32,000 nucleotides of DNA from Candidatus Odinarchaeota archaeon. GTDB taxonomy: Archaea > Asgardarchaeota > Odinarchaeia > Odinarchaeales > Odinarchaeaceae. This document shows positions 1 to 32,000 of the stretch, one piece after another. The stretch is from positions 1 to 32,000 of the forward strand of contig JAWBON010000004.1 of the NCBI GenBank assembly GCA_038826135.1, read 5' to 3'. Within the stretch, counting starts at the first letter, position 1; every line of letters starts with the position of its first letter. The position numbers were made by a program, and so were the translations under genes. The notes below the pieces were generated by a model. That model saw only the letters and a program-made list of their open reading frames with translations. It was not told where the DNA came from and made no database searches.

Positions 1-407
1 GAAGCTAAGGCTACTATGAATGTTACTATTGTGATGATTAACGGGATTGAGAGACTGGTTAAAAGTGTGTATAATCCGGATAAACCGTAAACTACCCATA
101 GACTGTAGATTGAGAACCCTGTTGATACAAGAATTATCAATAGTAGAACACCAGCAGCTCCAGCAGCCCATGCTCTGGCTCCCCAGAGACCGACGGCTAT
201 GCCGATAGCTATTAAGCCGTACACAATTTGAATATAAGCGTTGCTGCTTAAGGATGTGAGCGCTGCGATAACTTCGGGCGGTAGACCTGGGATTGAAATA
301 GCTAGTATAGAGGTGGCGCCGACGATTATGAGAAGTATACCGACTATCCCTATGAGAACCGATATTATTTTAGCTCCTGCAAATGAACCTTCAGGCATAT
401 TTACCAT
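1..407 (-). CDS. Multi-pass membrane protein, 3' end outside the window
   Basis: Manual translation from ATG at 407: MVNMPEGSFAGAKIISVLIGIVGILLIIVGATSILAISIPGLPPEVIAALTSLSSNAYIQIVYGLIAIGIAVGLWGARAWAAGAAGVLLLIILVSTG...; open to position 1, about four hydrophobic helices. Not in the ORF track because it is truncated. Confidence 0.8.
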   Translation of the reverse strand, partial: MVNMPEGSFAGAKIISVLIGIVGILLIIVGATSILAISIPGLPPEVIAALTSLSSNAYIQIVYGLIAIGIAVGLWGARAWAAGAAGVLLLIILVSTGFSIYSLWVVYGLSGLYTLLTSLSIPLIITIVTFIVALA

Positions 408-429
408 CTTTTAGTTTAATTTTTTATAT

Positions 430-472
430 CTGATGCGGGGAGGTGGATGGGAATCCGCCAGCACTGCATCAG
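430..472. other. GC-rich intergenic stem-loop (candidate structured RNA element)
   Basis: CTGATGC (430-436) pairs with GCATCAG (466-472); inner stem GGTGGAT/ATCCGCC closes a GGGA (GNRA-type) loop on the + strand; flanks are very AT-rich. Confidence 0.5.
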
Positions 473-582
473 GCTTTTAAAAGCTTGTATTAGTATATAT
501 TACCTGTTGATATAAATAGTTTATTATATGCTTGTTACCGTGATTAAAATTATTTAATAGTGTTAAATTTGCGATTAGTTGA

Positions 583-1275
583 TCATCCTTCACTGGTATT
601 TTCTTTCTCCCCATGTGTTTTACTGATGTTTTTTAAAGCAGCTAGTTTACTGTCTAATGCTTCAACCATTTTACTCAGCTCGCTTAATTTATCCTGCATA
701 TCCTTTATTAAAGATGTGTTCGGTATTATTTTATCTTCGATTTGTTTGTTTAAACCGTCAAGCCTGCTGTCGAAAACTGTTGAAGCCTTATCCACCTGGG
801 TTTTTATCTTCCGATCTAGTTCGTTTATCATTTCCTGTTGGTTAACTTCTATTTTTGATAGACCTGTTACCTTTTCTAGCATTGTGTCTAGCCGATTTGA
901 TAATTCAACTGTTAAAGCAGCGTTCATATCTATTATTTTCTCCATTTCTTCATGGAATGTTTTGAAACGTGAATCCATGTTATCTGTTAAAACAGCGTTT
1001 ATTGTTTTCTCAAGATTTCTAACAGTGTTCTCCGAGTTATTATATAATTCGTCTAATCGATTTTTTAGATAGTCTTGAGTTTCAGCTATTTTGCTGAAAT
1101 TTCCTTCCAGGTTTTCATTATATTTTTCAATAATTTGATTAAGCTCGTCTTTAACATTTCCAATTACTTTTTCAAACTCTTCTTTTAAAAGAGTTTTAAA
1201 ATTTTCTAATAAATCGTTTATTATAGATGTTAAATCTTCTGATATTTTCTCTGTAAAACTGTGTTTATCAGTCAA
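583..1275 (-). CDS. All-helical coiled-coil protein of unknown function
   Basis: 230 aa, L/I/E/K/D/N-rich amphipathic pattern, no TM segment; TTG start preceded by AGGTGAATTAA. Confidence 0.8.
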   Translation of the reverse strand: MTDKHSFTEKISEDLTSIINDLLENFKTLLKEEFEKVIGNVKDELNQIIEKYNENLEGNFSKIAETQDYLKNRLDELYNNSENTVRNLEKTINAVLTDNMDSRFKTFHEEMEKIIDMNAALTVELSNRLDTMLEKVTGLSKIEVNQQEMINELDRKIKTQVDKASTVFDSRLDGLNKQIEDKIIPNTSLIKDMQDKLSELSKMVEALDSKLAALKNISKTHGEKENTSEG

Positions 1276-1420
1276 TTAATTCACCTTTAAGCGAGTTTGA
1301 ATTTAACAATTTTTTGTATTAAGTGTTTAATTAATCTTGCTGTAATATTCTCGAAGAGGTTTCAAAACTTAAATTTACTCTAATTTTAAACGCGCATATT
1401 GTATAGGAGACAGGTTGATT

Positions 1421-2128
1421 TTATTTAATAACGGTTTTTGACATTGTTAGGATAAATGTGCAATCAGGTTCGTGTTTGGAGAGATTGGATTTATGAATTA
1501 CGCTTGTTTGGGTTGCTAGAGTATCCTCTAAAAGTTTCGAATAATATTTTTCATGAACTACGCATATTAGCGGTGAAAACTCTGTTGCTATATTTTTAAA
1601 AACGCACGAGTAAATTTTTATCTCTATATAGTTGTCATATGTTTTTATATCGTGCGGTATGTTTTCCCCGTTAAGATCCGCGTCGATAATGGATGCTAGT
1701 TCACTTACCGAGTTTACTTTAATATTATGTTTTTTTAATTCATATATTTTTTCAACTGCCATTTGAATACCTATCTCGCTTAGTAACTGTTCTAAATCAA
1801 GTTTGCTGTTAGATTTCAAATTTGAGATTATATAGGATAAGAGTAGATCATATTTTCTTGGAGGGTAGTTTATGTCAAATGATTTTAGAATCTGATATGT
1901 TTTAGGAGGTCTCCCCCTGTCCTTAGATTCTGAGAATTTTTGTTCAGCGATTATTCCTTGAGAGGCCAGTTCATCTATTATGTTTTTAATAGCGGTGTAG
2001 CTTGCACCTGTTTTCTGCATGATTTTGGGAATTGTTCTATCCCGATTATTGGATATACAGTTTAATATTTGAACGGTTAACTCCCATTTTGAAAATAGGT
2101 AGGATGCGTTTCTCGTATCTAATCTCAT
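1421..2128 (-). CDS. Winged-HTH transcriptional regulator with C-terminal V4R-like ligand/metal domain
   Basis: N-terminal HTH followed by GRPPKTY wing motif; C-terminal C(VF)...(I)C(VVH)...DC pattern typical of V4R/methanogen-output-type domains. Confidence 0.75.
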   Translation of the reverse strand: MRLDTRNASYLFSKWELTVQILNCISNNRDRTIPKIMQKTGASYTAIKNIIDELASQGIIAEQKFSESKDRGRPPKTYQILKSFDINYPPRKYDLLLSYIISNLKSNSKLDLEQLLSEIGIQMAVEKIYELKKHNIKVNSVSELASIIDADLNGENIPHDIKTYDNYIEIKIYSCVFKNIATEFSPLICVVHEKYYSKLLEDTLATQTSVIHKSNLSKHEPDCTFILTMSKTVIK

Positions 2129-2208
2129 TTAAATCATATCCTGTTGTAGGGATAAGTACGCTACCTAGTATTTATATATTTTTATATAGAAAAATATTTA
2201 ATTATAGT

Positions 2209-2874
2209 TTACGAACTGATAGTCTCTATATTAGCATGCCTAGCCTTAATCTCCTCTTCCGTTAAATTTAATCTCTCAATTAAGGTTGCTATAACCCCTT
2301 CAAGAAACATCATCAGCGTTAATTCGAATAAGGAACCTAGAGGACTTAAAGGCGCGTGTATTCCAGTAAGCTGCCGTGCATCCCATTTTATCGTTTCAAT
2401 CTTAGTTCCTTCTAAAACAGGAGTCTTCTCAGCTTCAGCATCCTTTGTTCTACCTTTTACAACCACTAATATATCAGCTAGTTTAGCTAGCGGGGATTCA
2501 GCGTTACTTGATATACAGATAACTCTTGTCCCGATTCTTTTAGCGATTGAAGCGGTGTCAACTGTGAAATCGGTTTTCCCGGAGCCGGATATAGCGATCA
2601 CACAGTCTCTTTTAGAAGCGCTTGGAACAATTGTTTCCCCTAATATGACCACGTCAAACCCTAAATGGTAAAGTCTCATAGCGAAGGCTTTAGCCATTAA
2701 ACCGGTTCTCCCAGTTCCCGCTACGAATATTCTACCACCTTTAGCTTTCGTATATATTATTTCATTAACCATTCTCTCAATCTGAGTATTTTCTAAATCT
2801 TTAATATTATTTTCAATAATCTTTAGAAATGATGAGATCGCTTTCTTAGTGGTTGAAGTTTCTTCAGCAGGCAA
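2209..2874 (-). CDS. hxlB: 6-phospho-3-hexuloisomerase (SIS domain)
   Basis: RIFVAGTGRTGLMAKAFAMRLYHLG, ISGSGKT, PLGSLFE and RHANIE motifs; TTG start after AGGTGTATTAA. Confidence 0.88.
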   Translation of the reverse strand: MPAEETSTTKKAISSFLKIIENNIKDLENTQIERMVNEIIYTKAKGGRIFVAGTGRTGLMAKAFAMRLYHLGFDVVILGETIVPSASKRDCVIAISGSGKTDFTVDTASIAKRIGTRVICISSNAESPLAKLADILVVVKGRTKDAEAEKTPVLEGTKIETIKWDARQLTGIHAPLSPLGSLFELTLMMFLEGVIATLIERLNLTEEEIKARHANIETISS

Positions 2875-2935
2875 TTAATACACCTCACTGTTTTATCTAC
2901 ACGCATAAAACTAAATAATTCTAGTATATAAAAAT

Positions 2936-3634
2936 TCATTGACCACGCTTAGACAATGATATTTTACCGTCAACAACTTCGAAAACCCTGTTCGCGAATT
3001 TAAGAAGATTCTCATCATGGGTTACAACAACTATTGTTGTTTTATCATTCGAGTTAATTTTTTTAAGCAAGTTCATTATCTCTAATCCTGTTTTAGAGTC
3101 AAGGTTACCTGTAGGCTCATCTGCGAATAATAATTTAGGTTTTGTAATTAAAGCTCTGGCTATAGCTGTCCGCTGCTGTTCACCACCTGAAAGCTGTTTA
3201 GGTAAATGATCTTTTCTATCAACCATGTCAACTTCACGTAGCACTGAGATCGCTAACTCCTCTATTTTCTTAGATTTCATATCAGTAGGCCATAGAGGGG
3301 AGGAGACATTCTCGATCACTGTTAAATCTGGTATAAGATTAAAATCCTGGAAGATGAAGCCTATTTTTTCTCTCCTGATCTTTGGAAATATTCGCTCATC
3401 AAGCTCTCTCGTGTCAGAGCCGTCTAAGATTACTCTGCCGTTTGTAGGCTGGTCTAAACCACTTAAAACATTTAATAGAGTTGTTTTACCGCTTCCACTA
3501 GGCCCGAAAAAGCAGATGCGTTCACCCTCGTATATTTCCAAGTTTACTTTAACCAAGGCTTTAACTATTTCCCGTCCACGCCGGTATTCTTTGGAAACGT
3601 TTTCCGCAATTATAATAGGAACTTTCTGCGACAT
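2936..3634 (-). CDS. ABC transporter ATP-binding protein, LolD/MacB type
   Basis: Walker A GPSGSGKT, signature LSGGEQQR, Walker B LLFADEPTGNLD, H-loop VTHD; ATG at 3634 preferred over GTG at 3643. Confidence 0.93.
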   Translation of the reverse strand: MSQKVPIIIAENVSKEYRRGREIVKALVKVNLEIYEGERICFFGPSGSGKTTLLNVLSGLDQPTNGRVILDGSDTRELDERIFPKIRREKIGFIFQDFNLIPDLTVIENVSSPLWPTDMKSKKIEELAISVLREVDMVDRKDHLPKQLSGGEQQRTAIARALITKPKLLFADEPTGNLDSKTGLEIMNLLKKINSNDKTTIVVVTHDENLLKFANRVFEVVDGKISLSKRGQ

Positions 3635-3644
3635 TTCTATCACT

Positions 3645-4145
3645 TTAAGCTTTTAACGCTACTATAGGTCTTACTTTAAGAGTTCTCCAGTAAGCTAAAA
3701 TTATACCCGGTACCTGAGCCCCTATCACCACTAATAATGCTATAGCTAAAGCTGGACCGGAGAAGACGAATTGCCTTAATATGTCTTCAAAATATGTACT
3801 CACTCCAAGAATATGAATATCTATCTCTAATGTTAGTATGTATCCTAAAAGGGATACAAAGAGTATTTCACCTATAAGTAAAAGCAGGATATTCGAGTTA
3901 CCCCACCCTATGCATTTCAAAGTCGCAATCTGACCTTTCCTAAACTGGGATAATATAAAACCGTATACGGTTGCTATGATAAGACCGCCTAAAATACCCA
4001 GCACAACCAGGAGGCTGTTACCAAGCTGTATTGTAAAAGCCACCCACCATGATAGAATACAGTAGAATAACACTGCTAATACAAATCTTTTTTTAACACG
4101 TGTTGACATGAGAAGCGATTTCTTAAGTATTCTAAAGTTCCCCAT
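3645..4145 (-). CDS. Minimal FtsX-like ABC permease
   Basis: RKGQIATLKCIGW...ILLLLIGEILFVSLLG and terminal VRPIVALK are FtsX/MacB permease motifs; abuts the ATPase gene. Confidence 0.8.
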   Translation of the reverse strand: MGNFRILKKSLLMSTRVKKRFVLAVLFYCILSWWVAFTIQLGNSLLVVLGILGGLIIATVYGFILSQFRKGQIATLKCIGWGNSNILLLLIGEILFVSLLGYILTLEIDIHILGVSTYFEDILRQFVFSGPALAIALLVVIGAQVPGIILAYWRTLKVRPIVALKA

Positions 4146-4268
4146 ATTCTATCAATCCGTTAATGCTTTAATAATTATATATTAGAACATACAATATATG
4201 AGAATATAAAACTATTTTAAATCAGTAACTTATATTATTGTAGACTATAAGCTCAGGGTGTTTATAAA

Positions 4269-5402
4269 TTGGCTACCGAGGAAAAAATCGATGAAAGATT
4301 GTCTCTTCTAAGAGAGAGCTTATTCAATTTTTACACTACAATATTTTCTAAAATAGTTCTTAAATACGGCGGTGAGGCAGCCCAGCTTCTTTCAAAAGAG
4401 AAGGATGATGTGCTTAAGAAGATTTTAATTCAGATAAAGGCGGAGGAGGATACTAGCGGTAAAGAGAGTATTCAAAAATTTTATGAAAAATATATGCCTT
4501 TATTCGGCTTCAAGGTTGATGTTAAAAATTTAAGTGAAGATGTGATAAGCGTTAAAGTCACTAAATGCCCTATAATGGATATTGGCGGTAAAGTTTCCCC
4601 TAACCCGTTATGCCGTCTTATCTGTTTACCCGGCTCAAAGGTTATCGCCGATGTTTTCAACCCCGGTTTCACAATAGACATACTGGAAAGCAAATGGGAG
4701 GGAGATGACTCTTGCAAAATACATGTGAAACAGCCCCCGCAGATGATGAGTGTGGAGGAAGTTTTAGATAAAATCACTGATTTAAAACCTTATAACTGTC
4801 CTTATAGAAATATTGACACGCCGTGCGTTTTCTGCGAGGAAGTGGAGTGTGAGAAATGCAATTATGAAGAGTACAGTTTAGCTAACGGTTTAGCTAAGAA
4901 GTGTATTAACTCATCTGTTCTCTCTTTGAATTTACCTGTAAAAGATGAATTAGACACTTATGTTATTCGAAAGCTTACACGTGGATTCGGTGAGGAAGGG
5001 GTGTTTAGAGTGATGTCTAAACCAGAGCAGGGCTATCATTTATCATTCTTCTTTATGTCGAAAACAGGGGAGAAGCGGGATAAAGTGAAAACGGTTATGC
5101 TCGCATTTCTAGACAATATTAAAGGAGTTCTTGCTGAAGGCCGTGTTGTCATAAATAACTGGGTTGATAAAAAGAGGGGGGAATTGGTAAAAACATTTAA
5201 AGAGGAGGGAAAGATTCCGACCAAGATAACCAGAATTATCGAATGCCCTTACTGTTCCACTAAGATAAGATTCACTATGGATTCAACATACTTTGAAAGC
5301 GTAGAAAACTATCCTGTCCCGTTTTCAATACAGCACGGTGATCACAGCTTCAAAGTCTATTTAGACGAGGATTTAAACGTGGTGAAGGTGGATAAAACAT
5401 AA
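4269..5402 (+). CDS. Multidomain protein: V4R-like N-terminus, Cys cluster, ARPC4 (Arp2/3 subunit 4)-like domain, C-terminal CxxC...HxxH domain
   Basis: aa ~212-310 (CINSSVLSLNLPVKDELDTYVIRKLTR...FRVMSKPEQGYHLSFFF...MLAFLDNIKGVLAEGRVVINNW) aligns by eye with eukaryotic ARPC4 as recalled ([27 protein letters not shown]...LRRKPVEGYDISFLI...[20 protein letters not shown]). N-terminus has KCP...LC..IC...DSC. Confidence 0.75.
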   Translation: MATEEKIDERLSLLRESLFNFYTTIFSKIVLKYGGEAAQLLSKEKDDVLKKILIQIKAEEDTSGKESIQKFYEKYMPLFGFKVDVKNLSEDVISVKVTKCPIMDIGGKVSPNPLCRLICLPGSKVIADVFNPGFTIDILESKWEGDDSCKIHVKQPPQMMSVEEVLDKITDLKPYNCPYRNIDTPCVFCEEVECEKCNYEEYSLANGLAKKCINSSVLSLNLPVKDELDTYVIRKLTRGFGEEGVFRVMSKPEQGYHLSFFFMSKTGEKRDKVKTVMLAFLDNIKGVLAEGRVVINNWVDKKRGELVKTFKEEGKIPTKITRIIECPYCSTKIRFTMDSTYFESVENYPVPFSIQHGDHSFKVYLDEDLNVVKVDKT

Positions 5403-5442
5403 CATTAATTTTAAACATATCCTCGTCAACATTTTAGAATTA

Positions 5443-6345
5443 TTATAAGAGTAGACTATTAGCAGCTTCAACCATGTTAACAAGTTTAGCGTAAGCACTC
5501 TCAGGGGATAAAACTCTAAGCCCGCAGTCAGGGTGAACGAGAAAACGATGGGAGCCTATTATGGAAGCGGCTTTCTCTAAAATCTGCTTAATCGAGTTAA
5601 CAGTTTCAACAGTATTATTTTGAGTATTAACGCATCCAACTCCTAGAATCTTACTATGCCTATCTAAGTCACGTTTACTAATAACTGTAAAATTATCAGG
5701 GGAGGCTGCGAATTCAAGACTTAAAACATCCACCCCCTGTATGGAGATTACTTTACTGAACACTTTCTTTATATTCCCACACACATGTAACCCGACAGGG
5801 ATTTTAATATTCTCGGTGATTATTTTTATAGCAATCTCCCCTAACTCAATAGGCGCGCCTACAGAGTAAAATGGTTCATCTATTTGTAGAAAAACAGCAC
5901 CGCTCTTTAATAGAATTTCAACCTCTCTTTTAAGAGCTTCACCTAAGTCAACATATAGTTTCTGATCTAAAAACCCTTTATAAGGCGATGATTTATCAAT
6001 CTTAGAGGATGCTATTAACGTCACCGGCCCTGTTATAATAGCCTTAATAAAAGTACCCTCTTTTAAAAGACTTTTAGCGTATATTAGATCTTGAAGTATA
6101 GGCGACTCTTTAGGCGGTGTTATTTTATCCGTTATCTTACACCGATTATCTTTAACTGTGAAGCCGGGTATGTGATCAGTAAAATATGTAACCATATCCT
6201 TCCTAGTCTGACCGTCACTTAACAGCTCCACACCAGCTTTTAACTGTTGCACCACAGCGTTATTAACCGCATCTAAACCTGTTAAATTGTTTACAGGATA
6301 GCTTCCAATAACTGTTTTTAGCAGAGGTTTTAATTCATTTAACAT
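5443..6345 (-). CDS. metE: Methionine synthase, archaeal short (core MetE) type
   Basis: 300 aa single barrel; LQIDEP, LHVC, HPDCGLR, AYAKLVNMV motifs with Zn ligands His-x-Cys...Cys. Confidence 0.85.
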   Translation of the reverse strand: MLNELKPLLKTVIGSYPVNNLTGLDAVNNAVVQQLKAGVELLSDGQTRKDMVTYFTDHIPGFTVKDNRCKITDKITPPKESPILQDLIYAKSLLKEGTFIKAIITGPVTLIASSKIDKSSPYKGFLDQKLYVDLGEALKREVEILLKSGAVFLQIDEPFYSVGAPIELGEIAIKIITENIKIPVGLHVCGNIKKVFSKVISIQGVDVLSLEFAASPDNFTVISKRDLDRHSKILGVGCVNTQNNTVETVNSIKQILEKAASIIGSHRFLVHPDCGLRVLSPESAYAKLVNMVEAANSLLL

Positions 6346-6379
6346 ATTAAATTCCTTTTAACAATCATACTATATAATA

Positions 6380-7207
6380 TTAAGTGAGAACCATAAGTAT
6401 AGAGATTAACGCTAAAACTATGCTGAATATTATTTTAAGTTTTCTCTGAGGCAGATTTAATGCCAGACGGGTTCCAATCTGTGAACCGACTATCAACCCG
6501 ATTATTATAGGGATCGCTAAAGAAAAACTGATTAACCCGTAAAACGCGTAACCTGCAGTGGCGGATATAACTGTAAAAATAATCATTAGAAAACTGGTTC
6601 CTACAGCGAATATCATAGGGATTCCGCATATTAGATTCAAAAATGGAACCTTAACAGTCCCGCCAGCCACACCTATTAACCCCACAGTTAAACCTATAAC
6701 AAACGAGCCGATAATAGTTAACGGAATGTTGATAACAGCGGTTGCTTTTTCACTCTTATAATTATATTCACGCAACCAGAGATATCTTTTTAAAACCGTA
6801 TTCCGAGTTTTACAACCGTCATCGGTTAAGTTATTCTTAGTACGAGTAGACCGTGCCATATATACAGCTACTATAATAATAGCCGCTACAAATATATATG
6901 TTAAAATAACTGTGGGTAGTAAAACAGAAAGATGAGTTGCTAAAAACGCTCCAGGAACCGCCCCCGCTTCCATTAACAGCCCTAACTTAAAATCCACAAC
7001 CTTATTCTTAAAGTAAACGATAAAAGAGGATGAAGCCATAAAAAAAGAGCTGAAAATCATTGTGGCAATAGCTATATGAATATCTAAACCCAGAAAAATA
7101 ACTAGTATTGGAATAAACAGTGAGTTACCGCCTATCCCCACCATTGAAGATATTAAGCCTATTACAACCGCGGTTAGAAGAAGGAACGCGATTAAAAGCA
7201 AATCCAT
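6380..7207 (-). CDS. TauE/SafE-family sulfite exporter-like membrane protein
   Basis: Two repeats with G-rich motifs (SSMVGIGGNSLFIP; GLIGVAGGTVKVP), AVGTS, about 8 TM helices. Confidence 0.85.
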   Translation of the reverse strand: MDLLLIAFLLLTAVVIGLISSMVGIGGNSLFIPILVIFLGLDIHIAIATMIFSSFFMASSSFIVYFKNKVVDFKLGLLMEAGAVPGAFLATHLSVLLPTVILTYIFVAAIIIVAVYMARSTRTKNNLTDDGCKTRNTVLKRYLWLREYNYKSEKATAVINIPLTIIGSFVIGLTVGLIGVAGGTVKVPFLNLICGIPMIFAVGTSFLMIIFTVISATAGYAFYGLISFSLAIPIIIGLIVGSQIGTRLALNLPQRKLKIIFSIVLALISILMVLT

Positions 7208-7276
7208 GGTTAAAACTGAAAAACATCAGTATAAAAGCATTATTAAATTAAAAACTATTCAAACGGTTAATTAAAT

Positions 7277-8311
7277 ATGAGAGAGACTGTGAAGAAATTG
7301 TTTGAAGAAGGCAAAACCGATATTATACCTCTTCAAATAGAGGCGGGTGACCCTTTAACTGAAAATATTTACAGTGACATCATAACTGTTTCTGGTAGAA
7401 TTAGCAGATTCGAATATTTTTACAGGGACGGTGGGCCGTTTAAAAGAGCCTTGAAGCGTTCAGAATGGGCTGAAAAAATAAATATTAACAGTTATCAATG
7501 GCCTTCTGAGAGTGAGCTTTTACCAGATTTTGATAAAAAAATATCCGAGTTTATGGATCTGTTAGCTGAAACAGGTAAGTTTAGAATGCTGAAAATATTA
7601 GGCCCGACTGAAACAGCTGAAGCGTTCTGCACCGTTAAGACTCCGAACCATCATTATTCTAAAGATAGATTATCTCACAACTTCGATTACTCATATTTAT
7701 GTTGGGCTAATTTTCAAGCTGCTGAGGAAATCCATAACCGATTAACCGAGTACATATTGTACCTGTTAGAAAACTCTAACATGATTCGTTTATTCGATTC
7801 TGTGAGAATAGCTGACGACGTGTTTGACTATCACGGTTACCTTTACCCTCCGGAATTTATAAGTAAAGTATGGAGACTAAACCATAAAAAAATCAGTTCA
7901 ACTATTAAGAATCTAGGCGTAACCGCTGTTTTACATACAGACGGTGATCCCTCGCGAGAGATAGATTTCATAGAGTCAAATTATAACGGTCTCCATCCAC
8001 TTGACATGATCTCTAAGAACAACTATAGTGAATTATTAGACTGGTTAAATTTAATAGAAAAACTTATCAGTGGTAGGAGAATAGTGGTCTTCACAGGTTT
8101 ACCGATAAATTTCTTATATGGTAGTGAGGAGCAATTCACGGTTTTAAAAAAGTTTATAGTAGAGGATTTGCCGAGGCTTAGAACCATCAGGTTTATTTTA
8201 AGCACAACTCATAGACCCTACAGTACAGTAAATATTCGATCTGAAATTATAAAAAACCGGTATAATGAGATTAAAAAAATAAGAGATATTATTTTAGGTT
8301 TTACCCATTAA
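7277..8311 (+). CDS. Uroporphyrinogen decarboxylase (URO-D/MtaA)-superfamily protein, divergent
   Basis: [24 protein letters not shown] and GLHPLD resemble URO-D-like methyltransferase family motifs. Confidence 0.65.
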
Positions 8312-8626
8312 AACCTTTATAGGGATACTCTGCGATTCCCCTGATGGGAGTACTCTTGTAACCATGATCGGCAGTATTAAACTGTTAAGCTCCTCCTCAG
8401 CTATTTGTATAGGGTCTAATTTACCCTGATAGTCTATAAGTATCGGAGCGCCCATAGATATTTGCAACGCTCTTGCACCGATTATCCGACTCCTCTCATA
8501 TCTTGTAAGGACAGGCGGGCCTATGTTAATAACAAACTCTGTGTCACCGATCTTCTTTACTGAAGGTTTTTTAGCAGTTTTCCTCTTAGGGGTTGAAGCC
8601 CCTGTAACAGTGTTAGTATTCCTCAC
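8294..8626 (-). CDS. rpoK: DNA-directed RNA polymerase subunit K (Rpo6)
   Basis: [22 protein letters not shown]...[10 protein letters not shown]...[10 protein letters not shown]; the only canonical start is GTG overlapping the thermosome 3' end. Confidence 0.93.
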
Positions 8627-10256
8627 CGGTTTCAGCTCCTGAAGGGCTTGGTGGCTTAGGCGTTGTAGATTTGCCTGCAGCTATCATATCGTCAATCCTT
8701 AATATCATTTGCGCTGCTTCACTAGCTGATTTTATCGCCTGTTTTTTAACTGATGCTGGTTCCCAAATATTAAGTTTATCCATGTCAGCGACGCCGCCGT
8801 CTAGAATGTTCACTCCAGCCCATTTATGACCGTTTTCATGTTTAGCCTTCAACTGCACTAGGATGTCAACTGGGTCTAAACCAGCGTTTTCAGCGAGAGC
8901 TCTTGGTATTGACTCCACAGCTTCAGCGAATTTTATCAGTGCAAGCTGTTCTCTCCCGCTTAAGCTCTCAGCGTAGTCGCGGAGATTTCTCGCAATCTCT
9001 ATTTCAGGAGCGCCACCGCCGGCTAGAATCTTCGCCTCTACTAGAATATTTCTCACAACACATAAAGCGTCGTGAAAAGCTCTTTCAGCCTCGTTAACAA
9101 CCATTTCACTAGCACCCCTGATGAGTACGCTGACAGATTTCGGATTCCTGCAGCCTTCAACGAAAACCATCTGCTCGTCGCCTATTTTTTTCTCGTAAAC
9201 AACCTCAGCGTCACCTAGATCTTTAGCTGTTATGTCATCGATGTTTGTTACAATAGCTCCACCAGTAGCTCTAGCTAGTTTATCCATATCGGATTTCTTT
9301 ACCCGTCTTACCGCTAAAATCCCGGCTTTAGCCAAATAGTGTTGGGCTAGATCATCTATTCCCTTCTGAGTGATGACTACGTTTGCACCAGCTGACTTAA
9401 TTTTTTCCACCATATTTTTTAATATATTCTGCTCCTCTTCGAGAAATGCCTGCATCTGCTCTACCTTCGTGATATTGATTTTAGCGTCGAACTCTGTTTT
9501 TTCAACCTCTAAGGCGCCGTCTAATAAAGCTATTTTAGCGTTTTTAACCTTCTTCGGCATCGCCTGGTGTACTACTTCTTTATCGAGAATAACGCCGTTA
9601 ACGAGTGTAGTGTCCTCTATGCTTCCACCCTCTTTCTTATCAACTTTTACATTGTCTATGTCAACTCTAAGCTCTCCGCCTATTTTCTCTGCTACTGCTT
9701 TAACAGCTTTAACAGCAAGGTCTGCTAGTAAATCCTTCGCACCGCTGACGAGTTTGGTACCCATAGCTGTTACAGCAACGTTTTTCAAAGCCTGCTCATC
9801 CTCAGGGCTTACTTCCAAGGAGATTTCATCAATTATTTTAATAGCTTTCTCAGTAGCCTTCCTGTAGCCTGAAACAATAATTGTTGGGTGAATATTTTTA
9901 TCTAATAATTCTTCAGCTTTTTTCAAAAGTTCACCGGCTAATACAACCGCTGTGGTTGTGCCATCGCCTACCTCTTGATCCTGGGTTTTAGCCACTTCCA
10001 CCATCATCTTAGCTGCTGGATGCTGGACATCCATCTCCTTTAATATGGTGGCACCGTCATTTGTAATTGTAACATCACCCATACTGTCAACCAGCATTTT
10101 ATCCATCCCACGAGGACCTAGCGACGTCCTCACAGCTTCAGCTATGACCTTAGCTGCGGTTATATTAGCTCTTTGAGCTTCTCTACCTTTTGCTCTGCTT
10201 GTACCTTCCTTAAGTATAAGTATAGGAGTACCACCTAATTGCCCTACCTCGGCCAT
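8613..10256 (-). CDS. ths: Thermosome (group II chaperonin) subunit
   Basis: [33 protein letters not shown] motifs; ATG at 10256 follows GAGGTGTTAACT. Confidence 0.97.
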
Positions 10257-10318
10257 AGTTAACACCTCGGTTCTTAAAAATTAATCATAAAATTTTGTGT
10301 GAATAGTATTTATACTTC

Positions 10319-10333
10319 TATATAAATTTTACT
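10319..10333 (-). promoter_or_regulatory. Probable BRE/TATA promoter of the thermosome-rpoK unit
   Basis: Minus strand reads AGTAAAA-TTTATATA about 60 nt upstream of the thermosome start. Confidence 0.5.
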
Positions 10334-10461
10334 TTTAACATATACATCAATAAAGTAAAATATCCGATTAAGATAAAACTCTAATTGTAATTAAATCATA
10401 GGAGGGGCACACTATCACAGGCGGTAAAGATAATTCCGGTGAAGAACCACCTATAAGAGTA

Positions 10462-11424
10462 ATGCAGTACAACGATAAAGAATTCTGGGAAAAAGAGTTC
10501 AAAAATGTTGAAGAAATTATTTTAGAGAAAAAGAGTGCAACAGTCACATGGATTAACATAGATAAAGTAGCAGACACTAAGGTGACCGATAGCATAGGAA
10601 AAAGGTATAATATACACCCGCTTATCTTAGAAGATATAAGTAATACGGATCAGAGACCTAAAATTGATGTTCTTGAAAACTATATTTACGTTGTTGTAAA
10701 AATGCTTTACTCCGATACTGACAAGGACAAGACGGTAATAGAACAGGTGAGTTTTATTTTAGGCCAAGATTATGTGGTTTCATTCCAGGAAAGGCCGGGG
10801 GATGTATTCGACCATATACGTGAAATGATCAGGCATAATAAGGGTTTAATAAGAAAGATGGGGGCCGACTACTTACTCTGCTCTTTAATAGACTCCATAG
10901 TTGATAATTACTTCAATATTTGTGACAGACTTGAGGAGAAAATCGAGTGTTTAGACGACGAATTACTAGGTCAACCGTCCCAAGAAACTATTAACGAGAT
11001 AAATAGTTTAAAACGGGAGATGATATTTATAAGAAAAGCCATATGGCCGCTAAGAGAGGTGGTCAATATTTTAGAGAGAACCGGCCCCCCACTGGTCTTA
11101 CAGAAAACTATAATTCATTTGAGAGATGTTTACGATCATGTTATTCAAATAATAGACTTAGTGGAAACACTGCAGGAAATACTGTCAAGCATGGTTGACA
11201 CTTACCTGTCCAGTATCAGTAATAGAACAAACGAGGTTATGAAAATACTAACAATTATAGCTACAATATTCATACCGTTAACGTTTATAGCGGGTGTTTA
11301 CGGTATGAATTTCAGATTCATGCCTGAACTTGAACTTATATGGGGTTACCCGTTAATAGTGGGCGTAATGTTTACTGTCAGCATTGTTATGCTACTATAT
11401 TTTAGAAGAAAAAAATGGATTTAA
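10462..11424 (+). CDS. corA: Magnesium/cobalt transporter CorA (true start possibly upstream)
   Basis: HPLILEDI...QRPK, EQVSFILG, NEVMKILT, GVYGMNF signature, RRKKWI terminus. Confidence 0.95.
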   Translation: MQYNDKEFWEKEFKNVEEIILEKKSATVTWINIDKVADTKVTDSIGKRYNIHPLILEDISNTDQRPKIDVLENYIYVVVKMLYSDTDKDKTVIEQVSFILGQDYVVSFQERPGDVFDHIREMIRHNKGLIRKMGADYLLCSLIDSIVDNYFNICDRLEEKIECLDDELLGQPSQETINEINSLKREMIFIRKAIWPLREVVNILERTGPPLVLQKTIIHLRDVYDHVIQIIDLVETLQEILSSMVDTYLSSISNRTNEVMKILTIIATIFIPLTFIAGVYGMNFRFMPELELIWGYPLIVGVMFTVSIVMLLYFRRKKWI

Positions 11425-11434
11425 ACGATAAAAT

Positions 11435-12001
11435 ATGCCTCACATTTTTAATCCTGAAAATATTAAGGTGCTCGAAGACCCTGAAAGAGAGAGCTTTCTT
11501 TCCACCATCTTGTTCGTAAAAATAATAAAAGAAGTCCTACACGAAGAAAAAAGAAACATCGCCTGTGAAATAGGTGCGGGAACAGGGTATTTCACAATAC
11601 CTTTAGCGAGATTATTCAAAAAAGTTTACGCTACAGATCTAAGCTTGGAAATGCTCAACTACTTGAAAAACAAAGCTGAAGAGAAAAAAATACAGAACAT
11701 CGTATTCATTCAAACCGATAAACCACCCAGAATAGACGAATACATAGATTTAATATTATTCTCGAATGTCTTACATGAGTTAAATAATTTAGAAGAATAT
11801 ATTAAATGGGCTTCGGCAAAAACAAATATAATAGTAGACATAGACTGGAAAAAAGAAAACACTCCAGGCGGCCCACCTTTAAAGGATAGAATTAGTTTAG
11901 AAGACGCCGTGAAAATACTAGTAAAACATGGCTTTAAAGTAAAAAATTATAACATTTACCCCTACCATTATTTTTTGATAGGAGTTAAAAACACTAAGTA
12001 A
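11435..12001 (+). CDS. Class I SAM-dependent methyltransferase
   Basis: Motif I CEIGAGTGYF, ATDLSLEML, SNVLHE, IDWKK...GPP. Confidence 0.88.
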   Translation: MPHIFNPENIKVLEDPERESFLSTILFVKIIKEVLHEEKRNIACEIGAGTGYFTIPLARLFKKVYATDLSLEMLNYLKNKAEEKKIQNIVFIQTDKPPRIDEYIDLILFSNVLHELNNLEEYIKWASAKTNIIVDIDWKKENTPGGPPLKDRISLEDAVKILVKHGFKVKNYNIYPYHYFLIGVKNTK

Positions 12002-12054
12002 ACCAGTAGTTAACTGTAACCCAGCACATTATTTTTAATAAATGAAATAAGATT

Positions 12055-12062
12055 AAAAAAAA
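12055..12062 (-). terminator. Oligo-T tract, likely archaeal terminator of the surface-protein gene
   Basis: T8 on the minus strand 10 nt after the stop at 12073, between convergent genes. Confidence 0.4.
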
Positions 12063-12072
12063 TAGAAGGAGA

Positions 12073-13602
12073 TTATATTTTTGGTTTGAGAAACTTGAAC
12101 ACTGCCACAACCACTATAACTCCGCCAGCGGCTGCTCCGCCTAAAACAGCTATAAGTGTGGAATCAACACCCTGCGGGGGCTGTTCAGGTTCTTCAGTTA
12201 CAGTTATTTCAAATGTAGCATAATCATGCAAAGTGTTATTATAGTATATGTCTATTGTTAACGAATAGTTTCCAGGTGAACTTGGAGCTGTGAGAGTGAA
12301 ACTCACCGTTTTATTTTCTTCGCTAAGAATTGTAACGGTTTTATTATTTATGCCGGAGAAGACGGTTGAAGACCAGTTAATAAATGCGTTAACAGCGTCA
12401 AGGTCTCCGTGATTACGGATATGTAATTCAATATTGAAGTCTGAGTTTACTGTGGGGTTAACAAGAGAAATCCCCTGTAAGGTTAAGATCACTGGAGTAT
12501 ACTCGTATTGGAAATTAGCAGAGGAAACAAGTAGCACAGTTTCTATATTCCAGTTGCCGGAGAGACATCTATCCGTGTACCAGTAGACTACAGCTCCGGT
12601 CTTCTCGGAGTAACCGACTGTGATATTCGTATAATATGCTATAACTTCAAAGTGAGAGTCATTGTAGTAGCTGAAAAATCGAACAGGAGTTAACTTGCCA
12701 TCAATTAGCATATCCGCGCTCCAGTGAGAAGCAGTATAGTGAATTCCGTCTAGAGTATTATTTTCTTGCCATACTAGCCAATGAGTATCCCAGTTAGTCA
12801 TCACAACATGGTTAACCCAACCACCTGATTCGCTTCTAATATCCTGAGGATTCACAGCTAAATTCGAAACATAATGTGCTATTTTATAATCTGCGCAGTA
12901 GAAGTCTGTCACCAGGTTGTAACTAACATATGTCTCATTAGAAAACAATACCAGTACCTGATCTACTTGCTTCAAATCTTTAAACCCTGAAGGAAACAAG
13001 TATACGGAAGGTGGCTCCTGTTCACTGGAAGAAAGCCACACGACGTCTCTAATCGTTCCATTCGAACAGTAAAACGTCATATCCACCTGAAATTCAGCTA
13101 CAGCCCCAGTCCACTCTTCAATGTCCAAAATGTTCCATTGTATAATATCAAAGTTTTTTGTTAGATTCCCCCCGGATGTTAAGTTCTGATTAATATTAGG
13201 CCACCGTGTACACCAGACTACATCCGGCGGACTAGAACTAAGTTCCATAATATCTAAGTCTATATATTTGATTAACACAGAGTCCACACCTGTACCAGTT
13301 AATGAGCCTACTTGCACAGTGAGATTACCTACATTATCCCTATACCAGCCGACCTCCCAGTAAATTTCATAATACATTTTGAATGTTAACGGAACTCCGT
13401 ATATTGGATGGGAATAGGTTTTTTGACGCTGAACAAAATTATAGTATGTTGCGTTGCCGCTCAACACCCATTGTGAACCTGTTGGTAAAACGTAGTTTTC
13501 AGGCGGCGAATACGCGGATACTGTGAACGGTATCGCGATCCCTATAAACATGGCTAGGCAGAGAAGGGGTAATATAGATTTAAGCGGTTTTCTCAAAAGC
13601 AA
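12073..13602 (-). CDS. Secreted, C-terminally membrane-anchored glycoprotein with CARDB/Ig-like domain
   Basis: Signal peptide (..FTVSA), 14 N-x-S/T sequons counted, Ig-like IRNHGDLDA...TVSFTLTAP..PGNYSLTI, EEPEQPP linker, TM helix and basic tail KFLKPKI. Confidence 0.8.
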   Translation of the reverse strand: MLLRKPLKSILPLLCLAMFIGIAIPFTVSAYSPPENYVLPTGSQWVLSGNATYYNFVQRQKTYSHPIYGVPLTFKMYYEIYWEVGWYRDNVGNLTVQVGSLTGTGVDSVLIKYIDLDIMELSSSPPDVVWCTRWPNINQNLTSGGNLTKNFDIIQWNILDIEEWTGAVAEFQVDMTFYCSNGTIRDVVWLSSSEQEPPSVYLFPSGFKDLKQVDQVLVLFSNETYVSYNLVTDFYCADYKIAHYVSNLAVNPQDIRSESGGWVNHVVMTNWDTHWLVWQENNTLDGIHYTASHWSADMLIDGKLTPVRFFSYYNDSHFEVIAYYTNITVGYSEKTGAVVYWYTDRCLSGNWNIETVLLVSSANFQYEYTPVILTLQGISLVNPTVNSDFNIELHIRNHGDLDAVNAFINWSSTVFSGINNKTVTILSEENKTVSFTLTAPSSPGNYSLTIDIYYNNTLHDYATFEITVTEEPEQPPQGVDSTLIAVLGGAAAGGVIVVVAVFKFLKPKI

Positions 13603-13752
13603 AAACCTCCTAATCTATTTGCCTAATTGTATATGAGAAGTATTTAATAAATTTTTACACCAATTTATCCAGAAACTGCTATTTAATTAAAATAAGCAGT
13701 ATTAAAACCACAAAAAATTAATTAAACAATAAAGTAATTAACTAAAAATAGC

Positions 13753-14403
13753 CTATAGATAAATAGGAGCGTTTAAGGCTGCTGTTGAGACAGGCTTGTC
13801 CAGTCTAATTTTAACGTTAGAAGTGTTTCCGTGTTTACCTATTATTCTACCTTTCACAGAGATGTTTTTACCGTATTTTAACCAGACTTTAGCGCCTATC
13901 AACTCCTCTATCTTCTTTGAGGGGTCTAGGATGCGGGCTAAAACCTTGTTATTTGATATTCTAGCCCCGCCTCTTTCAAATGAGTAGACTTTTCCTATCA
14001 GCTTTCTAATAGGTTCTGATGGTTTCGCTGAGATTTTAGGTTTTTCAGCCTTAGAAGGTTTCTTTAATTTTTCACTTTTAACTTCAGTTTTATGTTTCTC
14101 TTCTTTAACAGGTTTCTCTTTTTCACTAATCTTCTTAGAAGGTTTCTTGACTGTTCTGGTTTTTTCAGCCTTAGTTTTCTCCTTTGCTTTTTTAACCGGT
14201 GCAGTTTGAGCTTTCAACTCGTTAACTTTATCTAGTAAACGCTTCAAAGTTGTTTTACTTAAATCAGGGATCTTACCCTGAAGCTCTTCTAAACTATACT
14301 TAGATAATTCTCTGATTGTCTTGATACCGGCTTTATCTAGTGCGTCAAGTGTTTTTTTACTTAATCCTTTAACCTCGCTTAGCGGCGTTTTATTTTCGGC
14401 CAT
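13753..14403 (-). CDS. rpl35ae: Ribosomal protein L35Ae (eL33) with N-terminal HhH domain and Lys/Glu-rich linker
   Basis: C-terminal ~85 aa (GKVYSFERG..NNKVL..LIGAKV..KGRIIGKHGNT..VKIRLDKPV..AL) match archaeal L35Ae; N-terminal LSEVKGLSKKTLDALDKAGIKTIRELS is HhH-like. Confidence 0.75.
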   Translation of the reverse strand: MAENKTPLSEVKGLSKKTLDALDKAGIKTIRELSKYSLEELQGKIPDLSKTTLKRLLDKVNELKAQTAPVKKAKEKTKAEKTRTVKKPSKKISEKEKPVKEEKHKTEVKSEKLKKPSKAEKPKISAKPSEPIRKLIGKVYSFERGGARISNNKVLARILDPSKKIEELIGAKVWLKYGKNISVKGRIIGKHGNTSNVKIRLDKPVSTAALNAPIYL

Positions 14404-14610
14404 GAGAACTCACCGCGCTTATATGTAATTGTCGTACCATATATCGATTTATTATTTAATCTTATTGTCAAAATCTAAGAGACTGTTTAATAAAGCAGCG
14501 ATAGTTAATATTAACGGTAATGCTTATATTCACGCTTTATATTTTCTTTATATTAAACCAGTTTTTAAACTGTTCAATGTTGAGTCTATAAGTAGTTGAC
14601 GGTGTTTTAG

Positions 14611-15165
14611 ATGAGTAAAAGAGAGATAACGTATAAAGTTGAAAATGTCGTAGCGTCTGTGAGTTTGGATGATCGAATAGACCTTAACAAGCTTTCAAAT
14701 AATATTTCCGAGGCGGAGTATGATCCATCTCAGTTCCCTGGTTTAGTTCTACGTTTGAAGGATCCGAAGGCGGCTATACTAGTTTTTAACACAGGTAGGA
14801 TGGTTGTAACAGGTCTTAGAAGTGAGGAGGATGCTCCTAAAGTGGTTGCTAGGGTTATTGAGAAAATTAAAACTGCGGGTATAGATATTAGAAGCGAGCC
14901 TAAAATACAGATTCAAAATATTGTGGCCTCAGGGAATCTGGGAGCTCGATTAGATTTGGAAGTAGCGTCTTTAACACTTGAAGACGCACTTTACGAGCCG
15001 GAGCAGTTTCCAGGTTTAATATACAGGGCGAAAGACCCGAAGGTGGTTTTCCTGCTTTTCTGTTCAGGTAGAATTGTATGCACGGGAGCTAAGAAGGAGA
15101 CGAATGTTCAGGAAGCGGTTAATAAACTTGACAAGATGCTTACTGAATTAGAGATTTACGCTTAA
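14611..15165 (+). CDS. tbp: TATA-box binding protein
   Basis: Two repeats: ENVVAS...YDPSQFPGLV...IFNTGRMVVTG and QNIVAS...YEPEQFPGLIYR...LFCSGRIVCTGAK. Confidence 0.98.
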   Translation: MSKREITYKVENVVASVSLDDRIDLNKLSNNISEAEYDPSQFPGLVLRLKDPKAAILVFNTGRMVVTGLRSEEDAPKVVARVIEKIKTAGIDIRSEPKIQIQNIVASGNLGARLDLEVASLTLEDALYEPEQFPGLIYRAKDPKVVFLLFCSGRIVCTGAKKETNVQEAVNKLDKMLTELEIYA

Positions 15166-15226
15166 GTGAAAGAGTATTCTCCAGTATGGTTTTACACCGT
15201 ACAATGCGCGCTATAATTTTATCATG

Positions 15227-15706
15227 TTAAATAATTTTTAAACTGTCTGCGAACCTTTTAAGCTTGCCCATATAATCACCGGTTGAAAGCTCTTTTACAG
15301 TGACTTCCATAGTAGCTAAAGATTTTTTACCGCATAAGTCCTCAATTTCCATAAATGCTTTAGTACTGTTTCCTTTACCGCTGCACGTGCAGAATAAGGC
15401 TGTTTGATTTATATGAGATCTAATTTTATCAATATAGGTTCTTATAGCGGGTGTAATATTACCAGCCCAGATGGGTGTGCCTATTATCAATAGGTCATAG
15501 TCGGAGGCTTGTTTTTCAGGTTCTTTTATAGTGGTTTTTCTTTTTAGAGCCGCATCTTTACCAGCACCTAAAAAACCTGCGATACCGCTCCGCTTTTTAA
15601 GGTCGATTATTTCTTCTATGTCACATTGCACCAGTTCTAAGAGTTTATGAGCTACTGTTTTAGTTCGACCAGTTCTTGAGTAAAAAACTATGAGGGATTT
15701 TACCAT
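15227..15706 (-). CDS. Flavodoxin-like protein
   Basis: LIVFYSRTGRTKTVA FMN-binding loop and IGTPIWAG; ATG at 15706 is the likely start (track extension overlaps the upstream gene). Confidence 0.88.
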   Translation of the reverse strand: MVKSLIVFYSRTGRTKTVAHKLLELVQCDIEEIIDLKKRSGIAGFLGAGKDAALKRKTTIKEPEKQASDYDLLIIGTPIWAGNITPAIRTYIDKIRSHINQTALFCTCSGKGNSTKAFMEIEDLCGKKSLATMEVTVKELSTGDYMGKLKRFADSLKII

Positions 15707-15734
15707 AAGATCACTAAATAAGAGTTTATTTAGA

Positions 15735-17336
15735 TTAAACCTTATATGCTTTCTGTATGAGTTTTTCCTCAGATCGGGTTGTCTTGCTAAGCTTATTCGA
15801 GAAAATGTGGGATGCAACCCTCATAAGACGGCTTTCACCTTTCAAATCCTTTTCTTTCTGAGCTAGGAAAAACGCCATTAACCGTGTTAACACGGTTATC
15901 CCCAGTCCTGAAATAAAATTATGTTTCTCCGTTGTTAACTGGTATAATGGTTCTATGTATCTTGCATTATGTTTCCAGCATGTTAAGAGAAGCTTCCAGT
16001 GTTCTTTAGACATGTAACCGGAGATGAATGCTTTCATGCCTTTAAGCGTTGTAAACTCCATTGGTACAAAGAATAATGGTATAAACAGCGACGGGTACTC
16101 GCTGAGGCTTTTTATTAAGTCAATAGTTTGGTTAACATCCTCTTTCTCCTCTCCCGGTAATCCCATCATAAGTGTTCCAACAGAGACCCATTTATTCTGC
16201 CACATTACTTTATGAGCTTCTCTAACAACCTCAGGCCATTCATCCGGTTTACAGGGAGCTGGTTTACCGGCCATATGAAGCTTCATAAGTCTTGAACTGC
16301 CAGTTTCTATACCGGGCTGGCAACCGTAATATTTATGCCCGTGTTTTCTGAGAAGCTTGGTAAGTTTAGCTATTACGTCTGGTTGACATACGAACGGTGA
16401 TAGGCATGAATGAGTTATGAATATTTCTTTAACGCCTGTTTTAAACCCTTCTTTATATAGTGTGAATAAAGCGTCCTCGTCTATTAGGAAATTCTTAGAG
16501 CCGTAGCGGAGTGTATCGTCTGAATGGAATGTGATAGCTTTAAAACCAGCTTTAACATGAACTTTAATATCGTTTAGTATTTTTTCAAAAGGCATCATCC
16601 TCATTTTGCCGCTTGTAGCTGGAACACAGAATTTGCAGCCTCGACCGCAACCTCGAGCAACTTCAACCAATCCGAATACTGATGGTGTAAGCACGGGTGG
16701 GATGTCTTCAGGTTTAGCTATCGGCCCGTATACAACTCTTTCAGGATACTCGCCGCCATCTAGTAGAGTGTTGAACACTTTTGGGATAGTATATTCTGCT
16801 TCATTAATTAGCAGATAGTCGATTCCAAGTTTGTCAGCAACGCTTATACGGTTTATCTGCCAGGCTCCAGGTCCGCCTACAATAATTTTTAAACCGTATT
16901 TTTCTTTCAATTCACGAACTGGGCCGAACATTAATCTTAGAAATTCCACTCTTGTATGTGGTATCCCGGAGAATAGCGTGCTCCAGGTTGTTGTTGACGG
17001 ACCCAGACCTAACGGATCCATAACAGATATGGCTAAAATCTTAGTTTTCTCTGTTACAACATTAGTTAGAAAATCAGGGTGAGCTATTTTAACCTCATCT
17101 TTAGATATATTGGCTCTGTGAATAACTATAGCTTCAGCTGTTGTTAAGGCTGGTGTAGCCATACTAACTGTTCCGTCAGGGTTTGAGGGAACAGGAGGGC
17201 AGAGTAGAGAGTAGTAAAGGGAGTCAGGGCATACATTAGTGGGAAGGGATGCAGCTAACCCCATGTAAAGATTATTTCCATATGTTGTAAGAAGACTCCT
17301 ATCGGAGGTTAATACTATTTTAGCTTCATCTTTCAA
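15735..17336 (-). CDS. Radical SAM protein with N-terminal B12-binding-like domain
   Basis: EVARGCGRGCKFC (CxxxCxxC), VGGPGAW, EAE, GIETGS, MMGLPGE. Confidence 0.88.
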   Translation of the reverse strand: MKDEAKIVLTSDRSLLTTYGNNLYMGLAASLPTNVCPDSLYYSLLCPPVPSNPDGTVSMATPALTTAEAIVIHRANISKDEVKIAHPDFLTNVVTEKTKILAISVMDPLGLGPSTTTWSTLFSGIPHTRVEFLRLMFGPVRELKEKYGLKIIVGGPGAWQINRISVADKLGIDYLLINEAEYTIPKVFNTLLDGGEYPERVVYGPIAKPEDIPPVLTPSVFGLVEVARGCGRGCKFCVPATSGKMRMMPFEKILNDIKVHVKAGFKAITFHSDDTLRYGSKNFLIDEDALFTLYKEGFKTGVKEIFITHSCLSPFVCQPDVIAKLTKLLRKHGHKYYGCQPGIETGSSRLMKLHMAGKPAPCKPDEWPEVVREAHKVMWQNKWVSVGTLMMGLPGEEKEDVNQTIDLIKSLSEYPSLFIPLFFVPMEFTTLKGMKAFISGYMSKEHWKLLLTCWKHNARYIEPLYQLTTEKHNFISGLGITVLTRLMAFFLAQKEKDLKGESRLMRVASHIFSNKLSKTTRSEEKLIQKAYKV

Positions 17337-17383
17337 ACCGATTACCCCGCTTATAGTAAGAACAGAAATATTTTGATAGTATA

Positions 17384-18682
17384 TTAAGATTCTTTTTCGC
17401 GTTTAAGTTTAACACTGTTCCCGTTCACTTCAACTATGTTAGCTTCCGATAACTCATTTATAATTTTTTTAGTCATTAGAGGAGTGTAACCTATTGCAGT
17501 ATTCAAAGCCTCGATTGAAATCTCGTTAACTGATTCCAGTATTTGTAAAACTTTGAATTTAGGCTCTGACACTAAGATTTTTTTAAGTTTCTCTACTCTA
17601 TTTAACTCCTCTCTCTGCTTAGCGTTGATGCGCTGCAGCTCAGCGTACTCCATTTGAAGCTGGTTTAATCTTTTATCATATTCGGATGCCCGCCCCAAAT
17701 CTTTTTTAACTCGTTGCAGCTCGGATTCAAGCTGTTCTACTCTCATCTTACTCTCTTCAATCTTATTCTTTAATGAATTATTCTCATCAGTAAGTTTTGA
17801 AATCTGGTTTTCTAAATCCGCTGCTTGACTGTTTTTCTGAGATAATGCATCCTTTAATATTTTTATTTCAGCCTTGACTTTTGCAGCGTCAATTATATCT
17901 TCACCTGCAGGTTTTTCAGACCTCGCAGATTTAAGCTCGTTAAGCTTATTTGTTAAAAACATATTCTCCGAGTGTGCTTCAGCTAATTGATTTTGCAGCG
18001 ATTTCAGTTTATCGTCTACATTTTTTTGTTTGATATTTAACTCGTTTAACTCGTTTTTATATATTTCATTCTGTTTTGTTAAAGTTGCAATCTTGGCTTC
18101 TAAACTTGCTTTATCTTCCTGGATTGCTAGGTATTCTCTATTTAAATCGTCGAATTTTCTCTTCAACTCGAGGTAGTCTTTTGCCACTGCATCTTTATCG
18201 AAAACATTCTTTTTAAGCTCGCCTATCTGGGCAACGTAGTCTTTTATTATTTTATCCCTTTTTTCAACTTCAGCTGTAAGGGAGGCTACCTTATCCTCTA
18301 GGCTTTTCTTCTCATACTCAAGTCTTTTAACATTGTCTTTCTCGGTTTCAATTATCCTATCGAATGTTACGCTTATATCTTGCATTTTATTCGAGAATTT
18401 ATCACGGACATTCTGCATTAAATATGTTAGGGCCTCTTTAATTTCAGATTTAAACTCGTTTTTAAGATCTTCAAAGTTTTCATTAATGATTTTATCATAC
18501 GAGGATGATATCAGAGGAATCACGAATTTTAATCTAACTGTGTCAAACTGGTTTATCAAAGGGTCCTTTAACTGCTTTAACTGTTCGCTGAATTTAGCAA
18601 GCTCTTCATCGAGTGTTTTCATTATCTCCTCTTCAAGTTCGTCGAAAATAGGTTTCGACTTATCCTGGCTCATATTTTTCAA
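17384..18682 (-). CDS. Long coiled-coil protein with C-terminal winged-helix domain
   Basis: About 250 aa of heptad pattern, then PKFKVLQILESVNEISIEALNTAIG...KKIINELSEANIVEVNGNSVKL; ATG at 18673 is an alternative start. Confidence 0.8.
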   Translation of the reverse strand: MKNMSQDKSKPIFDELEEEIMKTLDEELAKFSEQLKQLKDPLINQFDTVRLKFVIPLISSSYDKIINENFEDLKNEFKSEIKEALTYLMQNVRDKFSNKMQDISVTFDRIIETEKDNVKRLEYEKKSLEDKVASLTAEVEKRDKIIKDYVAQIGELKKNVFDKDAVAKDYLELKRKFDDLNREYLAIQEDKASLEAKIATLTKQNEIYKNELNELNIKQKNVDDKLKSLQNQLAEAHSENMFLTNKLNELKSARSEKPAGEDIIDAAKVKAEIKILKDALSQKNSQAADLENQISKLTDENNSLKNKIEESKMRVEQLESELQRVKKDLGRASEYDKRLNQLQMEYAELQRINAKQREELNRVEKLKKILVSEPKFKVLQILESVNEISIEALNTAIGYTPLMTKKIINELSEANIVEVNGNSVKLKREKES

Positions 18683-18687
18683 CCCCT

Positions 18688-19173
18688 TCAGCCAGATTTG
18701 CCCCCGGATTTAAGGCCTTCTTCTAATAATTTTAGAATTTCACTCCACTTCCACTTACTTTTTTCGCTGAGCTCTATTTTCTGTCGCACACTCATTCTAA
18801 GAAATTTAGCTGTAAATAAGTCGAAGAACGTGTCAACCACGTTTTTAACAACTGGATCGGTCTTATCATAGTGTACGTAGTATACGTCAGGCTCAGGGTT
18901 TGAGAAGCCTATTTTCTCCCTGTCTATTTTAAACCAGTTTAAGACTGCTAAAAATTCTTTTAAATCTTTTTCCGATAATGTTAACTTTTCAGTTAATTTA
19001 GAGTTGACTGAGGTGAAAAGATTTTCTGGAAGGCTTTCAGGAATATTTATCAATGGCTTGTCAAGTTCTTTTAGAACCTCGTTTTTTGATAGATACTTAT
19101 CCTCTGTTTTACCTATTATAAGGTTTAAAACCTCTTTTTTAAGGCGTTTAAGGTTTTCACCGATCTTCTCCAT
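18688..19173 (-). CDS. Hypothetical protein
   Basis: 161 aa ORF, ATG after TAGGTGGTTAA, tightly spaced between pelG-like and coiled-coil genes. Confidence 0.75.
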   Translation of the reverse strand: MEKIGENLKRLKKEVLNLIIGKTEDKYLSKNEVLKELDKPLINIPESLPENLFTSVNSKLTEKLTLSEKDLKEFLAVLNWFKIDREKIGFSNPEPDVYYVHYDKTDPVVKNVVDTFFDLFTAKFLRMSVRQKIELSEKSKWKWSEILKLLEEGLKSGGKSG

Positions 19174-19181
19174 TTAACCAC

Positions 19182-20780
19182 CTAAAGCAGAGTTGAATAA
19201 GCCCTATACGGAAATTCCATTATATTCTTCCGTACTAGTTGTAATCCGATTACTGTGCCCAGCAGGAATGCTGCTATATAGCCGAATACAGCCAGATAAA
19301 CTGAACCGCTTATAATAGCTAGCAGCGGGCATAAAACAATATTAGCCATAAATGTTAGTAACATAAGCCAGACGTTTAAACTATGCTGTTCCAGATACAT
19401 TAAACCTAGGTAGCAGAGTATCGTAGCGGTATGGAATATAACCCCTACAGTAGCCATTCTGAAAACGAATAGCGCTGCGGGCATGGTTACGCCGAATATT
19501 GTTAATTTTGGAGTTAAAGGATCACTTAGATTCAGGAAAACGGATATAATATTCTCGCCGAAAATGTTTAGTATGATTGAGAAAACTAGTATAACTGACA
19601 TAGATGTTAGTACTAGTTTTCTGAAAAACTTGTAAAAACCTTTAAGGTTTTCTTCAAGTTTTGGAAGAGGATCCTTGTATGTTCCTGAAACAGCCTTCTG
19701 AAAATTCGGGGTGAAAAGCTCCATTAGAACGGCGATTAATCCCACTCCCGGTATTAGAATCCATTGAGCTATGTTTATACCTGTTTCGTAGAAGACGTTG
19801 AAAGCTATGAATAAACCGGATGTAGCTTGACCTGAAGAAAACCATATGAAAAATCTGTCAGCCCATAGAGTTGCGAAGTATAGAGTATTAGCTAAGAAAA
19901 GCGCTATAAAATTTTTTAGACTGCCAATTAAGCTAACCCCGCCCTGTCCACCGACTGTTTTAACCTCTGTTATGTCGTGTTCAATTTTTACCAGAAGTTG
20001 CCCGAATTCTTTAACAAGCTTCTGGTACTCTTCTAGGAATATCTCACCTTTTTCAAACCTGTTTCGTATATCCTCTAAGATCTTGAAAAGAGCAACTCTT
20101 CTAGCAGCTAATTCCGCGGCGACATTCTTACCGCTTTTTAAAATAATGTTGAGATATATGAATGTGCCAATAGATGCTGTGAAAAAGCCTAAGCTTTGAA
20201 AGGCTATAACCCCGCTCACACCGAATGTTAAAGCTCCTAAAACGGAGAGAGCGTAGCCTGCGATACTGCTTACTGCAAATATCGCTGTTAACTGGCCGAA
20301 CTTTCTTAAACCTATTATAGGGGCGACTGCAACCCATAGAAACGATAATGCTGAGAATTGAACTGCGAAAAGTAGACTGGTGAGTAAGCCGCCGGTTAAC
20401 ATGTTCTCTAAGCCGATAGCTATCGATGATGCGATTAAACAGAGAACCCCTGTTAACGCATATATTTTTAAAGTGAATCTTCCAGCGGTTTTATTATCAC
20501 CCACCGCGATCTTATCTAAAACTATTTTAGTCTCTAAAGCTTGGAATCCTGCTGTTAAAATCAGGCTAAGAGGGGTTGCTAAGCTTATTACAAGACCTAA
20601 AGTTGCTCTTTCAGCCGGCAGTAGAGCTGAAGCTATGTAGTAACCAACTATTGTAGAACATACTATTACGAGAAGCCATGGGCCGTTAGCAAGAATACTG
20701 TATGATAAAAACCTGCCTAAAAGCCTTATTTTAGTATCTTTTCTACGTTTAAGCTGTATTTTCTCAATACTGGTTTCCAT
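19182..20780 (-). CDS. pelG: PelG-like exopolysaccharide flippase/transporter
   Basis: About 12 TM helices; ANGPWLL, LWADRFFIWF and FYETGINIAQWILIPG resemble PelG motifs (SSGPW, WADKFxFWF, YD..FLAYLSIIPG); divergent from pelF; ATG at 20780 after AGGTGTCTTCA. Confidence 0.7.
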   Translation of the reverse strand: METSIEKIQLKRRKDTKIRLLGRFLSYSILANGPWLLVIVCSTIVGYYIASALLPAERATLGLVISLATPLSLILTAGFQALETKIVLDKIAVGDNKTAGRFTLKIYALTGVLCLIASSIAIGLENMLTGGLLTSLLFAVQFSALSFLWVAVAPIIGLRKFGQLTAIFAVSSIAGYALSVLGALTFGVSGVIAFQSLGFFTASIGTFIYLNIILKSGKNVAAELAARRVALFKILEDIRNRFEKGEIFLEEYQKLVKEFGQLLVKIEHDITEVKTVGGQGGVSLIGSLKNFIALFLANTLYFATLWADRFFIWFSSGQATSGLFIAFNVFYETGINIAQWILIPGVGLIAVLMELFTPNFQKAVSGTYKDPLPKLEENLKGFYKFFRKLVLTSMSVILVFSIILNIFGENIISVFLNLSDPLTPKLTIFGVTMPAALFVFRMATVGVIFHTATILCYLGLMYLEQHSLNVWLMLLTFMANIVLCPLLAIISGSVYLAVFGYIAAFLLGTVIGLQLVRKNIMEFPYRAYSTLL

Positions 20781-20902
20781 TGAAGACACCTATAATTTTT
20801 ATGAAGATTATAATAATATTTAATGATATAATTTTATATTTAAGAATATGACAATAAATATAATAAAGTTTTGCGAAAAATATAGTGCTCAGGTGAATTG
20901 AA

Positions 20903-22312
20903 TTGAAAAATCTCAGAGTTTGCCTAGTCACAGAGGGAACTTACCCTTACGTGGTTGGCGGTGTAAGTTCATGGGTTCACAGGTTAATTACACAGTTAAA
21001 GGATGTAACATTCGAAGTTCTCGCTATAGTTCCGGCAGGTGAATTAAAAGAGAAGTATTCTATTCCGCCGAACCTGAAAAATATTTACAGGATCCCGATA
21101 ATTGATGAAGAGAAATTCACTCAACCCAAGATTAAAACCGGAGAGTACTATGAGAAATATATCCGAACAGTTAAATGGCTCCACCAGTATCTTGGTGAAG
21201 ATGACTTCAATAACGCTTCAGAATACTTGGTGAAGCTGCACTCACAGCTTGAAAACGAGAGACCACGGTTTTGGGCTAGTAAACCAGGATGGGAATACTT
21301 GAAGAAGCAATACTCTAACCTTAAAGAAGCCCCTTCAATGATCGAATGGATACTTGCGTGGAAGGATACCCATATACCTTTATTGAATCTAACAGCCAGT
21401 CTTATACCTGAAGCTGATATTTACCACGCTACTAACAGCGGGTTCGCCGGGTTTTTAGCTATTATAGGAGCTATGAAACATAATAAGCCGTCCATAATAA
21501 CAGATCACGGGATATTCTTAAGGGAAAGACTTATGGAGTTGAGCAAAGCTAAAATAAAAGGTTTAGCTGAAGAAATGTGGCTGGATGTTTTAACCGGTCT
21601 TAGTAGACTAATATACACTAACGCAACCCTGGTAACATCTGTATGTAATTATAATGTTAACTGGGTTACTGAGAAGCTGAGAATACCACGCGATAAATTC
21701 AAGGTAATATATAATGGAGTTGATCCTGAACGGCTAAAACCTGTAGAAACACCTAAACCACCTTATAGAGTGGTTGGAAGCATAAGCCGCGTCCACCCGA
21801 TTAAAGATATAAAAACGTTCATAAAAGCAGCGGACATAGTTTTGAAAAAGGAAGGTAATGTAAAATTCTTCGTAGTAGGACCTGTAGACGATCAGAAATA
21901 TTATAAAGAATGCTTAAATCTCATCAAGAAATTAGGTATAAGCGAAAACTTCATTTTCACAGGCTCGAGAGGAGAGGACATATTATACTGGTATAATCTC
22001 TTCGACATATTTGTTTTATCAAGCATTTCCGAGGGGTTCCCGATGTCAACGATTGAGGCGATGGCCTGCGGCACACCGGTTATAGTAACAGATGTCGGTG
22101 GAGCTGCAGAGCCTGTTGAAGACTGCGGTTACGTTATACCTTCCGGAGACGCGGAGCAGCTTGCACAGCGAATACTTGAAATACTTCAAAGCAAAGAGGT
22201 AGCGGAAAAATTCTCTGAAAACGCCCGGCGAAAAGTAGTAGAGAAATTCTCATTATCAAAAATCATGAGCGAATACGAGAAGGTCTACCAGGAGTTAGCG
22301 GTTAAAAAATAG
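20903..22312 (+). CDS. pelF: PelF-like GT4 glycosyltransferase
   Basis: VTEGTYPYVVGGVSSWV, DIYHATNSGFAG, TDHGIFLRER, SRVHPIKDIKTFI, SISEGFPMSTIEAMACG (EX7E). Confidence 0.85.
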   Translation: MKNLRVCLVTEGTYPYVVGGVSSWVHRLITQLKDVTFEVLAIVPAGELKEKYSIPPNLKNIYRIPIIDEEKFTQPKIKTGEYYEKYIRTVKWLHQYLGEDDFNNASEYLVKLHSQLENERPRFWASKPGWEYLKKQYSNLKEAPSMIEWILAWKDTHIPLLNLTASLIPEADIYHATNSGFAGFLAIIGAMKHNKPSIITDHGIFLRERLMELSKAKIKGLAEEMWLDVLTGLSRLIYTNATLVTSVCNYNVNWVTEKLRIPRDKFKVIYNGVDPERLKPVETPKPPYRVVGSISRVHPIKDIKTFIKAADIVLKKEGNVKFFVVGPVDDQKYYKECLNLIKKLGISENFIFTGSRGEDILYWYNLFDIFVLSSISEGFPMSTIEAMACGTPVIVTDVGGAAEPVEDCGYVIPSGDAEQLAQRILEILQSKEVAEKFSENARRKVVEKFSLSKIMSEYEKVYQELAVKK

Positions 22313-22322
22313 TATAGGGGGC

Positions 22323-23018
22323 TTATACCGCAACCCCCTCGTCAGGCTTAAACATTGGTTCAAGAGCACTAGGCGCTTTCTCTGGTTTCTTCTCCTCGCT
22401 TTTAGCAGCCTTCTCTTTTTTAGGTAGAATATAGCCGCCGATCTTCCCCCCTATAGCTCCGAAAACTATTGCTAGAACAACGTTTACTACAAGTGCCATT
22501 AATAACGGCTGAATAAAAGTGCCTATTAAAGTTGATATGTCAAAGCCACCGCCCATACCTGATAATACAAAAGTGATTATTGAGTCGACTAGGCCGCCTA
22601 TAACGGGAGCGCTTAAAATTTTAATAATATCAACCCCTAACGGGGGGCTTGTTATAAGAGACATTAACTGGGCTTGAGCGGTTGGATTAGTCATAACCGT
22701 GAAAAAGCTTAGAACTCCGAAACCGACCATTAATATGAATCCGAAGAACAGTGTTGAAATAGCTACAGCGATACCGCCTTTAGCGCTACCGGCTATTAAA
22801 CCACCTACTAAAGCAGCTCCTATCAATATAGAAATATGAAGAAGATCATCATAGGGGCCTATTAAAGCGTAAAACCCTGTTAAAATAACAGTTAGATTTA
22901 ATCCGAAAACTGGCTCAAACCAGGTTATCAACATAGAATAGCCTTCAGGTAGGAACAATAATGTTAAACCGAATATCATCGCTAAAGCTACGATCCAGCC
23001 TAATAGTTTACTACCCGT
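22323..23018 (-). CDS. Multi-pass membrane protein with charged C-terminal tail (start uncertain: ACG 23018 or ATG 22979)
   Basis: About five hydrophobic segments; frame open upstream of the track ATG with GSKLLGWIVALA; GGAGGTG lies 5 nt before ACG. Confidence 0.7.
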   Translation of the reverse strand, partial: TGSKLLGWIVALAMIFGLTLLFLPEGYSMLITWFEPVFGLNLTVILTGFYALIGPYDDLLHISILIGAALVGGLIAGSAKGGIAVAISTLFFGFILMVGFGVLSFFTVMTNPTAQAQLMSLITSPPLGVDIIKILSAPVIGGLVDSIITFVLSGMGGGFDISTLIGTFIQPLLMALVVNVVLAIVFGAIGGKIGGYILPKKEKAAKSEEKKPEKAPSALEPMFKPDEGVAV

Positions 23019-23154
23019 GGTAACACCTCCAATATATTGGATATTAAAAGATTTTTAAATAGATATATTATCAATTTAATACGCTTCGTATAAATATAAT
23101 GATATCGCTAAACTACACTAAAAAGAAAAATATAAAACAGTTTATTTATTAATA

Positions 23155-24673
23155 CTAAGCCATAAGTTTGTTAATAGCTTCAATTATAGCTTCAACACCG
23201 GCAATCACTATATCTTCACTAGAACCTCTGGAGGTAAAAACCCTCTTATTTTCATCCTCGATTGTGACAACAGTCTCAGCGACGGCTTGAGTTCCCCCTG
23301 TTATCGCTTCTAATCTAAACTCTTTAAGTTTGAACGGCGCAACCTCCTCGCTTGCGTTTCTTATAGCGTTTATAGCAGCATCTATAGGACCCACACCGTT
23401 AGCTGCAACTATAACAGGTTTACCCCCTATGTGAAGTTTAACAGTGGCGGTGGGGTTTATCCTATTACCTGTAACCACTAGAATATCTTCAAGCTTAATC
23501 CTTTTCATATCCGGTGGCAGACTTTGAATAACCGCCCTAGCGATCGAACTTATATCCGCATCTGTAACCGTGATCCCCTTATCACCTAGTGATTTTATCT
23601 TTTCAACTATTATTTTTAACTGTTCAGGCGTGTATTTGAAACCTAAATTATCCAGGATTTTACCAACACCGTGACCTCCACTCTGCTTCCCTGCAACTAT
23701 CCTGCTTTTAGCCCCTATCTCCTCAGGCGATATGGGTTCATACGTCATAGGTGATTCTATAACACCGTGAGCGTGAATCCCACTTTCATGTGAAAAAGCA
23801 TTCTGGCCAACTACCGCCTTATTCGGAGCCAAAGGAATTCCTGTAATTCGCATTATTCTCTGGGAGGTTTCATAAATCTTCGAGTAATCTAGGTTAAGTT
23901 TAACCCCATACATGTATTTTAACGCTACAGCTACTTCTTCAAGAGAGGCGTTACCGGCTCTTTCTCCAAGACCGTTAACACAGCAGTGAGGTTGAACAAC
24001 CCCCTCCTCTATTCCAGCTAAAGTATTAGCCACCGCCAAGCCCATATCATTATGGCAATGTACAGAGATATTAGCTCTTGTAATGCTTTTAACTTCGCGC
24101 ACTATTTTTTTCATAGCTATCGGGATAGCTACACCTACAGTATCAGGTATATCAAGGTATGCGGCGCCGGCTTCGGAGACCTTTCTAAAAACCTCTTTTA
24201 AAAAGTCAAGTCTAGTTCTTGTAGCATCTTCAGCTGAGAATTCAACTTCTATTCCATGATCTCTGATATATTCAACAGCCCAGACCGCTCTCTCCACAAC
24301 CTGTTGGGGATCCATGTGCAGCTTATATTTCATGTGAATTTCGCTGGTAGCTATAAAAGTATGAATCCTAGATACACTGCAATCTATGGCTTTATCAATA
24401 TCCTCTTTCTTAGTTCTAGCTAAAGCGCATATTTTCGCTTTAAGCCCCTCATTAGCTATCTGCCTGACTGCTTTAGCCTCACCCTCACTTGCAATCGGAA
24501 AACCCGCTTCTATAACATCAACCCGTAGTTCATCTAGTAAATGAGCTATCTCTACTTTATCATCACTTGTTAAAGCAACACCAGGAGTTTGCTCACCATC
24601 CCTAAGTGTTGTGTCAAAAACATATATTTTTTCAGGTAAACTATCAAAGGAGAAAAATATTCCTCCACGCCAA
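23155..24673 (-). CDS. leuA: 2-isopropylmalate synthase; N-terminus requires a +1 frame change or correction near 24644-24655
   Basis: The frame of the track ORF continues upstream without a start codon through FDTTLRDGEQTPGV, IEAGFP, IHTFIATS; then EFSAEDATRT, HCHNDMG, NGLGERAGN and the C-terminal regulatory domain. GFP and HTFIATS favour LeuA over CimA. Confidence 0.9.
24644..24673 (-). promoter_or_regulatory. 9-codon ORF MAWRNIFLL* overlapping the leuA frame; candidate +1 frameshift cassette
   Basis: AGGTGTGGAAA TTG GCG TGG AGG AAT ATT TTT CTC CTT TGA; +1 frame reads TTC TCC TTT GAT AGT TTA CCT GAA. Confidence 0.5.
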
Positions 24674-24743
24674 TTTCCACACCTACCAGTATTATATCTT
24701 TAAAAACGGTGTCTAAAACAGTATATTAACCTTATTCCGGTGT

Positions 24744-25115
24744 TTAATTTAATCGTATAAGATGCGAGCCGCATTTACTCTCACAATCTGAGGAGCCGAA
24801 TCCTGGAATAAAAACCCCTAGCCCAGCTATTTTTTTAATAAAATCGCATTCACTCAGACATTGGCCTTCAATAATGCATAAACCTTTAATTTTAACATGA
24901 CTCGATGAGAGCAAATAGTCTATATGCCAGCGTGTTTTTTTACAGGCCCGTAAATGTCGTAAAACCCTATTCACCAGCTCAGAACCCCCTCTCTTACCTT
25001 TACCGGAGCCTACGTAAACGTATAATCCTTTTTTGAAATCCACTAAGCCGAGAGAACCTGTTTTAAGTTTGAACCCCTTACTAACACTTATTAAAAGATA
25101 ATATATCCCTTTCAA
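24744..25115 (-). CDS. GIY-YIG (DUF123/Uri-type) nuclease-family protein
   Basis: KGIYYL...GLYVYVGS...RVLRH...KKTRWHIDYLL...EC...GFGSSDC..C.SHL. Confidence 0.85.
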   Translation of the reverse strand: MKGIYYLLISVSKGFKLKTGSLGLVDFKKGLYVYVGSGKGKRGGSELVNRVLRHLRACKKTRWHIDYLLSSSHVKIKGLCIIEGQCLSECDFIKKIAGLGVFIPGFGSSDCESKCGSHLIRLN

Positions 25116-25339
25116 CCTTTAACCTCTTACAGCTTTATTCATATAGGAGGCACTCCACAACGCTTATAATAAATAAAGTAGAGATTTCACGTCAAACTCT
25201 ATTATCTATTATAATATTTAAAAAATTATTTTGAAGCTTAGTAGGCTGCTTTAAAGTAAAAGGTTAGTATATAAACAGCCTGGTTGAAGTTAAAATAGTT
25301 TAAGTGAACAGTTTATATTTGGAATAGTGGATTACCTTT

Positions 25340-26287
25340 ATGAACGGGGGGTTCGGAATAATTCATAACATATACATCTTAGACACTAACGGTATTCCCA
25401 TCTTCACCCGTATTTACGGTGAGATAAAGGTGGATCCGACTTTAATCTCAGGGTACATCAGCGCGCAGAGCTCGTTCTTTAAAGAGATTACAGGCCAGGA
25501 CCTAGAAATGTTCGCAACTAAAGATTATAATTTCTGGCTTAGAAGAGTCGGCAGATTTCTCATAGTAATCGTCACTAGTAAAGACGTTGACCCGAAAATC
25601 ATGAAGTGGAAACTATCTCAGATTCAACTAGCATTTATTATGAACCTTGAAAAAGATTCTTTAAAAACGATGATCGATTCAGTCACATTTAACTCCCTTA
25701 ATTTTATTTTAGATAACACCAGGTCTGATGATTTAACCACTATAATTAAACATTTAATCTTAGGAATCACTATTATAATAGTGGGACAGAATAGGGAGAG
25801 CGTTGCTAAATATATTTACACATTATTAACTGTCTCACCTGTTTATAAGGAAACATACTTTTACGAGGATAGAAATGTTTTTTCAGATGGGGCTATAATA
25901 GGATCGATTAAAACAGATATAAACAGTATTTTAAGCGATAAAAGTTTCCTTTACTATGAATTTGAAACCAGCATTATTAAACTTAACAATTTAACCTTTG
26001 ATTTAAATAAAAAAGCTTTAAGCGATTTCATAAGCGACTTGATCTCAAAGTGCAGAAGTATGAGTGAGATAACAGGCATAGATTTTATCAGAAATAATCT
26101 GAGGAGAATACTGAGAGGAAAGACCGCTATTAAAGAGATAATTATTAAGAAGGGAAAACTAAGATTTGAAGACATAATAAACAGTTTAAAGATAAGTGAA
26201 GATGATTTTCCAGCAATTTTAGAGCTGTTGCAAGATGATTTAAAAAACATTATAATTGAAGATGACTCTATTTATTATCAAGGGTGA
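25340..26287 (+). CDS. Longin + DENN-like + C-terminal winged-helix protein
   Basis: IHNIYILDTNGIPIFTRIY...DPTLISGYISAQSSFFKEI is a longin pattern; TIIKHLILGITIIIVGQNRESVAKYIYTL resembles the cDENN core; the last ~50 aa look like a wHTH. Confidence 0.65.
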   Translation: MNGGFGIIHNIYILDTNGIPIFTRIYGEIKVDPTLISGYISAQSSFFKEITGQDLEMFATKDYNFWLRRVGRFLIVIVTSKDVDPKIMKWKLSQIQLAFIMNLEKDSLKTMIDSVTFNSLNFILDNTRSDDLTTIIKHLILGITIIIVGQNRESVAKYIYTLLTVSPVYKETYFYEDRNVFSDGAIIGSIKTDINSILSDKSFLYYEFETSIIKLNNLTFDLNKKALSDFISDLISKCRSMSEITGIDFIRNNLRRILRGKTAIKEIIIKKGKLRFEDIINSLKISEDDFPAILELLQDDLKNIIIEDDSIYYQG

Positions 26288-26306
26288 AATACTGGTTGGT
26301 AAAGAT

Positions 26307-27080
26307 ATGATGGAATTTCAAATAAAACAGTTTTTAAAAATCAACCCGGAGTGTTTGAATGAGCCTATAGCCATAGTTGGTATGCCAGGTATAGCTAACG
26401 TTGGCAAAAATGTTGTAATGACATGTGTTGAAAGCTTAAAAGCGGATAAAGCTCTAGAGATATTCTTTCAAGATTTTCCAGCTCAAGTATTAGTGGACAG
26501 TAACGCTGTATTAAATATTCCTTCAGCAACGATATACCACTCTAAGAATACGGTTGGAGCTCAGGATATATTCTTTTTAACAGGTGATTTCCAGCCTTCA
26601 ACACCTAAAGGAATATACGAGCTCTCTGAGAGAGCGGCTCAGATATTCTCTAATTTTAAAACTAAACTAATCATCTCCACAGGCGCCTTTATGACCAACA
26701 CTCAAGTTCTCAGCCCGAAAGTTCATGTATCCGCAACATCCCCGGAAATATTGCACTTATTCATCTCATATAGGGATGCTGTTATCATGGATTACGGGAC
26801 AATCAGCGGAGCTAACGGTTTAATACCTGTAATAGCTAATAAAAAATTTGGGATAGACGGAGCATGCCTGCTAGCTGATACGAATCCTATGGTTATGATA
26901 GATCCTCTAGCTTCAAAGACAATCATCAACTTACTAAACCAGGTTTTTAACTTAAACGTTGATGTAACCAGCTTACTAGCTCAGATAAGGAACATGGAGG
27001 AATTATTAGAAGAAATAAAAACACAGTTTATGAGCAGGAAACCGTCAGAGGATTTAAAGCGGCAATCATATATAAGTTAA
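26307..27080 (+). CDS. PAC2-family proteasome assembly chaperone-like protein
   Basis: IVGMPGIANVGK, FPAQV, LTGDFQP, IISTGA, GANGLI, CLLADT, DPLASK; ATG at 26307 preferred. Confidence 0.88.
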   Translation: MMEFQIKQFLKINPECLNEPIAIVGMPGIANVGKNVVMTCVESLKADKALEIFFQDFPAQVLVDSNAVLNIPSATIYHSKNTVGAQDIFFLTGDFQPSTPKGIYELSERAAQIFSNFKTKLIISTGAFMTNTQVLSPKVHVSATSPEILHLFISYRDAVIMDYGTISGANGLIPVIANKKFGIDGACLLADTNPMVMIDPLASKTIINLLNQVFNLNVDVTSLLAQIRNMEELLEEIKTQFMSRKPSEDLKRQSYIS

Positions 27081-27108
27081 ATCAATTATTTATCTTGGTA
27101 GTGTTTAA

Positions 27109-27474
27109 ATGAGTATTAGAATAATAGCTGAAAAACTGATTAAGTTATATGAGAAGTTTAAAGACCAGGGTAAACAAGATTTTATGTTGAAAAGTTTAGG
27201 AGGCATTACGGTTCGGGTGTTTGCCAGCGACACCGGTGAGTGTTTTAATATAGTTATAGGTGATGGTGTTCACATTGAAGACTGCTCGCAGAAAAAGCCT
27301 AATATTACTATAGAGGGGTGCAGCGGGGTGTTAAAAGAGGTTTTGGAGAGTAAGAGTCAGGCTTTCTATGATAAGGCTCAAACGGAGGGTAGGATTAAAT
27401 TAAGGACCTGTAATATTCGTGGTAGATTGTTTTATTCACGTTTTAAGAAGTGGCTAAATTTCAACATTATGTAG
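27109..27474 (+). CDS. SCP2 sterol-carrier-like domain protein
   Basis: 121 aa with SCP2-like layout: TVRVFASDTGECFNIVIGDGVHIE...KPNITIEG...VLE...GRIKL. Confidence 0.6.
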   Translation: MSIRIIAEKLIKLYEKFKDQGKQDFMLKSLGGITVRVFASDTGECFNIVIGDGVHIEDCSQKKPNITIEGCSGVLKEVLESKSQAFYDKAQTEGRIKLRTCNIRGRLFYSRFKKWLNFNIM

Positions 27475-27530
27475 TAGCATGACAAAATTAATAAGCTAGT
27501 ATATCTACAATATTACGAGCGTGTTTCAGT

Positions 27531-27896
27531 ATGCCACTAGGCGTAATAATAATAAAATGGGATAACAAACTAGGCGGAGTAGTGGAGTCAAGGTATCTTA
27601 GGCGAGGGTGGATTCCACCATCGCTTCCAACAACACTGCTTTCAATGCATTTTCCAACCATGAAAATTGATCAGAAAGCAGTAGACTTTGTAACCACTAA
27701 GATCGGTAATGTGAGAGTTTTAAGCTATTTTATAGGTACAAAAGCGAAAAGGTCAGTAGCTCTCATACTAGAAGAAACTGAGGAGCCTGATATTTTCAAG
27801 GATAAAATTATAAAATTTTCTGAAAAAATAAGCAGCGAGTTTGAAAAATGTAATTCGAAAATAGCTAAGTATTACGGGGAAGTTTTTGAAAAATAA
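27531..27896 (+). CDS. Stand-alone longin/uDENN-like domain protein
   Basis: MPLGVIIIKWDNKLGGVVESRY...SMH...DFV...VLSYF...VALILEETEEPDIF resembles a pattern I associate with Asgard longin-like proteins. Confidence 0.55.
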   Translation: MPLGVIIIKWDNKLGGVVESRYLRRGWIPPSLPTTLLSMHFPTMKIDQKAVDFVTTKIGNVRVLSYFIGTKAKRSVALILEETEEPDIFKDKIIKFSEKISSEFEKCNSKIAKYYGEVFEK

Positions 27897-28558
27897 TTAT
27901 TATTTATGAAATCTATCTTCCCCTGAAGCTCGTATAAATCGCCTATGACAAGCGGATCCTTTAACAGCTTATTATCCACCCCTCTAATAATTCTAACTGT
28001 TGTTATACCAGCTTTTTCACCAGCCTCCAAATCTATCTCAAGATCCCCTATGAAAACAGCCTCAGATTTTTTAAGATTCAACTGTTCCAGGCACCAGATC
28101 ACCCCCTGAGGCTCAGGCTTAGCGTAATCCTGGTTTTCAGTTCCAAGTACTATAATTGATTCAAAAAAACCTCTAAGATTGAATTCCTCTAATTCAAGTT
28201 CTACAACCCTCCTGGAAGAATTACTTACTAAACCAAGCTTATACTTTAATTTTAACTAGTTTAAAACGCTAACATCTTCGAAAACACTTATTCCACCTGA
28301 TCTTATCAGCTCAAGTCTTAGCTGATAGTCTTTTTCATCAAACCTTCTCCAAAAAACACGTGGATCGCTTATACCCCAGTTTTTAAGCAGCTCCCGGTGT
28401 TTTCTACCGCTATTCCAGAATTCGTTAATAATAACACTGGTTTTTGCCTCCACACCTAATTCCCTTAAAGTATCGATAAGAATTTTATTTAACATAGGTA
28501 TACCAGGGCTTTTAACTAGGGTGCCGTCTAAATCAAAAATCAAACCATGAATCGGCAT
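27872..28558 (-). pseudogene. HAD-family hydrolase interrupted by a single in-frame TAG (28256-28258)
   Basis: Motif I FDLDGTLV, then ...VLN*LKLKYKLGLVSNSS (motif II), KPEP (III), FIGDLEID (IV), all in one frame; the two track ORFs are halves of one gene. Confidence 0.8.
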
Positions 28559-28712
28559 AATCACGAGTCTACCTCAAACAGTTATGTCATCCACAGTTAA
28601 AGCTTCTAACAACACATATTCTCGAATACAACTGTGTTTTACATACTTTAATTTTTTCAAATCAACCCTAAACCTTAGCTTAAATATATTTTCCTATAAA
28701 GTGTTTTAGCCT

Positions 28713-30677
28713 TCAAAACATAATTGTTAAAATCGTGTTTGCTAAACCGCCGATAATTAAAGCGGTTATAATTGTTCCAATAGGGATTATTAACGCATAT
28801 TTTAATCCAAGCTCCCTCCCTATAACTGCAAATGTTGCAAGACATGGAACATATAAGCTTATCACAAGCCCGAACACTACCAGGTTTATCGGTGTTAAAA
28901 CCGTTAATAAGTTTGCTGTTCCAAGAACCTCTATAAGCATAACAGCGGCTAATTCTTTTCTCAAAACCCCGAAGATTAAAACCACACCTGTTATAGCCGG
29001 TAAACCTAGAAGTCCAGTTGTTATAGGAGAGAAAATATTTGAGATAAAAATTAACATATTTAGATAAGTTAAGGCGCCCAGGATGATACTTCCCAGTATT
29101 ATAATAGGTAAAGCAACCGTTAAGAAGTCTTTCATTCTAAGCCATGTTTTCTTTAGAATATTTTTAGCTTGAGGAGCACGGTAGGGTGGAATCTCCATCA
29201 CTAAACCTGTTTTCTCACCTTTTAAAAATCTGTTTAAAATATAACCTGCTAGGAAAACTATTCCAATAAGAAACGCGTATACTAGTATAACAGGCAGTAA
29301 ACCTATATTGGAACCTATTACTGCTAGTATAACTGATGTTCTAGCTGAGCATGGTATTAAAGTTATTATAAATGATGCGATGACACGCTCCCGCTTACTC
29401 GCTAAAATCCTAGTGCTCATAATAGCTGGAACACTGCATCCTAAGCCCATCATAAGCGGTATTACCGATTTACCGTGTAACCCTAGTTTATGCATTACAC
29501 TATCTGTTAGGAAAGCGATCCTTGTAAGATAACCAGTATCTTCTAAAATACCTAAAATTATATAGAAGATGAAAACGTAAGGTAACACTATTGAAAGTGT
29601 GGCTTCAACACCGAGGCTTAAACCGTTTATGAACACTATGTTTACTACATTATTCGAAATTAAATTAGATATATAGTCCACTGCCGGCTTTACTGTAAAC
29701 CCCCACGCTGTTGCGAAAAGCTCTTCTAATAAACCGCCTCCGAATACTAAAAAAGAGAATAAACCGGTTAAAACAATCACCATTATAGGTATCCCAGTTA
29801 ACGGTCTAGTAGTTATTAAATCTAATTTATCTTTGAAACTCTGTTCAGGCTTGTAGGCTTCTTTAACCATACTTGCTATGTGAGTTGCTAACGCATTCCT
29901 CTCTTTAACTATCCTAATCGCTGAACTCTCGCCGTGTTCAGCCTCTATCACTTCAGAGAGTTTATCCGCCTCTCCGTATATAGAAGGGTAGTTTTTCATA
30001 AATTCTTCGAGGATAAGCGGGTCTTTTTCAAGCAGCCTGAGAGCTATCTCTCTTTTAGAGAAGCTTACACTAGCTTCGAATTTACTGTTCTCTAGCGTTT
30101 TTACAAGCGATTCAATTTTTTTCTCAATGTCTTTACCCAGTTTGAACTTTACAGGCTTTAACACAGTTTTACCTTCATAAATTGCTATAACAGTTTTTAT
30201 AAGTTCATCTACACCATACCCTCTTATGGCCACGGTGGGGATGACAGGTACTCCGAGAGCATGCTGCAGTTTGGTGTAATTTATTTTTATCCCTTTCTTC
30301 TCAGCCTCATCAATCATGTTCAAACATACTATAAGCGGTACTCCAAGTTCAAGCAATTCTATTGTAAGAATTAGATTACGCTCAAGGTTTGAAGCGTCAA
30401 CCACATCTATTATTATAGATTTATCTTTCAATTCAAGTATTTTATTCCGTGTAACTGTTTGTTCTATTGAATTAGTGCTTAGAGAATAAATCCCTGGTAG
30501 ATCCAATATTTTAAACTCAAAATTTTTTAGTTTAGAATGCCCTTCCGTGAAGTCTACCGTTGTTCCCGGATAGTTTGAAACCGTGACGCCCATTCCAGTT
30601 ATAGAGTTAAATAGTACAGATTTCCCAGTGTTAGGGTTACCTACTAATAAGATTATAGGTTTAGTCACAGTCTCCAT
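28713..30677 (-). CDS. feoB: Ferrous iron transporter B
   Basis: GNPNTGKS, NYPGTTVD, DLPGIYS, NMID GTPase motifs; LEDTGYLTRIA, GLGCSVPA, CSAR, YVPCLAT membrane motifs. Confidence 0.96.
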   Translation of the reverse strand: METVTKPIILLVGNPNTGKSVLFNSITGMGVTVSNYPGTTVDFTEGHSKLKNFEFKILDLPGIYSLSTNSIEQTVTRNKILELKDKSIIIDVVDASNLERNLILTIELLELGVPLIVCLNMIDEAEKKGIKINYTKLQHALGVPVIPTVAIRGYGVDELIKTVIAIYEGKTVLKPVKFKLGKDIEKKIESLVKTLENSKFEASVSFSKREIALRLLEKDPLILEEFMKNYPSIYGEADKLSEVIEAEHGESSAIRIVKERNALATHIASMVKEAYKPEQSFKDKLDLITTRPLTGIPIMVIVLTGLFSFLVFGGGLLEELFATAWGFTVKPAVDYISNLISNNVVNIVFINGLSLGVEATLSIVLPYVFIFYIILGILEDTGYLTRIAFLTDSVMHKLGLHGKSVIPLMMGLGCSVPAIMSTRILASKRERVIASFIITLIPCSARTSVILAVIGSNIGLLPVILVYAFLIGIVFLAGYILNRFLKGEKTGLVMEIPPYRAPQAKNILKKTWLRMKDFLTVALPIIILGSIILGALTYLNMLIFISNIFSPITTGLLGLPAITGVVLIFGVLRKELAAVMLIEVLGTANLLTVLTPINLVVFGLVISLYVPCLATFAVIGRELGLKYALIIPIGTIITALIIGGLANTILTIMF

Positions 30678-30726
30678 TTCAACCACTCATAGGTCGATAT
30701 AATAGGCAAGGATTCTATGTCATTTT

Positions 30727-31272
30727 CTATATGCGTTTTACAAGTATACGGTGCGTGATGTTCCGGCTTAACGCTACTTCGAAGCCGCTTATTTTCAGAA
30801 TTGTTGTTCCACCGAATTTAGATTTTGTGAGAATCTCTGCTTTTACACCCGGAATTACACCTATGCAAAGCAATTGTTTTTCAATCATGGGATTGCCGGG
30901 CAGTATTTTAACTATTTCAACTTTAGCCGGTGGCTCCAAATCCATAAGTCTGTATATTTGCGCCTCTCCTAAGCGGTTTTCTTTAACATTAATATCGGTT
31001 TTTTCACCTTGAAGGATGGGGTTAATATTTGCCTGATCTTTTATTGCAAGAACTGTAGCCCTGCCTTTATTTGTAAGATGAATTCTCCCCCGCCAGTTTA
31101 TTCTAATTAAATGCATTTCTTCAAGAAGCGTAAGAGTTTTTTGAAATTTTTCTTTATCTTCAAGATTTAAAACTCGTTGAATAGCTTCTAAGCTAACGGT
31201 TTCATCCATGGTTTCAAATCTGTAGATCTCTTTAAGAATATTACAAAGTTCGCTGCTTACAAGTTTATCCAT
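30727..31272 (-). CDS. Winged-helix-FeoA fusion protein
   Basis: N-terminal wHTH (TLTLLEEMHLIRINWRGRIHLTNKGR); C-terminal FeoA SH3-like domain (RLMDLEP...IGVIPG...GGTTILKISGFEVALSR); upstream of feoB. Confidence 0.8.
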   Translation of the reverse strand: MDKLVSSELCNILKEIYRFETMDETVSLEAIQRVLNLEDKEKFQKTLTLLEEMHLIRINWRGRIHLTNKGRATVLAIKDQANINPILQGEKTDINVKENRLGEAQIYRLMDLEPPAKVEIVKILPGNPMIEKQLLCIGVIPGVKAEILTKSKFGGTTILKISGFEVALSRNITHRILVKRI

Positions 31273-31337
31273 AATTATCACGGTGATTTTATTGAGACGG
31301 GGACGGAATATATTTAAATAGTATTAGCTAATAAATA

Positions 31338-31376
31338 TTTCGTATACACGAAAATTTATTATTCGTATAACCAAAT
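31338..31376. promoter_or_regulatory. Tandem palindromic operator candidates between feoAB and the DtxR-type regulator
   Basis: TTTCG-TATACA-CGAAA (31338-31353) and a degenerate copy ATTCG-TATAAC-CAAAT (31361-31376). Confidence 0.6.
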
Positions 31377-31381
31377 AAATG

Positions 31382-32000
31382 ATGGATATGGTTAAAGAGA
31401 GCAACCTCACACATATGGCTGAAGACTATATAACTATAATTTACAGACTTCACGAAAAAAATAACACTCTCGTAAAACTTTCAGAGCTGTCAACATATAT
31501 TAAGAGCTCACCGAGCACAATCACAGAAATGATTCAAAGACTAGCCGCTAAAAAATACTTAGAATACGAGCCTTTTAAAGGAGTTAAACTCTCTAAAAAA
31601 GGAGTAGAATTAGCTGAAAAAATATTGAGAAGACATAGGATAGTGGAGAGATTCTTAACAGATATTTTAGATGTAAGCCCGGCAGAAGCACATATTGAGG
31701 CATGTAAACTGGAACATACAATCTCCCCCATTATTGAGGAGCGATTATACACTGTATTAAAAAATCCTGTATCCTGCCCTCACGGAAACGAAATAGATGC
31801 TAGGATGAAAATAAGCTGTGTAATAAATATGTTCGAATTAAAAATAAATGAGAAAGCTATTATAAAGAAACTGGTTGATGAACGGGAGGAGATTTTAAAT
31901 TCAATATATTTTTTAGGTTTAAAAATAGGCTCAGCTTTTACAGTTTCACAAAAAGATTCTGAGAGGATTCTAATAGATTTGGAGGAAAAGGGGCCGACCC
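31382..32000 (+). CDS. DtxR/MntR-family metal-dependent regulator with FeoA domain, 3' end outside the window
   Basis: Manual translation: AEDYITIIYRL...PSTITEMIQRL...YEPFKGVKLSKKG...ILRRHRIVERFL...EACKLEH...NPVSCPHGNEI, then a FeoA-like region. Absent from the ORF track (no stop in window). Confidence 0.93.
   Translation, partial: MDMVKESNLTHMAEDYITIIYRLHEKNNTLVKLSELSTYIKSSPSTITEMIQRLAAKKYLEYEPFKGVKLSKKGVELAEKILRRHRIVERFLTDILDVSPAEAHIEACKLEHTISPIIEERLYTVLKNPVSCPHGNEIDARMKISCVINMFELKINEKAIIKKLVDEREEILNSIYFLGLKIGSAFTVSQKDSERILIDLEEKGPT

Follow-up and report, generated by a model that had tools for sequence, protein, structure and literature searches.

Several described systems resemble, in part, the 5′ end of the leuA gene considered here. 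In prfB, as in leuA, a small ORF at the 5′ end, itself well started, is followed by a body in the +1 frame, with a Shine-Dalgarno (SD)-like element lying internally, upstream of the shift codon, and an early stop for those ribosomes that do not shift; the feedback logic would also be shared, the rate of the shift reporting the supply of a translation substrate that is tied to the gene's own product. The parts differ, however: the slow A-site codon of prfB is a UGA stop that is read by the gene product, whereas in leuA a sense codon for Leu stands there, two codons ahead of the stop; in prfB the SD-like element lies 3 nt from the shift codon, the distance at which this stimulator acts in E. coli, whereas in leuA it lies at 6 nt in all 25 loci described below; and the CUU_U of prfB is not conserved in leuA. 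The Archaea, moreover, have no RF2. Hungry-codon sites, Ty1 and PA-X share with the leuA model a slippage in the P site while the A site presents a sense codon that is less used, and in PA-X the site is likewise UUU_C, where tRNA-Phe re-pairs on UUC. These are viral, transposon or laboratory constructs, and we know of none that acts as a natural feedback on the pathway of the matching amino acid. Many relatives of this leuA have GUU or AUU in the P site, which cannot re-pair, and they are closer to Ty3 or antizyme sites. Frameshifting that rises on amino-acid starvation has been documented in E. coli (reviewed in PMC5009743).

In antizyme (OAZ), as in the model for leuA, a metabolite-sensing +1 shift controls the pathway of that metabolite, and re-pairing in the P site is not required. 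Antizyme senses polyamines, however, and its shift, which takes place at a stop codon, is stimulated by a downstream pseudoknot or by the nascent peptide, whereas no conserved downstream structure was found for leuA, RNAalifold on four genomes of the source genus giving a weak fold with no compensatory pairs. In the leuL leader (Rfam Leu_leader), too, a tiny ORF is translated ahead of leuA, and charged tRNA-Leu is needed to decode it. It controls transcription and has a run of Leu codons with terminator and antiterminator helices, whereas the short ORF described here overlaps the enzyme and would supply its N-terminus; it has a single conserved Leu codon and neither helix, and there was no Rfam match at E≤1 for the leuA leader region. 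Finally, fucA1 of Saccharolobus solfataricus is, like leuA, an archaeal cellular gene split in two overlapping frames and expressed by recoding; a 2021 review (PMC8211752) gives it as the sole report of frameshifting in the Archaea. In contrast, its shift is of -1 and takes place on an A-AAA-AAT heptamer, accompanied by rare codons and by a stem-loop; it is found in one strain and has no link to the enzyme's pathway.

The gene lies on the minus strand of the window, i.e. the whole stretch of 32,000 nucleotides of Odinarchaeota DNA that was analysed. It fits the archaeal long form of LeuA: the match to the NCBIfam equivalog NF002086 scores 540.8 bits against a cut-off of 532 and spans residues 22-513, and the protein has a catalytic barrel and a LeuA_dimer regulatory domain, the LeuA proteins of relatives carrying PF00682, PF22617 and PF08502. 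Its best hit in Methanocaldococcus sp. 28A is a 519-aa paralog with an N-terminal extension (546 versus 481 bits), and this hit is reciprocal; the CimA-type paralog par2, in turn, has its best hit in the 491-aa paralog that begins MKVRIFDTT (498 versus 458 bits). These two proteins presumably correspond to MJ1195 and MJ1392, to which they were matched by length (518 and 491 aa) and by N-terminus. The tree agrees with a split between LeuA-type and CimA-type paralogs. MJ1195 is LeuA and MJ1392 is CimA (PMC8305020). As judged from these matches, the gene is an ortholog of LeuA and not of CimA.

The features at the 5′ end are collected in Table 1. It was confirmed at the level of the bases, as the first-pass annotation had stated, that the leuA frame, in which every codon begins at a position divisible by 3, stays open from a TAA at 24702-24700 and that its first ATG, GTG or TTG is the internal ATG listed in the table; the aspartate of the DTTLRDGEQ motif is encoded from 24615 in this frame. 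Also confirmed was the start one base behind the leuA frame, a TTG at 24673-24671 that is preceded by AGGTG and 6 nt. The same AGGTG-N6-TTG geometry is shared with the starts at 1275 and 2874, and 5-8 nt is the usual spacing of AGGTG in the source genome. Reading from this TTG gives TTG GCG TGG AGG AAT ATT TTT CTC CTT TGA, i.e. MAWRNIFLL followed by a stop at 24646-24644. Since this well-placed start is one base out of frame, a +1 shift is probably necessary for production of the enzyme. A transcription start around 26 nt downstream of TTAATATA would, we infer, give a leader that contains the SD; if TTTTTAAAGA were used, the 5′ end of the mRNA would fall within a few nt of the TTG and the message would be near-leaderless.

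Table 1. Features at the 5′ end of leuA, in coordinates of the window.
Feature	Position	Strand	Remarks
TATA-like box TTAATATA	24722..24729	-	conserved in 4/4 genomes of the genus (alignment); predicted function
Second TATA-like box TTTTTAAAGA	24697..24706	-	conserved block in the genus alignment; predicted function
Shine-Dalgarno AGGTG	24680..24684	-	6 nt ahead of the TTG; SD and start in the -1 frame kept in 25 loci
Short ORF MAWRNIFLL*	24644..24673	-	homologous to in-frame N-termini MAWRN.., MAWKN.., MVWRG.. of other phyla
Internal SD-like GGAGG (from TGG AGG)	24662..24666	-	6 nt ahead of the P-site TTT, 7 nt ahead of the leuA-frame TTC
In-frame ATA, rival start	24658..24660	-	1 nt after GGAGG; its equivalent is the annotated NCBI start in a closed relative
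Candidate +1 shift site UUU C UCC	24649..24655	-	basis: Geocrenenecus alignment, leuA-frame synonymous changes, junction Leu codon
P-site UUU	24653..24655	-
A-site CUC (Leu)	24650..24652	-
Skipped C	24652	-
leuA-frame TCC	24649..24651	-
leuA body (2-isopropylmalate synthase), +1 frame, with stop codon	23155..24651	-	NF002086, reciprocal best hit, dN/dS
First canonical in-frame start ATG	24331..24333	-	within the catalytic barrel, ~94 codons into the enzyme; without SD; implausible start

The leuA gene is functional, since its dN/dS is 0.024-0.042 at dS 0.8-2.0, i.e. under strong purifying selection with synonymous sites saturated, and since the substitutions after the junction of the two frames respect the leuA frame (104 synonymous to 112 non-synonymous, as against 22:190 in the other frame). 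Upstream of the junction the substitution counts are 10:25 versus 10:19, with few sites, and do not discriminate between the frames. Synonymous changes in the leuA frame begin at the codon that reads TCC, TCC, TCG and TCA in the four genus genomes.

The first-pass annotation had given as its main alternative that one extra T in the T5 run (24657-24653) breaks an ordinary leuA, through an assembly error or a strain lesion; to these a pseudogene may be added. It is true that the removal of one T gives a continuous ORF from the TTG and that the source genome is a draft of 105 contigs. However, the same frame structure recurs, without indels, in four independent assemblies of the genus, one of which is closed (1,418,269 bp), and in another Odinarchaeia genus, and 20 more loci have this structure as well; conservation does not extend to the T run, which is T3 in two of the genus genomes; and the gene shows a dN/dS of 0.02-0.04 with saturated synonymous sites. 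The comparative data thus reject this explanation, the probability of which we regard as negligible.

When the 5′ ends of leuA were aligned across Asgard relatives, the check that had been proposed for this locus, the out-of-frame start proved to be conserved. A cassette consisting of SD, start, RGG, 6 nt, NTT and Leu codon is shared by 25 loci of LeuA, which come from six Asgard families, from Hadarchaeota and from metagenomes. The metagenome scan served solely as an unbiased outgroup sample, and there were no close Odin relatives among the matches listed. At these 25 loci two overlapping frames, of which the upstream one carries the initiation signals and the downstream one, at +1, the conserved protein, are kept across species. 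The SD-led canonical start in the -1 frame is present in 25/25 although the spacers differ, and the RGG-N6-NTT spacing is invariant (25/25). The A-site codon at the junction is Leu in 22 of the 25, by way of four codons (CUC, CUU, CUA and UUA), and three f7 genomes have CGU (Arg) there; the skipped base is C in 24/25, and the Ser that follows in the leuA frame is always TCN. On the tree the layout appears in five or more separate places, so that no fewer than 6 gains or losses are required, and within Hadarchaeota there is a pair of an in-frame and a +1 locus (L158/L122).

This layout is more than chance. An SD-led short ORF in the -1 frame combined with a long stretch without starts occurs once among the 765 long frames of the genome, at leuA only. 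Among 159 unselected archaeal LeuA loci, any SD-led short ORF in the -1 frame was seen at 9, of which 5 adjoin a normal start, and the background of chance cases in these 159 is ~3%.

Conservation does not extend to every part of the site as first described. UUU_C is invariant in five Odinarchaeia genomes and is also found in G111 and in two f19 genomes; elsewhere the P-site codon is GUU_C or AUU_C (12/25 loci) or UUC_C (3). In the proposed Leu-Leu-stop cassette the first Leu codon (CTC) is kept, but the second is not, reading CTT, CTT, GTT and ATT within the genus. Because the codon after CTC varies in this way, CUU_UGA is not conserved, and it was rejected as the conserved shift site, of the prfB type, relatives having GTT TAA and ATT TAA.

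The LeuA proteins of Geocrenenecus, Pelearchaeum, Caldarchaeum and Thermoproteota MAGs are encoded in a single frame and begin MAWRNMIS.., MAWKNLL.., MAWRRSL.., MVWRGYL.. and MAWKNFL... They have 18-20 residues ahead of the Asp, compared to 19 in the predicted shifted product, and in a codon alignment with the in-frame Geocrenenecus gene there is one extra base, at TTT_C (24652). The short ORF is, on this homology, the ancestral LeuA N-terminus, and we propose that its first 7 codons encode the true N-terminus of the enzyme. The internal GGAGG follows the frame structure: TGG AGG is present in 11 of 13 frameshifted loci of the M.WRN type, whereas TGG AGA/AAG/CGT/AAA takes its place in 6/6 in-frame homologs, in which GGAGG is found in 0/6. 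A LeuA led by MAWRN would also result, and would fit the homology as well as under ribosomal frameshifting, if the frame break were mended in the RNA, by transcriptional slippage on the T run or by the editing out of one base, to leave a continuous ORF from the TTG; the T5 run is compatible with such slippage. However, known transcriptional slippage sites need longer runs, the run is no more than T3 in two of the genus genomes, and there is no homopolymer at the junction in the f7, f3 and Hadarchaeota loci. We know of no editing system in archaea of the kind that removes single bases, and consider correction at the RNA level very improbable.

Alternatively, leuA could start in its own frame at the ATA, or at its near-cognate or canonical equivalent in relatives, with GGAGG as the ribosome binding site and MAWRNIFLL as an overlapping upstream ORF, either regulatory or left over from the old start. 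For the closed relative, Candidatus Odinarchaeum yellowstonii, NCBI annotates a protein of 503 aa that starts MPFSFNNLPEK, at the equivalent ATA. At this place the other Odinarchaeia genus (L182) has ATG, and L183, L184 and L008 have an in-frame GTG one codon further on. Furthermore, AUA initiation probably occurs in the genus, since an MtrH-family gene that lacks any canonical start has a conserved in-frame ATA, placed 4-6 nt past GGAGAGG. A canonical in-frame start lies near the junction in several relatives (ATG in L182; GTG in L183, L184, L008 and L122), and these genes could for that reason be expressed without a shift.

In the genome, however, the ATA is not where a start would be expected, as it lies 1 nt after GGAGG, a spacing used by 0 of 1247 genome frames (the mode is 7 nt). 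In the 13 loci of the M.WRN type the codon is ATH or ATG with an unconstrained third base (A6 C5 G1 T1); a start codon would not be expected to vary in this way. In L009 the equivalent ATG is followed at once by a stop, a TAG immediately ahead of TTC that closes the leuA frame upstream of the junction, yet the N-terminal extension there is still under leuA-frame selection. In favour of the shift, the leuA frame is closed ahead of the junction in further relatives too, namely L184, L036, L241 and five f19 genomes, where stops overlap the start. The leuA-frame peptide W.GGI, moreover, is only the +1-frame shadow of the conserved MAWRN: in Geocrenenecus the same shadow, WLGEI followed by a stop, accompanies a genuine in-frame MAWRN, and the shadow residue ahead of GG is R, L, F, Y, H or a stop. 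What the loci lack is a conserved near-cognate codon at functional SD spacing in a frame that is open in all relatives. An ATA start would also leave unexplained the strong SD and canonical start in the -1 frame in 25/25 loci, and the ATA would be hidden under any ribosome that stalls at the Leu codon, so that the regulatory sign would be wrong. This alternative, the main rival and one that the first-pass annotation had not weighed, is weakened by these observations, and we consider it unlikely. Reinitiation after the short ORF was also considered within the genus, and was rejected as there is no conserved start or near-cognate codon by the stop (TTA; ATA/GTA/GTC).

Expression of leuA through a programmed +1 ribosomal frameshift is therefore the reading we would put forward, with a probability of roughly 0.6 on the comparative evidence. 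That the out-of-frame TTG is a real start and that a +1 shift follows at UUU_C, as originally proposed, is strongly backed by the comparative data; that the shift occurs on the ribosome, together with its exact site and its efficiency, is what we infer from them. Ribosomes would load at AGGTG-N6-UUG and translate M-A-W-R-N-I-F. While tRNA-Phe occupies UUU in the P site and the A site presents the Leu codon CUC, some of these ribosomes would step +1, from UUU to UUC, and read UCC UUU GAU onward, giving MAWRNIF-SFDSLPEKIYVFDTTLRDGEQ... and full-length 2-isopropylmalate synthase; the unshifted ribosomes would decode CUC and terminate at the UGA two codons on. The internal GGAGG that had been noted as a possible stimulator is indeed present, though not at the distance seen in prfB. 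It probably assists by pairing with the 16S rRNA tail, and this pairing may favour the forward step because the 6 nt from GGAGG to UUU is one short of the genome mode of 7 nt from GGAGG to a start codon in the P site. Simple slippage cannot be the general mechanism across the loci, since tRNAs for GUU and AUU would mismatch UUC and the tRNA for UUC would mismatch UCC after a +1 step. A small GAGGAA/UUUCUC hairpin is uninformative because it is invariant in the genus; it is absent from other families.

If the shift is real, it rather probably becomes more frequent when charged tRNA-Leu for CUY runs low; leucine would then, as the end product, feed back on the first step committed to its own synthesis. 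The backing for leucine sensing is circumstantial, and consists of the junction Leu in 22/25 loci and of an Ile codon in the CimA paralog. The CimA-type paralog, on the isoleucine route, has a parallel cassette, ATG AGG GAT TAT TTT ATT GGA TAG, in which the Ile codon takes the place of LeuA's Leu codon. The conservation of the junction Leu could be partly inherited, since the in-frame homologs have Leu or Ile near this position and since the leuA-frame codons that overlap it constrain two of the bases in this codon. Among the Leu codons CUC is no more than moderately rare (8%, or 8.3 per 1000), and CUU makes up 23%. Aragorn with introns made 31 tRNA calls, including an implausible Leu(AAG); these are unreliable on intron-bearing tRNAs and were left unused. 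It can be suggested, tentatively, that LeuA and CimA, the enzymes that open the leucine and isoleucine branches, share an ancient archaeal 'test-codon' device, repeatedly gained or lost, in which each is read via a +1 shift at the codon of its own end product, the ribosome acting as the sensor and synthesis of the enzyme going up when the matching charged tRNA is short.

No published description of an out-of-frame start or a frameshift in leuA was found. If true, the 'test-codon' device would provide the first case, in any domain of life, of a programmed frameshift used for amino-acid feedback, and also the first programmed +1 shift in a cellular gene of an archaeon. It would extend the logic of prfB and antizyme to charged tRNA as the quantity that is sensed. 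Gene callers truncate such genes or choose odd starts for them, as with the NCBI ATA in the closed Odinarchaeum and with other calls that begin within the barrel; since starts are misplaced in this way, leucine biosynthesis can be mis-scored in reconstructions of Asgard and other uncultured archaea. Archaeal ribosomes are close to the eukaryotic type, and the recurrence of the layout in distant lineages offers good natural material from which the sequence rules of +1 frameshifting on such ribosomes could be learned. To our knowledge the Archaea have no established counterpart of the bacterial attenuation of amino-acid operons; a conserved +1 shift with a Leu codon at the decision point would explain how the supply of the enzyme is matched to the demand for the amino acid.

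The leuA reading frame (minus strand) is open from a TAA at 24702-24700, and frame inspection finds no ATG, GTG or TTG before an ATG at 24333, which lies deep within the catalytic barrel and lacks a ribosome-binding site. The first-pass annotation had described this start-less frame together with a TTG one frame over that is led by a Shine-Dalgarno (SD) sequence; both are confirmed at base level, and the starts at 1275 and 2874 said to share its geometry are indeed both AGGTG-N6-TTG. The window is contig 4 of a 1.26 Mb source genome (105 contigs, 93% complete), whose closest named relatives are Candidatus Odinarchaeia and Candidatus Odinarchaeum yellowstonii. Starts in this genome are preceded by AGGTG at 5-8 nt and by GGAGG mostly at 7-8 nt, and scanning 765 long frames across it gave no other gene with such a layout and a comparable start-less stretch. 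Immediately 5' of leuA on the same strand is a 123-codon ORF, after whose end come conserved TATA-like boxes. No other leucine genes adjoin leuA in the window; an aconitase-family (LeuC-type) gene lies 3' of it in a second Odinarchaeia genus and in contigs resembling family f6.

Coordinates of the leuA 5' elements and of the related features discussed in the text
Feature	Position	Strand	Remarks
Shine-Dalgarno AGGTG	24684-24680	-	6 nt 5' of TTG 24673
Short ORF TTG GCG TGG AGG AAT ATT TTT CTC CTT TGA	opens at TTG 24673	-	one base behind leuA frame
123-codon ORF	24744-25115	-	immediately 5' of leuA
CimA-type cassette	L002:1430-1480 (G000, the window genome, contig 21)		with L073-L075, L076-L078; SD-N6/7-ATG, out of frame
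MtrH-family gene (PF02007)	L086:261-1079 (G000 contig 18, 13859-14678)		relatives L088-L090

By sequence the gene is a LeuA ortholog, since its product exceeds the NF002086 cut-off and forms a reciprocal-best-hit pair with the LeuA-type Methanocaldococcus paralog (MJ1195 is LeuA and MJ1392 CimA; PMC8305020). Orthologs 90-92% identical occur in three further genomes of the genus, one a closed chromosome of 1,418,269 bp. Alignment of the leuA 5' regions across the genus contains no indels, and the out-of-frame TTG, the nine-codon ORF and the position of its stop are kept in all genomes. The frame break had alternatively been attributed to one extra T in a T5 run, as an assembly error or lesion. 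That explanation fails: relatives share the frame structure, and the run reads ATCTTTC and ACCTTTC in two genomes of the genus, which rules out a homopolymer miscall. With the same layout in independent genomes an assembly error was rejected, and the chance that such an error or a pseudogene is the source is negligible. The enzyme is under strong selection, because dN/dS between genomes of the genus is 0.024-0.042 at near-saturated synonymous sites (dS 0.8-2.0).

Orthologs of leuA were found in 70 of 400 genomes sampled from the phylum. Most families have an in-frame start about 29 codons ahead of the Asp in DTTLRDGEQ (M.EK..I.VS.MM...LPEK.YFFDTT); in six, an SD stands 5-8 nt before a canonical start lying one base behind the leuA frame. 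The same layout was seen in the second Odinarchaeia genus, three contigs reached through protein matches, one Hadarchaeota MAG and two metagenome contigs. All 25 loci with this cassette share RGG, exactly 6 nt and an NTT codon; the next codon, at the proposed junction, is Leu in 22 (CTC 10, CTT 10, CTA 1, TTA 1); three genomes, all from family f7, have CGT. Among unselected archaeal LeuA loci an SD-led short ORF in that frame occurs in 9 of 159, five of which adjoin a normal SD-led in-frame start. The layout appears at no fewer than five places on the tree, requiring a minimum of six state changes, and this scattered distribution speaks for repeated selection or retention.

Several loci differ individually. 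About 30 nt 5' of its MAWRN cassette, L034 (G345, f6) has an SD-like mini-ORF, ATG CAA AGG AGG AAA TAA, and its leader may hold two tiny ORFs. In L117, from a Thermoproteota MAG, TGA TAG immediately precedes the open LeuA frame. An out-of-frame GTG ATA GCT TGG AAC TAG (MIAWN*) terminates at the junction, so that a putative shift would face a stop rather than a Leu codon; L116, from a related MAG, starts at an ordinary in-frame ATG. The interruption in L097 (Sulfolobales MAG JZ-1) is of another kind: an in-frame TAG lies only 8 codons before DTTLRDGEQ (5' sequence GTG GTG GGC TAG GCT TCG) and no LeuA start follows it, which could reflect stop read-through or another recoding event.

It is clear that the leuA frame is coding 3' of the junction, with 104 synonymous and 112 non-synonymous differences against 22 and 190 in the other frame. 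The stretch 5' of the junction is too short for substitution counts to separate the frames; there, initiation signals, a closed leuA frame and N-termini from other phyla appear to decide for the upstream frame, the last being the most telling. Initiation signals lie in this frame in all 25 loci, with divergent spacers between SD and start. A TAG immediately 5' of the conserved TTC closes the leuA frame in L009, and in L184, L036, L241 and five f19 genomes a stop of that frame overlaps the start codon. In-frame LeuA proteins begin MAWRNMISGESKLPEK in Geocrenenecus, MAWKNLLQREYLLPER in Pelearchaeum, MAWRRSLEYSLPSR in Caldarchaeum, MVWRGYLTE in two Thermoproteota MAGs and MAWKNFLKD in one metagenome contig. 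Codon alignment with Geocrenenecus leaves the window one extra base, C 24652, between TTT and TCC, and the predicted product MAWRNIF-SFDSLPEKIYVF would have 19 residues before the Asp, compared to 18-20 in in-frame homologs. Hadarchaeota have both states: L158 is in frame (MRKEVFVSDF) and L122 has one extra base (MEMRRDGV then YVSEY). A leuA-frame peptide, W.GGI, at first thought to be conserved, is a mere shadow, produced when MAWRN is read starting one base further on; in Geocrenenecus the same shadow is followed by a stop.

LeuA could instead be initiated in its own frame at a partly non-canonical codon, ATA, where the NCBI annotation of the closed relative begins the protein (MPFSFNNLPEK). 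The equivalent codon is ATG in the second Odinarchaeia genus, a GTG lies one codon further on in three relatives, and an MtrH-family gene of the genus apparently uses an ATA start with an SD 4-6 nt before it. However, just 1 nt would separate the leuA ATA from the preceding GGAGG, a GGAGG-to-start distance without parallel in this genome, its third base is free to vary (A6 C5 G1 T1), and in L009 a stop directly follows the equivalent codon. Nor would such a start account for the conserved SD and start codon upstream, and it predicts the wrong regulatory sign; we regard it as unlikely but not negligible. The MtrH-family gene itself has no ATG, GTG or TTG for 44 codons past an in-frame stop, and its ATA, after GGAGAGG or GGAGGG, is kept in 4/4 genomes of the genus and probably serves as an AUA start; the window genome alone also has an out-of-frame TTG AGG AGG GAA TAA.

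The layout is best explained by a programmed +1 frameshift, with a probability of roughly 0.6; transcriptional slippage or RNA editing that restores the LeuA frame is very improbable. Most simply, NTT would occupy the P site during the shift. For the window, this would let tRNA-Phe re-pair from UUU to UUC with CUC in the A site, and non-shifting ribosomes would terminate two codons further on. An internal GGAGG, derived from TGG AGG, is present in 11/13 frameshifted M.WRN-type loci and 0/6 in-frame homologs, all of which encode the residue after Trp by AGA, AAG, CGT or AAA. It is separated from the NTT codon by 6 nt and from the leuA-frame TTC by 7 nt; since GGAGG most often stands 7 nt before a start in this genome, a forward step would relax the SD/anti-SD geometry. 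The same logic applies to prfB, although in E. coli the SD-like element there is at 3 nt. No supported RNA structure was found and no Rfam family matched at the leuA 5' region. The shift model is weakened by the GUU or AUU P-site codons of many relatives, which are unable to re-pair, and by the modest rarity of CUC, which makes up 8% of Leu codons.

The genome's second LeuA-like paralog, identified by sequence as a CimA ortholog (isoleucine route), carries GAGGT-N6-ATG AGG GAT TAT TTT ATT GGA TAG in 4/4 genomes of the genus, with Ile (ATT/ATC) in place of LeuA's Leu. This cassette, based on seven sequences, can also be made out in f3 and in a single f16 genome; it overlaps an in-frame SD-led TTG start, and so a shift is not obligatory there. 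Methanocaldococcus cimA has an out-of-frame ATG AGG GAT just 5' of its start.

Leucine sensing by the leuA junction is a plausible inference. In its favour, the layout recurs across the tree, the CimA cassette has Ile at the corresponding place, and four different codons encode the junction Leu; the skipped base is C in 24/25 loci, and the remaining one, with T, keeps Leu through UUA. In the leuA frame, the Ser 3' of the skipped base is always TCN, never AGY. Against it are the in-frame start of the CimA gene and the small number of sequences behind its cassette, the three f7 loci with CGU and the Leu or Ile near the junction position in in-frame homologs, because of which the Leu signal may be partly inherited. 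In the paper library searched, no description was found of a frameshift in an archaeal isopropylmalate synthase or of programmed frameshifting at leuA in Archaea or Asgard archaea: a 2021 review of recoding in Archaea (PMC8211752) has a single case, the -1 shift of fucA1, with leuA and leucine absent, and leuA is absent from a 2016 frameshifting review.
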